In this document: positions 1 to 64,000 of the stretch, piece after piece
Layout of the letters: each line of letters starts with the position of its first letter
Position numbering within the stretch: position 1 is the first letter of the stretch
DNA from: Entomortierella parvispora E1425
Taxonomy: Eukaryota > Fungi > Mortierellomycota
Reading direction: 5' to 3'
DNA: 64,000 bases
NCBI GenBank assembly: GCA_020891255.1
Contig: BQFW01000006.1
Span: 1,240,001-1,304,000, forward strand
The notes under the pieces: model-generated
Seen by the model: only the letters and a program-made list of their open reading frames with translations
Database searches by the model: none
Told to the model about the DNA's origin: nothing
Made by a program: the position numbers and the translations under genes

Positions 1-519
1 AACCAACAAGCAATACTCACCGAAGATCATGCTCTTTACCTGTCCAAGATGAGGTGTGGGTGCGGGGATAAAATGATTGAGGCACCTTGTCGTCTTTCAT
101 CTTACCCGCTTGGCTTTGTCTTTGACCTTTTTCTCACCCGAGGTCGGAAGCACTTACACTTTAAACAAAAATACAACAATGAAGAGGTATGCATTCTTTC
201 TTTTTTTTTACTTGTTCAATACTTTGATTTTGTTTTTTGATCTCACCCGTTCCTTTCCAAAATGAGCGACAACAAAGGTCGTTGAGGAGGAGTTCGAGAA
301 GACGATCGCTGCACTGGAAGGCAGGAGGGAGAGGGAAAACAAAGAAAGAAAGAAAAAAAAGAGAGCAGATTGTCAGCAGTTCTTTTTTTCTTTGTTCTTG
401 CTTGAAATGGCAAACTGGTATTTGTGTTTCGAGGAATTGGGGAGGGCGTCGGGCACAGGGCAGGCAACGAGGAGCATGCGAGATGTTGGTGTTCGTCTTC
501 ATTGTGCCGCCGTTGAAAA

Positions 520-2058
520 TTAGTCCCTGCTATCGCGGCGACCGCCGTAGCCTCTACTTGGGCCACCCGGGCTTCTGGACCGACTCCTGCTCTTGCGCCT
601 CTTGCTATCGCGTTCATATGATCGATCGCTGTATCCGCCACGGCTGCGATCGCCATAGCCTCCACCACCTTCGTATCTTCTAGACATACCCCGATCTCTG
701 TCACCGCTGCCACCGTAGCGTCCACCACTGCTGCCGCCATAACGATCGCCGCCGCTAGGACCTCCACGAGAGCGATCCCGATCATGACGACTGCCATTAT
801 CTCTTCCTGATGACGTCTGGTTCTCATGTGGGGCACCGATACGCGTTCCTCCCAATCCTCCTCCTATAAAGATGTAGTTGATAGAGATGAGATCACAGAT
901 GCATTAGATGTTTGAGGCCCGCATTGAGAAACAGAGAGAGCGAGAGCAGAGAAAACATAGATGGTTGTTCATACCGAGACGTTTTGGCTTCCATCCCTTG
1001 ACGGTACGACCACGCTCCACATCTACGACAATACGACGTCCCAGAATCTTGATACCATCGGCATCCTTGTAGGCAGCCTTCATATCCTTTTCACGCTCGT
1101 ATTCAATAAACGCATAACCTCGGGGCTTGCCCTCCACATCTTTTACAAGACGGATCTATACAATCAAAAGCATTCCCAAGAGCAAGTCAAATACGTGTTA
1201 AAGTGGATCCAGAGTACACACGAACAATGAAAATGGTGTCGTGACGAAGGGAACAGGAGCTCAAACATTCATATCAAGGAATTTAGTAGAATCACGAGCA
1301 CTCGATATGCTTACTTGAGTGCGGACTAGACTTACATTCTCAATGGGTCCATACATGGAGAATTCTCTCCTCAACTCCTTCTCGGTCACTTCATAGCTCT
1401 AAAATCGTAGTTGAATTCACTTCCAGTTAGAAGGTGCATGACATGGTAGCCTGGCCCTTTTTCAACCATCTCGCGGTCTTGACTTACCAAACGAGACACA
1501 TGTAACGTCTTATAAGGGTCGCCGACAACATGCTCATCTTTGTTAGGATCCCCTAAAGAAGATTAAGAGAAAAATAATGGCCATATTTGTCAGTCAGCCA
1601 TATCCCTACGTCAGATCCATATTGTAAAGCTACAAGGTTGATTCTAATTACATGCTTCCAAGCCCTCCTTGAGTGCCTTCTCTGACTTTTCCTTGCGTTC
1701 TTGAAGCTGATCAGATACAACAAGACAATGTTAGCCAAAACGTACTTGACAAGATATTTGAAAGAAATCTGATAGGTCAATCTCTCTCGTGTGTCCTATC
1801 CATTTTTCGATCCTGTACCTTTTGTTTCTTTCTCTCGGCCATGCTCAAGGTAGGGACATAGTCCGTGTCATGACCTTTGCACATATCCAGGTACTGTGAG
1901 ACAGGTGTCATCCTAGGTTCATCCTTCTGACCGGGGTCCCGATCCAAGGGCTTGGCATAGGGCAGTGGGGGGCGAGGGGCAAAGAGACGAAGCAGATGTG
2001 GTGGCAAAGCAGCTGTGCCTACACGGCCGCCATTGTCCGGTGGGCCACGACGATCCAT
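520..2058 (-). CDS. SNP1: U1 small nuclear ribonucleoprotein 70 kDa (6 exons)
   Basis: Manual GT-AG splicing gives MDRRGPP...[14 protein letters not shown]...[22 protein letters not shown]|[21 protein letters not shown]|[60 protein letters not shown]|GGGLGGTR, then an RS/RD-rich tail. This is the U1-70K N-terminal domain plus RRM. Confidence 0.96.
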
Positions 2059-2630
2059 TGTTCTGACTTTGACTGCTGGTGAATAGAAAGAGGGGAGAGA
2101 GCGAAGAGGGCGGAGAAGAGAGTCCTGTCGGTTCTAGAGGCGGATTCCCTGATGGATCGTTGATGACTCCTCTGGCAGAATGTGTCGGTGGTCGAAGGTC
2201 GAGCTGTTGATCGGCGATGCGTTGGAGACGTGTAATGGACCAAATGGGGGGATGTCGATCTGGAGGGAGAGCCTGTTTCTGTAGGACATGCGATCAAGAT
2301 GGTTACTGTGACGTATGCTTTTTTATTTATTCGAGGTTTCTTTGTGGGGTCACTCCTGTAGAGTCCTCAACTGTCTTCGATCGAGAGGATAGAGCGATCT
2401 TGAACTCGTTCAACAACAGGACAACATCTTCTTGGATAGTAGCTTTTAGAAGTGGCTAATCGAATTCATCGATCTGAACTAAGTCTTCAAGACCAAAGGT
2501 CGCCTTTGATTGCAAGATTTCACTGTGATAACCACTCCAGTCCTAACTATTGGAATATTTTAGTTTTATGTGGGTACTGGGGTTCTTTCTACCGAGTTGG
2601 ATGATATCCAATCATTTCGGATCACGACTT

Positions 2631-3630
2631 CTACGCAATGTTGGACGCCCGCAGATTGTGAACAATACTATCTGACTCCTCTAACTTGTCGAATCCCTTG
2701 CAGTGCTTGACCACAATCTTTTTGTTGGTCTCCTGTGCATGTCCTCCCAGTAGCATTTCATCCATAACTTGGTATGCCTATAGGAACAGGATAGGTTAGA
2801 ACCAAAAGATTAGTCTGTTATCCCTTGTATGAAGCACTTCGTTGGCACAGGTCAGAGTCATATCCTCTGACTTTTTTTGTAGTAGTCAAGATATCGCCTG
2901 TGTGCTATCTTACCGCAGAGTAGTTGTAAATGATGTCAAGTTCGCAAACGTTTCCAAAGTACTGATCCAGACACTCTACGTATTTGTGCAGTACTTCCAA
3001 TCCTGAGAGTTCGTTGTCGTTCCAGTCAATGCCAAAGCAGAAGAAAAGCGACGCGTATCTAAGCAGATAAAGGGCGAGAAGTGCACAAAAATAAAAGGGT
3101 TAATAAAACGTGGCGTGTTCCTACTCTTGAGATCGGGTGATAAGTCGCCTCTGTTCAGGTTAAGGATCAGTGTTCCTGCCCAAGTCCATGAAGTTACTCT
3201 CCATGGTAACCTGGTTGAAATTACCTCTTGTAGATGGCTTTTCCTCTAGCCTCCCGTCTTCCATCCAACTCCAAGATATTGCACATGCCCCGTTTTCTGG
3301 CCAGGATCTGTGTGACAACATCCTGACTGAGAGACGCCTTTTGCTTGTCTGTAGAGTATTGGTACCACCGCGTCAAGCGGATTTTGCCCTGTCTGTTGAA
3401 GATGATGATGAAGTTGATCTAGAGGACAAGCAAAAGGTAGGGGAACGTTAGCACCTGCTTTGGCTCCTGAATAAAGTAATTGGTTCCTTTTGTCTCCCAG
3501 TGGTCCAGAGATGTATAAACTCCAATAGTGCAATGTCTTTGTTCAGTTGCTATCGTCTGTTCTGGTCCTGAATTGGCGATGGGCTGTCCACATGCTGCCC
3601 ATTTCATCCGGTCATCTTGCGCCTTACCAT
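2631..3630 (-). CDS. Clathrin adaptor complex small (sigma) subunit, closest to AP-1 sigma; 4 exons, the first being only ATG
   Basis: Not in the ORF track. Spliced by hand: M|[19 protein letters not shown]...[13 protein letters not shown]...IYKR|[48 protein letters not shown]|[22 protein letters not shown]...NIA*. Motifs RQGK.RL.RWY, KRYASL.F and FG.VCELDII match AP-1 sigma. Confidence 0.9.
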
Positions 3631-3871
3631 GGATGCACACGAGTCTGCTCTTAGTCGATCGGAAGTTAAAATCTCGGAGGACTTTTGATGAGGGGTACGT
3701 CAGAGATGCCGTTATTCACTGGATGTCCTGCTGGGAGAAAGAAGGTGATGCCGAGAAGGATGGAGGTCTGATGATGGTCTGCTGGAGAAGATGATGGGAT
3801 GGAGATGAACAAATGCAGCAGATGCACGCGCTCACCTCGCATTCATGAAATGAGGAAGCCAGTCCTCAATG

Positions 3872-3948
3872 TGGCTTGCACGCTGTGGAACAACCTTCTG
3901 TTCGCACTGGCTTGCACGCTGTGGAACAACCTTCTGTTCGCACTGGCT
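3872..3948. repeat. Perfect 36-bp tandem duplication (2 copies plus 5 bp)
   Basis: TGGCTTGCACGCTGTGGAACAACCTTCTGTTCGCAC at 3872-3907 and 3908-3943. Confidence 0.95.
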
Positions 3949-4007
3949 GACCCTTCCATTTGCAGGCGAAGGGCTCCAGGTACCGCATTCCACCAGATCT
4001 CTCGACC

Positions 4008-6259
4008 ATGTCGCAAACTCTCCATGACGATGGCCCACAGGAACAGCAGGGACCGGCTAAAACAGACTGGACCGCGATCCTGTCAATATGCTACCAGCTG
4101 AGAGTCCCTGCCGTGTTTATCTCTCGCGAAGCGATTCAAGGTAGCTAGGCCGGTCTGGCTTTTCTCTCTCGTTTGGGTATTCTCGTTTCGTCCACTCAAC
4201 CTTCCCGCTTTGCTCCCAATACATAGATTCTCCGAAGAGTCGTGCCGTTGCAGACGCATTTGTCAGTTCAGCGTTCCCTCTTTTAGAGCGCCTTGGAATG
4301 CTACTCAAGGATGGACCTGTACGAAGGATTATCATTTGAATTTTCTTCCTTTTTTGCTCTACGATGAGGCCTAGCATTAAACTATGACTATTCCAACCCT
4401 AGATCACCGACACCTACGTCCTGCGCCGGACCATAATGGCCTGCGCTGCCTTCACCAATCCGAAGGATCTCTGGAATGAGCGTAACCCGGTTGCCGAAAA
4501 AACCATTGTGATCGCCAAAGACAATCTGAAATGCCTCTACCTAAATACCCGATGGAGCACAGGAGTTAAAGCTGCGGAGGATAAAGATCTTGAATCGGGA
4601 CACTCCAACAACGTAGGCACGTTTTCAGAAAATGTGATTGATATCCTCGCCAAAGTTCTGCGTCCAAGCTTCGCCAATATTCAGGCACAAAAGGCGATGG
4701 ATCGAGCCCAGCTGACCATTGAGACACACCAAAAGGATGTTCAAAAGGCGACGAAAATGATCGAGGATTTATCGACGGAGCCCTCCGAAAAAGGAACTCT
4801 TGTCACTACGACAACCCACAGCAAGGACCTCACCACCCGCCGTCAGCCACTACGGTCGAGACCGCAGCAACGATTTCAGATTGCGCCTGTCAAGGATACC
4901 CCTAATGAAGACGACTGGTCGGGTGCATTTGAAGATCCGGATCGGGATAGTTCCGAACTGAGATGGAACACCAACTTTCTAGAGTCGATCGCCATCGTGG
5001 AATGGTGCGCGTTACAATCTATAGAAGATTCAAGCCGGATACAGGAAGTTTTTATGTTACTTCTCGCCCCCATCTTGACTCTTGCCGACTCGATAAGCAG
5101 GCATCGTATCCGAGGGCTCAATCTCATGTGTCAATTTTTGATCCGACATCATCAGGAGAACCCTTCCTCTTTATCATTGACTCCTGGAGCAGACCCAAGG
5201 ATCTGGATCCGGATATTCGAAAGAACAGGATTGGATCAAGTGTTGGAACGCGCTCTTGTCTCAATTCTGACACCCCTGAATGTCTCCATGTCCTCGGATG
5301 AAGCCAGAGCAGCTGCAGAATTGAAACTCGACCCTCAGGCCGCCACTGCGGCTGATGGACTCGAGGAGTTGGAGGCAATTCGGGCTGGATTCCGAGCGTA
5401 CCTGACTCTGATCCTCGTCAACACTGAGCCAAGCGACAAACCAAGATTTGACGAGGATCGACCATCAACACCTGGAAGAAAATATTCGGCCTTCCGAGAC
5501 GGGTCCGAACCAGTGGTATCCGTCGAAGGACTGTTTGTTCTTGGAGTCTTGGGAGGACTGATGAGGGCGAGTCCGTCCAACGAGTTCCGGGAGCTGATCT
5601 TGGAATGGATGGAGTGCCTCGTAAATTCTGTCATTACATTCGATCGGATACAGGATCAAATGCCCTATGACGATACCCTCTGTTTGGAATCCAAAACAGG
5701 AGTAACCCCTGCCCTCCTTTCTGATTCTTTGGACCAAAAGATCTCTTGTTTGGCAATTTATGGTATGGGCGAATTGTCGACAAAGTACCTCCTGACGCTG
5801 GTTCCATACCTGTGCAGCGTAATGGAATTCCCACTTCCTTCATCGCCCCCACAGCAACGGCTCGAGTGTCTGAAGTTGGCCGGCCAGGCGTCGGACAGTC
5901 TCCGGGCACTCATGTCGGTCACTCGAGGTAGAGTTGGACGGTTCCGAGGTCAAATCATGGCTGGTTTGTCGAGCTGCTGGGCCAACTCACGTATCTATCC
6001 ATCCGCACAAGGCACATCAACATCGACCAGTGCGAAGGCATCGGCAGCAGGACCCTTAAAAAGTGCCATTGAGATGGCACAGGCACGTTTGGACACAAGC
6101 TTAGCAGAGTGCATGGGCCTCTGTGTCGAGATTTGTCGAGGCCAAGGGAGCAAGATTGTGGAGCTGGGAACTCGCGAAGGAGTGGAGCAGGATCTGAAGG
6201 TGCTGCAGGAGTTGGACATGTCAGTGTTTGGACCCTTGTTTGCGCTCGTAGACCAATAA
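4008..6259 (+). CDS. TTI2: TEL2-interacting protein Tti2 (TTT co-chaperone subunit), 3 exons
   Basis: ATG 4008, intron 4141-4226 and a second intron restore frame into the 607-aa ORF. The helical ORF contains LLLAPILTLAD...RIRGLNLM and GRVGRFRGQIMAGLSSCW, which resemble Tti2 motifs. Confidence 0.72.
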
Positions 6260-6517
6260 AAAGGGAGACTAGCATCTCCTTTAAACACAACATGGAACCG
6301 AGCAAAGCGGTGTTGATGATCTCGCCACGGTCCAGAAGACGTGAGGTCATTGCTGCTTGCTGAGTTGCGATAACGAGGCGACCGTTGGATTGGACCCAAA
6401 CCATAATAAATACCGCGCCGTTTTGTCTCATCTCGTTCATTCGTTCGCTGCTTTTTTTCTTTCTTCATTCCTCTCTTTCCCTCATCACATTAGCATCTAC
6501 CTCTTCCTCTCCCCACA

Positions 6518-6602
6518 ATGGCACAGAATACAGGCACATTAGTCTACCTCGACATTGAAATTGGTGACCAAGAACTCAAGGCGACCTCATGGGATCTGTA
6601 AT

Positions 6603-6638
<36 letters not shown>

Positions 6639-7468
6639 GTTTCTACTTTTGTTTTCTACTTTTCTGCTGGTCCATTCATTCTTTTTCTATCCATGTCTCG
6701 GCACAAACCTGACATTTCTTATCATGTAGGTACCGCCGAGGACAGGCTTTCTTTGCCACCCATGGCGCTCTCTACGGCTACTCTGGGATGACCCTCGAAG
6801 AACTCGGTCCTGAAGACCGTCAGAACCTCCAGGAGATTTACGACTCCAACCCGGTCCTGACAAAGGGCGGATCCATCACCCTGAACGAACCAGCACCTCT
6901 CCCCGGCGGAAGACTTGTCCTTCGACTCGACACGGAGGGCTGCCCCAAGACCTGTCAAAACTTTTTAAACTTTGTGGAATCAACCTATACCAATGCAGTC
7001 AAGGAAGCGACCTATGTGAACACACGGTTCTTTCGATTGGTCAAGGATCATATCATTCAGGGAGGCGACTTGACAAAGAACGATGGATCAGGTGGCTTTT
7101 CGTCTATCCCTAGCGTGGAGAACCCAAAACCGTTTGCGGACGAGAGACATGGATTGAGAAAGGGCACGTTCAAGAAGGCCGGTGTGTTAGCAATGGCCAA
7201 CAGAGGCAAGAACACCAATGGATCCCAATTCTTTTTGACACTGGGTCAAGGAGCAAGATGGACCAAGGCCCTCGAGGGCAGCTATGTGGCCTTCGGTGAG
7301 GTGGTGGAAGACGCGTCTGCGAACGGTCAGACAGAGGGAGACGACTGCGGTTCAGCAGATGGATTGGCGCTGTTGGACAAATTGAACAAGATCCCCACGG
7401 ACGCAGAAGAGCGGCCGATCCTGGCGGTGACCATCATTGGGTGTGGACGCCAGGTCGCGGAAGCATAG
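6518..7468 (+). CDS. Cyclophilin-type peptidyl-prolyl isomerase with fungal N-terminal insert (2 exons)
   Basis: Exon 1 MAQNTGTLVYLDIEIGD; a poly-T intron; then GRLVLRL...CPKTCQNF, FFRLVKDHIIQGGD, GVLAMANRGKNTNGSQFFLTL and YVAFGEVV. Confidence 0.93.
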
Positions 7469-7681
7469 AGAAAAGCATACCGACATGACAAAAAAACAGA
7501 ATAAAAAAGCAATTGAACGAAAAAAAACCCCCAGGCAAATCGGTCACGTCCCCGCCAATCGCCAATCGCGCTTGCCTGCCGATCGCGCATTGTTCTGTCA
7601 AAACCCAGCGCGATTTCCCGTCTCTGTTGTTACCAGCATTCTTTCTTTCTTCCTCCATTGCACATTTTACCCAAGAAAGTC

Positions 7682-8332
7682 ATGAGCCGGGTCATTGTCC
7701 GATTCCTGTCTTCTTCTTCTTCTTCGTCTACTTTTCCACTCTTGTCCTCACTTGTCCTGCGCTCTCGCCTCCAGACTTCCACCTCGTTGGTCCGTCCCCT
7801 TCCTCTTCGACGGCCTTACTCTCTCTTCTCAAAGTTCACCTCCAGAGGCTCCAAGGCCACGACCGCTGCCACGGGTAACTCACCTTCGACCGCTAGCCTT
7901 CTCGCCGGGCAAGAACACGATCCTTCAAAGATGAGTCAGCAAAAGACGGATCAAGAATGGCGTACGATCCTTTCGCCTGAACAGTTCAGGGTCCTGCGTC
8001 AAAAGGGCACTGAAAGAGCCGGCACGGGCGAATACGACAAGCACTCGGCCAAGGGCGTGTACGAATGTGCGGCCTGCCACACACCCCTCTACACGTCCTC
8101 TCACAAGTTTGATTCCGGTTGTGGTTGGCCTGCATTCTTTGATGCCATCCCAGGCGCGGTCGGAAGACATGCGGATCCGGACGGAATGCGAATTGAAATT
8201 GTGTGCAATGCATGCGGCGGCCATTTGGGCCATGTCTTTAAGGGTGAGGGCTTCAGACACACCCCAGCAGACGAGCGACATTGCGTCAACAGCATTTCCC
8301 TCAAGTTTCAGCCTGGCGATGGCGATGCTTAA
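7682..8332 (+). CDS. MXR2: Peptide methionine-R-sulfoxide reductase MsrB, intronless, with N-terminal mitochondrial-type presequence
   Basis: [20 protein letters not shown], two Zn-binding CxxC pairs (CAAC, CNAC), [15 protein letters not shown] and catalytic RHCVNS. Confidence 0.96.
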
Positions 8333-8512
8333 GCGAAGAAGAAGAGAAACAGGGAAGGGGGTTTTTAGCCACATTGGCTATGATACTCTATTTCAGTGCG
8401 ATTCCCTGAAAATAAAAAAATCCTCACATTTTTATGCTTCCGTGCACCCATCGATTGAATATGTACACGCTTGTTTATTAGGGGATGTGGTCGGGGATCT
8501 TCATTCTAACAA

Positions 8513-11500
8513 TCAGCATCTCTCCACGAGTCGGAAGCCTGCAAACACGAACGGGTAGTTGGCCTGGTACCAGTTGCGGAAACTGCGACGCTTCGCAAGA
8601 CGAGGATGCGTCGCCCAGGACGCGCCCAAGACCACCATGTGCTTCTCGTCAAAGAAATCAGTCGAGTAACCTGGGTACAGAGCCGAAGTCTTGAATCCTG
8701 GACCCAAAGGCGCAAACTTTGTACGCGTCCAATCCCAAAGACCACCTGGACCGCTAAAGTCCTTAATGGGCACGTCCGAAGTCGAAGAAGGGGAGGGTGC
8801 TTCGATCGTGGGGTACCACTGCCGGAAGCCAAAGTTCTCCAGGCCAGATCGAGGCACGCTCGACTGCTTCCACTTGAACACCATCGACAACTGTTGCTCC
8901 GTGGGCAACATGAACTGTTTCGATTGCTCCTTCGAGTACCAGTCTGCATATGCAGTTGCTTGCAGGTTGGAGCAAGAGACTGGCCAGTCGCCCGAGATGC
9001 GGATCGGTACAGGACCGTACACCGTCTTGATCGAGACCTCTTCCCCGTTGGCCAGCCAAGAAGCAGGAAGTCGGTCCTTTTGAGACAAACCACCAGTGGC
9101 GTTCAAGAACCTCATGTATTCGTTGTTGGTAACCTGGCGCGACTGGATCTTGAAGGCCGGGGTGGGCTCGGAGTGAACCTCAGGGTGCTCATTGTCCCAA
9201 CCAAAGGTTGAATTCAGGTCCTGTTTGTTTGCATCCAAAAGATCATCCGATTCCAAATCCAAGTGTCCCAACGACAAGAACTCTTTGTCCAGCTTGGAGG
9301 GGTCCACAGTGATCCAGGTGACAGGCGGCAGAACCGACCGGGATTCGAACGTCGCCATATTATCGGCCCAAGGTGCAGGCAGCGAGGGTGGAGGCAAGGT
9401 ATTGGGCGACTGGACCAACATGTAGATCAAGGTTTCCAAGTGCATCGCCTCATGTTCAAAAGCCATGAAGAGCACACGAGCCAACCGACGGTCAATTGGG
9501 TACTTGACAGGGTCGTTCAAGATGTTGAATAGACGTTCCCGAACTCGATCACGGAACTCAAGGATAGTCTCAATGGCTGGCCATTCGTCTGGAACCTCGG
9601 AATGGGCGTGGCACTTTGTGGGATCGTCCACGTCCGGGTCAATGCCTCGCTCAAAGATGACGTTGAAATGAGCCGGCTCCGAGAAGGGCTCCTTCAGGGC
9701 ACGAGAGAGTTGAGTGTCCAAGAAGACTGGGATATGACCAAGGTAGAACAGGAAGGGGTGGCGAAGAGCAATGGGCTTTTCAAGGAGCATGGAAGGGTGC
9801 TGGATCATTTGTGTCGTCACCACATCCCAAGACTTCCAAAGCTCAGTCCACTCTTGCTGACTAGGGCAGGTCTTTGCATCGGTGGACTTGAAGTAGAAGG
9901 GGGTCTTGCGGACGAGATGAAGGTCATAACGATCGCTAGAACTAGTCCATTGACCGACCTTGGTGAACTCAGTGTCCTCAAACAATGCCGCGGTCTCGGC
10001 CGGTGACCACTTGTAAGAGTACTCGACATTGATGAGCTCACCCTTGACGAAATCAATCTGGACATTGTTCTCCTCCTTTGGGGCCTTGAAGACGGTCGAG
10101 TGTGACTCTACAACCTGGTAGTAGGCTTCATGACGACCGACCTCAACATTGTACTGGGCGAAGTACTGGAACTTTTGTCGATCCATGAGAGACTGGTCGA
10201 AGATGACATTGATATGACCGAGTGCATTGAGGACAAACTCACGAGTGACCCCCTTGGTATCGTTGTACGCCAACGTAATCTCTTGAGCGTCGTTTCGGCG
10301 GTCAATACCGATTAACCAGTTATCGCCCACGTTGAGGGTCTTGCGGTATGAGGTGATAAAATCGCGCGCTTCCTCTCGGGTCAGGTTTCCGATCGAGGAC
10401 CCGAGCCAGAGAAGAGTCTTGGGGACTTCGGCCCCTAAGGAGCTCACAAAGGCCAATCCTTCTTCGTATGTACCCCAGAGACCTGCTGTCTTGACGTTGG
10501 AGAACTTGCCGAGGGACTTGAGAGACTGTGGGAAAAAAAGGGGGCATGAAAAAGGTGGTTTTGGTCAATTGCTTGAATGCAATATAGTACGTAAGGAATC
10601 AAACGTAAAAAAAGAAAGAATTAGGTGCGGTACACCGCCCTGCAGAGTGGAAACGATGCATGCGATGTGAAGAAACAAACACCTGGCCCCTGGAAAAAAA
10701 ACTAGCCCTGTACTTTGCGTAATAAAAGTAAAAATATCGAAAGAACAAAAAATTACAATGTGGAAACTGCGCTGCAAAGTGAATTGTGCTGATCTCCAGA
10801 AATGCGGTCTCGAGCCGTGCGACAAAAGCGTGTGAAAATAGTGGGGGGAATGGAGGGGGGATGGTGCATTAAAAAAAAGCCTCTCCCTCCTTTTCCGGAT
10901 GAATCGCACGTTGTTGTGTTTCTTGCAACCACAATGGTGACGCGAAGTTGCGACAGTCGACAGTTGAAAAAAGAAAGTGAGATAAGCGAAGAACACAGAC
11001 CACAGACCATATCGTTGGACCATGTTCTGGCGTCTGTTCTGGGTCACCGTGGAGAGATGCAGGTCATGCTCCAGCAATGAAAGAAAAATGAACCAAAGAA
11101 ATAATTCAAAAAAGAGCCTCTGTAAAGAAAGAAAATTGCTCCATGCAGTAAGGAGTGATGGCGTCAAATGACGGCACATTCTTGACCAAAAGATATGCAT
11201 GGAGAAGAAACAAGAGATTCGTCTTTACCTTGGTCAGCTCGTCCAGCATCAGATCCAGAGCGTAGTATCGGATGTTCTTGCGTCTCGATTCAAGAGCATT
11301 CAACAGCAGGACAGTTTTGCGAAGGGAACTGTTGGGACAAAATGAGAATAAAATAGTCATGCAGATAACAAAAGGGTTAGAAAGTTGGACAGACATCATG
11401 CAGACAAGCATACCCCCTTTGCCTTCTGCAAAAGAAAGAGATAATGAAGCGGTTAAACTTACCCTGCTCCAAGTTCTACAACAACACTGTTGTCGGGGAT

Positions 11501-12076
11501 GTGTTCAACAATCTTGTCTCCGTCGCGCTCCAAGATTTGAATCTCCTCGGTGGTCAAGTAGTAGTCATCCAGGTAAGTGATCTCATCAAAGAGCTGCAGA
11601 CCTCTATCGTCGTACAAGACCATCGTGGGAATCGTCTTTGGTGCCCCAGCAACGGCTGGACAGAGTCCTGCGAGAATCATCTTTGGCAGATCAAATCCTG
11701 GGGCAGTCAGAGGCTCTCCATCATCATCCTCGTCTTGCTGCATCACACTACTGGCACTGCTGTCGCTGACACGACCTTCGACAGAATGTGTGTCAGTGAG
11801 GCCGTCCATGGTATCCGAATCAGCTACCTCCGAAAAAACGGCGTCGTCATTCAGGACCAAGGGCGAGAGATTCGCGGTTGTGATGTCTAGCTGCTGTTCA
11901 TTCTCGCCGGAAGCGCTCGGTGGGCTTGGGTAGGCGCTTTGAGGATCCTGGTGAAGACGGACTCGCTTGTGATCATCCTTGACCAGGGCTTCGGCTTGAT
12001 TCTTGAGGTTCGAGTGGCGGAGGTCAATAATGGTCGGGTCATTGACAGACATGTGCGATGTGGGTAAGATAGCCAT
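8513..12076 (-). CDS. EGT1: Ergothioneine biosynthesis protein Egt1 (histidine trimethyltransferase fused to hercynylcysteine sulfoxide synthase), 3 exons
   Basis: KTIPTMVLYDDRGLQLFDEITYLDDYYLT and VELGAG|SLRKT mark the EgtD-like methyltransferase. HPFLFYLGH, FERGIDP and the Fe-binding HEAMHLET mark the DinB-like domain. GWDNE, GYSTDFFDEKH, GASWATHP and FRNWYQ mark the FGE-sulfatase fold. Confidence 0.96.
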
Positions 12077-12884
12077 GATGGAGGGTGGATATATGTGGAG
12101 GGTTTAAGGAAGATGAGCTTTTTAGGTGAATGGTTGTTGTATTCTCGTTCAAGAAGGGACGGTTTATTTGAAAGCGAAATGATGAGAGATGACGAAAAGT
12201 TGATGGAGACAGTCAAATGATGACTGATGACGACTTCTGTTGGTGTGTGTGTGTGTTTGCGTGTGATGGGCTGGTCGAAGTGGTTCACTTGCTTGGTGAA
12301 GAGAAGAGAAGAATGATAGGCGACAACGTCCACCTTTTTAAATGATTTTTGGTTCGTTGATCGAAGGCACAGACGGCGGGGCCAGGCTGATGCGTAATTG
12401 CGCTTTGCTTTGTCGCTTTTTTCTAATGACCTTACATGACGGACCTATAATCTGTTCGTCAAGTGGAGGTCAGCGCATTAAAGAGAGACCCTTGTTCAAT
12501 TGAGCCTTTATTCATTCGCATTTCAGTTTCTATTGAATGGGTTTTCGCGCAGACCTGTTCTAGCGCGCGCGGTTTGTCTCACCACCCGATCTTTTTTTTC
12601 CCTCCTGTCCCCTCGAAGCCCCTTCTAAATGATTGTCCCTTTTCTCCCAGTCGTCATTGTCCAAACGAGGTGGCTCTAATTGGATATTGGAACGACTTTT
12701 AACCCGAAAGAGTCGTCCTTCCTCAGTTGACACCCTTACTGCTTTCACAACTCGATCAATTGAAGTTTTCGCGCTAACCCTACACACCCAAGGTTACTCT
12801 GTTCGCCGGCATGACTACTAGTCCATGTAGCTAGCCACACATCCTCCTTCCTTAAGAGTTTCGCGAACACGTCCGGAGATCATC

Positions 12885-12918
<34 letters not shown>

Positions 12919-14149
12919 GGTAGCCAGATGATTTTTTTCGTATCGTTTGAGCGACGATTCTTTTGTGTCTCGTGAACAACTTTGCGTTTTTACAGTTGTC
13001 GCGTCAGCGCGCGCGATCGGATCAGACTGTTGTCGTTAGGGATTTGGCTCGTTTTGTCTTTCTTCTTCGGAGCTCCCTCTTTCTTTGTCATGTCAAACCG
13101 CATGGACGTATACATAGCCTGATAGTGGCTGGTATCAGCGGCAAGAGAGTGCGAAGGAAAAAAGGGGGCTAAACTTCAAATGGACAATGGCGATACAATC
13201 AGTCTTTGCGCAGATGATCGCCCTAGTATTGTCCATATGGGATCGTGATACCAAGTAGGGAGGGGAGGAACGACTGAGGGGGCGGAGTCAAGGGATGAAC
13301 CCTATTGCTCTCGTTATTTGGTATATCTGATGAGACGATCAGATAGAAAGTCGAATTCCGAGCCAAGACTTTTCTTGAGCCGTAGCACGCGCTCAACCAA
13401 TGGCTTCCCCCCCCTCTGCTTGTCCTCTTTCCAATTGCGCATGAAGCTCAGTTGGCAAAATGGCAAATGTCAAAAAAAAAAAAAAAAAAAGAAAGTCAAC
13501 AGAGGAGCCAAGAACCGACTACGGCGCATTTCAGTTGACATGGACAGTTATGCTGACAAATGTCCAAGGGAGAAAAAAAAAGGGGGGGGGGGGGGTCTCT
13601 TTTCTCCTTCTAGATGGTTAATATGGGGGCAGCACCATATTGGCGCCTGCCCGGTAGAACCTGAAAGAACAAACATGGGAGACGAAGAAAAAACATGGCG
13701 GCGCTGCGCATCAAGAAACGGAGCTGTCAATTGATGAGCCTGGACTCTCTTCTTTTTACTTTTGTGTCCTCCCCGGCTGAGCAGCAATTGACTGCCGCAG
13801 CAAGGTTGCTCCCGCCTCCAATAATGTCATTTGACGTTCAATGGGTACACATACAGACTCAAATAAAGTCGACTTTGCTATCAAAATGGTCAACGCATGT
13901 AGTTGACGCGTCCCTGTTACAATGGGCCAGTGGGCCGTTGAGATGTGGCAAATCCTTGTCCATAAGATCGACGAAAAAGCGCAACGCGACAAAAAAAATC
14001 GCTCATTCAAAAATAGTGGAGTAAAGCGCGACACCCAAGGCAAATGCATCCTGTGGCTGAGGGGGCCAAATCAAGGAGATCAGCAGTAACTCAAGAAAGG
14101 ATTTTTCTATTACTTTTGTTTATTAATCCTGGCGACCAGGAGGCAATCG

Positions 14150-16677
14150 CTACCTTGCAACACCCACTGCAAAGACGACCCAGCTGGTAAGGAGCAATAT
14201 GGACCAAAAGAGAATCCAGAAGTGCGCCTGATTCTTTTTACGTTGCGGTACTTCATCTTCTCCGGTTTCGATTTGTACCCCATAGCGCTCCTCAGCACTG
14301 TCACTGTCACTCTCGGAACTCGAGTTCTCCTCTTCTTCGACCCTTCCATCGGACCTACCTCCGTTCCGGTCGATTCTTTCTCCACCACCACCCTCTTGTC
14401 GCACACTCGAACGATTTCCCGGCCTGGGATCCGTCGACCGAGTTTGTGATCTATCCAATCCACGGAGTTCGCCCGAGTCCGCATTACTATGGAAGTGTGC
14501 GTTGGGTCCAATTTCGGCCATAGACACTTCCTCTGCATCTGGCTCATCCTCCAGCTCAAAGATTGGCTCAAATGTCATGGCTTCCAAAACTTCATGGCTT
14601 CTCCTGTCCTGTCTGCGACCCCTTATCGAGCGCCTGGAAGTTCCTTTGGATGCTTGGTGCCTGTTTCCGTATACGCCATTCACTAATCCGGTCTTGCCAC
14701 CCTCTCCATCTGTCCAATGGTAGTCTCCCCAGACAAAGACGGCGCAAGCGATAAAAAGAAGTATGGCAACTGCCAGGAACATGCCTAATAACCGAACATC
14801 TTCGATTTCCTGCTGGGTTTTGTCTTCCTGAGCTGGAAAGAAAGTATGATAGAGTCGATCGAAAAAGCTCTCTGTCTCTGAGTTGCCATCGACATCCACA
14901 CCTGCAGAATCCTGGAGCATGCCTGAAATTGTTCCCACCAATGTTGCCCCAATGTTGTCAATGGATCGATGGAGTCCCAGTCCTGTAGGTACGTGTTTTG
15001 TCAAAACCGGCATGCTGGTGACGATCGAAAGAGTTCCCAAAGAAAGCGAGAGCGCAAAGAGAAGCATGGGGATCGTCGGCGGAATAGGTACAGCCGTGTA
15101 TGGTATCAGCAGTATGAGGTGTGTGGCGATGAGCAATCCCGCAGTGATAAGCAACAGCCACGCGCGTTTTCCTGAGCGATCAATGTAATGACCCAAGAAA
15201 GGGTATATGGCAAGAGGAACCGCCAGAATCACTGAGGCTTCCCATCCTGCCTGCTCGTCTGTCAATCCGTAGCGGTGCTTTACAATGTTGCTGTTGCGAA
15301 TCACGTAACAAACCATGATGTTAGATAGGCTGGACATTGATAAACCATGTCGCGTCTCCATCATCCTTCCCTATTACCTCGACTGATGCATAAATGGGTT
15401 CCAACTCGATCCAACCAAGAAGGATATGGTGAGCAAAGTCCAGAACATACTGGAAAACCCATATACTTCACGCCATCCCAGACGCGTTTGCTTGGCCTTT
15501 AGTAGGATGGTGATCTTGGTCATTGTGTCGGTCCCTTCTTTTGGTTTCCTCAGAAGAATCAAGAAGACGATATTCATGAACCATGCAAGGAGCGAAATGA
15601 CCAAAGATACCATAAATGGAGTAACAAATCCGAAGGGCTGTAATTCCGTCAATGGCACAGAGGCTGCCAGAGCGATGAATCCCGATAGTTTTCCACTCGT
15701 CAGTCCTAATGCCAACACCAGCGCCAGTCCGTTTTTTTTGAAGTAGCGAACCCACATTGTCTCCTGAATGATGGTGATGGGTGCAGCACCGAGACTACAA
15801 TGTGAAGAAAATCCACCGGACGTCAGTTAAAGAGTAACTCAGTAAGAGACATGCGCCCTCCCATCAAACTACTTTACCCAAATAGGCAGTATCCAATGAT
15901 CATGACCTTCACAGAGTACGTCCAGCAGCCCAGAATGACGATGGCTTGTCCTGCGATGATGATTGTAGTAAAGACGATTGAGCTGGGTCCTGTTCCATAC
16001 CGCTCCACCAACAATCCTCCGATGAGCGGCATCAATGTCGGAAATAATGTAAGGGACGACTGCAGCAAAGAAAATTGTGTGTTGGAAATTCCTATGTTCT
16101 ACGAGATAGAAGGAACGAGCAACATCTGCTAGGATGAGATTTCTTGGTAAACCAAAACCCAAAAAAAGTCTGCCCTCACCGACCGCTACCTCCTAACAAC
16201 ATATGATAGCCTTACCTCTTTGAGCACATCCTTTAGCGGACCCGTCATGTGCAATGTGAAATGACTTGAAACTCCGAGCAAAGCCGCGCAAAAGAAAGCC
16301 TGTATCCGAATAGCCCAAGCAGCAGCATCGTCCTTGGGACTGAGCTCCCCCTCGTCATCGTCGTTCTCTTGAGGAAGCCTTTGATGGTCGATAAAGTCTC
16401 TTCTCTCTGACGGCCGAACCAACTCTTGCTCTTCACTGTTGCTATGTTGACTCTGCCCTTCGTCCTCTTCTTCAGCCTCGTCCTCGTCACCAAATTCTAT
16501 ATTGCTGTGATGGCGACCATCCACAGACGAGTGTTCCTTTGATGAGTCTTGCGTGAAAGAGGTTACTTCAGCAGGGTTGCTGGATCCAGCAACCTGTTCT
16601 CTAGAAAGCCGAGGGTGGAGTGGGGTATCTTGGATACTTGAATCGAGAGGTTGGTAGTCGACACGACTCCGTGACAT
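14150..16677 (-). CDS. Major facilitator superfamily transporter, MFSD1-like (multi-exon)
   Basis: Exon ORFs give hydrophobic TM segments with HFTLHMTGPLKDVLKE, LQSSLTLFPTLMPLIGGLLVERYG, GLTSGKL and PFLGHYIDRSGKR, plus acidic N-terminal and loop regions. Confidence 0.85.
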
Positions 16678-17477
16678 TGCGGGAGTAGATGTGAGGTCGG
16701 ACTGGTCCTGATTGTCGGATGGTTCAAAGGTGAATGAAAAGAATGTTGTGGTGCGCCTTGAGAAACATCATGGATACGATCACGTGATTGGAACAGCAGT
16801 GGTGACGCCTGGACTCGACCGTGGAGTCGAGGAGTCAGCAATTGGGAACATTATCCTCGAGAAAGAACGACGACAGGCCTACTATGCAGTCTACCAGTGA
16901 AACGGGTGAACTTTGCAGACGTTGCTTGTCCGTCCGTTGGAAGGGCTGTCCGTAGGGCCATGGTTATCTGAAGGAGAGAGGGAAGAACACAACGAACGCC
17001 ACGACGCCGTGCACGTCTTGCAATCTTTGAAATTTGATCAACATCAACAATATTAAAAAATCTGTGAATGCGCGTGTGCGGGCCGGACAGAGCGGCAGGA
17101 GAGAGAGAGAGAGTGAGATAGTGCGTGTGTTGAGTCTGGCCAAAATGCTTGGAAAGTTGCTGTTTTTTTTTCTTTCCTTGCTGCTCTGGGCTGTGATTCG
17201 TCCCACACACAATTTTGGAGAAGGGGGCATTTTTTTTTTTTTTTTTTGGCTCTGACACAGGACAGGCCGAGAAGAAGAAGAGGCGAGAGCAGCACGCACA
17301 ACAGCAGTGTTGCCAAACAACACGGCTCTGCTCCCAGAGAGGAGTGCAGGCAGAGGCAAAGCGTGCAAGAGGGCAGAGGGCTGGAGGGGGCAGGGCAGAG
17401 AGGAGGTTTGAGTGGATGGTTGTTGAGCAGCGACAACAACAAGCTTGGGTTTGATGATTATTATTGTGTTGCGTGTG

Positions 17478-17520
17478 TGCGTGTGTGTGTGTGTGTCTGT
17501 GTGTGTCTGTGTGTTGTGTG
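17478..17520. repeat. (GT)n/(CT-GT) microsatellite in a low-complexity region upstream of the HMG gene
   Basis: Run of GTGTGT repeats is visible directly, with nearby (GA)n and poly-T tracts. Confidence 0.8.
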
Positions 17521-18409
17521 GTCACGCAGAGCTGTCCACTCAAGAGAGAGAAGAGAGTGCGCACTTTTTCCACTTTTCCACCCCGCAGGCACTCTCACTC
17601 AAAAGACAGCCAAAAAGTCGCCGCGGCTCTTTTTCCCCCTCTCTTTCTCCCATATCCTTTTCACTCACCCTTTTCACCCCCTCCCCCCCTCCAAGTAAGT
17701 GTCCCACTCCTGCTCTGTTTTTGCCTGCCCCAGTGCTGCCTCTGTGCTTTTTGGCTGTCTGCCACCGCTGGCTGACCTTTGTCGGTGTCTGGTCAGCAAC
17801 CAACAAGCCCACAAAATAATCACACTCTTGAAAAATCAACGTGTGTGTGTTGTGTCTTTTCTTCCCAGCCCTTTCTTGCTCAGGGCCCATCCTCCATCCT
17901 CACATCACCCCCCATCCCCATCCACCCCCAAATGTGCTCATCATCACCCACTTTCACCTGCACGTCTACTCTCACAGACATGTTCGTGTCGTGAGTGATA
18001 CTCTGATTGCAGTCCTCTCTGGGCATCTCATGAGTATGATTCCGGTGATGCCATGAAATCGCGGTGTCATTCATCGATCATGGTCATGACCGACCTTGAT
18101 GACATGTATCGCCAGGGACCGTAATCCAAGAAGTCGCGTGTTTCTTGTTTGTCCGAGGGTAGATCTGGCTCCAGCGTGTGGGATTGTAAATGTTCAAAAG
18201 ACGAAATTCACAATTGGAACGGACGCGTTTTTTTTTTTTTACCTTTTTTTTCTCTCTTTGTTTCCTTTTTTTTCAGAGAGAAAAAGAGAACGCGTGTCCA
18301 TCAGTGCACCTTTTTTATTTTATTTTTATTTTTATTGTTGCCACCAACGAGTCCTAAGTCTGACTGTTCTTCTTTTCCATCCGCCGTAACGAAAACAGAC
18401 CCATCCAAC

Positions 18410-18996
18410 ATGCCCAAGGTTGTCCCAAAGAAGGACCAGAAGGTCTCCAAGCGAGGCAAGAACGAAGACGTCAAGAAAAAGCGCAGAAAAAACAAGGTCA
18501 AGAAGGATCCCAATGCCCCCAAGAAGCCCGTCTCTGCCTACCTCTTGTTCTGCGAGGAGTGGCGCGAGAAGGTTCGCGCCGAGCACGCCGAGGCTTCCTT
18601 CGGTATGTGCACTGAACTATGACCCTTCCGGAAGATTGAAAAACAAGAATTCTGTCGTCATTATACTTACACTCTTAACCCCATTTTGTATTCTCTAGGT
18701 GAAATCGGTCGTCTTCTCGGAGAGCAGTGGAGAGGCTACTCGGAGGATCAGAAGGCTGTAAGTTGACACGCCTTGCCTGTTGTTCCTTGAAGAATCCAGA
18801 AGTCATAGGAAGATAAGCGGGGGTTCATTTGGAGGAGACCAGACATTTAACACCATATCATCCATATCTTTAGCCTTACCTTGCCAAGCAGCACAAGAAC
18901 AAGGCCAAGTACGACGAGGAGCTCAAGAAGTACAACGAGTCCAAGGATGTTGCCGAAGATGATGATGAGGATGAGGAGGATGAGGAGTCCGATTAA
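18410..18996 (+). CDS. NHP6: NHP6/HMGB-type non-sequence-specific HMG-box protein with acidic tail (3 coding exons; possible 5' UTR intron 17695-18398)
   Basis: MPKVVPKK...[34 protein letters not shown]|[20 protein letters not shown]|[20 protein letters not shown]...[12 protein letters not shown]. Confidence 0.93.
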
Positions 18997-19489
18997 ATAG
19001 GTCAAGAACTCCACCAGCCCGACCAAACTCTCCGTCGGCTTTGCCAGCTGTTTCCTCTCAATGATGCTTCCTTTTTTACCCTTTGCCCACCAACGATTGG
19101 ATCCGCCCGCTCAGGTGCGACTTGGTCCCCTTTCTTTATCTTTACCTCTTGCTCTGTGTTCTCCAGATTTGCATCGATCGTTGTGTGCTGTACTATTATT
19201 ATAAACGTCTTTGTGTTTCCCTTGATCCGAGAACTGCCAGCAGCCTGTGGTCGGGGAGCCTTTGGCCCATGACTGAGAAGTATTGTGCTGTGGAATGGTC
19301 GCAGTCACAGGTTGGGAGAATGAATGCGAAAAGAAAGAGAGAGCATGCTTCTCTTTCTTTCCGCATTCATTCCTTCGTTTGCCTGTTCACTCCTCATTGT
19401 TCTCCCTGGCATATTGCTTCACACTTTTCCTCCTTCCAACACTTTCTTCTATCCTCTCTCTGTGCTTCAAGAACAATCCTTCTCCACGA

Positions 19490-19932
19490 ATGTTTCAAGT
19501 TACAAGCCGTCGAATCTCATTCACGCGATTCGCGCAATGCACGCGTGCCCCCCTGGCGAAGACCGCGCTTCTTCTTGCTTTCGATAGACCAAGACGGTCT
19601 CTTGGTCACTGTCGAGGGGAACACAGGACTAATGTATACCAGTTCCCTCGACTTACCTGCGTCTTCTAGAAGCTGATATCTGTCCAGCTAACTTAGCATG
19701 CCCCAACACTCATGAACCTAGGCCACAGTCGCCCACCATAACAAGAAGATGGCGATTCTCTTTCCAGGTACGTGAAGAGATGTACAACCCCATCGAAGCT
19801 CGATTCAGGCGTGGCCTGAGGGAACTGAGTCCATGGGGTTGAAAAAGACTTTTTTCTTCAAAAAAAAAAAAAGAGTTTATTTCTTCTTTGTACGACCGTC
19901 GGACCCTTCCGCTAACTTTTTCGTTTCTCGGG

Positions 19933-19963
<31 letters not shown>

Positions 19964-21342
19964 CATTTTTCGCTCCCACACACTTAGGACAAGGATCGCA
20001 GTTTGTCGGGATGGGTCGGGATCTCTACGACACATTCGAAGTGGCGCGTCAGGTGGTGGATGAAGCAGATGAAGCACTCGGTGGTACCTTGAAAGAGGTT
20101 ATGTTCCACGGCTCACAAGAAGACCTGACGAGAACAGAAAACGCTCAGCCAGCCATTTTGACGACCTCTATCGCCATGCTTCGAGTCCTTGAGCGTGAGA
20201 AAGGATTGGATTTGGGAGGGTCGTATGATTTTGCGTTGGGTCATTCCTTAGGGGAGTACTCTGCCCTTGTAGCCACAGGAGCTGTTCCGCTCTCCGATGC
20301 CGTGAAGTTGGTCGTAGGTTTTTTATGACAGTTCCATCCTAATCTGGTCTCTCCTCCCAAGACTACCCCAGAATTCTGACTCTATGAAAAATATTCTAAC
20401 CCCAACATGAACCCCAACATGATTGTAGCGACTTCGTGGACTCGCAATGTCCAACGCCGTGACAGACAAAGGCACCACCGCCATGTCTGCTTTGGTGGTA
20501 CGCCCAGGAAAACTGTCTGAGCTAGTGAAAACCATGGCGGCCATCCAGTCCGAGCTTTACACCGATGAAGTGGCAGAGATTGCAAATATCAACAGCGTGA
20601 GTACCATGGCGGTCACCTTCCCTGCTTATTTTGGTCCGCCTGTTAAGTCTTTGTATTCCAATTACTTTTAGTCTTTCCAAGTCGTTATCAGCGGAACATC
20701 GGAAGGCGTACGATATTCCTCAAGAGTTCTCCAAAACCTAAAGATTGCTGCACGAGCTGTCGACCTACCTGTTTCGTAAGATATTGGTTTGACTTTACAC
20801 ATTAGTTACCTAGTTACCATGGCCATATACTAAGAATCCTGTGTGACCTTTGGACATTAGGGCACCATTTCACTGTGCTTTGATGCACCCTGCGGCCGAA
20901 GAAATGACAGAAGCCCTGAAGTCGATAGACTTTAAACCTCCATCCACCAGCGTGGTGTCCAATGTTACCGCCCGACCTGTAAGTTCATAATCTGTAGGCC
21001 CTTATTTGTACAAACATCTAATCTAGTTTTCTTTTGATTTTTATCCTCCCAGCTCCTGAATGAGGATGTTATCTCCTCCCTTCTCGTGCAACAGGTCACT
21101 GAAACTGTTCAGTGGCACGAGAGCATCAGCTTCTTGAGAGAACAGGGTGTTTCCGACTTTCTTTGCCTTGGGCCAGGAAAGGTGCTAGCCAACCTCCTCA
21201 AAAAGGAGTATCCCCATGACAATATACAGTAAGTGACAAAAAGCACATTGTTCAGACCGAGATCCCTGACCCAAACAGTCATTAACTTGCTTTAATCCCT
21301 TCTTGTTATAGATCTATGGCCACAGTTGATGATATTAAATAA
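19490..21342 (+). CDS. MCT1: Mitochondrial malonyl-CoA:ACP transacylase (multi-exon)
   Basis: Arg-rich presequence MFQVTSRRISFTRF; AILFP|GQGSQ; TENAQPAI; active-site GHSLGEY; later exons contain NINS, VVISG, SAPFHC.LM, VSNVTA and QVTETVQW. Confidence 0.92.
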
Positions 21343-21364
21343 ATAACCAACGGATTGAATATGG

Positions 21365-22204
21365 TCAACTGTGCCTCAAGTTTGCGCATCCATGGTGTTG
21401 CTGCAAGTTCCGTTGCTGATCCTTTAGTAGTTCAGGACTGATCCTTCTCTGAGCCTCTTCTACTGAGTTTTCCCCTGTTCCTTCCGCGCTTGGTAGTGTG
21501 GAATTGGTCCAACTGGCCGAGTCATCAGAAGGAGCAGTTGTGAGATCTGCAAAATTCTGGTCGAGTCTTTCCAGGATCGAGTTCAGGACTTTTTCTCCTC
21601 TTTGCTGCAACTCGGAAAGCTGTGTGGAGGCCGAAGACTTTGCGGATGTTGAAGACTGCGATGATGAAGGAGAGATGGACGACGGATCATGATGGACCTT
21701 TGCGGGCAGGACTTTGGCCGGGGGTCGAATGGGCTGCTGGGATCCAGGGCCCATTTTTTCGGTCTCAGGTGCTCTTGAAAGGTATCGCTGGATTTCCAGA
21801 TCTCCCAATTTGGCTGCCAAGGCGTTGGCAGAGACCTGCCCCTGACGGTGATGAGACACACTGTCATTGCTATGAGAAGAACTTTTGTTTTGACCATGTT
21901 CATGGTGATGGCTTTGGTGGTGGCGGTGGGGGGAGTTGAGATTAGGCCGGTGCTGGTGATGGCGATGGTGCTGGTGCTCATGATCGTGATGAGGATGGGA
22001 GTGCTTGTCATATCTGTGGTGTGCCAGCATTTGCTGTTGGCCTGACGGCATGTTGGCTGTAGCAGGGTACGGCTCGCTGATCGTGTGAGCATGCTGTGGA
22101 ATCGCGACAAACTCTGTGGTCCCAGAAGACTCTGGCTGCTGGTGAAGCTTTGGCAAGGCTGTGAAAACCTGCTGCTGACGGGGATGATGGTCTTCGGACA
22201 CCAT
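21365..22204 (-). CDS. Hypothetical His/Ser/Gln-rich low-complexity protein (~279 aa, intronless)
   Basis: Long open frame from ATG 22204 with a His-rich tract and a short helical segment (LSELQQRGEKVLNSILERLDQ). No family recognised. Confidence 0.5.
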   Translation of the reverse strand: MVSEDHHPRQQQVFTALPKLHQQPESSGTTEFVAIPQHAHTISEPYPATANMPSGQQQMLAHHRYDKHSHPHHDHEHQHHRHHQHRPNLNSPHRHHQSHHHEHGQNKSSSHSNDSVSHHRQGQVSANALAAKLGDLEIQRYLSRAPETEKMGPGSQQPIRPPAKVLPAKVHHDPSSISPSSSQSSTSAKSSASTQLSELQQRGEKVLNSILERLDQNFADLTTAPSDDSASWTNSTLPSAEGTGENSVEEAQRRISPELLKDQQRNLQQHHGCANLRHS

Positions 22205-22521
22205 CACTTTGTGACAGAAGGAAAGATCTACAGTCTGTTGGTGATATTGGTTGTGTACAAGTGACAGAAGTAAAGATGAGAGAAGTGAATGCAAGTGATG
22301 CACCTTGTATTGTTTTTTCTGGGTAAAGCATCTTGTGAGGAAGAGAGGGGGAGTCAAAGACCAAAAGGGGTTCATGCCGCACTGATGACGACCCCTTTGC
22401 AATTCTCCGACAAAGGTCCTGCGCCCGCCCTAGCGTCTTGATAATCATTGTTTAGCGACCTTTTGAGGTCTCTTTATTGTTTTTGGAGGTATATTTCTAG
22501 TACGTTGTTGTAATGATATTT

Positions 22522-23825
22522 CTATACAAGGATGGATCGCAAGTACTCGTCGACATCTTTCCAAGCCTGGCCATCAAAGCCATTGACACGGAATCCGATA
22601 TGAGAATCAGGCCGGACCACGATGATACCACCTTGGCCTCTGTTCCACGCGCAACCGTAGCGTTGATGGAGGACTTTGGTGTTATCCACAAAGACCTTTC
22701 CGTTACCCATGGACTTGTTCATCAACAATTCTAGACCGCTCACATCCGAAGAGACAGATCCTGCAACGACATGGGCCTTGAACAAGTCCGTGTCCTCGAA
22801 GCCATCCCTCAGTGTCGTGGAAAAGAACCATCGCTTACGCCACTCGGTCAGGAAGTGATCCATGTTCTCAGCAAGGGGTTTGGCACTCAGAGCCCGCTTG
22901 GGCGAAGCAAAGGTATCAGAGGTAAACACCACAATGTGGAACCGCCCCACTCCCTTGAGCAAACTTTGGAGTCGAGTGGACGTCTCATTGGTGCCGACCT
23001 TCTCCGCTGCTCCCTTTCCAGGGATCACCTCTACAAGTGGGCCATCCGCAGCCCGAACACCGACTTGGAAATCGGCCTCTGGCTTAGGTTGCTTTGGGTG
23101 GGGTTTGTTGAGACTGTTCTCGACATAACGGACCTTGAGCTATGGGGGTTCAACGTATGCAGTGTGAGCAAAACGGCGATTCAGTCTGACCACGAAAGAA
23201 ATAGTTTGGCAAAAAAAAAAAAAAAAAAAAAAAAGAGTACTGTACCATTGCGACTTCTGGACGGAAGAAGGAAATTTGGAACAAAGGTCCCAAGAGGGGT
23301 CCGACAACGGTCAAGAGGAAGGCCCTGATGTCGGCGATGAATCCCGTAGCCCTGTTCCTGTGCAACAAGAAGGAAGACAGTTCAATCGCTCTGTCGGCCA
23401 TCGGCTTTCGTTCGTCATACGAGGCCAACAAAGCAGGAGGTGCAACTCCGTTCAAGACCATGGCCAATTTCCAAGCCAGGTTGTGCGCATCCTGAAGACC
23501 GGTGTTGAGTCCCTGACCGCCTGCTGGGGAATGGACGTGAGCAGAGTCTCCTGCGAGGAAGATTCTGTCCTGGTAGATGAACTGCCCCGCTCGCCTCTCG
23601 TTGACCTTGTAGCAGGTCAGCCAATTGGTCGTCTTGATCTTGAAGGGAGTTCCTAGCGTAGCCGAGGCGAGTTCTTCAAATCGCTCGATGGTCGTATTCT
23701 TCATGCTGTCCGCCCATTTTTCTTCGGGGGCAAAGAATCCATCCTCGACAACGGCGCGCACGTTGCCATCGCTCAGAGGGAACAAGATAAATGTCTTTTT
23801 GTTCGCACCTCGCATGAAACTAGTC

Positions 23826-23861
<36 letters not shown>

Positions 23862-24689
23862 TCAATTTGGAAAGCCCTCTTTGATTGATGATTGGAAGTG
23901 ACAAAAGTCAACTTACTTGATGCCAGGGAAATCCAGGGCGCACTCATAGGTGCCATCCCACATCAACGTCTTAAAGTCCAGTGTTCGACCTGGGAATGGG
24001 ATGTTGAGCTTGTGTCTAACTGTAGAACGTCCGCCGTCGGCAGCAACCATGTACTCGGATCGAATGACCTCGATCTCATATTCTTTGCCTTCTTGTTCCT
24101 CTCTTTCATCTACGACGCCAATAGCCGTCTTTTCGCCTGGTGCATTGTTGTCACCTGAGAGGGCTCGTCGAATCGTTGTTTCCACATAGCTTGTCTTTTC
24201 TCCCCCAGGGGTCGACTCATGGACGACCTTGGTGTCCATCACTTCCCACCCATAGTCTATTTCGACCCCGAGTTCCTTGAGCTCCTTGATAAAGATATGT
24301 GAGGTCTTGGCTTGTTCCAAGAACAAGCCGTAGCTGTGATTGGACTCTGAGGTTCCAACGACCGGAAGGGTAGCCACTTTGCGTCCCATGGACCAGAGGT
24401 TCAGTTCTGTGATGGGCTGTCCCTGTTCCAGGAATCGATCGATGGATCCTGTCATGTCAAGAATCTCTAGACTGCGAGCTTGCATGCCCAAGGCCTTGGA
24501 CATGGGCGACACGGAAGTCTCTCGCTCGATGACACGGACTTTGATGCCGAGCTTGGTGAGGAGGAGTGCCTCATAGAGTCCAACAGGTCCTCCACCAGCG
24601 ATCAAGACGGGTACAGAGGAGGAGGTTGTCCTTGAGGAAGAACTCGAGACCGAGGACGAGGATTGAGCTGCTTCTGCCAGCATGGTCAT
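22522..24689 (-). CDS. FAD-dependent aromatic monooxygenase (phenol 2-monooxygenase/FAD_binding_3 type), paralog A
   Basis: VLIAGGGPVGL (GxGxxG), AADGGRSTVR (DG motif), IFLAGDSAHVHSPAGGQGLNTGLQDAHNLAWKL (GD motif) and C-terminal VVRPDSHIGFRV. Two introns restore frame. Confidence 0.95.
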
Positions 24690-26404
24690 GTCAGTATGTG
24701 TTGTAGTGAGGGGTCACTTAAGAAAGGGGGTCGGGAAGCAGGATGATGTCTTCAGGAGTTGGAGTTGGAGGGATTGCTGCTGAGAGAAGGTATTTGCGAG
24801 TGATGTTCTTTGGATAGTTGGGTGGTGATGAGGATGATGGTGAATGATGAGAAAAGGAGAGGGAAGAGAGGCCACAGGTCACCTTTTTATATCTTTTTTG
24901 TCCCTCGGGGAACATCCTTCGAATCAAAAGGCGGCCACAGCTGTCGTCCAGGACTGGATACGACCGAGAGGCAGGTTCAAGGTCCTCTTTCATGCACGCT
25001 GCACAGTGCCACAGCGCAGAAAGGAGGGGTTATTCACCGGTCGCTCTCTCCTTCACACGGTATGTTACGCCAAGAGTCAGGATAAATGGTCCTTCCGCTC
25101 TTGGTGACTATCAAAACGTCTGCTGCCGTGCACGCGTACCATCGGACTTTTGGTCACCGCGCCCATCCAGCAAACACACACCCTCCTCTACAAACGAATG
25201 AAGGCCACAGTTCACTCTTTCCTCCTGCACCATTACCACCAACAACAACAACATCGACAACAATATGAACCATGTCTACAACAACCGTACGCCCCAACCT
25301 TGACGGGCTTAACCTCGTCAACTTATCTGAGCATAAAATAAAAGAGCACAGACACTCGATGATATTTCCTTTTTGAGGCGCATCATAAGGGCAATCGCGG
25401 ATGGCGACGTGGTTGTCCTTTTTGCGCTTGGCTCTTGGGCTGAATCTGTGGCTGCGTAGTTCGGTTCTTATTTTTCGGGATTAAGTTCTGCCGGTGAAGA
25501 CCTTCCTATTCCCTTTTCCAATTGCTGCCCTTTTTTGACCTCGCGGCTCCCGGCCCTTTGATCCTGTTTCCCCCCACCTTTTTCCAAATTGGGTTTTTTG
25601 AAAGTCGAAAAGCCAAGGGAAATCAAATTGCCTCTAAACCTCCCCGAATTTGTACGGTTGGACAAACGCCAAGAGTCAGCAGATGAAAGAGAGAGTCATT
25701 CGCGAGATTCAGTTTTTGTGACGAGACGTCTAGAATAGGCGAGTGGCAGGAACCACTAGGCGCGAAAACGCTCCGCGGCCATCCTCAATGGACTCTAGGC
25801 GAGAATGGAGATTGATCCCGCAGCCCTGTCTCTCCCCGCTCTCCCTGCTCGTTCCTGTTGGATGATGCATGTACAGCACGGAGCCCCATCCCAAAGAAAA
25901 GAAACCGAGTCGGATAGGTACCCTTTGCGATCTCACGACGATCAGACTGCGCTGTTTCTTCACTCTTGTGTCCAATTCTCTCGCGCCCATAGAAGTGATG
26001 GGTGAGTGTGTGCTACACTGCACTTCGTGTTTGGAACAAGCACCATTGATACTCGCGCCTGATGACGCGATGCTGCGGGGAGTATTCCTCCGACTCTATA
26101 CCACATGCACAACAACAAAAAAAAAAAAAAAAAAAAAAAAAGGACCTCATTGGCCTTGGAGGGTGCGCCTCCGGTCCCCTTCCTCTTCAAAATACAATAG
26201 GCTAGGGGATTCGAAGTAAGGGAATACGAATGGCCGACATCCGACAGCAACAACAACACTCGCTTCTTGCTGACAAGGAGTGCGCACAACTACAGTACAG
26301 AGCGCCAAGGTCCTTTGCGGGCAATGACTTTTTATTATTAGATTGTCGTCAATTGAGAACATCCCCCCAGCGTGTACTGATGCTTTGAGAAAAAAAAAAG
26401 GCGC

Positions 26405-27734
26405 TCAAGCCAACAGGGCGCCGAAATATTCATCCACATCCTCCCAGGCACTGTGACCAATTCCGAGAACCCGATAACCAATATGACCATCCGGTCGGAT
26501 GACCACCAGCGTGCCTGCTCCATGCTTCGCCACGCCGTACTTTTGATGGGCAATTCCATCCTGGTCTAGGTAGATCTTGCCCTCACCCGCCTGATTTCTT
26601 GCCAATCTTTCAATCTTGGCACTCTGCTCCTTCGTCGTCACGTCCTCGGATGCCAACACGTGCACCATAAACATCTGACTGGCCTTGGTAGAGCTGGGGA
26701 TCGCCGACGGAGACGCAGTGGAGACGGCCTCTGGCGCGACTGACTGTGAGTGATGAGTCGGCGGACGAGGTGTGGTTTGAGTTTCCTCGATGATTTCCTC
26801 TCGCGACTTGTAGGACCACTTTGTCCTCCATGCCAACAGCTTTTGAGCAATATCCTCTGCCAGGAACTCAGAGTTTGTTGTATCGACTCCTTTGATTGTC
26901 GCCGGCACAGGTTTAGCAGTGACCAGCATATCTGAGGAAAACACCATCACATGGAAGATACCTGGACCAACTATCAGCTCCTGAAGTCGGACGGTGTCAT
27001 CTGTAGAACCGACCAAAAGTCCCGATTCGGTGTTCTTCTTGATCATTTCAAGGTACGCCTCTCGAGCACGTTGTCCGACTTGGAATTCCTCATCCACATT
27101 CATTTGAGACTTGTGCCGTTGATTGATGGCGTTGTCATGGTATCGGATCATGAGCTACGGATGCAGGAAGAACCTCTTGTGTGAGTACTACAAGCTGTAT
27201 ATCTCCTTGTAAAAATGAGGTTACACTGTATTTACTGCAACCAATGAGCCTACCATTGTCAGAGGATTTGTTGTTGTTGGGAAGTATGGGAGCAGATATG
27301 GTCCCACAGCAATCATCAGTCTTTTGAGAGTTCTCCGAAGGAAGTCTTTGGCCAAAGCGTTGTCAAGCAGCGTGGCTGACAGCTTGATGATACCCTCGGC
27401 CACCGGCTAGAATGTCAAAGGACAGAGGATGACGGAGTTGTTCAGACAGGAGTTCTTGTCTTTTTTCTTTTTTTTTTTTAAAAAAAAAATACCTTGCGTT
27501 CCTGTTCAAAAGTATTGAGGATCGACTTTGGTGCAAGACCATGCAAAACAAGAGCTATTTTCCAGCTGAGGTTGTATGAATCCTGAAGACCAGTGTTCAT
27601 TCCTATTGGAGAGAGTGATTTGTTTAGTCTGTGTCCGTGAAAATGATCCTGCGGGACATGATCCTTCCCTCGACTTGTTTGTTTGTTGCAGGGGTCGATT
27701 CCGTCCTTATTCTTTTGAAGCTTTGTGTTGTTGC

Positions 27735-27772
<38 letters not shown>

Positions 27773-28897
27773 TACCTTGACCACCTGCTGGAGAGTGCAC
27801 ATGGGAGGCATCTCCCGCCAAAAAGACCCTGCCCTTGTAGTCAAAATGTTCAGCATGACGCTCATTCACTCGATAATAAGTTAGCCAGAAACAGTCCTTT
27901 GGCTGGAACTTAATGGTGGGCCCAATGATAGCCTGGACCATGCCTGTGAACATCTCGAGCGTGAGATCTTCCGGCTTGAGGGCCATGTGTTCTTCCGGTG
28001 TTAGTGTGCCATTGTCGACGATGATGCGAGTCTGACCATCATTCAAGGGGAAGGCTACCATCATCTTGCCGTTGTCACCATTGACCACTCTTCAGGCCGC
28101 AAAAAAAAAAAAAAAAAAAAAAAAAAAGAGTCAGAATCAAGAAATTGCGTGGGAACACAACAAAGCAAAAGGCGGACATACGTGATGCAATCAAAAGGTA
28201 TATCAGACTCCACATGGCCATCGTAGATGATGATGTTGTTGTCCAACGTCCTTCCGGGGAAGGCGATGTTGAGCTTGTGGCGCACCACCGATTTGCCTCC
28301 ATCCGTGGCAATCAGGTACTCGGACCGCACAACTTCTGTCTCGTACTGTTTCCCAGCTTCTTCAGCATCCTGCTCGACGACGCCCAAGACCTTGCTCTCT
28401 GTCGAACGGACGTTTGTTCCTTGGATGGCCCTTCGAATAGTTGTCTCGACCCAACTCTTCTTTCCCTCTTCCACAACCTTTGTGTCCATGAGTTCCCATC
28501 CTCGATCAATCTGGACTCCAAGATCGTTCAATTCGGCCGTCAGCAGGGCCGTGGTCCGGAGCTGCTCCAGAAACAAACCAAAGTTGTAGTGGGACTCCTT
28601 GTTGTTCAACACGGGAAAAATCGCCGCCTGCTTCCCACCTTGCCAAATATGGAACTCCCTTAGATGTTTTCCCTCCACCAAGAACCGTTCGATGACGCCG
28701 CTCATGGCCATAATCTCCATCGTGCGTGCATGGAGGACCAGAGCTTTGGACAAAGGCGAGACCTCAAGGTGGCGCTCGATCAATCGGACGGGGATGTTGA
28801 GTTTCGTCAACAAGATGGCAGCGAAGAGGCCTGTAGGGCCCGCCCCAGAGATAAGGACGGGGGTGGTACTGTTGATAGTAGAAGATGACATTGGCAC
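26405..28897 (-). CDS. FAD-dependent aromatic monooxygenase, paralog B (5 exons)
   Basis: VLISGAGPTGL, ATDGGKSVVR, VFLAGDASHVHSPAGGQ|GMNTGLQDSYNLSWK and VIRPDGHIGYRV. Four GT-AG introns keep the frame. Confidence 0.95.
27724..27770. repeat. (TTG)n microsatellite in an intron of paralog B, mirrored as (CAA)n at ~32128-32174
   Basis: Direct reading; both copies give the same translated run, so repeat length matches. Confidence 0.9.
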
Positions 28898-29465
28898 TTG
28901 GCACTTCAGTGAATGGGATAGATTGGAGTGAAGAAGAAGAAATGAAGAAAGGGAGTGAGCAAGAGGCCGTCTTTTTTTTATTTGTCCACAAATCGACGCC
29001 GCTCCACGCGCGCGCGCACGGTTTCAAAGTCGACACTGGGATGCTACGCAGTCACTGGGCAGACAGACCGCGGAGAGCGCACACACATGACGATAACCAA
29101 AGACCTGCAGGTCGCGTCTTTGATTTTTGTTTCCGGGTATCCGGCTGGTCGGCCCATGGCAAAATAATTTGACAGCTTTCTCTCGGGAGCTGCCCTGCAA
29201 AGAAGTCATAGACAATACCCCGATGGAGGGGGACTCTGAGACGATATTTTCGAGGAGTGTCATATGTGAGATGCATCGACTGTCCAGGATAAAGTTGAAT
29301 CTGCCGCTCTTCATCATATTTGTAATTTCATAACCATATCGGCGTTGAAAGCCTCAGAGACCAAAAGGTAAGTTGGTACTTGGTTTATTCCAAGAGCTAT
29401 ACTAGAGCAACGAGACCTGGACACGAGTAAGGAGTGGTGGCGGGAACGCCACGGGTACGATATTG

Positions 29466-29485
29466 AGGCCGATAATTATCGGCCT
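29466..29485. promoter_or_regulatory. Perfect 20-bp palindrome AGGCCGATAATTATCGGCCT in the divergent promoter of B and B'
   Basis: The palindrome is visible. It contains back-to-back GATAA/TTATC cores inside CCG-N8-CGG. A regulatory role is inferred. Confidence 0.4.
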
Positions 29486-30667
29486 TCCTCGCTCCCCGTT
29501 TCGTCACTGGTGATCACACCTCCCTGCCTTTGTGGTGCTACCACGCTTGTCCTTGAGGATCGGATTAGGGACTAGATCGATCGACTGGTCTGCATCTGCT
29601 TCACTAGAGCCAGATTTACAATTGACCAAAAGGTCGATCAGTCTTGTTTCTGACGTCCGTTGGTGCCTCTTCTCCAGCCATCTGTCCCTGATCTTCGCAT
29701 GCATCCCCTCTTCTCCTCTCTTGATCCTCACTCCTCACTCCATCTAGACGTCTATGTCCAAGCCAAACTACTAAAGTTAAGGAATGAACTACCACAATCC
29801 TTAACGGCGTGAACCTCCAAATAAGCCCAAATCTGTCAAGCACTCTCAACAGTGGGCCTTAAGGCAAGTAGGGGAGAGTTTGACCAACCCCACTACTGAC
29901 ATGACGCCGCCCACGGGAACTATAAAACTGATGTATATCCCGATTCAGTCTTTCCTCAACGTATCCAAAAAAAAACTTTCACCCCACTAATTGGTAAGGC
30001 AGCATTTTCTGTTACGGCTAGCATCGACGGTGGTTGCTGCAGCTGCTGACAATAAAACAGGTGTGTGAAAATTGCCCTGTCGTCTTCCAACTGGGTCAGC
30101 TGGCGATCACACTCCGTCAGAATCCCGAAGATGGGTCGACAATCATCTAGCCTCAGAGGGCGATCTTGACTGTCACTGGATACATTGCTGACGAACCCAC
30201 GTTTGTGGAGAATGCAGAAGAGCTGGACGAAACCGTGGAGAAGTTGACGTTGATCCACATGTTGGAGACACCGCGAACCCCGCGAGGAAAAGTCAAGGGA
30301 AGAGTGAAGTCAACATGGCGTTTAGACGTGGCACGCTTGATTTCATTTGGACTTATTACGTAAGACCTGTCATTCGTCGACTTTTGACGTGACAAGGCAT
30401 CAACCAAGATACAGCTTTTCAAGGGAAAGGGGAAAGGGTTGTGCCGCTCATGAACAAGTGCGGTGCCTGCTACTTGGCATAGGGGCAGGGGCGACAATGA
30501 TATGCAGCGAAACTCTCACCGAAGAGCTTTGGTATTCCCATTTGAAACGGCTAGTTTAAATGGGGGTACTTGGGAAGTGGATAGAGATCTTACTTTGGAC
30601 CCAGCGACTCTCGGTGGGAAGCTATCCCCTCCAATACCCCTCACATCGCAGTGGACGAGGCTCTAAG

Positions 30668-31766
30668 CAAAGTATTTTGCCATGGGCCGACCAGCCGGAT
30701 ACCCGGCAAAAAATGTGGACGAGGATGTATTAAAAGACGCGACCTGCAGGTCTTTGGTCATCGTCATGTGTGAGCCCTCTCCGCTGTCTCTCTGCCCAGT
30801 GGCTGCGTGGCATCTCTGTGGCGGACCTTCCAAAAGCAGCAACCGCTTGGTTGACTGACTGGCAACGATGTGAAACCGTGCGCGCGCGCGTGGAGCGGCG
30901 TCGATTTGTGGACAAATAAAAAAAAGACGGCCTCTTGCTCACTCCCTTTCTTCATTTCTTCTTCTTCACTCCAATCTATCCCATTCACTGAAGTGCCAAG
31001 TGCCAATGTCATCTTCTACTATCAACAGTACCACCCCCGTCCTTATCTCTGGGGCGGGCCCTACAGGCCTCTTCGCTGCCATCTTGTTGACGAAACTCAA
31101 CATCCCCGTCCGATTGATCGAGCGCCACCTTGAGGTCTCGCCTTTGTCCAAAGCTCTGGTCCTCCATGCACGCACGATGGAGATTATGGCCATGAGCGGC
31201 GTCATCGAACGGTTCTTGGTGGAGGGAAAACATCTAAGGGAGTTCCATATTTGGCAAGGTGGGAAGCAGGCGGCGATTTTTCCCGTGTTGAACAACAAGG
31301 AGTCCCACTACAACTTTGGTTTGTTTCTGGAGCAGCTCCGGACCACGGCCCTGCTGACGGCCGAATTGAACGATCTTGGAGTCCAGATTGATCGAGGATG
31401 GGAACTCATGGACACAAAGGTTGTGGAAGAGGGAAAGAAGAGTTGGGTCGAGACAACTATTCGAAGGGCCATCCAAGGAACAAACGTCCGTTCGACAGAG
31501 AGCAAGGTCTTGGGCGTCGTCGAGCAGGATGCTGAAGAAGCTGGGAAACAGTACGAGACAGAAGTTGTGCGGTCCGAGTACCTGATTGCCACGGATGGAG
31601 GCAAATCGGTGGTGCGCCACAAGCTCAACATCGCCTTCCCCGGAAGGACGTTGGACAACAACATCATCATCTACGATGGCCATGTGGAGTCTGATATACC
31701 TTTTGATTGCATCACGTATGTCCGCCTTTTGCTTTGTTGTGTTCCCACGCAATTTCTTGATTCTGA

Positions 31767-31797
<31 letters not shown>

Positions 31798-32125
31798 GCG
31801 GCCTGAAGAGTGGTCAATGGTGACAACGGCAAGATGATGGTAGCCTTCCCCTTGAATGATGGTCAGACTCGCATCATCGTCGACAATGGCACACTAACAC
31901 CGGAAGAACACATGGCCCTCAAGCCGGAAGATCTCACGCTCGAGATGTTCACAGGCATGGTCCAGGCTATCATTGGGCCCACCATTAAGTTCCAGCCAAA
32001 GGACTGTTTCTGGCTAACTTATTATCGAGTGAATGAGCGTCATGCTGAACATTTTGACTACAAGGGCAGGGTCTTTTTGGCGGGAGATGCCTCCCATGTG
32101 CACTCTCCAGCAGGTGGTCAAGGTA

Positions 32126-32163
<38 letters not shown>

Positions 32164-33556
32164 GCAACAACACAAAGCTTCAAAAGAATAAGGACGGAAT
32201 CGACCCCTGCAACAAACAAACAAGTCGAGGGAAGGATCATGTCCCGCAGGATCATTTTCACGGACACAGACTAAACAAATCACTCTCTCCAATAGGAATG
32301 AACACTGGTCTTCAGGATTCATACAACCTCAGCTGGAAAATAGCTCTTGTTTTGCATGGTCTTGCACCAAAGTCGATCCTCAATACTTTTGAACAGGAAC
32401 GCAAGGTATTTTTTTTTTAAAAAAAAAAAAGAAAAAAGACAAGAACTCCTGTCTGAACAACTCCGTCATCCTCTGTCCTTTGACATTCTAGCCGGTGGCC
32501 GAGGGTATCATCAAGCTGTCAGCCACGCTGCTTGACAACGCTTTGGCCAAAGACTTCCTTCGGAGAACTCTCAAAAGACTGATGATTGCTGTGGGACCAT
32601 ATCTGCTCCCATACTTCCCAACAACAACAAATCCTCTGACAATGGTAGGCTCATTGGTTGCAGTAAATACAGTGTAACCTCATTTTTACAAGGAGATATA
32701 CAGCTTGTAGTACTCACACAAGAGGTTCTTCCTGCATCCGTAGCTCATGATCCGATACCATGATAACGCCATCAATCAACGGCACAAGTCTCAAATGAAT
32801 GTGGATGAGGAATTCCAAGTCGGACAACGTGCTCGAGAGGCGTACCTTGAAGTGATCAAGAAGAACACCGAATCGGGACTTTTGGTCGGTTCTACAGATG
32901 ACACCGTCCGACTTCAGGAGCTGATAGTTGGTCCAGGTATCTTCCATGTGATGGTGTTTTCCTCAGATATGCTGGTCACTGCTAAACCTGTGCCGGCGAC
33001 AATCAAAGGAGTCGATACAACAAACTCTGAGTTCCTGGCAGAGGATATTGCTCAAAAGCTGTTGGCATGGAGGACAAAGTGGTCCTACAAGTCGCGAGAG
33101 GAAATCATCGAGGAAACTCAAACCACACCTCGTCCGCCGACTCATCACTCACAGTCAGTCGCGCCAGAGGCCGTCTCCACTGCGTCTCCGTCGGCGATCC
33201 CCAGCTCTACCAAGGCCAGTCAGATGTTTATGGTGCACGTGTTGGCATCCGAGGACGTGACGACGAAGGAGCAGAGTGCCAAGATTGAAAGATTGGCAAG
33301 AAATCAGGCGGGTGAGGGCAAGATCTACCTGGACCAGGATGGAATTGCTCATCAAAAGTACGGCGTGGCGAAGCATGGAGCAGGCACGCTGGTGGTCATC
33401 CGACCGGATGGTCATATTGGTTATCGGGTTCTCGGAATTGGTCACAGTGCCTGGGAGGATGTGGATCGATATTTCCGCTCCCTGTTGGCTTGAGCGTCCT
33501 TTTTTCATTTTTTTTTCAAAGCATCAGTACACGCTAGGCAATCTTCTCAATTGACG
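30668..33556 (+). repeat. Right arm of ~2.8-kb inverted duplication
   Basis: Reverse complement of 26347-29171. Confidence 0.97.
31000..33493 (+). CDS. FAD-dependent aromatic monooxygenase, paralog B' (inverted near-identical copy of B, 5 exons)
   Basis: Same motifs and introns as B. The protein differences I found are EMIKK/EVIKK and C-terminal DEYFGALLA/DRYFRSLLA. Confidence 0.95.
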
Positions 33557-35312
33557 GGTTTGCTTGATGGTGAGGACGGTTGACTTGAGGGACTCTTCGA
33601 CTTTGACAGCTTAAAAGAGCGGACTGGGTCTCTAGCTTTATATGGCCATCCTGGATGAGCGTGGTCTATTCAACGACTAGTGTCGCGTTTTCCCCCTCCT
33701 TTGTGCCCCAGTCTGACAATCAAGAGGGAGAAGAAGGGGGTTCATCAGATAGAGCTGATGAGCAGCTGAAGGAAGGAAGGAGAGCGAATTCTAATCAAGG
33801 GGACACCGTTACATTCGTAGGGAGATGACAATGACCAAGCACGTTGGCAAGCTGCCGCGGGGCATGAGGCGTCAAGAGGCGTGTCGGAGAATCCAGTGAA
33901 ATGCTGGAACCATGGGACAGCTCGAGTTGCAGCCGCGACGGTGAGCTATGATCCGGAGAATGACCAAGAGTCTTCTTTTGATCTTTTTGAACAAGAGATG
34001 GACAGTGGAACAACTCAGATGAACATACGAGCCAATCGGAGAGCATTGATGGACAGGGTGCATGTTATTTTGTGCAACCAAGCTGGCTGTGCGATCGCCC
34101 CACGCCATGCGGAGAGATGATGACTTCGAAAGAGAAAAAAAAATTGCTCCCAACGCTCTCGTTCTTTGTTTTCTATGGCCGAGATGGTAGGCTGACCACG
34201 AAATAAAAAGGAAGACACCATGGCGCACCGCACGTGATGGTGCCAATGGCCGTCTGCATTGCATCGTCGCGGGTCGATGCAGCCAATGACCGTTGGGACA
34301 CACCAAGGATCGGATAAGACAAAGGCGACGATTTGTTCTCGCCTCCTTTCCGCTCATCTATTATTTTCGGTTGGTGATGATGCCGACCCAGAGGCGGCGT
34401 GGCATAATGGTATTGTGATGTGAGCTCCTCACAACACCTTGAACTGTTCAAGGCCAGTCATTTGAGTTTCAGCGCGCAGCCCTTGTCGATCATGTTTCTG
34501 GGGATCGTGACTTCATCTCAATGTTAGTGTTTACTGGTTTGACCGAGTATGTCTTGATCTTTTCAACATGCACTGTGTCAATGGCCCTTGGAGCAAACGC
34601 ATGGTCCTTTCATGGGCCCACACTCTTTCCCCTTTCTCTGGGAGCCTTATTTTTTTTTTACTGTTTTGCTTGAGCTTGGGGCGGTTTTCATGCAACTCCC
34701 CATTCTGAGCTCTCCACTCTTGTCTCGGGAAGATGAATAGAGAGTCAATTGGAGAAGCCCACTTGGTGAGCAGACCATGCATGCACGGCACACATAAATA
34801 TCCACTCCGCTAACTTGGGATCGATATTTCGTTTTCTCTCTTCATCATTGACTTTTTCTCTTGGACTGTTTCCGTTTAACTTCGACCACGTTTTGTTTGC
34901 CTCTACTTTTGTGTCTTTGATTTGATCCTGTTGTACCTGAGCCAAGTACCCCGATTCACCCGCACACAATTCGCCCCCTCAATTGAAGACTACATATTGT
35001 CCCTTAATCTCCCTGAAGCCCTTTGGACCCGAAGAATAGAAACTGCTTACGCCCACCCCCGCCCACCCACCATCATCACACCACCACCACACCATCGCCC
35101 CCACTTTTATCCCGCACCCTTCTTTGACCCCAGTTTTCATCTCTTTCCTCCTCTCCCCTACTTTGTCTCTTTGCCCTTTCCCTCTTCTTCCTCCATACCT
35201 TTTCCTTTCGTTGTCCATCCCTCTTTCCCTTATATCTTTTCCATTCTTCCCCCTTTCAACCACACTTTATACCTACGCCCAGTTACCCCCTAAAAGATAA
35301 AAAAAAGAGACC

Positions 35313-38065
35313 ATGGGTAACACACTTTGCTGCCAGAATGAGCCCAGCGATGATGCTCCATCCTCGGTGACCCCCGTCCCGTCCAAGGTTGCACACAGCA
35401 GCAAAGCGAGCAGCAGTTCCACGGTTGCTGGAAACAAGAACGTGAACACCAACACCAATGTAACCACAATAGGCACTTGCAGACAAACAACCTTTTCCCC
35501 CTTGTACTCCCGCCCTTTTGATCCTTCCTCGTAACCCACCCACACCAGGTTCCCGTCCCACTCGCCCGAACCCCATGTTCGCTGATCACAAAAAACAAAA
35601 CTTGAAATGAAATCAACAGAAGAACCTTCGCTTTTGAGTCCTCACGTTCCCCCTCCCTTCCCCTCTTTCCTCTTTCTCACCGTCTTTTCTCTCCTCTCCT
35701 CCCTCTTCTCCCCCCACCCTTTTCATTTCCTTGCATTTGCCTCCAATCGTTCTGCTCCCTTCCCGTCTCCACTTCACTGCATCCCAAATCACCAACCATC
35801 CTGCAACTCTTCCTTCGTTCCTTTCCTCACCCCAATCCGACAGATTTGAACGCTAACATCTTGTCTCTCTACCGTCTTCCGTCTCTCCTTTTCTCTCTCT
35901 CTCTCTCCTCTCCTCCCTCTCCCTCTCTTACCATATCCTTCACCACATTGTGCATCCTTTCACATTATTAGAAGCAGTCTGCTACTACCTTTAGCAACTC
36001 TTTCTCGTTCAACTCATCCGCAGGAGAAGGCAAGCAGCCCAGCAACGATCAGTCCACCTCCTCACCCCTTGCTCCTTCTTCCCCCTCTCTTCTTTCGCCC
36101 CAATCTCCATCCACTTCAACCCTCGGCGGCGCCAATTCCTTCAGAAAGAAGATTCATCGCCTGAGTGGCGTTCCTTCGTCATCTACAGGATCAGCTGGAG
36201 CTAACAAAAGTCACCACGGACGACAGTCCATTTCGGACAACAACAGTCAGAACTCGGCCTCGCTCGAGCAGATGATGGAACGGAGCCATATCTCGCCCGA
36301 TTTCCAATGGTTGGAGGGACGTCGATACCATAACGTGGACGGCGCTTCATACCTCTTGCCAAATGACATTGACGAGTAAGTGGGCCGCATATGAATGACC
36401 CAAAAAAAAAAGAAAAAAAAAAGAGCTGAGCGCAAAAAAAAGGGAGAGGAGAGGGAGGGTCACCATCTTTAATTTTTTTTTGTATCCGAATGATTCGCTG
36501 TGTTTCCGCTTTTTGATGCTGCAATGCTGGTTGAGCGTTTTTTAAACGTGTCTAATTCGCCGTTCCCACGTCTTTTTTGTTTTCTCTGATGTAGAGTTGA
36601 CAGGTAAAGCGCCAATCCAAGAAGAAGGAGAAAACAGGAGATGAAAAAGAGGAGATGAAAAGGACGAAAGTGGACAAACCGGAATTGATGTCTATATTAC
36701 CTTTTGAACCATGATTGTTGTTATTGCTATCTACCGGTGGTGCACAGGTCGCACTATCGAGGTCCCTGTTCTCTTGCCCCTTTTCTTACTCTGATTCCAC
36801 TCTCGCCCTTCTTTCCATATGAATCTTCATGAACCTTCTGTAGATTACAGCTCCAGGTAAGGAAAATGTGCCTCAGGGAAAGCTCCTTTGTTTTACCTTT
36901 CTGTTTTTGATGTATTCCGAATCTAATACCTTCCTGGTCTGTGAATAGCACTTTATTCTTCGCTACGCCATTCAGGGCAACTACAAGTCACCACTGGACA
37001 AGTCAAAGGTACTGCTATCTCTGTCCCTTTCCCTCCACCGATCCAGTTTTGTTGTTACCGCATCGATATGTAACAGAGCCGTATGACTGACGTGCTATTC
37101 TCTGTGTCTTTTTGGCATGTTTACACCTTTTGTAGGTGAAGGCAATCCTTGACGTCGGATGTGGCCCCGGAACATGGAGCATGGTAAGTAGATCAACGGA
37201 ACAGTCTGCCGATTTCCTTGTCACCCTCCTCCCCCTCCGCCTCCGGAACTGTTTTTTTTTCGTCGTTGCACAAAAGCTGTAAACAAAGAGCGATTGCGGA
37301 AAAAACCATATCCATTGACCCCCTCCTGTCTTTACCCTGGTGATCATTCTCCCGTTGTAGGAAATGGCCAACGAGTTCCCGGATGCAACTATTACCGGCA
37401 TTGACATGTCTGCAGTCTTTCCTCAGACGATCATCCCCTCCAACTGCCGATTCATGCAACACAACATCCTGGAGCCGTTCCCCTTTGAGGACAACTCGTT
37501 TGATTATGTTTACCAGCGTCTTCTCGTCGCTGGTCTGACCCCCGAGAATTGGGTCAATGTCATGTCCGAACTTGAGCGCGTGACCAAGCCCGGCGGGTAC
37601 ATCGAATTGGTCGAGGTGGATGGATTTGGAGGCAACAATGGTCCCTACGTGACAAAGATCTGGAACTGGGTCGATGCTGCCTTGAAAACAAGGGGGATCA
37701 ACGTTCATATCGGCCGTGAGCCAGGCTTGGTGCCATTGATGGAAGGCGCCCATATCACGAATATCAAGCATGAGGTCCTCAAGCTGCCCACGGGCGAACA
37801 TGGAGGCAAGATTGGAAAGTTGCTCAAGGAGAACGAGCAGTCGTTCTGGAGCGCCATCACACCCATGATCCTCCATGGAGCTGGTGTTGACAAGGATGAG
37901 TATCAGGAAGCTCTGCGGATTGCAGAGACTGAAGTCGAGAAGTACAAATCCTATCACATATTCTATGTTGCTTATGGGCAGAAGAGGCTGCCCACTGATA
38001 CCTCCGAGTCCCCAGCGGAAGAGACATCTGCCGGATCAACGTCTCTCGGAGCCATCGCCCTTTAA
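35313..38065 (+). CDS. Class I SAM-dependent methyltransferase with long Ser-rich N-terminus and MGNTLCC acylation motif (~7 exons incl. 9- and 13-nt micro-exons)
   Basis: WLEGRRYHNVDGASYLLPNDIDE|VDR|LQLQ|HFILRYAIQGNYKSPL|VKAILDVGCGPGTWSM|EMANEFPDATITGIDM...FPFEDNSFDYVYQR...LERVTKPGGYIELVE. The exon-1 donor is uncertain (phase-0 GTAACC at 35460 fits). Confidence 0.9.
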
Positions 38066-38485
38066 AACTATTGAGGCGCACACCTATACATCTCAATTCA
38101 CATCGAGCAGTCAATGTAGCATATCATATTTCTTTTCTTTCTCTCCTCCTATCTTCTGACAAGTTCATTTCATAATAGCATCACCAAGCATTCTTTTTTT
38201 TTTTTTTATTTTTTTTAAATAATATTGCCCGAGAGCATTGCTTTCGTCCTCATGAATCGCGTCAATGACCGGTGTCGTACTGAAAGTACCCACAGCTTCA
38301 CTATTGGAGGCTAACCACATTTGACAAGATGTTTCACCATGGACTACATCTAAGATGGAGAAGCAATGTGTAAGCATGGCAAATGTGCCCATGCACGCGT
38401 CAAAATTTTATTCAGGAGACGAAACTATATTTTTATTGAGTAATTTGACACTGATGCGCCAATGCCGACGAAAAGCAAAAGAGAG

Positions 38486-40704
38486 TTATGGGCGGCTGCA
38501 AAGGATTGAGTGAAAGTAAGTGTCAACATCCTGCCACGCCGGCTGGCCTGCACCCTGCACTCTGAATCCAATATGAGAGTCTGGTCTGATAACAATGATG
38601 GCGCCGGCACCATCTTTCACAGGAACTCCATACCGCTCATGCACAATCTTTGTCTGGTCCCAATAGACACGGCCTTCCCCTTGATCCCTGTTTGCCAATG
38701 CATCCGCAACAACCTTGGTAGGATCATCAAAATCGGTACCTCCGACAGTTTCTGGCAATGCAGCCAAGATATGTGCTTGAAAGAGTGATCTTTCTGTGGC
38801 CGGGTCGTAACCCCATTGAGACCGCCAGCTCTGAAGAGAGGAGTCCATATCCTTGATCAATCTGGATTCGTTCGTCAAGGCAATTCCATTTTTGTCGACC
38901 AAGCTCCTAGAAGAGGCGGTGGATCGAAGCATGTCTGACGTGAAGACAAGGATATGGAATGTCCCTGGACCAGTGATCAATTGATGCAACCGAGTCGCAT
39001 CTGAATGAGCGCCCTGTGTCAGAACTCTGAGAAGGGACCCACCGTCATGAGCACGTTGGCCGACTTGCCACTCTTCTTTTGGGGCGGGCTGAGACTTGTG
39101 AGGTTGGTTGATCAAGTTTTCTGGATAACGGATAGTCAACTAGGACGCAAAGGAGGCCGCAACATTAAAAAACAAGCACAGGCACTGTTACTCACACGGC
39201 ATTCAACAATCATCATACACAGTGCCTTTTTTTCAAGTTGAACTCTTACCATAGACACCCTGCCCGCAGGAACGCTGATAAAACGAATCAAAACGGAGGC
39301 AAACGTAACGATGGTCTTGCGCAAGATGCGGCGTGCGAGATTCTGTGAGAAACCAACCGCAAACATGTTGGAGGACATCTTGATCACATCGTCGGCAACG
39401 GGCCCACGTTCTTCACCATAAGTGTCCAAAATCTTTGGCTCTGCCATGCCTTGATGAACAAGTGCTATCTTCCATGTCAGGTTGTAAACGTCTAACAATA
39501 ATGTCCACATGGATAGATGACCTAGTTAGAGACGCGGTTTTTCTGGCCATGCTTCTCTGCATCCAAATGACACCATTCAGACTTACCTTGCAAACCAAGG
39601 TTCATGCCCTGTCCACCAGCGGGAGAGTGAACATGAGCGGCATCGCCTGCGATGAAGATCTTGTTCTTGTGCGAGTAACGCTCTGCTCGGCGCTCGTTCA
39701 CCCGGTAAAAAGTTAACCAGTTGACCTCTTTGACCCAAAACTTTGCTGGAGCAGCGGCTTCCTGCGCCACCTTCTCAAAGGTTTCTCTGGTCAGCTCCTG
39801 ACTAGGATCCAGGTGGCTGGCGTCGACCATGATTCGAACTGCTCCATTCGATAGCGGAAATACATTCATGGTCTGGTTGTTGCCTCCATTGATGACCCTA
39901 TTCGTGTTTTCAAGGATTCGTGGGAACGGACAGAAAGAGAAAAGAAACCTTGTGAGCACCAGGAAAGCCAATTTTGTCTTGGTCGCTAAAACAATCATCG
40001 CTCTCTTACGTGATGTTGGTCAAATCCAGGTCTGTTTCGACTTTTCCATCGAACAAGAGGACATTGTTGGACAGTGTCTGTCCAGGAAACCCGATGTTAA
40101 GCTTGTGTCGAACGACCGATTTGCCGCCGTCGGCTGCAATCAAGTACAGGGAGCGTACAACTTCGGTCTCGTACTTTTTGCCGGCTTGATCCTCTTCTAG
40201 TTCGACCGTTCCAAGGACGGTGCTTTCGGTCGCCCTCCTGTTGGAGCCATCCAGGGCCCGTCGGAGAGTGGTTTCTACAATCTCGTTACCATCCTCAACG
40301 ATGACCTTGGTATCCATGAGTTCCCAACCCCGATCGACCTGGACACCCAAGGCTCGGAGCTTCTCTGTAAGAATTGAGGTTGTTTTGATCTGCTCCAAGA
40401 ACAAGGCGTAGTTGTAATGTGAGATCGAGTTTACGAGCCCTGGAAAGACAGAGAGAACACCGTTGAAGTAGACGTTAAAGTTGGAGATGGGGTGTCCCTG
40501 CTGAAGGAAAGAGTCGATCATGTCGACCTGATCCAAGATCTCTAGCGTTCTTGCATGGATCGAAAGGGCCTTGGAGAGAGGAGAGACGGTTGCGTCGCGT
40601 TCAATGATCCGGCAGGGGATGTTGAGTTTTGAGAGCACGATGGCAGCAAAGAGGCCGACGGGACCTGCGCCGCTGATGAGAACGGGTATCTGCGAGGAAG
40701 ACAT
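38486..40704 (-). CDS. FAD-dependent aromatic monooxygenase, paralog C
   Basis: VLISGAGPVGL, AADGGKSVVR, IFIAGDAAHVHSPAGGQGMNLGLQ and VIRPDSHIGFRV across exon ORFs. Confidence 0.95.
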
Positions 40705-41034
40705 TTGTGTCTGTGTTGTGTAAGAATGAAAGAAAGAGGGATGCCCAGGGCCCCTGCCGCTTTTTTATTGTTCAGTGGTGTCTGCGCAAACCAAAAATTA
40801 TTTCTCCGTCCAGGAAGCGGCGTGCTTGTTCGAGACAAACTTTGGGCGGCAGGGTTGGCAAGGTGGTCTCCTTTTGGTTCGATCCGATGCCCCGCAGCTT
40901 CCGAACGTTGGCCATCTTGCTCCATTGCCGATCCGTCGCTTCTTCTGTAATAACTATTCCACAACAATATAACCCCGATCATCCAGATCATTACGTGTTT
41001 CTCTTTGCTCATGTCGTGTTGAGGCCAGCCTACT

Positions 41035-41687
41035 TTATTTCTTCTCTGCCTCCTTCATCTTCTTTTGAGTATAGTCATCTGCATAGTCCATAATAGCCCG
41101 ATCCTGCTCCGGCGTGTTGCCTTCTCTTGCGTAACCTTTTTCGATCAGCGCCTCCTAATGAAACGATAGCGACGGCGTGGTCAGTTGTTGAAAATAAAAT
41201 CTGTTCTGGAGTGCACTGCTGATCTTTCTCCCCTTACCTTGTTCAGCTGACAACATTTTCCAAACTTCTCCTTGGCCTTCATGCACATGGAGGCCCGATC
41301 CCACCAAGTACCTGCTTTTCCAAGGAGACAATCCGTCATCTCGGCGTTGAGATCTGCGCAATTATCCAGGGCAGCTACTTGAATCGCGTGTTTTTGTTGA
41401 GAAGTGTGTCCCTGTGGCAGAGGACGCGACCCAGCCTGGGAACTGCTATCAAAAGGTTTCCGTGAAGGTTCTGAAGTCGACTCTGATTTGCTCTCCGAGC
41501 TATGAGGTGTCGTGGATGGAGTGGGTTCTGAGGAAGAAGGGGTTGAAGTACGAAGACTGGGGTCATAGCTTTGCTTGTTTTGTTGAAGGAAGGAATTGAT
41601 GTCCTGATGCTGGTTGAGATCAGACATGTACTCGGACATGAATCCTGTGGATGATCCCTTGGGTCCTGTTCCTGCTGTTGATGCCAT
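41035..41687 (-). CDS. EMI1-like mitochondrial twin-CX9C protein (2 exons)
   Basis: AALDN-C-x9-C...C-x9-C|EALIEKGY...DRAIMDYAD resembles the Emi1 family. The second exon was found by splicing. Confidence 0.7.
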
Positions 41688-41868
41688 TGCCCTGTCCTGT
41701 TCTTGTAATGTATCTGTCCGTCTGTCTGCTTGGTGTAAATGGTTCGCACAGGCGAGAACAAAATGGTGCATCATGCATGTCGGCAGGACACGGCGTCTAA
41801 GCCACCATTGAGTACGATCACTTTGACCCTTTTTTTTTATTTTTTGGCAACTCGTCTGTTCTCTTCCT

Positions 41869-43149
41869 CTATGCGTGTGGGTTCTTCTGAGCAGCGTCCA
41901 TCTCGAGGACAATGCGATAGCGTGGCTTTCCAGCATGCACGTCCTTGCAAGCTTCGTTACAGTCTTCAAAGGGTCTCTTCTCAACCCATGGTCGGATGTT
42001 GTGTTTGGCTGCAAATTCGAGCATTTCGACCGTATCGGCCTTGTTTCCAAGATGGGATCCAACAATCGCAATGTCTTGTGCGACCATTGGCGTACCTTTG
42101 AACGTAATAGGTTCTTCGGGCAGCGCCAATAGCACCAAATGTGACAACGGCCCCATAAGGGAGAGGTAATCTTCCCAATTGTTGTTCTTGGACGCGTTGG
42201 TGCAGAGGCAGAGGTCCAGTGATTTAGCGGCATCCGTTAATTGCTGTCGGTCGCTTGTGCTAAGACCATCAAGAAAGCTTTTAGTGTGGGTTGAATCAGG
42301 GTGTGCCCGTTGGACGGGATGCAACCCATCAAGTTTTGCCTTACTTGATGAATTTGGTGGCACCCAGTTTGAACGCTTCTTCTTTCTTGTTGTCCCGTCC
42401 AGAAATCGCGACGACCTCCTTGCAGCCCATGGCCCGTGCCCATTGAAGCGCCAAGTGTCCCAAGCCTCCAATTCCGATCACGCCTACTCTGCTGTTTGGA
42501 CCGGCTTTGTAGCGCTTCAAAGGCGTATAGGTCGTGATTCCTGCGCAAAAGAATGAGGCTGCTTCTGCAGACAAGATTTCCTTGGGAACTATAGAGACGT
42601 TGGGCCCGTTAATAAAGTTCAGAAAAGCCATGTGTTGCATGGAAGGAATAAAACTTCGGCTCGCTTACTCTTGAAAGCATAGTCGGAATAAACACGGATA
42701 CGGTCTGCAAATCCACCTTCACTGATGCCTCCTCGTCCATCCTTGTAAGGAGCATTGAACGTAATTGACTTCTGGTCACAGAATTGGTCCTCTCCTTTTT
42801 CACATTGATCGCAAAGTTTATCACGACAGGCGGCAACAATACAGCCAACACCAACGCGATCCCCAATCTGATGAATCGCCTTTTCTCCCCTAGCTACCAC
42901 ATGACCTACAATCTCGTGCCCAGGGATAGCGGGGCGGGTAATTGGGCCCCAGCCTTCAGAAGTGAAGTGAATGTCGGACCCACAGATGCCACAATGAGAG
43001 ATCTCAATCTCGACCTCGTCTTCGAACAGGGGACGGGGATGGTAGCTCCATTTTTGAAGAATGCCGTTTCCATTGGGGACTGCAGCCCAACCAGTAAAAG
43101 TAGCGGTGGGGTCCTCGGATACTTTCGTTTCTTGAGCACTAGAGAACAT
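41869..43149 (-). CDS. Zinc-dependent NADPH alcohol dehydrogenase (ADH6/cinnamyl-alcohol dehydrogenase-like), 3 exons
   Basis: CGICGSD, PGHEIVG, GDRVGVG, structural-Zn Cys cluster, CAGITTY, GIGGLGHLA and KPRYRIVL. Confidence 0.94.
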
Positions 43150-43780
43150 TGTGTTTGTGTTTTGATAGTGGTGGTTATGGAAATTGGTTTTCAGTTGTTG
43201 GGATGAAGGGAAGCAATTGCACTGCAAGGGTTTTTTTTCTTTTTGTTTGGCCTGAGAAACATTTGCGTCTCAGATGTCCAGTTGGGACTTTTTGCCACCA
43301 ATTCTAGAAATGTGATTGCGCGAGGTGGCTGACGGACAACTTGCGTGAATGGATGGCCATTAGGCAATAGGGCGGATGTCGATAGGCATACTACCGTAAG
43401 GTACCGCAAGGTTCTCCTTTTCTCATACGGTGCCCAGGTTCCTATTTGACGAATTTAAGGTTTCCCTTTACTCATGCACTACATGGGTATCCTCAACGGG
43501 CTCCTCCCCCGACCATTTACCAGGTTCCAATGTAGCCTAACTGATGCAGCCTGTTCCACAGCACAGCCCGATTCACTCTAGTCCTGTCACGCGTGGGAGA
43601 CAGTCGACCCATAGAAGACACCATCGTTCCTCAGCTGAGACTGCAATAGCAGAGTATAAAAAAAGAGATCCTCTGGCGCCCAGCTCCTTTAAAAAATCGC
43701 ATTCTATTTAGCCTGTCAAACCTCCAACATACCAACTGAACCACCGTACCCTCCATTGATTTTACTCTGTCGACCCCCCG

Positions 43781-43848
43781 ATGGCACGTATAGCTCACTG
43801 GATAGTGGCTATTGGCGCCGCATTGCAATGTGTTCAAGCATTGAACTC

Positions 43849-43882
<34 letters not shown>

Positions 43883-46522
43883 TCAGTACCGTTCTCTCGA
43901 CCATGACATCTCAGCGGACACTAATAGTCGTACTCTATCCAGGCTGTTTGCACCACTGAGCAGTGTGTTCTCACCGCCGCCGACATCCTTCGTGATATGA
44001 ACATTCAAGCTGACCCATGCCAGGACTTCAGTGAATTCGCCTGTAAGTCAACTCTGCATGTCATCCGTCCTCTTCCCCTCACCGCCACATTTGACAGTAT
44101 TTCTGACCCGACCTTTACCTTTGAACGCAGGTGGCGGATTCAACAGTAGGTTCGAGATTCCTCCCGATCAGTCCTCTTATGACAACTTCAATATTCTCCA
44201 TGATGAAACCCGCCGCATTGTCCGATCCATTGTTGATGCCAACAGTGCAACCGCTCCAAAGGCCGCTGCAGGGGATGCTGTCTCTAAGGATAATATCGCA
44301 AAGTTTCAAGGCCTTTACAACAGCTGCATGGATCAGGAGCGACTCACTCAAATTGGTAGAAGTCCTCTCGTGGATGAGCTGCAAACTGTATTCAACCTCT
44401 TCCCAGTCCCAGACAGCAGTCTGAAGACACAGAACCAAGGCGCAATGGCTGATGGCGGAGACAACCAACAGGGCGAAAGCGAAGAAGACAATTTCATCGT
44501 CTCCACGGCAGCTGTGGACAAGACAGCCCTTACAAACACATTGGCGTACTTGAATAAGATGGGTATCGATAGCTTGATCAGTTTTTCAGTCTCCTCAGAT
44601 CTTGAAAACCCATCCAAACGGGTCCTAGTACTTTCCGAAGGCGGTTTGGGTTTGCCCGCCAAGGACTACTACAAGGACAAGGACACCTTGGCTATATATG
44701 AGAAAACCGTCCGTCAAATGTTTTCGCTGATTTTCGGCAAGGAGCCACCCTCCGACGCCACTTCTACAGCAGCTACAGAAGACGAAGACAATTGGTCTGC
44801 GGTAGCTAAAGATGTTGTCGATTTCGAGACTCAATTGGCTGGCATTGGAACGGACCTCCAAGACTTTTACGATCCCATCAAGACCTACAACCCTACCGCT
44901 ACAGATAGTATTGGATCCATGACACCATCAATCGACTGGCCACTTTTCCTCAAGAACACCTTGCCTAGTAGTGTCCCAGCGCCTAAGCAGATCGTCGTGA
45001 ACTGGCCCGCTTACCAGACCAAACTCGAAGACCTCCTTCAGAAGACGTCTCCCAGGACTCTTCAAAATTACTTTGCCTGGAATGTGATTCAGGCTCGTGC
45101 CACCACCTTGGGTCCCGAGTACCAGCAGCCCCTTCGCAACTTGAACTCGGCCTTATCAGGAAGTAATTCGGCCGTGATACCAGACCGCTGGAAGCACTGT
45201 GTCAGCGTTGTGGACGGCAGTCTGGGCGATATGGTTGGCCATTACTTCATTCAAGAGGTCTTTAAGGGAAATAGCAAAGCTCAAGTCAGTGATATCATCC
45301 AGTCCCTTCTCACTGCTTATGGAAAAGTCTTTCCAAAACTCGATTGGCTGGACAAGAAAACTGAGGCAGGTGCCATGAAGAAACTGAAGGCGATCGTTGC
45401 CCTGGTCGGATATTCGACCGCAGAGCCCAACGTAACCGATTCAAAGTCTGTGCAAGATTACTACAAGGACTTGAAAGTGGACCCAGCTGACTTTTATGGA
45501 AACCAGTGGCGGGAAGGTGTTTGGTCGAACGAGCGCAGCTTTTTGAACTTGAACAAGCCCGTCAACAAGCAAGTCTTGGGGTCTCCTCCGCAGACTGTTA
45601 ACGCGTTTTACAGTCCACCGGATAACCAAATCTACTTCCCAGCCGGTATCCTTCAACCTCCCTTCTTTCACACGGGGAACCCAGAGTATGTGAACTACGG
45701 AGCTCTTGGAGTCGTTGCTGGCCATGAGATCACAGTAAGTTGAAAGATCTTTTTTTTTTTTTTTTTTTTTGGTGGCGATTCGAATCTTGACTGATCAAGT
45801 TCAAATGTGCGCTTCTCTTCCTTCAATAGCACGGGTTCGACAACCACGGCCATCTTTTCGACGCTCAAGGGCGCATGGTCGATGTAAGTAGATTATCGCA
45901 CGGTCCAATGCCGTGAGATCCTTTGATCCGTATCTTCAACTCGTCTTTTCCATTCTTGTGTTACAGTGGTGGACCAATTCTACGACCGCGGCCTTCAACC
46001 AAAAGGCTCAGTGCTTCGTGGATCAGTATGGTAACTTTACCATCAAGGGACCTGATGGCAAAGATCATAATGTCGACGGTCATCTCACTCTAGGAGAAAA
46101 TATTGCGGACAATGGAGGACTGAAGCAATCCTTCAACAGTTGGCAAGCTCGCTACAAGGCAGACAAAGCAGGAAAGAAGTAAGCGGAACTGAGCTTGGGA
46201 CAATCATCGTTTTCACTTGCTTCCCTCACAAAGACTAACTCGTCCCTTTCCATGAATATGACTTTCCAACAGGTACATGAACCAAAAACTTCCTGGGCTT
46301 ATAGAATACACCCCAGAGCAGCTCTACTTTGTCTCCTACGCTCGGGTCTGGTGCTCCAAAAAGAGACCTGCGGCCTTGCTCCAACAAATCCTGACTGATG
46401 TTCACAGTCCAGCTCGCTGGCGTATCAATGGCGCCGTCCAGAACTCGGAATTTTTCGCCAAAGCGTTCAAGTGCAAGGTTGGAGCACCCATGAACCCTGC
46501 CAAGAAGTGTAACCTTTGGTAG
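43781..46522 (+). CDS. Secreted neprilysin/ECE-family (M13) metalloendopeptidase
   Basis: Signal peptide MARIAHWIVAIGAALQCVQA; VCTTEQC; DPCQDFSEFAC|GG; VNAFYSP, FPAGILQPPFF, NYGALGVVAGHEIT|HGFD (HExxH split by an intron), GENIADNGG and HSP...RING...CPVGAPMNP-like C-terminus. A TATA-like site lies at ~43657. Confidence 0.95.
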
Positions 46523-46747
46523 CAATCCTCTCCTCCAATCTCTACATCCCTTACTCTAGTAATACCGCTCTTGTATAAATCATAAAAAAATGACCCATGG
46601 GTCTCGTTTTATTGCTTTCTTTTTCTGAAAGTTGGTATAGATAATCTCGAGGGACTGGGACGGGATGTATCAAACACCCAGGTCCCGCCCCTCATTTCCC
46701 CAAAATGTCTCACGCTCGACGCGAGAGGGGAAAGAGTATATTCTCAT

Positions 46748-47979
46748 TTAGTGCTTGAGGGGAGCAATTCCGACAGAAGGAGACGAGGTCTGGGAGAAGA
46801 CCACATAGTTGTTCTTGATGAAAACATCACCCAAGATCCAAAGGCCGTCTTGGCCGCCCTGGACACCCGAGAAGCAGTTCTTGCTGCCATCACCCACACT
46901 CTCATAGGCTAAATCAGCCACGGGAACGTTGAAGGTCTTGCCTCCGAGCTTGAAGCCAACGTTGGCAGTGCTGGTCGAGACGGAACAAGGAACCAACCAT
47001 CCGTTGTTGGGGTCGTTGGTCGATCCGGGAATCTTGGCGTGGATGGCAGCGGCAGCGGCATCACCGACAATGATTAAGGTCGTACCGGTGTCAATGATAC
47101 CCTGGGAGGTCTGCTTGAGCGAGGCGCCGTTGAAGGAAGCATCCTGGACCAAAATCTGCCAGTATCCCTTCTGGGTCACGGGAGTATAAGTCAAAGAGCC
47201 AGCGAACTTTGAGGAATCAATTCCACCAAAGGTGTAAGCACCACCCTTGCCCTTGAACAGACGTTCAGAAGGCAAGAAGACAGAGACAACAGGCTGAGCC
47301 AAGAGACCGGCAGCAATGGTGTTGTCGAGGAAAGTCTTGACACCAGAAACAGACTCAATGGTGTCGAATCCGAGACCAAAGAGACCGTTGGTGGGTCCAG
47401 AGGTGAACTCGGAGGACTCCTTAGTGGCAATGCCAAAGGTCTGACGTACGGAAATGCCTCCAACGCTGACAATATCGGAGGCGAGTGTACCAGAAGCCGA
47501 GGAGCCATCTCCGTAGGAAATCTGCCATTTGCGACCATCCTTCTTGTAGGTGGAGGACTTGGACGAAGTGTACTTATTGAACCAGATGTCGGACGAGCCC
47601 TATGGTACATTTTTTTTAAAGAAAAAGGTGAGTTCAAGTTTCAAATTGACATTATGTTGAATCCAACGTTGATATCAGGCTTCCTTACAGTGTCAAAGTC
47701 CAACTGAACGGTCTGGGCGGGGGTTCCGACCTTGACGGCACCGTAGTACTCGAGATCAGGGCTGACATCGGTGATGGGCTCAGAGCCGCTGGATCCGGCC
47801 TTGATGTTGAGCTGAGGGTAACGAGCATTCAACTTGCGGATCTGGGCAGGGGTGTTGTGCTTGAAGTTCTCGCGGCGGACCAAAGGGATATGATGACCAT
47901 CGGCGTTCTTGACGGGCGAGGCAGTGGCGAAGGCCAAGACAGCCGCAGCAGCCAAGGTAATGAAGGCGGTGGATTTCAT
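46748..47979 (-). CDS. Secreted A1 aspartic protease (rhizopuspepsin-like), 2 exons
   Basis: Signal/pro-peptide MKSTAFITLAAAAVLAFATA; first catalytic LDFDT|GSSD split by an intron; ISYGDGS; GLFGLGF; second catalytic IIDTGTT; ILGDVF. Confidence 0.96.
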
Positions 47980-48176
47980 GAGAAGGTTGTGGTGAAGGAA
48001 GGATGAGAGAGAGATCTGAAGAAAGTAGAAGAATCGAGGGCTGACATTGCCTTCTTTTATACAAATTGACAAAAGGCGGCTAGTTTTCCTCTCATCATGA
48101 GATCAACAATAATAGACCCCCTGGAGCAAACCTGGAAACAGATGGTTCCAAGTGAGAATAGTACAACTCGCTAATA

Positions 48177-48185
48177 GGGAGTGTC
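48177..48185 (+). repeat. Left 9-bp target-site duplication GGGAGTGTC
   Basis: Identical to 57423-57431 and directly abuts the TIR. Confidence 0.95.
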
Positions 48186-48310
48186 GGACTAGACTATTTG
48201 TCGGCCCGTCCGACAATTCTTATTTGTCGGCTCATTGCTCTTATTTGTCGGCTGCTCCCCCTTATTTGTCGGCTGCTCCCGTATATGTCGGTCGCTTTAT
48301 TTAAGTTAAA
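48186..48310 (+). repeat. Left TIR with five TATTTGTCG-like subrepeats
   Basis: GGACTAGACTATTTGTCGGCCCGTCCGACAA... matches the reverse complement of the right end, GGAAGCGTCTATTTGTCGGCCCGTCCGACAA... Confidence 0.93.
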
Positions 48311-49354
48311 TTGAGCCCCACTTAACTACAAATATTCTAGAGAACAAAAGTTGAAAGTGTAGTTGGATAGAAGTTGGAATCAAAAAGAGGTTGATGTTAA
48401 ATAGCTGGACACGCGTACTGATCCAGTTACAAGGCCCTCAGAGAAGGGATCATCAGCTTTGGACGAATATGAAAAGACGTTTTCACTCTCGAACTAAGAA
48501 AAATCATGACAAGTACGGATGTGAGCGTGGCGAGATTTTGACAAGGTCATCGTATTTGCAGCTCTTTCGCTTGTTCATCATTTTAGCCAGTTGAAGCTCG
48601 GTTAGTACCAAAAAGAAGCATCTAAAAATGATGCAGTCTATCACTAAAAGAGACCTTTGGATTCTCAATACGGTATCTCTTGTAGGGAAGGTGTCTTCCT
48701 CATCATCTTTGTTTTCTTTGAACTGCTAAACTGCATTCTAGACGTTTGGGATTTGGGAAGCGAATTCTCATTTTCAAAGTACGCGAAGGCTGTTGAAAGC
48801 CATGCCATTGTCCTTCACTAATATCATATCCATTGACTACTGCCGTAGTATCTGCAATTGACCCAGAAGGCACACTTGTATGATGAACAAGGTGCAAAAC
48901 TACAGCCAAGGTTGTTTGGATCTGCCTCTAAGCCAACACTACCCTGGTGTAAAAGGGTGCAATGGGAGAAAGATAGGGGAAAGTTGTCTTTGTCACATAC
49001 TTCTTTCCTACTATTTCTTCGCTGCTGCTTCTGCTACATGGACACTGGTTCCATACGAGCAGGCGAGAAAACTTCAGGAAAACCCGGAAGAGAACCAAAA
49101 AAAAAAAAACAGAAACCATCTATTTGCGAATATGACCACGCCAGGTTCGAACGACAAAGAGAGAGGGCTCGACCTCGACGAGAGCGCCTTCGGAGCGGCT
49201 AGCCCGTCTTTCCCTCCTCATGGTCCAGGCACGGGGCGGCTCGGGGCCGCTGCACCACCAGGGCATCTTTCGACTATAGTCACGTGACCACGCGATGCAG
49301 CCCTCCAACACAACAATTGCTTCATTTTATTACGAATCCATCACTCACAACGAG

Positions 49355-50914
49355 ATGTCTCAAAAACGAAATCCATCCCCACAACCTGCTTCTGCGACGC
49401 TCTCGAGAGAACAGACTGTCCATCTGAAGCACTACCGGAATATATTTGAGGATCCTGAAGATGTCGATTCACTCCAGTCCGGTAGGGTTCTTTCAGTGGA
49501 AGACAGCATTCGGGAAGGTAATTAATTGAGTCAATTGAGATTCCTTTGCTCTCCTGGCATTTCACTGAACTACCCTTTTCCTCATTTAGCTGACCTCTCA
49601 ACTGAAATGCCTGCCACTGGGTCAAAGAGGTACTGTGGACTAAAAGCCCTTCCCAGTGGTGGAAACCAACGGAGGATATTCTTGGCCGTCCAATTCCTTG
49701 TTCAGCGACTCCAACAATTCTGTGCTAGTGCGCAGGATGAACTGAGAGGCATGAGTCTGACGAGAGGCGGCGAATTGTATACCCAGCTTTCTACAGAGCT
49801 AGAGCGTGCCGAGCCGAGTCTGAGAGGCGTTACAGCAGGTGCCCTATATTCGGCTGTTGGCAGACTCTGTGCTGACTACAACGCCTATGAGAAATTAGCC
49901 ACTTCCGCGACTGGGGTGGATCTCGCATTCTCAACTCGGTTGTTGGAGCTCTGTCGTCTTTTGCGCGATTACGACCGAACTTTATTAAGGATCAAGCAGG
50001 AAACATCGGAACTCACGGCGGAAGAGAGGGCGCGCGTGGCATCTCCCGCAACAGCAACCCGACAGAATCTTGTCACAGAGGATCGCAGACGGAGAATCAA
50101 GAAACTAAGATTTGATGATACTGTATCGCGCGGCAGTGAAGACGATGACAACGACGATGAGCCGGAAGACGAGGAAGAAGAGAATGAGGATGAGGATGGA
50201 CATTCAGCGGGCGAACAATATGATAGCGAAACACGAAGCTCCAATAGGGCCGACGTCACGCATGTTCGAGCTGCCCCAGGCGATACGAAAAGTCATCGTG
50301 GAGTTGCTTTGCCCATTCATCAGCAGCAACAAGAGCTACTCTACCCTCCAGCTACGTTGTCAGCCATGGTACCTTCGCCCAAACACCGCTCTGTGACACC
50401 ACCTCGGAGCACAAAAACAACAAAGACAATGCGGATGCCTCGGGGATTTGCGAAGGAGCAAAGGAGAATAGCGGACGAAGTGCAGTCAATAAGACAGGTC
50501 GTAGCGATTGAGACTACCGCTAGAATTAAGGAACTTAGAAGGAACATGACAGACAACACAACCATCATTGAAGATCTCGGCAGGAACACAGTATCCAAGA
50601 TCGACGATTTGAATAGGAGTATCGACGATTTGAATAGGAATATCGACGATTTGAATAGGAATACCGTTGCTGTCATTTCAGTGCTGTCGGATTTGAGGTC
50701 AGAAATGCATGGAACGTTTCTCACATTCAGAAATGAAATCCGTGATTTACAGGATATTGTATGGAAATCTTACTCAAGGACTTCTGGCCTACCTCAGCCT
50801 CAGCCTCACTCGACCTCCATACAATGGCCTCCAATGCTGGCGCGCCCTCAGACAACATTTCAACCCAGTATATCTCTGGCCACAGCCGCAGCACCACGGC
50901 GACCAGAAAGCTAG
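49355..50914 (+). CDS. Cargo protein: putative trihelix/Myb-SANT-like N-terminal region, acidic linker and coiled coil (Harbinger ORF1-like architecture), 2 exons
   Basis: A 72-nt intron (49518-49589) joins ORF 49295-49525 in frame to the 462-aa ORF. GALYSAVGRLCADYNAYEKLATSATG...LLELCRLLRDYD loosely resembles transposon-associated Myb/SANT-like proteins. It also has a D/E tract and IDDLNRx heptads. The start could be 49295. Confidence 0.6.
50600..50662 (+). repeat. 21-bp tandem repeat x3 encoding heptads IDDLNRS/IDDLNRN
   Basis: ATCGACGATTTGAATAGGA(G/A)T repeated three times. Confidence 0.92.
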
Positions 50915-50937
50915 CGACCATGCAGTGATACAATTTA

Positions 50938-51978
50938 TTACAATAAATCTTGACTTGGAAGGGATTCTGGCATCCACTGGTGTTTTGGAGTAAGGTAATT
51001 TTCAAGAGTTGGCGGATCCATCCCGAAATACGAGGTGACGCTGTTCCCTCTACGAATGCAAGTGAGAATATTGGCGAACAGAGCAGACACGATGTAGTAC
51101 TTAGTCTGTCTCATTTTCAGAATGTTACTATGGGCCAACCAGCTCCAGTTATTGTCAATGAAGTCAAATCCTTTGTCAGCACAAAGAAGGGGACGTCTCA
51201 TGGATAAGTTGAAGCGGATCTCGGACTTGCTGAGGACTGGACCGCGATATGGACGACAAACTTGAAAGCAATCAGGATAATTCCCATCACCATAAATGAC
51301 CATCGGAGCGCCAAGAGTGTTATGACAGTGGGCATTCAAAATGATTGGAAGACAAGACTTGGTCAAAGTGACCGTGTCAGCTTCTGCTCCCGGATGAGGA
51401 CCGCTCAAATGGGCAATTATACCATCTGGACAGCAAACCGACTGATATTTCATTGAGTGCATCTGTTTCTGGGTAGAATATGTCAGGTTTGGCCTTTCCT
51501 TAGGTCGGCAGATCTCAATATGAGTCCAGGAAACAAATCCCCAGCAGTTTGTCAGCCTCCCTTTCATAAACTGAACTCGCGCTGCTAAACCCTCCAGATA
51601 TTCATCTCGTAGGCGGGTGTGGTCAAACTCCAAAAGATGCTTCCATTCGGAAAGGATGTACTCGTTAATGGTCTTGATTGCGTGCGACACAAAAGGAGAA
51701 TCACGAGAAAAGAGAGCGGCCATATCCTTGATAAGATGAGGATAACTCAATCGAAAGCAAAGCATGCATAGCGCCTGCAGTCTTGGAACGATCGCTCCAT
51801 TTGACAACTTTAAGGTTATTGGAAGAGCCAAGGCATTGGCAACCTGGAGGAGCTCAGTCCAAGTGAACCGATACGTCTTTTCAGGGCAGAGAGCTAACCA
51901 GGGAGCATCAAAAGGGAGGTCGTAGGCCAATGCAACATGGCGGCTAAGCTCGGCAAAGAAAGGGTGATCCTCGTCCAT
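50938..51978 (-). CDS. PIF/Harbinger (DDE_Tnp_4, HARBI1-like) nuclease homolog, full length but with altered catalytic triad
   Basis: YRF...ALALP...ALCMLCFRLSYP (HTH region), NCWGFVSWT (family: NCWGFIDGT), MKYQSVCCPDGIIAHLSGP, IYGD..YP, FNLSM and YFGMDPPTLENYL. An upstream intron ends just before the ATG. Confidence 0.88.
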   Translation of the reverse strand: MDEDHPFFAELSRHVALAYDLPFDAPWLALCPEKTYRFTWTELLQVANALALPITLKLSNGAIVPRLQALCMLCFRLSYPHLIKDMAALFSRDSPFVSHAIKTINEYILSEWKHLLEFDHTRLRDEYLEGLAARVQFMKGRLTNCWGFVSWTHIEICRPKERPNLTYSTQKQMHSMKYQSVCCPDGIIAHLSGPHPGAEADTVTLTKSCLPIILNAHCHNTLGAPMVIYGDGNYPDCFQVCRPYRGPVLSKSEIRFNLSMRRPLLCADKGFDFIDNNWSWLAHSNILKMRQTKYYIVSALFANILTCIRRGNSVTSYFGMDPPTLENYLTPKHQWMPESLPSQDLL

Positions 51979-52438
51979 CTACTGTCCAATAAAAAAAAGG
52001 AAGTTAGAGCAATTGAGAGTGAGTTCCACGGACAAGAGGTGTACTTAACTCACCTGAAGATTCACAGTAATGGGGTTGATTGTAACTAAGTAAGGCAGGT
52101 GCAGATAATAGTAGTAGAAAAGACGAAAGTATGTGCCGTATTTATTGCTCAGCGGAATGTTTCTTTTTGGGCAAGAACTTGAACACGAGAAATAAATTCA
52201 AGAGTGAAGTGCGAAAGTAGGCACCTTCGACTCAAAAACGAGAAGAAGGTTCAGGGGCTCAGGGGTAATTTCTTGTGAGCACCGTGAGAATCGGCCAAAA
52301 ATCAGTACTTGACGTTTTTTTTTGTGGCAGCCGTTACGCGTTTAAGGCACTAAAAGGCCTTGCGGCCAACTGAACCTCCACCACCACCTCTTATCTCCCT
52401 TAACCACCAAATACCCTTTTGCTTGGAAACCTCACCTC

Positions 52439-55400
52439 ATGTCGCTCCCTGAAAGCCATGTTAACGGCTCGCTCGAGCTTCTCGACGACGCGGATCTTCT
52501 TGAATTCTGGTGGCAGAGACATCTCACGGGCTGGGAGTTAATCCATATGGAGTTCCCACCTGTCCTTACGAAAGTCACTCCCACGTTCTTCACCAACGAA
52601 GAGCGACTTGCGACCTACTTCGACGAGCTTCAAGTGACACTATCTGACCTGAGTATCAACAGGCCGATCCCTCACCCAGCATCAGTCGCGGCCGCGATAG
52701 AACTGATTAGTAACGATTCTCGACCGGGTGTCGTACTTATTGGCAAGGTGGGATTCGTCTCCTTTCCCGCCCTTCAGGCCATGAAGCAAATCCATGACCT
52801 AATGGATATGTCAGCTTTGCTTCGTGATATGTTGACTTGGTTAAATGGCCCTGTTAAGATCGGAGCGGAAGTCGTTCGGAAAATGAGGTCCATTCTTCTT
52901 CAGAGTCCCAACATTTTGGGGTGAGTTATACTGTACATCCATAATCCCTGGCCATGGCAGTTTGTTTTTAACACATCTAATCTGGCCGTTTTTATCCTTA
53001 GACACGGCTTTAAGGCTTACAATGGTACCGTCACCAGTATCACCGACCTCCTCCAGCTTAGGCACGAAGAGTGGCTGTCGGGACAAGTCATTGACGCGGT
53101 TATGAAAGAGTTTGCAGCTCAAACCAGCGGCGATGATATCTTCGTTCCTTCGACAGCCCTTCGTATTAATCTGAATGTCCATGAGCGGGAGCAACAAAAG
53201 AAGCAGTGGGACTACATCAAGACCGCCATCCTTCATTGCGCCATTGCCGAAAGGAAGGCATTTGCGATTGTCAACATTGGACGCCATTGGGCTCCTGTGG
53301 TCATCGACTTTGCCGCCAAACGAACGTCCTTCGGCCACTCGCTGGATGGGGGACAATCGGATAAATTAGGTGAGGAGGTTGGTCGCACCATTGCCAGGAT
53401 GTTGAAACATTGCATGGTGCCAGAATATACGGCATTCAAGAAAGTCCATGAATTGGAGGTACCCCAACAAGGCATCGATGGAGGCTCCTGTGGTGTCATT
53501 GCTCTTAATGTTATTGAGAGCGAGTGCCGGCCATTTCATCTCATAAAAGCCTGGACGGTGGCCACTAGCAAGAACCATCGGCTGTGGTATATGTATGTTC
53601 TGACCGGACAAGACTGGACGAACAAAGTACGTATATGTTGCCGTTGATCACTTTCTACTGAGTCCAATTACTTACATACTGTCCAATTGTCCTTGCAGGG
53701 CGTGTCTTCCTTGTTTATCGAGGACCCCACCCCTCCAGACCAGTCTCAACAGTCACCTTTTATCATCAGAAAATCTCACGGAATAACTCAGGTGACTCAC
53801 AATACCGCCATAAAAAGGCGCGATGAAAGAGTTGCCGACAGAGTTGTCAATATCGCTTCCGATATCCCGGTTGTTCAAGGGAAGGGCGGGGATCATGACA
53901 TCCCTGTTATTGAAGAGAAGGAGAAGGAGAAAAGAGAGGGAACCCCTGACATCCTTGATGCTCAGGATGGGGAAGACCTTTATATCTACTACGACCGATA
54001 TCTCCTCAGCGATAATCGCTTTCATTGTCCATCGGAGGATTATGATGACGACCTTGATGACAACGACCATGATTACGACGATCGGGATCTTGAGGGCAAT
54101 CTCTATTCCAACTATGAAAGCCCGTGTGGAGGGGAGGCTGATGCTCGTGAAGATGAGCGCGAACCCTGGTATGAAGAAGAATCCGATTGTGAGGACCACC
54201 AGGACTCCAAGAATTTCCAGGATACAGAACATGAAAGGGTTTTCGTTCCTATCGAGAAGGTTCGTTGCACAAAAAAAAAAAAAAAAAAAAAAAAAGAGGA
54301 GCTGTGTCTGATGTTGTTCTGCCATTTCTAGAATCCACACACTCCTTTGCCCGAGGAACTGGACTCTCAAATCTTCAATTCTTTCTCGGATGCCATAAAT
54401 GCCGTTCGACAGTGGTCCCTTTCGTGTGGATTTGATATTCGAATCGCCTCAAGCAAAAAAGCTATCACGCGAGTGGATGAGTACGTTTCCTTGCAATGCT
54501 GGCGTGTGCGAGGCAAGGCCGAACGACTAACGCAGTCCCTTTTTTACAGAGGTTCTAGAATGTACAAAAGGGAGGAAGCATAGTCCTAAGAAGACCTCTG
54601 TACCTGAGTTGGAAAGAAATAAGACCTCGATTCGCTGCGACTGCAAATGGTACATTCAACTCCGTGCAGCAAGCAAGGACGGGAAGGACTGTACCGTTTA
54701 TCGGAAGAACGACACTGCGGCTCACAACCACAAGATGATAGCTCACGCCGAGATATTTAGTCCCTCGAGACAGAGGTTAACAACACCCATGAGGGAATGT
54801 GCTCAAGAACTTTCAGCAGCAGGGGCGAGCATGCCTGTTATCAGGGAAGTTCTCAAGAGGCGAAACCCCGAGCGGTACTTCTCTGGGAGAAGAGTGTCGA
54901 ACGCAATGGCAAGACGAACTACCGGCTCTCACGGCGCGAACAACGCCCAGCGTCTGGTAGCAATGTTGACGGGTTTCCGCAAGAAGGATGAGCGATGGTA
55001 TGCTAAAGTTCAGACGGACAACAATTCGGTCATCAGACGCGTCTTTTGGATGGATCCACTCCAAAGGGATCTCTATTCACGATACCATGATGTAGTGATG
55101 AACGACACAACATACAACACCAACCGCTTCAAAATGCACCTCAACGTCACCACGATTGTCGATGCTGAGGGTGCAACCAGAGTTGTGGCATGCGCCCTTC
55201 TTAGCAAGGAGACAAGATCAGATTTTTTATTTGTTCTTTACCATTTATTCAAGGCGAACGGCAATCGGCATCCGCATGTGGTCGTTAGCGACGATGACAA
55301 GGCATTTGAGTCGGCGCTCATTAAGTTGTCCCCCAATACTCACATGGTAAACTGTCTGTGGCACTTTTCGAAGAATCTTTCGAACATCTCCTGCCAGGTC

Positions 55401-56802
55401 GGAAAGGAAGAGTACGAAAAGTTCAAAAACGGATTCTGGATTGCTCAGCGAACTATAACTCGGCGAAATTTTGAAGAAGAGTGGCAGAGAACTCTGGACT
55501 TTGCATTCCCTGATTTGGTCCCCGGGAGTCCACTTGACAAGAGGCTACAGTATATCTACAGTCGAAGCCCTTATTGGGCTAAGCCATGGGTGGGGACACT
55601 CCTCACGCTTGGGATACAGGCTTCACAGCGAGTTGAGAAAGCACACCATCTGATCAAACTCAAGGCGAACGGCAACACAGGCTTGGATGAACTCTTCCAA
55701 GTCATTCAAAAGAAGATCGCGGATGAGAGCATCCAAAATAGGTACCTCGCTTTCCTCGACGACTCCAAAGACGGTGTCAAGGAGAGGTATAAGGGATATG
55801 ATACCTTTCAAGCCGTCATATCGGAAAACGAGCGATTCCTAGGACGATTCGGTCAAAACAAGATGAAAGAGGAAATCTCCTCTTCTTTTTCTTATGAAGC
55901 AGAACTCCATGAGCACGATGAAGTAAGTAGAGTAAATGCTGGGGAACGGTCGCCTGTCAACTATAATCCATCTAACCTTTTTTTTTTTTTTGTAATGGCT
56001 GACCAAGTTGCGACGATATTTTAGGGACCCAGAGGACGAGGGGCAGATACGTCTATCTACTCGACAAGAAGTTCGCCTGTCGACATTGGGGGCCTTGCTA
56101 AGTGAACTGAGCGACTCGGAGATTGAGAGTATCCACCTTGTTTCTCATCTCGAAGAAAACGACGCATCGTGGGTTCTTCTCTTCAGGGATGGAGGATATC
56201 TGTGCACATGTCTCAAGTTGCAGAATGTGGGGATTGTGTGCAAACACTTTTTCTACATGATGCGGAGAGATCATGCCTTTAGATACCATATCCAACTGGT
56301 GCCCATGCGGTGGTTCCAAGAGCGCTGGCAAGACACCGAGAACCTCAATCTTTCGTCTCGGCCCTTCTTGTCTGTTTCTCCGGTTACAAGAGGACCCGAC
56401 CTTGCCTTCCTAGGTCCCCGACATCCTTCTCTGTCCGAAAAGCGCGTTCGGACTCCATGCTTGACGTATATGGAATCTGCTTCGAAGCTATTCCCCGAGT
56501 ACGGTGCTATCCCCGCTGTAGAACGAAGAGAGCAGGCTCGGCGAAGCCGCTTTGCTGAGTTGCAGGGCAATTCAAAGGAGTTGGTGCGAATGGGAGCAGA
56601 CCATCCAAAGCTGGCAGCTATTTACGCTAAAGCGATGAAAAAAGCCGAGGCACAGATGAAAAAAGTAATTGAAGAAATGACGGGCCTGCAGATCGTAAAA
56701 GACCCGATAGTTTTACCGCCCAAGGGGAAGGTCCCAACAAAAAGGATCAAGTCCAGCCAAGAATTATCCATGGCTTCCAAGAAGTCCAAAGGCAACTTCT
56801 AG
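52439..56802 (+). CDS. Predicted 1332-aa Ulp1-like protease / FAR1 / MULE DDE / SWIM fusion transposase (6 exons)
   Basis: Exons 52439-52920, 53002-53626, 53699-54259, 54332-54480, 54536-55922 and 56008-56802 total 3999 nt in one frame with GT-AG introns. Motifs: DLLQLRHEEWLSGQVID, GRHWAPVVID and QQGIDGGSCG (Ulp1); GFDIR...RCDCKW...HNH (FAR1); NDTTY, VSDDD, CLWHF and QRVEK (DDE); CTC-x9-CKH (SWIM). Confidence 0.82.
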
Positions 56803-57287
56803 ATATCTACATACAACGGCCTGCAGATAGTGTAGAATTAGAGCAGGAAAGAGGAGAATAAGAGGAGAATAATATCCCAATCTTGAGAGGTGGTAATGGA
56901 TAATTTTTGTAAAGCCCTGTTTTCCTAATAAAAGAACATAAACTTATATTAATAGTGTGGAGTATTACTGTCTTCATGCAGCGGACAATTGAAGGCAGCG
57001 GACAATTGTAGGAGAGATGATCATTGAAGCCATGTCTCCCAAAAAAAAAAAAAAAAAAAAAAGAAAAAAAAGTTGTGCTTTTTTGAGCTGCAGGCTTCAG
57101 AAAGGATGGATACCAGGAAAAGAGGGTGAGAGGACTTCAAAGAGCAGAATGGAGATGCCCCTACGACCGGAGTCTTCTTCGTGATATTTACAACTGAAGT
57201 AGGATGAAGGTCATGATCGTAGGGGAGAACGCAGGCTGCTTTGCCAGTTTCGTATTGTGGCGTCAAAGCGCTTGGGAATGCTAGTGT

Positions 57288-57422
57288 AGTTAACTTAAAA
57301 TCAGCGGCCGACAGATAGGGACATGGCCGACAAATAAGGGGGAACGGACGACAAATAAGAGCAATTGAGAGCAGGGACGACAAATAAGATCTTGTCGGAC
57401 GGGCCGACAAATAGACGCTTCC
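57288..57422 (-). repeat. Right TIR with five CGACAAATA-like subrepeats
   Basis: Reverse-complement match to 48186-48310. Confidence 0.93.
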
Positions 57423-57431
57423 GGGAGTGTC
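57423..57431 (+). repeat. Right 9-bp target-site duplication GGGAGTGTC
   Basis: Identical to 48177-48185. Confidence 0.95.
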
Positions 57432-59009
57432 AGCGTGCTTAACAACGGCTCATCTTATTTTCTTTGGTCATTGTTTTGGAGGGACGCGTCGCAAGATTGC
57501 TCACCGATGGTGAAAGAGGAGTGGGCATGGGAAAAAGTATTGTATTTGTTTTCATGGTATCGAGGCTCTTGTATCGGACACGAGTATGTATGCACCCTGG
57601 CACGCGTCAGTGCCTCGGGTCGCACCATTTCCCCCCTGTTGGAACACCGAGTTTGGCACTTCAGCGAGAACGGCTCCCAACAGAAAGGGATGGAGTCGCT
57701 TCTTTGCGCAAACCTCACTAGCTTGTGATTTGTTGGACACAAACTTAGGCAAAACGGATGAACCTGCAAAGTCCCAGCTCCTTGTTTTTATTGATGGACG
57801 TGCCCTGGGATTCCCCATCAGGGAATAACACGATGGGAAAAATACTGGAGAAGACAAGTAGACAACGGCGGTCCCGACTCGCTTTACCCAACACAAACAT
57901 GCGCTCTTGCATAACAGCCCTCTCGCCCTCCCTCATATTTTTTTCTCAAGGCTCTCCAGGCGAAGCACGCCAGGACCCTTTTCACAGGACTCAAAAAAAA
58001 AAAAAAAAAAAGAGGTCCTTGCTCTCAAATTTTTCCAGAACAGCAGACACACCCTATTGCGCATGCCACTGTTTATCTACAATTGGAGCAAAATTGGGCG
58101 TTGGACACCAAAGGTTTGTTTTCGTCCTTCTCATCGAAATGGCGCGATCTGGACCTTTGTGAGTTGCCCGGGGAGGAATCTTGACTTTGCCATATGCTCT
58201 CTGCCGATTGAAAACAACGAAATACACTAACAATTGGATTGGTAAGTCAGTCAATTGCTCGGGTGGACAAAAGGACGAGACAACAGAGGAAGAGTACTAA
58301 GAACTGAAGTCAACTCCAATTGGTTCTGCTGTTTTATACTAATATCACAGACAGATAGACAATCGAGCGTGCTTGGAGCTCACCGAGGGCCCGAATTCAA
58401 CCCCTGGTTGTAACGACTTTCATCCGCCACTTGCCTGGACTAGCTGACTCTCTGCAAACTATTTTGAGAAGGAAGTCCTGCATGGCATGGCCATGACGCA
58501 TATTTGCGCCACCAATTTTGGATCTCGTGACATTTTTTTTACTTTCCAGCCCACGCGTCCACGAGCAACTCATCCCTCCGTCAAACAAACCCCCGTTCAA
58601 GATGATCAAGCAAGAGCTCGATACCTTCCCCCCCCCCCCCCCCCCCCCCCCCCCCCGAGGCTGGCGTCCTCCTATGGTGATGTCGATGACCGTGTCCGAT
58701 ATTGCCTGGCTGATGGGTTTGCTAACATCATGTGAGACTTGGATACGAACGACTGAAAAATCCCCGGTGACCTCGTGCCGGTGGTACCCTCGCTTACTCG
58801 TCTGTCCCTACTGGTTCAACAAACACCAGCGACGCCAGCCGCGCTGCAGTGTCCAGGATCACAGTATTTGGATTGGTAGCTGCCGCCGTTGTATACCTTC
58901 TTTCAGAATTTATTTCAATACTTTTAGCCCAACAGCTGTATATAAAAAGAAAAGGGCTGCTCTCCTGTTTGCACACAAGCTATCGCTGCAGTGCTTCAAC
59001 AATCTTTGG

Positions 59010-60745
59010 GCATCTATGGATTGTCGGAGGGAGTTTTTTTTTTTTTTTTTTTTTTTGACGAGTTGGGATAGAAATGTTGATCTTTGATATTAGGAGGCGG
59101 ATCGATTCTCCAAGACAAGAGGAGCAAAGTGAACTAGGCCACAGATGAATGGGATAACATTTTACTAGTCGATATTGCTGTTGTAAGATTTGCGGGCCAA
59201 CATATTGGCGCCATATGGATCGGATCGAACGAAGCATCTGCGATAGAAGGAAGGAATTCTTCTTGCGATCGTAAATGTTGCGTTGAATGGGATGTGGATG
59301 ATCGAGAAAGTGGATCTATGGGCTGTCGGTGTTTTGACGAGTTGGGAGAAAGACGTGAATCTTTGATATCAGGAGGTTGATTGATTCTCCAAGACAAGAG
59401 GAACAAAGTGAACTAGGCCTCAGGTGAAAGGGATGACATTTTACTAGTCGACATTGCTGTTGAAAGATGTGCGGGCCAACATATTAACGCCATATGGACC
59501 GGATCGAACGAAGCATCTACGATAGAGGGAAGGAAATTCTTCTTGCAATCGCAGATGTTGCGTTGAATGGCATGTGGAGGATCGAGCAAGTGGATCTATG
59601 GGCTGTCGGTTTTTTGACGAGTTGGGCAAAAATCGCGAATCCTGGATTTCACGACATGAGTCGATGCTTCTCCGCGAGCGGAACAAATCCTACTTGGTCC
59701 AAGATGAAGAATATAATCTTTTACTAGTTGACATTGAGGGCCGAACGGCCTGCGCTAAGAACAGCAATGTTGACTAATGAAGCATAGTACCCGTCATCTT
59801 GGACCAAGTAGGATTTGTTCCGCTCGCGGAGAAGCATCGACTCATGTCGTGAAATCCAGGATTCTCGATTTTTGCCCAACTCGTCAAAAAACCGACCGTT
59901 CGTGGATCCATCAGCTTTTTGCTGGGTCACTCATTTCTTCAGATTTCCTTCCTTCTATCGCAAATGCTTCGTTCGGTCACTCCATATGGCGCCAATACAG
60001 TATGGAATTCTTTGAGCAGCAATGCCGACTAGTAAAAAGTCAACCCTTTCATCTGAAACCAAGTGGGCTTTGTTCCTCTCCCCGAGAAGCATCGATTCCT
60101 GTCGTAAAATCAAGGATTTGTGAGTTTTGCCCAACTCGTCAAAAAACCGACAGCCCATAGATCCACTTGTTCGATCATCCACATCCCATTCAACGCAACA
60201 TTTACGATCGCAAGAAGAATTCCTTCCTTCTATCGCAGATGCTTCGTTCGATCCGGTCCATATGGCGCTAATATGTTGGCCCGCACATCATTCAACAGCA
60301 ATATTGACTGTAAAAAGTCATCCCTTTCACCTAAGGCCTAGTTCACTTTGTTCCTCTTGTCTTGGAGAATCAGTCCGCCTCCTGATATCAAAGATCCACG
60401 TTTTTCTCCCAACTCGTCAAAAACCCGACAGCCCACAGATCCACTTGCTCGATCATCCACATCCCATTCAACGCAACATTTACGATCGCAAGAAGATTTT
60501 CCTTCTTTCTATCGCAGATGCTTCGTTTGGTCACCCCACATGGCGCCAATCTTGAGTTGGCCCAGCACATCTTTGATCAGCAATGTCGACTAGCAAAAGG
60601 TCATCCCTTTCACCTGTGGCCAATTGCAATTTGTTCATCTCGTCTTGGAGAATCGATCCACGTCCTGATATCAAAGTTCTATGTTTTTCTCCCAACTCGT
60701 CAAAAAACCGATGGCCTAGAGATCCACATGCTATTCAACGCGACA
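59010..60745. repeat. Fold-back array of diverged ~280-bp units (about 2.5 units forward, about 3.5 inverted), centre ~59750
   Basis: The unit marker TTTTGACGAGTTGGG recurs at ~59053, ~59332 and ~59612. Its reverse complement CCCAACTCGTCAAAA recurs at ~59875, ~60130, ~60408 and ~60692. The core stem 59605-59707/59794-59896 matches at 102 of 103 positions. Confidence 0.93.
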
Positions 60746-60900
60746 AGACAACAACATATCTATCGTCAGATGAAGTAGTATGAACATTTCCCAGTATCTT
60801 TATTGAGGTTGGATCTCTGGATGACACGATCCATGCAATCATCCAAGGATCAAAGTCAAAGATGGGGAAGGTGTGTATGTAGCGTTTATTATCTTTTTTT

Positions 60901-61236
60901 TTACAAGGCGGGGTCGCACTGGGTAGGGCCAGTGGAGGGGATGCCATCCTGGCCAACGGAGGCACTGTTGACCCACTGGGCGTTGGTGCGCGTAGCTCCA
61001 GCACCAAGGACGGCAAAGTTGCCTGTGCAGTCGTTGGTCGAGAACAGCTTGACAACACCTCCGTCAGTGTTCTTGATCTTGGCCGTCTGAGTGGTCTCGA
61101 GGCAGACACAGAATCGGTTTCCAACAATAGGAATGTTGGCGGTCTTGCCGGCGTTGTTCCAGAGCTGAATGTGCCAAGTCTTGGCAAAGGTTCCGGCGGT
61201 GCAGAGGGCCAAAAGCAAAATGGTTGACTTGAACAT
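60901..61236 (-). CDS. Small secreted protein (111 aa) with 4 Cys in the mature part; beta/gamma-crystallin-like fold suspected
   Basis: Signal peptide MFKSTILLLALCTAGTFA; intronless; paralog of 62691-63041 (shared C.CL..TQT.KIKN.D.G..KLFSTNDCTGNFA and WVNS). Confidence 0.85.
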   Translation of the reverse strand: MFKSTILLLALCTAGTFAKTWHIQLWNNAGKTANIPIVGNRFCVCLETTQTAKIKNTDGGVVKLFSTNDCTGNFAVLGAGATRTNAQWVNSASVGQDGIPSTGPTQCDPAL

Positions 61237-62690
61237 TTTGGATAGAGCTCTATTGCAAGGTGAACGGAACAGATCTAATGTGGTTAGTCTTGGCGGGGGC
61301 ATCGAACCTGCAGATCCTTCTCAGAGATAACTTGTCGTGAGAACCTACGTGTTGTGGAGATGGGTGTGTGCGTGGTGAGAAGAAAAAAAAGAGTGGTGGG
61401 AATTGACCCCGCTTTTAAATCAAAAAATGGGCATCCCTTCAAGATGCAAAGACGCCGCGTTGGCGGTGAGAGCCAGAGCCAATTTAGTGTGACCCAATGA
61501 GTGCTTGACCACAAAGGGTCGACCGTTGAGTCGGAGAAAAATGACTGGAATAGGGTGCTGAACGTTCCGTGGTGCACAGCCCAACCCCAGGCACGCCGTG
61601 CAAAGGCGAACGAGGAAAACCAGCTTTGGATCCTTTATCCATCCTTTTGTCCTTGTTGACATGTCCGTACAGCCCATACTGCATCGCACCTTGCACCCCC
61701 AACATAGCTAGTACCGTACCTTGAGGGCACACCCTCTGTGGGGTTACGTTATTCGCATGAACGTTCCTCTCTTCTTTACACCCTGGCTCTCACGCATGGA
61801 CAACAGAGAGTCTGGAAGACCTAGGCGCGACACTAAGAGACGCCGCCTTTTTCGGTCAATAAAAAAAATGCGCTTATCAGTCACTGGGGCATCATCGCGA
61901 AGTCGGCGTGCAGCCGAAGGGGGCAGGAACTCTGACCCCTGTACCGAGCTTGCCTTCTCGATCCATGGGAATTCGATCGGCAAATCCAAGCAGCTCGGGT
62001 CACTCACTAGCACTGGAGTTGGCACAATACCTCCTCGATTGGTTGAATGGCGGCCCTGACGATCGACTTTGCTCTTTTTTTTTCTTCAACATGTCTCAAC
62101 TGAGCGTGAACAAAAGATCTGTCGACGTTGACGATTCAAGAGGCGATCGAGCTGATTGTAATGAATGAGGCAGTGCAGGCTCAACTGTTGAAAAAACACG
62201 TCGTCACGATATTTTGAAGTGCCGAGTCTGACCTACTAGCGTCTTATCGATGCACGGAGCTGATCTATTTCACTGTTTTTTCCATGCCTTCTCTTTGTAC
62301 ATTGCGGTTTCTCGGTAGCTACAGTTGGGATGGGGGCGACAGAGTGGAAAGTCGGCGAATGCCTGGACAAAGTTCGCTCGAAGAATCCACAGGAACGGCG
62401 AATCCGCCGCCCTCTTTTTTTTTTTTTGCTGATTTGCCGGTAAGAGTTGAGCACAAACCCTTTGTGATCCTTCCCAGGGCCCAATGAGCCTATGTGCCGC
62501 CTCTTTGCTATAAAGATGGGTCCTTCCCACCATCAAAAAGTCGCTCACCAGCTTCCTATTCATACACACGCGTGTAAGTTTGTTCCCACACTCTCTCACT
62601 CACACAATCATGTCGTCGGATCCGACCCTGGTATTATCTTTGACCCTCTAACGCCTCTTTTTTTCCATTGGGGTTTAGACAAAAAACAAC

Positions 62691-63041
62691 ATGCACAAAT
62701 CAATCGTCTTGCTCGCCCTCTTGGCCACTGGTGCTCTTGCCCAGGGAGACTACCATATGGATGTCTGGAACAAGGCTGGCCAAAGACTCCGCTTCTACGA
62801 TTTCAAGGGTCACAGATCTTGCTTCTGCCTCAAGAACACGCAAACTTCCAAGATCAAGAACGTGGATGTGGGTGATGCCAAGCTCTTTTCCACCAATGAC
62901 TGCACTGGAAACTTTGCCACCATTACCAAGGGAACGACCAAAGTGAACATGGAGTGGGTCAACAGTTTCTCCTTTGGTGATTCTGGCAAGCCCTCTGTGG
63001 TGGCCGACCCCCACTGCCCCAAGTACACTGCCTACGTTTAA
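62691..63041 (+). CDS. Small secreted protein (116 aa), paralog of 60901-61236
   Basis: Signal peptide MHKSIVLLALLATGALA, with the same Cys pattern and conserved blocks. Confidence 0.85.
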   Translation: MHKSIVLLALLATGALAQGDYHMDVWNKAGQRLRFYDFKGHRSCFCLKNTQTSKIKNVDVGDAKLFSTNDCTGNFATITKGTTKVNMEWVNSFSFGDSGKPSVVADPHCPKYTAYV

Positions 63042-63341
63042 CCAATAAACAGGAAGGCCATCCTTTGCCAAAAGTTCTTCGAGCCTGTGTTCAAAGAGCC
63101 AAGGCCTACCGCTTTTTATACCTCATTGTCAATTGTAATGCACCATTGTAGCTCTCTTGATCCCAGACGCCCATTACAGCAACGCGCCGTATAGGCAACC
63201 ACATACTGCGTCTGATGAAGCAACATTTTTATTTATTTATTATTATGTCTCTCGTCGCCATGAGAACACTGGTACCTGGAAACTTGAAAGTCAAGACAAA
63301 CGGATAATTTTTGATGTCTATGGTCATTGTATTGAATAGTA

Positions 63342-64000
63342 TCACCCTTCGACTAAATGGTCTTCACCGTCTTCGCCGTCGTCGCTGTCGTCGCTCGGGT
63401 GGTTGTCGTCGTCTTCGTTTCGGAGGCCGATGTTCTTGATATGGTACTCGAAATCGTAAGGGGACACATTCTCAAATTTTTGCTGCCAGCATCGGTACAC
63501 GTCTCCGGTTTCGAGTCCATCCGGGTGCTCGAGACAGATGTTGTGCAAAATCAAGCAGGTCATGATCCAGTCCAAGGCTCTATCCGTGTCATAGCTTTTG
63601 TTGATCTCCATGGGCAACCCTTGCAAGGAACTCCACTTCAGTCGGAGCCATCCAAGTGCGTAGACCATCATGTCGCGAGCCTCCTCATGCAGCGCATTGA
63701 ATTGAAGCTCATCGTCTGTGGCCTTCGATTCCTCATAGGGAGAGATGACGGTAGGGGTGATATCATACTCGATATCAGCCAACAAGAACTCTTCCTCGGC
63801 GAAATAGTCCCTTTTGTGAGTGTAAAGACGAGTGTTGCAATACGCCTTCCAGTCACCAACCGATCCTTTGTATCCCGTGGACGCAAATGTAAATCGACCC
63901 GTATGATCGCAGACGACTGTGCACCCCATCGCATGCCCATGTTTCTTGGTCTTCCATGCTGCAGTATCATAGGCAGGGGCTGATTCGAAAGAAAAGGCGG
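63342..64000 (-). CDS. Second PIF/Harbinger (DDE_Tnp_4)-like nuclease ORF, 5'-truncated by the window edge
   Basis: The frame is open to the edge: ...KTKKHGHAMGCTVVCDHTGRF...GYKGSVGD...YFAEEEFLLADIEY...FNALHEEARDMMVYALGWLRLKWSSL...WIMTCLILHNIC, then an acidic tail. Confidence 0.8.
   Translation of the reverse strand, partial: AFSFESAPAYDTAAWKTKKHGHAMGCTVVCDHTGRFTFASTGYKGSVGDWKAYCNTRLYTHKRDYFAEEEFLLADIEYDITPTVISPYEESKATDDELQFNALHEEARDMMVYALGWLRLKWSSLQGLPMEINKSYDTDRALDWIMTCLILHNICLEHPDGLETGDVYRCWQQKFENVSPYDFEYHIKNIGLRNEDDDNHPSDDSDDGEDGEDHLVEG

What the first reader, a model, noticed from the sequence alone, without database searches (positions are those of the whole stretch)
48186..57422. Intact 9.2-kb composite MULE carrying a possible chromatin/anti-silencing toolkit (Ulp1-like protease plus Harbinger-derived gene pair)
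Seen: TIRs, a perfect 9-bp TSD, a transposase with intact DDE, and two extra convergent genes. Established: plant MULEs can carry Ulp1-like proteases (Kaonashi) or anti-silencing factors (VANC of VANDAL). Harbinger-derived nuclease plus Myb-like pairs (ALP1/ALP2, HDP1/HDP2, HARBI1/NAIF1) act as chromatin regulators in plants and animals. Inference: this element may combine a de-SUMOylase-like domain with an HDP/ALP-like pair to counter host silencing. I know of no description of this combination in early-diverging fungi, but I cannot search.
Basis: partly seen in the sequence, partly recalled or inferred. Interest (0 to 1): 0.88.

Follow-up and report, generated by a model that had tools for sequence, protein, structure and literature searches.

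The report
Mutator transposon carrying co-opted Harbinger genes
A recently active 9.2-kb Mutator-type jumping gene of the soil fungus Entomortierella parvispora carries the two genes of a Harbinger transposon in all six copies; the cutting enzyme has lost key catalytic residues, the DNA-binding partner is expressed, and both genes show purifying selection, so one transposon appears to have co-opted another's genes.

Summary
The window is Entomortierella parvispora contig BQFW01000006. Positions 48186-57422 are a complete MULE. It has imperfect TIRs of about 125 bp with 21-bp subterminal repeats and a perfect 9-bp TSD. It encodes a MURA-like transposase, a Ulp1/C48-like protease, and a tightly convergent Harbinger gene pair.

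- **Copies:** I fetched five more copies, 99.8-99.9% identical over the whole length including cargo. Four are uninterrupted, each with its own 9-bp TSD; one is split by an LTR element. The composite therefore transposes as a unit.
- **Origin of the cargo:** It comes from a Harbinger lineage whose free members have their own TIRs. Those TIRs are absent here.
- **Nuclease:** It lost the first catalytic Asp (D to S) and the R..VEW motif, and evolved about 2.5 times faster than its closest relative. Its ORF is still intact.
- **Partner:** It has a Sap1-like Myb-type DNA-binding domain plus a coiled coil. It is transcribed and spliced.
- **Selection:** An old immobile relic gives dN/dS 0.38 for the partner and 0.32 for the nuclease.

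The anti-silencing role is untested. The scan had already noted other copies of this family on other contigs. No description of this combination was found.

The parts
48177..48185 (.). Left copy of the 9-bp target-site duplication GGGAGTGTC
   Evidence: It is identical to 57423-57431. Four other full copies have different perfect 9-bp TSDs.
48186..48312 (+). Left terminal inverted repeat, about 125 bp, with 3-4 copies of a 21-bp subterminal repeat (core CTTATTTGTCGGC)
   Evidence: The unitig break and alternative flanks fall exactly at 48186.
48880..49287 (+). Left-arm ORF of 135 aa with no recognisable domain. The sub-segment 48917-49071 is also present in diverged form elsewhere in the genome, and RNA contigs touch it.
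   Evidence: Its function and coding status are unresolved.
49355..50914 (+). Cargo gene 1, the Harbinger partner (495 aa, protein P0018). It has two exons with a 72-nt GT..AG intron at 49516-49587. Layout: an N-terminal Myb-type (Sap1-like) DNA-binding domain at about residues 80-195, an acidic region, then a coiled coil with IDDLNRN repeats.
   Evidence: The RNA contig is spliced exactly as in the NCBI model. It is homologous to the convergent partners of free Harbingers. The fold match to the Sap1 DNA-binding domain has Z 9.4. dN/dS is 0.38 overall and 0.17 in the DNA-binding domain.
50938..51978 (-). Cargo gene 2, a Harbinger (DDE_Tnp_4) transposase-like ORF of 346 aa. It is intact but carries D150S, R264L, V267A, E268D and W269K, so it is very probably nuclease-dead. 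NCBI did not annotate it, and it is absent from the RNA contigs.
52439..54331 (+). Ulp1/C48-like protease gene (NCBI model of 579 aa with introns). The catalytic core lies at 53102-53647, with His-Trp, Asp, Gln-Gln and Ser-Cys-Gly invariant in distant relatives.
   Evidence: The gene order Ulp1-like then MULE is conserved in relatives L003-L005.
54609..56802 (+). MURA-like transposase. It has an N-terminal CxC..HxH zinc finger, a MULE DDE domain (D166, D228/D230, CxxH) and a C-terminal SWIM CxC..CxH motif. A probable intron lies around 55914-56062 and contains a T14 tract.
   Evidence: At 55364 this copy has T4, which gives an open frame. The four other aligned full copies have T5 in the assembly.
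57290..57422 (-). Right terminal inverted repeat with subterminal repeats
57423..57431 (.). Right copy of the 9-bp target-site duplication GGGAGTGTC

Best explanation
This is one of six near-identical copies of an autonomous-type Ulp1-bearing Mutator-like element. An ancestor of the family took in a complete two-gene Harbinger transposon, most simply by nested insertion. The Harbinger ends were then lost, so the pair can only move with the MULE. The Harbinger transposase lost catalytic residues. Both genes were nevertheless kept open and under purifying selection.

Shown:
- The composite transposes as a unit.
- The pair derives from a Harbinger lineage whose free members have their own TIRs.
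- The catalytic residues are substituted.
- The partner has a Myb-type DNA-binding fold plus a coiled coil.
- The partner is transcribed and spliced.
- dN/dS is well below 1 for both genes.

Inferred: the partner acts as a dimeric sequence-specific DNA-binding factor, possibly together with the dead nuclease as in the host-domesticated Harbinger pairs. It would serve the MULE as an accessory factor for transcriptional or chromatin regulation, targeting, or help in transposition. The Ulp1-like protease is an older core component of this MULE clade. Counter-silencing is one possible version of this role and has not been shown.
For: 1. Copies. Six annotated copies of the partner gene exist. Copies at five other loci are 99.8-99.9% identical over all 9237 bp; four are uninterrupted and each has its own perfect 9-bp TSD, and the fifth is split by an LTR retroelement. 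Unitig depth is 450-480 across TIR, cargo and Ulp1, against 77-109 in the flank.

2. Harbinger origin. Free relatives L014-L017 carry the same tightly convergent nuclease-partner pair. Their partners are homologous to P0018 (E 7.5e-31 and 2e-11). They have their own TIRs sharing the motif TAGGCAGGTTnnGCA. P0020 and P0021 show the same gene layout. No such TIR motif lies inside the element.

3. Nuclease.
- D150 is S here, but D in 129 of 134 homologues.
- E268 is D here, but E in 126 of 134.
- R264 is L here, but R in 127 of 134.
- All five closest free relatives keep D-D-E.
- The lineage shows a 2.3-2.7-fold excess of unique changes (chi-square 8-13).

4. Selection.
- The relic L012 shares the derived CADKGF motif and a remnant of the MULE right end, so the composite predates the split between relic and active family.
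- Partner: dN/dS 0.38 overall (Fisher p 1e-6), 0.17 in the DNA-binding domain, with in-frame indels only.
- Nuclease remnant: dN/dS 0.32 (p 7e-5).

5. Expression. An RNA contig spliced at a 72-nt GT..AG intron covers the partner gene. The diverged relic copy is also present in the RNA run. The genome paper confirms that an RNA library was made from the same culture.

6. Fold. The model has pLDDT 72. It matches the Sap1 DNA-binding domain at Z 9.4 over 102 of 105 residues, against 4.9 for the next unrelated hit. Ten of the top 30 AFDB clusters are Myb/SANT, MADF or trihelix families. Language-model features point the same way.
Against: - No experiment or dataset here links the cargo to transposition or silencing.
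- The six copies are almost identical, so selection cannot be measured within the active family.
- The dN/dS values average over both branches of a single comparison with one relic.
- The nuclease ORF has zero depth in the RNA contigs, and AUGUSTUS with cDNA hints did not call it in any copy. A nuclease-partner complex may therefore not form under the culture condition sampled.
- Distant MULE relatives (transposase 35-38% identical) have Ulp1-like plus transposase but no Harbinger hit, so the cargo is not needed by the clade as a whole.
- The partner is intact and expressed in an immobile relic. That fits a host-side role as well as a transposon-side role.
- Pfam does not recognise a Myb domain, and the Foldseek E-values are weak (0.1-0.9).
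Confidence: 0.55

Rival explanations
1. Passive hitchhiker. A Harbinger inserted into a master MULE copy and lost its ends, and it is simply copied along. The intact ORFs and low dN/dS are leftovers of selection that acted while the pair still served Harbinger transposition, or reflect too little time to decay.
For: The copies are 99.8-99.9% identical, so the burst is very recent and gives no test within the family. Relatives L003-L005 lack the cargo. The nuclease shows accelerated evolution and lost conserved residues, as expected under relaxed constraint. It is not detectably transcribed.
Against: The relic L012 already carries the derived CADKGF motif and a MULE right-end remnant. The composite and the motif loss therefore predate a divergence of dS 0.16-0.30, during which substitutions stayed strongly biased towards synonymous changes in both genes. 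In the same interval the relic's nuclease collected 8 deletions, all frame-breaking, in about 570 bp, while the active lineage's 1041-bp ORF collected none. The partner is expressed and correctly spliced.
Confidence: 0.2
2. Specific anti-silencing toolkit. The partner, the dead nuclease and the de-SUMOylase act together on chromatin to keep the element transcriptionally active. This would be analogous to HDP1/HDP2 in the IDM complex or to VANC of VANDAL elements.
For: The architecture parallels host-domesticated Harbinger pairs that act on chromatin (PMC5339849, PMC7282668). MULEs are known to encode anti-silencing factors (PMC5735166). The partner is a DNA-binding-type protein that is expressed while the element has recently amplified.
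Against: The argument is entirely by analogy. There is no VANC homologue and no detected chromatin-reader or chromatin-modifier domain. Nuclease expression was not detected. The Ulp1 domain is an old feature of many Mutator elements with no demonstrated anti-silencing role (PMC2836005). The silencing pathways of Mortierellomycota were not examined.
Confidence: 0.15
3. Host-side or repressor role. The partner, especially the immobile relic copy EMPS_03913, is being domesticated by the fungus or acts as a transposase-less repressor that restrains the MULE or Harbinger families.
For: The relic L012 has lost its left end, transposase, Ulp1 and half the nuclease. It still keeps a 488-aa partner ORF with in-frame indels only, a conserved upstream CACGTG-containing motif, and RNA-level expression.
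Against: No orthologue of the partner was found outside E. parvispora apart from Harbinger-borne ones. The six mobile copies outnumber the relic. Selection on the nuclease remnant, which later decayed in the relic, points to transposon-level rather than host-level constraint.
Confidence: 0.1

Closest known systems
Ulp1-bearing Mutator-like elements (Kaonashi/KI-MULEs of Arabidopsis, melon and rice; Ulp1 MuDR elements of hydra and lancelet)
   Same: Long TIRs, a 9-bp TSD, a MURA-like DDE/SWIM transposase and a C48/Ulp1 protease domain encoded in the same element. The Ulp1-then-transposase order is conserved in distant relatives of this element (PMC2836005).
   Different: The host is a Mortierellomycota fungus. 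The C48 domain is so diverged that it falls just under Pfam's threshold. The element also carries a Harbinger-derived gene pair, which is not reported for these families.
Host-domesticated Harbinger pairs: ALP1/ALP2 and HDP1/HDP2 (Arabidopsis), HARBI1/NAIF1 (vertebrates), and co-domesticated PIF pairs in insects
   Same: A transposase-derived protein and its Myb-like partner are retained together. The Harbinger ends are lost. Catalytic residues are substituted, as in ALP1. Purifying selection is evident (PMC7282668, PMC5339849, PMC9710019).
   Different: Here the pair is not a fixed single-copy host gene pair. It rides inside another, actively transposing DNA transposon and is present in six mobile copies. 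The interaction between the two proteins and any chromatin role are untested.
Accessory genes of Mutator elements: mudrB of maize MuDR; VANB/VANC of Arabidopsis VANDAL
   Same: A MULE that encodes, besides its transposase, extra element-specific proteins, one of which is a DNA-binding factor (VANC binds non-coding repeats of its own element; PMC5735166, PMC10398659).
   Different: There is no sequence relationship to VANC or MURB. The accessory genes here have a traceable origin in a different transposon superfamily.
Schizosaccharomyces pombe Sap1
   Same: The best structural match for the partner's N-terminal domain (Z 9.4, rmsd 3.2 A over 102 of 105 residues). The overall layout is also the same: a Myb-type helix-turn-helix with an extra fourth helix, followed by a coiled-coil dimeriser (PMC6053445).
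   Different: Sequence identity is only 13-14% and no homology is detectable by sequence. Sap1 is an essential host replication and switching factor, not transposon-encoded.
Free PIF/Harbinger elements of the same lineage (soil-metagenome loci L014-L017, P0001, P0020, P0021)
   Same: The same tightly convergent nuclease-partner gene pair, with 35-57% (nuclease) and 24-44% (partner domain) identity.
   Different: They are about 3.1-3.4 kb long, with their own TIRs and an intact D-D-E triad. The window's pair has neither.

Membership tests
Mutator superfamily (MULE) | 9-bp (8-11 bp) target-site duplication | tested here: met
   Perfect 9-bp TSDs, each different, flank the window copy and four other full-length copies.
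Mutator superfamily (MULE) | Long terminal inverted repeats | tested here: met
   The ends match over about 127 bp at 82.7%, and the terminal 32 nt at 88%. Subterminal 21-bp repeats are present.
Mutator superfamily (MULE) | MURA-like DDE transposase (MULE domain, CxxH, SWIM zinc finger) | tested here: met
   Pfam MULE at E 3.6e-19 covers the full profile. D166, D228/D230 and C249..H252 are invariant across homologues. A SWIM CxC..CxH motif lies in the C-terminal ORF.
Ulp1-bearing MULEs (KI-MULE-like) | C48/Ulp1 protease domain with catalytic His-Asp-Cys encoded in the element | tested here: met
   Pfam C48 is sub-threshold (18.6 bits against 20.7). However, His-Trp, Asp, Gln-Gln and Ser-Cys-Gly are invariant in MULE relatives only 32-34% identical. 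Weak SENP1 alignments cover the catalytic region. Activity was not tested.
Autonomous PIF/Harbinger element | DDE_Tnp_4 transposase with an intact D-D-E triad | tested here: not met
   The domain is present (E 9.6e-14). But D150 is S, E268 is D, and the flanking R, V and W residues are replaced. The closest free relatives keep all of them.
Autonomous PIF/Harbinger element | Own short TIRs flanking the two genes (and a 3-bp TSD) | tested here: not met
   No convincing inverted repeats bracket the pair. The lineage's TIR motif TAGGCAGGTTnnGCA has no match with 3 or fewer mismatches inside 48186-57422.
Autonomous PIF/Harbinger element | Second gene encoding a Myb/SANT-like DNA-binding protein | tested here: met
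   The partner is homologous to the partners of free Harbingers. It has a Myb-type fold, with Sap1 at Z 9.4 and Myb/SANT, MADF and trihelix AFDB clusters among the hits. Pfam itself finds nothing.
Host-domesticated Harbinger pair (ALP1/ALP2, HDP1/HDP2, HARBI1/NAIF1 type) | Immobile, single-copy host genes with orthologues across species | tested here: not met
   The pair sits inside a mobile element present in six copies. No orthologues were found outside E. parvispora.
Host-domesticated Harbinger pair (ALP1/ALP2, HDP1/HDP2, HARBI1/NAIF1 type) | Purifying selection on both proteins after loss of transposition function | tested here: met
   dN/dS is 0.38 for the partner and 0.32 for the nuclease C-terminal half against relic L012, which already shares the derived motif. 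This is a single pairwise comparison.
Host-domesticated Harbinger pair (ALP1/ALP2, HDP1/HDP2, HARBI1/NAIF1 type) | Physical interaction of the two proteins and incorporation into a chromatin complex | not testable with these tools
   Needs co-immunoprecipitation or yeast two-hybrid and proteomics.
VANDAL/VANC-type anti-silencing MULE | VANC-family protein that binds element repeats and causes loss of silencing marks | tested here: not met
   No ORF of the element matches any such family. The DNA-binding protein present is of Harbinger origin. Epigenetic effects cannot be tested here.
Pack-MULE | Non-autonomous MULE carrying fragments of host genes | tested here: not met
   The element encodes its own transposase. 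The cargo is two complete transposon-derived genes.

The most novel reading that the evidence does not exclude
One DNA transposon has domesticated the protein machinery of another. The MULE family would depend on, or profit from, a nuclease-dead Harbinger transposase and its Myb-type partner as a trans-acting DNA-binding complex, for example to counter silencing, to activate its own promoters, or to choose targets. This would be a transposon-level equivalent of the ALP1/ALP2 and HDP1/HDP2 host domestications. It would also be a living intermediate showing how such pairs lose catalysis before hosts adopt them; the relic EMPS_03913 may be a first step towards host adoption.
Probability: 0.3. Interest if true: 0.85.

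Novelty: new variant of a known kind. Interest (0 to 1): 0.68.

Why it matters
Harbinger transposase and Myb pairs have been domesticated repeatedly by plant, vertebrate and insect hosts as chromatin regulators. How a pair loses catalysis and gains a new role is not known. Here the same transition is caught inside another, still active transposon: ends lost, catalytic residues replaced, both ORFs under purifying selection, DNA-binding partner expressed. The fungus can be cultured and its genome is available.

This gives a tractable system in which to ask what a nuclease-dead Harbinger pair does. It allows a test of whether transposons recruit each other's proteins as accessory factors. It also allows a test of whether the immobile relic copy is an early step towards host domestication. 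For annotation, it shows that a Harbinger-like ORF inside a MULE need not be a meaningless nested insertion.

Tried and rejected
- **Nested intact Harbinger.** Rejected. No inverted repeats bracket the pair, and the lineage-specific TIR motif is absent.
- **Cargo unique to this copy.** Rejected.
- **Link to the second DDE_Tnp_4 gene 6 kb downstream** (window 63342 onward). tblastn found no similarity at E 1e-3.
- **Word-index searches.** For the nuclease they gave one hit only. Exact look-up of the ORF found nothing, because it is not annotated.
- **PDB sequence search with the nuclease.** No hits.
- **Single-sequence structure of the partner domain.** Too poor to use, pLDDT 52. The 6-sequence alignment was needed.
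- **Atlas shape search.** Uninformative. Swiss-Prot AFDB hits were weak.
- **Metagenome scan with the partner protein.** Found nothing.
- **Partner C-terminal regions.** They show no significant similarity between lineages. L001 has no readable partner fragment.
- **TIRs in the MULE relatives L003 and L005.** None recognisable, so absence of cargo there rests on L005's 2.1 kb upstream of the Ulp1-like ORF only.
- **dN/dS among the six copies.** Not possible. There are about 8 substitution sites in total, and all indels lie in homopolymers of a Nanopore assembly. Short-read unitigs contradict the assembly at 52315.
- **Shared DNA motif between MULE and Harbinger ends.** The MULE subterminal motif does not occur in the free Harbinger loci L014-L017, so this gives no hint that the partner binds the MULE ends.
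- **RNA coverage of the transposase half.** Read laying could be run only once, so this was not mapped. Only a 0.26 share of sampled words is held by the RNA run.

Full report
**Source.** The MULE transposase ORF is 100% identical to a protein of Entomortierella parvispora. The locus lies on contig BQFW01000006.1 of assembly GCA_020891255.1; window coordinate = L002 coordinate + 44830. The genome paper reports a Nanopore assembly polished with Illumina reads. It also reports one RNA-seq library from mycelium, used as hints for AUGUSTUS (PMC8759367).

**The observation.**
- The element runs from 48186 to 57422.
- The two ends match over about 127 bp at 82.7%, and the terminal 32 nt at 88%. Each end carries 3-4 copies of a 21-bp subterminal repeat with the core CTTATTTGTCGGC.
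- GGGAGTGTC abuts both ends.
- Pfam finds a MULE/ZSWIM-RNaseH transposase domain at 54609-56024, DDE_Tnp_4 at 50938-51978 (minus strand), and a sub-threshold Peptidase_C48 at 53102-53647.
- The ORF at 56008-56802 holds a SWIM CxC..CxH motif and is homologous to the ORF that follows the transposase in relatives. The transposase therefore spans both ORFs, probably across an intron that contains a T14 tract.
- D166, D228/D230 and the CxxH motif are invariant among homologues.
- The C48 signature residues (His-Trp, Asp, Gln-Gln, Ser-Cys-Gly) are invariant among three MULE relatives only 32-34% identical.

**Copy number and mobility.**
- The partner gene belongs to a 90% cluster with six E. parvispora accessions.
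- Fetching these loci gave the window's own copy plus five others on different contigs.
- Four of them (L007, L008, L009, L011) align to all 9237 bp at 99.8-99.9%. L006 is the same element interrupted by a retroelement insertion of about 5.07 kb.
- Every complete copy starts and ends at the same bases and has its own perfect 9-bp TSD.
- Short-read unitigs give depth 450-480 uniformly over TIR, cargo and Ulp1, against 77-109 in the flank. They break exactly at 48186 into other flanks.
- The composite has therefore transposed as a unit at least five times, very recently.
- Differences among copies are about 8 substitution sites plus homopolymer-length indels. The unitigs contradict the assembly at one of these (52315) and run unbroken over others. 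Most indels are therefore likely Nanopore errors in a repeat.
- One indel matters. At 55364 the window copy has T4, which keeps the transposase frame that is colinear with relatives. The four other aligned full copies have T5, and NCBI called a MULE gene only in the window copy. Whether this difference is real could not be resolved.

**Origin of the cargo.**
- A sensitive search found 2799 homologues of the nuclease ORF.
- The closest are P0001 at 57% identity, then loci L014-L017 at 35-44%, from soil metagenomes.
- In L014, L015, L017 and L013, and in the P0021 contig, the nuclease gene is followed within 10-36 bp by a convergent gene.
- The convergent ORFs of L014-L017 are homologous to the window's partner. 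BLASTP gives E 7.5e-31 for L014 and 2e-11 for L015. phmmer and jackhmmer recover all four and nothing else.
- These elements are 3.1-3.4 kb long with their own TIRs, which share the motif TAGGCAGGTTnnGCA.
- Inside the MULE there is no such motif and no convincing inverted repeat around the pair.
- The cargo is therefore a whole Harbinger coding module without its ends.
- Distant MULE relatives (L003-L005, transposase 35-38% identical) keep the order Ulp1-like, transposase, C-terminal ORF but give no Harbinger hit. L005 has 2.1 kb upstream of its Ulp1-like ORF without it. The protease is therefore old core equipment and the Harbinger pair a later acquisition.

**The nuclease.** Aligned with 134 homologues:
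- The first catalytic Asp is Ser (D in 129 of 134).
- The second Asp is kept.
- The catalytic Glu is Asp (E in 126 of 134).
- The flanking R, V and W of the R..VEW motif are L, A and K.
- All five closest free relatives keep the canonical residues.
- The window lineage has 34-44 unique changes against 14-19 in P0001 (chi-square 8-13). Its branch length is 0.85 against 0.24. It has lost 7 of 34 highly conserved columns.
- The 346-codon ORF is still open, with no variant site among the five aligned copies.
- It has zero depth in the RNA contigs and is not annotated in any copy. Contigs can miss weak expression.

**The partner.**
- An RNA contig of 1402 nt joins 49515 to 49588 across a 72-nt GT..AG intron. 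This is exactly the NCBI model of 495 aa.
- Run X2 is labelled 'DNA?' but behaves as the RNA library. It has adaptor loose ends and spliced contigs, and it gives no coverage of the flank or of most of a six-copy element.
- Pfam finds nothing.
- Language-model features of residues 58-212 point to Myb_DNA-bind_4/3 and MADF clusters at scores of 0.82-0.86, which is a lead only.
- A model built on the 6-sequence alignment has pLDDT 72 and pTM 0.67.
- Its best PDB matches are the four Sap1 DNA-binding-domain entries. Foldseek gives probability 0.98. VIA-align gives Z 8.6-9.4 and rmsd 3.2 A over 102 of 105 residues, with the next unrelated hit at 4.9.
- Ten of the top 30 AFDB clusters are Myb/SANT-like, MADF, Myb-like or trihelix families.
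- Sap1's domain is a Myb-type helix-turn-helix with a fourth helix, followed by a coiled-coil dimeriser (PMC6053445). The partner has the same layout: domain, acidic stretch, then a coiled coil with IDDLNRN repeats.

**Selection.**
- A seventh locus, L012 (EMPS_03913), is an old relic. It aligns to window 49355-51498 at 86% and then directly to 57056-57384, the right-end region with subterminal repeats. It therefore derives from the composite by internal deletion and lacks the left arm.
- Its nuclease remnant shares the derived CADKGF motif. It has eight deletions, all frame-breaking (26, 10, 1, 1, 11, 10, 1 and 1 nt). Its substitutions nevertheless give dN/dS 0.32 (Sd 26, Nd 34; Fisher p 7e-5).
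- Its partner gene is a clean 488-aa ORF with in-frame indels only. dN/dS is 0.38 overall (p 1e-6), 0.17 in the DNA-binding domain, 0.28 in the coiled coil, and about 1 in the disordered parts.
- The relic's partner sequence also appears in the RNA run.
- A 14-bp block containing CACGTG upstream of the start codon is the only conserved upstream sequence.
- Both cargo proteins were therefore constrained after capture and after the E-motif change. In the relic the partner outlived everything else.

**Interpretation.**
- Firmly supported: an active Ulp1-MULE family carries a captured, end-less, nuclease-compromised Harbinger module that has been selectively maintained.
- Inferred: it serves the MULE as a DNA-binding accessory factor.
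- Untested: the anti-silencing version, which rests on analogy with HDP1/HDP2, ALP1/ALP2 and VANC.
- Ulp1 domains in Mutator elements are well known in plants and animals (PMC2836005). C48 is treated as an accessory domain in a survey of fungal DNA transposons (PMC5751038).
- I found no paper describing a MULE that carries a Harbinger-derived pair. These were searches of the open-access library only.
- The scan's first-stage notes had already flagged other copies of this family on other contigs. I confirmed independently that such copies exist.

Noticed in passing
L012:10001-12379 (contig BQFW01000005.1, gene EMPS_03913): An old immobile relic of the composite. It has an intact, expressed 488-aa partner gene, a nuclease remnant riddled with frame-breaking deletions, and a right-end remnant. 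The left arm, Ulp1 and transposase are missing. It could be an early step towards host domestication or a repressor copy.
   Followed up: partly
window 55364 (T4) versus L007, L008, L009, L011 (T5): In the assembly, only the window copy has an uninterrupted transposase frame and a called MULE gene. The four other aligned full copies carry one extra T. This is either one autonomous copy among defective ones or a Nanopore homopolymer error. Illumina reads would decide.
   Followed up: partly
L006:14968-20036 (contig BQFW01000001.1): One copy of the composite is interrupted, near the poly-A tract at the end of the Ulp1 gene, by an insertion of about 5.07 kb that encodes RVT_1, RNaseH and integrase (an LTR retroelement). 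The total of about 14.3 kb matches the scan's note s1-173359.
   Followed up: partly
window 49279-49292 and L012 about 9930-9945: A palindromic block containing CACGTG (TAGTCACGTGACC), about 65 bp upstream of the partner start codon, is the only upstream sequence conserved between the active copies and the relic. It is a candidate promoter element.
   Followed up: no
window 48917-49071 (left arm, within ORF 48880-49287): This segment of about 150 bp has extra unitig depth (up to 1112 against 475) and diverged variants in both the DNA and the RNA runs. A related sequence is therefore repeated and transcribed elsewhere in the genome. Its identity is unknown and it has no Pfam hit.
   Followed up: partly
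window 63342-64000 and beyond (L002:18512-21166, minus strand): A second, unrelated DDE_Tnp_4 gene (NCBI model of 776 aa) lies about 6 kb downstream of the MULE. It shows no detectable similarity to the cargo nuclease at E 1e-3.
   Followed up: partly
window 48186 relative to 46748-47979 (minus strand): The element sits about 200 bp upstream of the start of an aspartic protease gene (PF00026), in its presumptive promoter region.
   Followed up: no
L009:2128-8292 (contig BQFW01000008.1): Directly upstream of another copy of the composite lie a 981-aa Myb_DNA-binding gene and an 879-aa MULE/SWIM gene. This looks like a different MULE family next door.
   Followed up: no
window 52315-52323: The assembly has T9 here, but the short-read unitig (depth 458, all copies) has T8. 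This is direct evidence of residual homopolymer errors in the repeat copies of this assembly.
   Followed up: yes

What the first reader, a model, noticed from the sequence alone, without database searches (positions are those of the whole stretch)
49355..51978. Harbinger-like two-gene module inside the MULE, with a full-length but apparently catalytically dead nuclease
Seen: a 346-aa uninterrupted ORF aligns end to end with DDE_Tnp_4 nucleases by motif. The first catalytic Asp motif (IDGT) reads VSWT, and the Glu motif (SVEW) reads CADK; only the YGD Asp is kept. The partner ORF converges with a 23-bp gap and has a trihelix-like/acidic/coiled-coil layout typical of Harbinger ORF1 (weak similarity). 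I found no Harbinger TIRs or TAA/TTA TSD around the pair. Inference: an open full-length ORF with lost catalytic residues suggests retention for a non-catalytic role, as in ALP1/HDP1.
Basis: partly seen in the sequence, partly recalled or inferred. Interest (0 to 1): 0.82.

Follow-up and report, generated by a model that had tools for sequence, protein, structure and literature searches.

The report
Dead Harbinger gene pair inside MULE
An active jumping gene (a Mutator-like element) in the soil fungus Entomortierella parvispora carries two genes taken from a different kind of jumping gene: a DNA-binding protein that is transcribed, and a cutting enzyme that has lost key catalytic residues yet still evolves under constraint.

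Summary
Window 50938-51978(-) is an intact 346-aa DDE_Tnp_4 (PIF/Harbinger) nuclease homologue. It has Ser where 29/29 relatives have the first catalytic Asp. It has Asp where the relatives aligned there have the catalytic Glu; only the second Asp is kept. Its convergent neighbour (49355-50914, one 72-nt intron, 23-bp gap) is the cognate Harbinger ORF1. TIR-bounded relatives carry homologues in the same tail-to-tail layout, and its N-domain models as a myb-type HTH (best match Sap1 DBD). No Harbinger TIRs flank the pair.

It sits in a real MULE with a 9-bp TSD, about six near-identical copies, and absence from two other strains.

New here:
- A diverged non-MULE copy shows both ORFs evolved under purifying selection (dN/dS 0.37 and 0.27) after at least six motif changes.
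- The nuclease lineage evolved about five times faster than its DDE-intact sister.
- The strain's RNA contigs show the partner spliced and abundant but no nuclease transcript.

The ALP1/HDP-like reading is partly supported. Retention under constraint is supported. A fixed host gene is not: this is transposon cargo, and its function is untested. The scan already noted other copies of this element in the same genome.

The parts
48177..48185 (.). Left copy of the 9-bp target-site duplication GGGAGTGTC of the host MULE (right copy at 57423-57431)
   Evidence: Read directly from the sequence. Homology among genomic copies starts at 48186 and ends at 57422.
48186..57422 (.). Host element: 9.2-kb Mutator-like element. 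TIRs lie at about 48186-48310 and 57290-57422 and carry TTATTTGTCGGC sub-repeats.
   Evidence: Inverted repeats I13, I23 and I24. Pfam MULE E 3.6e-19 at 54609-56021. Copies L004 and L005 are 99.87% identical over the full length. DNA word depth is about 455-480 against 77 in the flank, which suggests about 6 copies.
49279..49288 (+). GTCACGTGAC palindrome 76 nt upstream of the partner ATG; candidate promoter element
   Evidence: It occurs once in the 64-kb window. It is also present about 70-90 nt upstream of the ATG of both partner paralogues in L002, within otherwise unalignable upstream DNA.
49355..49517 (+). Partner (Harbinger ORF1-type) exon 1, 54 codons plus 1 nt
   Evidence: The motif IFEDPEDVDSLQSGRVL is conserved in relatives L008, P0156 and P0158. 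The splice is confirmed by an RNA contig.
49518..49589 (+). 72-nt GT..AG intron
   Evidence: An X2 RNA contig skips exactly 72 nt with GT..AG ends. The intron diverges 22% from the L002 copy against 7-8% for the exons, and carries a 4-nt indel.
49590..50914 (+). Partner exon 2 (the whole protein is 495 aa): myb-type N-domain, acidic tract, C-terminal coiled coil, P/Q-rich tail
   Evidence: Homologous to the convergent ORFs of TIR-bounded Harbinger relatives L008-L011 (phmmer E 7e-39 to 1e-8). dN/dS against L002 is 0.37.
49667..50005 (+). Predicted four-helix myb-type HTH DNA-binding domain (exon-2 residues 27-139)
   Evidence: AF2 on alignment A4 gives core pLDDT of about 85-93. VIA-align's best PDB match is the Sap1 DBD 6ext at Z 9.8, with 105 of 105 residues aligned; the next row is 6.7. 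Also matched: NgTRF 2qhb at 5.7, Zeste 5cqq at 5.3, GT-1 2jmw at 5.2. Sap1 is described as a myb-type HTH plus a long alpha4 helix plus a coiled coil (PMC6053445).
50597..50666 (+). Three 21-nt tandem repeats encoding IDDLNRN heptads in the C-terminal coiled coil
   Evidence: Direct repeat family D8; translation.
50915..50937 (.). 23-bp spacer between the convergent stop codons
   Evidence: Relatives have 12-42 nt spacers.
50938..51978 (-). 346-aa DDE_Tnp_4 nuclease-like ORF with an S150/D231/D268 triad
   Evidence: The ORF shows no stop or indel in L003, L004 or L005: L004 and L005 are identical to the window here, and L003 has two substitutions whose coding effect was not checked. It is not annotated by NCBI in any of the four loci fetched, L002-L005.
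51529..51531 (-). Codon 150: Ser in place of the first catalytic Asp
   Evidence: A1 column: 29 of 29 others have Asp. The DNA contig agrees.
51286..51288 (-). Codon 231: the retained second catalytic Asp (YGD)
   Evidence: Invariant column in A1. It is lost (Asn) in the L002 relic.
51175..51177 (-). Codon 268: Asp in place of the catalytic Glu
   Evidence: Near-invariant Glu column in A1, at least 90%. The change is shared with the L002 relic, so it predates the split of the two copies.

Best explanation
The pair is a former PIF/Harbinger transposon. It consists of an ORF1 myb-type DNA-binding protein and an ORF2 DDE nuclease, arranged tail to tail. It has lost its own terminal repeats and now travels as internal cargo of an active Mutator-like element in Entomortierella parvispora E1425.

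The partner is a working, transcribed gene. Its predicted product has a Sap1-like myb-type HTH, an acidic linker and a dimerising coiled coil.

The nuclease-like protein has lost its first catalytic Asp and several neighbouring motif residues, so it most likely cannot cut DNA. It nevertheless still models as a complete RNase H-like fold. It evolved under purifying selection after at least six of those changes. This points to a non-catalytic role.

Inferred, not shown: it acts as the binding partner of the myb-like protein, as Harbinger ORF2 does for ORF1. The beneficiary would be the transposon lineage that carries the pair rather than the host.

Shown: identity, anatomy, residue losses, copy number, selection signals, and partner expression and splicing.

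Inferred: loss of catalysis, interaction between the two proteins, and any benefit to the MULE.
For: - Pfam DDE_Tnp_4.
- S150, A200 and D268 stand against near-invariant D, H and E; 9 of 40 conserved columns are broken.
- The fold model has pLDDT 90.4, with the three positions on beta1, after beta4 and on the helix.
- Relatives L008-L011 are TIR-bounded 3.1-3.8 kb Harbingers. Each has a DDE-intact nuclease convergent with a partner homologue.
- The host element is a MULE with a 9-bp TSD and about six copies. Read depth is flat across the pair, so every copy carries it.
- Comparison with the diverged copy L002: partner exons diverge 7-8% with only in-frame indels, against 22% for the intron; dN/dS is 0.37 (CI 0.26-0.54).
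- The nuclease half (162 codons) has dN/dS 0.27 (CI 0.15-0.48). The L002 nuclease picked up 7 frameshifting deletions in 561 nt, while the window ORF has none in 1038 nt.
- Polarised changes: 5 derived in the window, at variable sites, against 12 in L002, which include invariant Y229, D231, N257 and M260.
- P163, T169, A200, loss of R264, A267 and D268 are shared with the relic, so they predate the split.
- A spliced partner RNA contig has depth 147.
- In the rice element Ping, mutating one DDE residue drastically reduces transposition, as quoted in PMC4671723.
Against: - No nuclease k-mers appear in the strain's RNA contigs: depth is 0 over 51046-53400, against 147 for the partner.
- AUGUSTUS/NCBI calls no gene there in the four other loci examined.
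- At L002 the nuclease decayed while the partner stayed intact and transcribed, so the partner does not need it in cis.
- The window lineage evolved about five times faster than sister P0001 (branch 0.84 against 0.16; relative-rate count 31 against 10, chi2 10.8). This could be plain relaxation of constraint.
- D150S cannot be dated, because L002 lacks that half. The measured selection may therefore predate the decisive loss, or predate capture by the MULE.
- The MULE copies differ by only about 0.13%, so intactness among them says nothing.
- Nothing links the pair to MULE function.
Confidence: 0.5

Rival explanations
1. Only the myb-like partner is functional. The nuclease ORF is a hitchhiking relic that recently escaped selection and stays open simply because too little time has passed.
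For: No RNA contig and no gene call for the nuclease. It decays at L002 where the partner persists and is transcribed. Stand-alone partner paralogues exist without a nuclease: L088, and L002 6263-7450. Protein evolution is five-fold faster, and catalytic and motif residues are lost.
Against: dN/dS is 0.27, with an upper CI of 0.48, after six motif changes. The window branch kept every invariant residue that the relic lost. There are zero frameshifts in 1038 nt, against 7 in 561 nt of the relic over the same time. The fold model is confident and complete.
Confidence: 0.3
2. The pair is a host-domesticated gene pair in the sense of ALP1, HDP1/HDP2 or HARBI1/NAIF1. It would serve the fungus in chromatin regulation and lie in a MULE only by accident.
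For: Same origin, same degenerate triad, no TIRs, and purifying selection. The HDP1 and ALP1 precedents are in PMC5339849 and PMC4671723.
Against: All of the roughly six copies lie inside a mobile element with a TSD. Two other strains under the same species label, whose flanks are 90-97% identical, show no contig at 85% likeness or more to the pair. One strain's contig stops matching exactly at the MULE boundary. No syntenic single-copy orthologue is known.
Confidence: 0.07
3. The nuclease is still catalytically active with a non-canonical S/D/D centre, or with a substitute acidic residue. It would mobilise unseen non-autonomous Harbinger-type elements elsewhere in the genome.
For: D231 is kept, Glu to Asp at 268 is conservative, the fold is intact and the ORF is under constraint.
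Against: The first metal-binding Asp is Ser, and the adjacent Gly is Trp. Several further near-invariant motif residues are changed. Single DDE mutations cripple Ping, as quoted. There are no cognate TIRs around the pair and no transcript.
Confidence: 0.05

Closest known systems
Autonomous PIF/Harbinger transposons (two-ORF: Myb/SANT-like ORF1 plus DDE_Tnp_4 ORF2)
   Same: Both proteins are homologous to those of TIR-bounded relatives from soil and other metagenomes (L008-L011). The layout is the same: convergent, with a 12-42 nt spacer, and a conserved intron after the first partner exon.
   Different: No TIRs or 3-bp TSD. The triad is S/D/D instead of D/D/E. The pair is embedded in another transposon.
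Arabidopsis HDP1/HDP2 and ALP1 (Harbinger-derived host proteins; PMC5339849, PMC4671723)
   Same: A nuclease-derived protein with an incomplete DDE triad is kept under selection. In the HDP case it was co-retained with the Myb/trihelix-type partner.
   Different: Those are fixed, single-locus host genes conserved across plants, with shown chromatin roles. Here the pair is multi-copy transposon cargo, polymorphic between strains, with no functional data and no detected nuclease transcript.
Accessory ORFs of Mutator-like elements (maize mudrB; Arabidopsis VANDAL VANB/VANC anti-silencing proteins, PMC5735166; ULP-carrying MULEs)
   Same: Extra genes are carried between MULE TIRs in every copy. 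This MULE also has a weak Peptidase_C48 (Ulp1-like) match at 53102-53644 (E 0.0017).
   Different: The extra genes here come from a different DNA-transposon superfamily. No anti-silencing or transposition role has been tested.
Schizosaccharomyces pombe Sap1 DNA-binding domain (PDB 6ext/5jdk; PMC6053445)
   Same: It is the best structural match to the partner's N-domain (Z 9.8, all 105 residues). The architecture is the same: a myb-type three-helix HTH, a long fourth helix, then a coiled coil.
   Different: No detectable sequence similarity: profile search against PDB gave E above 0.3 and Foldseek gave E 0.9. Sap1 is an essential host replication-fork and switching factor, not transposon-encoded.

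Membership tests
PIF/Harbinger transposase (DDE_Tnp_4) | Significant match to the DDE_Tnp_4 / RNase H-like nuclease domain | tested here: met
   Pfam E 9.6e-14, above the gathering score. 2799 homologues at E of 0.001 or better. AF2 pLDDT 90.4; the best PDB rows are DDE transposases and integrases.
PIF/Harbinger transposase (DDE_Tnp_4) | Intact D-D-E catalytic triad | tested here: not met
   S150 / D231 / D268. The nearest relative P0001 and the other 28 aligned homologues keep the first two Asp; the Glu column is near-invariant, at least 90%.
Autonomous Harbinger element | Terminal inverted repeats and a 3-bp TSD flanking the two ORFs | tested here: not met
   The best flanking inverted repeat scores 11, which 17 of 100 shuffles reach. 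No match in the correct orientation to the relatives' TIR core.
Autonomous Harbinger element | Second ORF encoding a Myb/SANT/trihelix-type DNA-binding protein | tested here: met
   The partner is homologous to the second ORFs of TIR-bounded relatives. It is modelled as a myb-type HTH: Sap1 Z 9.8, and also NgTRF, Zeste and GT-1. There is no Pfam Myb hit by sequence and the classic Trp triad is absent, so the fold assignment rests on a predicted model.
Host-domesticated Harbinger genes (ALP1, HDP1/HDP2, HARBI1/NAIF1) | Immobile, fixed locus with orthologues across strains or species | tested here: not met
   About six copies inside a TSD-flanked MULE. Absent at 85% likeness or more from two other strains' contigs.
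Host-domesticated Harbinger genes (ALP1, HDP1/HDP2, HARBI1/NAIF1) | Purifying selection on the coding sequence after loss of mobility or catalysis | tested here: met
   dN/dS is 0.37 for the partner and 0.27 for the nuclease half against the L002 copy. Indels are in-frame only. Caveat: D150S itself cannot be dated.
Host-domesticated Harbinger genes (ALP1, HDP1/HDP2, HARBI1/NAIF1) | Both proteins expressed and physically interacting | tested here: inconclusive
   The partner mRNA is spliced and abundant. No nuclease contig appears in the single RNA run, and contigs cannot prove absence. The interaction is not testable here.
MULE accessory gene (mudrB / VANC type) | Located between the MULE TIRs in all copies of the family | tested here: met
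   Full-length copies L004 and L005, and L003, carry it. DNA depth is flat across the TIR, the pair and the next gene.
MULE accessory gene (mudrB / VANC type) | Contributes to transposition or counter-silencing of its own element | not testable with these tools
   Needs genetics or biochemistry.

The most novel reading that the evidence does not exclude
Transposon-to-transposon domestication. The Mutator-like element would have co-opted a Harbinger's myb-type DNA-binding protein and its now catalytically dead nuclease as an accessory module. That module might target, protect or de-silence the element, together with its Ulp1-like protease. Selection on the pair would then act through the MULE's own propagation rather than through host fitness.
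Probability: 0.3. Interest if true: 0.75.

Novelty: new variant of a known kind. Interest (0 to 1): 0.55.

Why it matters
Dead Harbinger nucleases paired with Myb-like partners are known as host genes in plants and vertebrates. Here the same outcome appears inside another, currently active transposon of an early-diverging fungus. A diverged second locus serves as a built-in control for selection. If the MULE uses the pair, domestication of transposase genes is not only a host strategy but also happens between competing mobile elements. The system would also be tractable, because the strain is culturable and has DNA and RNA data. Separately, the partner's close structural resemblance to S. pombe Sap1 raises the testable idea that Sap1-type factors descend from Harbinger ORF1 proteins.

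Tried and rejected
- Pfam on the partner, whole and as ten family members: no Myb family at E up to 10.
- Profile search of the partner against PDB sequences: nothing meaningful.
- Foldseek of the partner model against PDB, Swiss-Prot AFDB and the ESM Atlas: no significant hit. Only VIA-align gave a standout, Sap1.
- Atlas feature search: only sub-threshold Myb/MADF leads at 0.83-0.87.
- Exact-protein look-up of the nuclease: not on record, because it is unannotated.
- RNA-run search: none was listed. The run labelled 'DNA?' (X2) turned out to behave as the project's RNA-seq library.
- The candidate TIR pair 48608/52157 (14 nt) was rejected as chance. So were 10-mer matches to the relatives' TIR core, which lie in the wrong orientation.
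- The frameshift (+A after 50421) that truncates the partner in assembly copies L003-L005 was rejected as a probable Nanopore homopolymer error. A full-depth DNA contig and the RNA contig both show the window's version. The window itself has a comparable T-run error at 52315.
- Genome contigs was not scanned because it holds only prokaryotes.
- dS between the window and L001 is near saturation (pS 0.69), so the deep dN/dS of about 0.19 is only indicative.
Full report
**What is there**

The window comes from Entomortierella parvispora E1425. The partner protein matches NCBI proteins EMPS_08304 and EMPS_03913 of assembly GCA_020891255.1.

ORF listing confirms a 346-aa uninterrupted ORF at 50938-51978(-). 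A long plus-strand ORF ends at 50914, which leaves a 23-bp gap.

The minus-strand protein matches Pfam DDE_Tnp_4 (E 9.6e-14). An exhaustive HMMER search finds 2799 homologues.

I aligned it with its 29 best full-length relatives (A1). The findings by position are:
- Position 150 is Ser; all 29 others have Asp.
- D231 is invariant.
- Position 268 is Asp; the relatives aligned there have Glu (a near-invariant column).
- The near-invariant His of the 'HD' motif is Ala.

Overall the window protein departs at 9 of 40 columns that are at least 90% conserved: R82L, D150S, G151W, Q163P, G169T, H200A, R264L, V267A, E268D. That is more than any other sequence, which depart at 0-5.

An AF2 model built on this alignment is confident (pLDDT 90.4, pTM 0.90). 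It places residue 150 in beta1, residue 231 just after beta4, and residue 268 on the following long helix. These are the canonical RNase H-fold catalytic positions. The best, though weak, PDB matches are DDE transposases and retroviral integrases.

One nuance applies: Glu to Asp at 268 is conservative, and D150S is the decisive loss.

**The partner**

Exon 1 (49355-49517) joins exon 2 (49590-50914) across a 72-nt GT..AG intron, giving a 495-aa protein. NCBI's model of the paralogue uses the same splice. An RNA contig skips exactly these 72 nt.

Sequence searches give no Pfam family. The protein is nonetheless clearly the cognate Harbinger ORF1:
- Metagenome contigs L008-L011 carry DDE-intact nucleases 35-44% identical to the window's.
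- Each of these is convergent with a homologue of the partner (phmmer E 7e-39 to 1e-8).
- The exon-1 motif is seen again in L008 and in the partner homologues P0156 and P0158.
- In each contig an inverted-repeat pair 3.1-3.8 kb apart flanks the two ORFs.

The contigs of P0002 and P0003 also show convergent genes, with gaps of 12 and 29 nt.

I modelled the N-domain with AF2 on a 10-sequence family alignment; the core pLDDT is about 85-93. The model is a four-helix unit. Its best PDB match by VIA-align is the S. pombe Sap1 DNA-binding domain (Z 9.8, 105 of 105 residues; the next row scores 6.7). NgTRF, Zeste and the GT-1 trihelix domain appear lower in the list.

The Sap1 structure paper describes that domain as a myb-type HTH with a long fourth helix, followed by a coiled coil (PMC6053445). 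The partner has the same layout: N-domain, acidic tract, then a coiled coil with three IDDLNRN heptad repeats.

Foldseek searches were not significant, so the fold call rests on one aligner and a predicted model.

**Context**

The pair lies in a genuine MULE:
- Long TIRs with sub-repeats.
- A MULE transposase domain (E 3.6e-19).
- A weak Ulp1-like match.
- A 9-bp TSD, GGGAGTGTC.
- Full-length copies 99.87% identical at other loci, L004 and L005. L003 carries an LTR-retrotransposon insertion.

In contigs of the strain's DNA reads, word depth is 77 in the flank. It is a flat 450-480 or so across the TIR, the pair and the next gene. That indicates about six copies, all carrying the pair.

Two other strains under the same species label have the flanking gene at 90-97% identity. 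They have nothing at 85% likeness or more to the pair. One contig stops matching exactly at the element boundary.

No inverted repeat better than chance flanks the pair. It is therefore internal cargo without its own ends.

**Selection**

A second, non-MULE locus (L002, EMPS_03913) holds a diverged copy. It covers window 49355-51498 only. The comparison gives the following:
- Partner exons differ by 7-8%, with three indels, all multiples of three.
- The intron differs by 22% and has a 4-nt indel.
- The nuclease half differs by 12.4%. It has seven frameshifting deletions and is truncated at residue 161.
- NG86 dN/dS is 0.37 (bootstrap CI 0.26-0.54) for the partner.
- NG86 dN/dS is 0.27 (CI 0.15-0.48) for 162 nuclease codons.

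I polarised the amino-acid differences with outgroups. Five changes are derived in the window, all at variable sites. Twelve are derived in the relic, including invariant Y229, D231, N257 and M260.

The relic shares P163, T169, A200, loss of R264, A267 and D268. These motif changes therefore predate the split, and constraint continued after them.

The window lineage has also evolved much faster than its DDE-intact sister P0001. The terminal branches are 0.84 and 0.16. Derived changes at conserved sites number 31 and 10 (chi2 10.8). Rough omega rises from about 0.06 to about 0.3 (dS is near saturation).

The picture is partial relaxation with loss of catalytic constraint, while constraint on the fold remains.

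Three caveats apply:
- D150S cannot be dated, because the relic lacks that region.
- The time of capture by the MULE is unknown.
- The lower dS of the partner (0.16 against 0.32) may reflect gene conversion.

**Expression**

The genome paper reports Nanopore, HiSeq DNA and HiSeq RNA libraries from one mycelial culture (PMC8759367). Run X2, from the same sample, behaves as the RNA library.

A 1402-nt contig at depth 147 covers 49423-50895 with the intron removed and no differences from the window. A second contig carries exactly the 24 differences expected of the L002 paralogue, at depth 17.

No X2 contig covers 51046-53400. The nuclease, and the next MULE gene, are thus at least far less expressed than the partner in vegetative mycelium. 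Contigs cannot prove absence.

NCBI annotates no gene at the nuclease in any of the four loci fetched, L002-L005.

The apparent frameshift that truncates the partner in three assembly copies (+A after 50421) is not seen in full-depth DNA contigs or in the RNA contigs. It is probably a homopolymer error in the Nanopore-based assembly; repeats may have polished poorly (my inference). The window itself has such an error at 52315.

**Reading**

The best-supported explanation is this. A Harbinger lost its ends and its nuclease's catalytic centre and now rides in an active MULE. The myb-type partner is a functioning, transcribed gene. The nuclease-like ORF has been kept by selection for something other than cutting, most plausibly as the partner's binding subunit. 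That last step is inferred.

The main rival is that the nuclease is now a silent hitchhiker.

A host-domestication reading in the ALP1/HDP sense fails the test of a fixed locus. Continued catalysis is unlikely.

Earlier notes of this scan describe other copies of the same element in this genome. One follow-up (s1-190100) reached a similar 'kept but cannot cut' conclusion. That is not independent evidence.
- The L002 control locus.
- The relative-rate and polarity tests.
- The RNA result that only the partner is visibly expressed.

Noticed in passing
window 49667-50005; PDB 6ext: The Harbinger ORF1 N-domain models onto the whole Sap1 DNA-binding domain (Z 9.8). It shares Sap1's DBD-then-coiled-coil architecture. 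The Sap1 paper reports no sequence homologues, so Sap1 may itself descend from a Harbinger ORF1-type protein.
   Followed up: partly
L002 6263-7450(-), L002 10001-11543(+), L088 8001-9421(+): E. parvispora has a small family of partner-type genes outside MULEs. EMPS_03913 is 86% identical, intact and transcribed. An adjacent divergent paralogue is 28% identical in the N-domain. EMPS_02567 is 52-65% identical, lies between a PRP21-like gene and a chitin synthase gene, and has no nuclease nearby.
   Followed up: partly
window 49279-49288; L002 9932 and 7542: A GTCACGTGAC palindrome sits 70-90 nt upstream of the ATG of three partner-family genes. It occurs only once in the 64-kb window. It is a candidate shared promoter element of the CACGTG type.
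   Followed up: partly
window 48917-49074: A segment of about 155 bp inside the MULE, upstream of the partner, has roughly 2.6 times the element's DNA word depth (1250 against about 475). Loose ends lie at both borders, and diverged versions appear in RNA contigs. It is a separate repeat or a captured fragment of unknown identity.
   Followed up: no
window 52315; L003/L004/L005 position equivalent to window 50421: Single-base homopolymer differences between assembly copies are contradicted by read contigs. These are assembly errors in repeats. One of them truncates NCBI's EMPS_08304 model to 361 aa.
   Followed up: yes
L003 14968-20036: One MULE copy is interrupted by a retrotransposon of about 5 kb (RVT_1, RNase H and integrase domains) at the equivalent of window position about 54321.
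   Followed up: no
L002 12610-13203(+): A 197-aa ORF just beyond the truncated nuclease relic contains a Cys/His-rich stretch that resembles an HNH-type motif. It has no Pfam hit at E of 0.01 or better.
   Followed up: partly
window 48185/48186 boundary: A contig of another strain (run X5, flank about 96.6% identical) matches up to 48185 and then runs on for about 1.2 kb of unlike sequence. This is consistent with an empty insertion site. The right flank could not be checked within the 6-kb limit.
   Followed up: partly
window 53102-53644(+): The MULE also carries a weak Ulp1/Peptidase_C48-like ORF (E 0.0017, below Pfam's cutoff). No RNA contig is visible over 52031-53400.
   Followed up: partly
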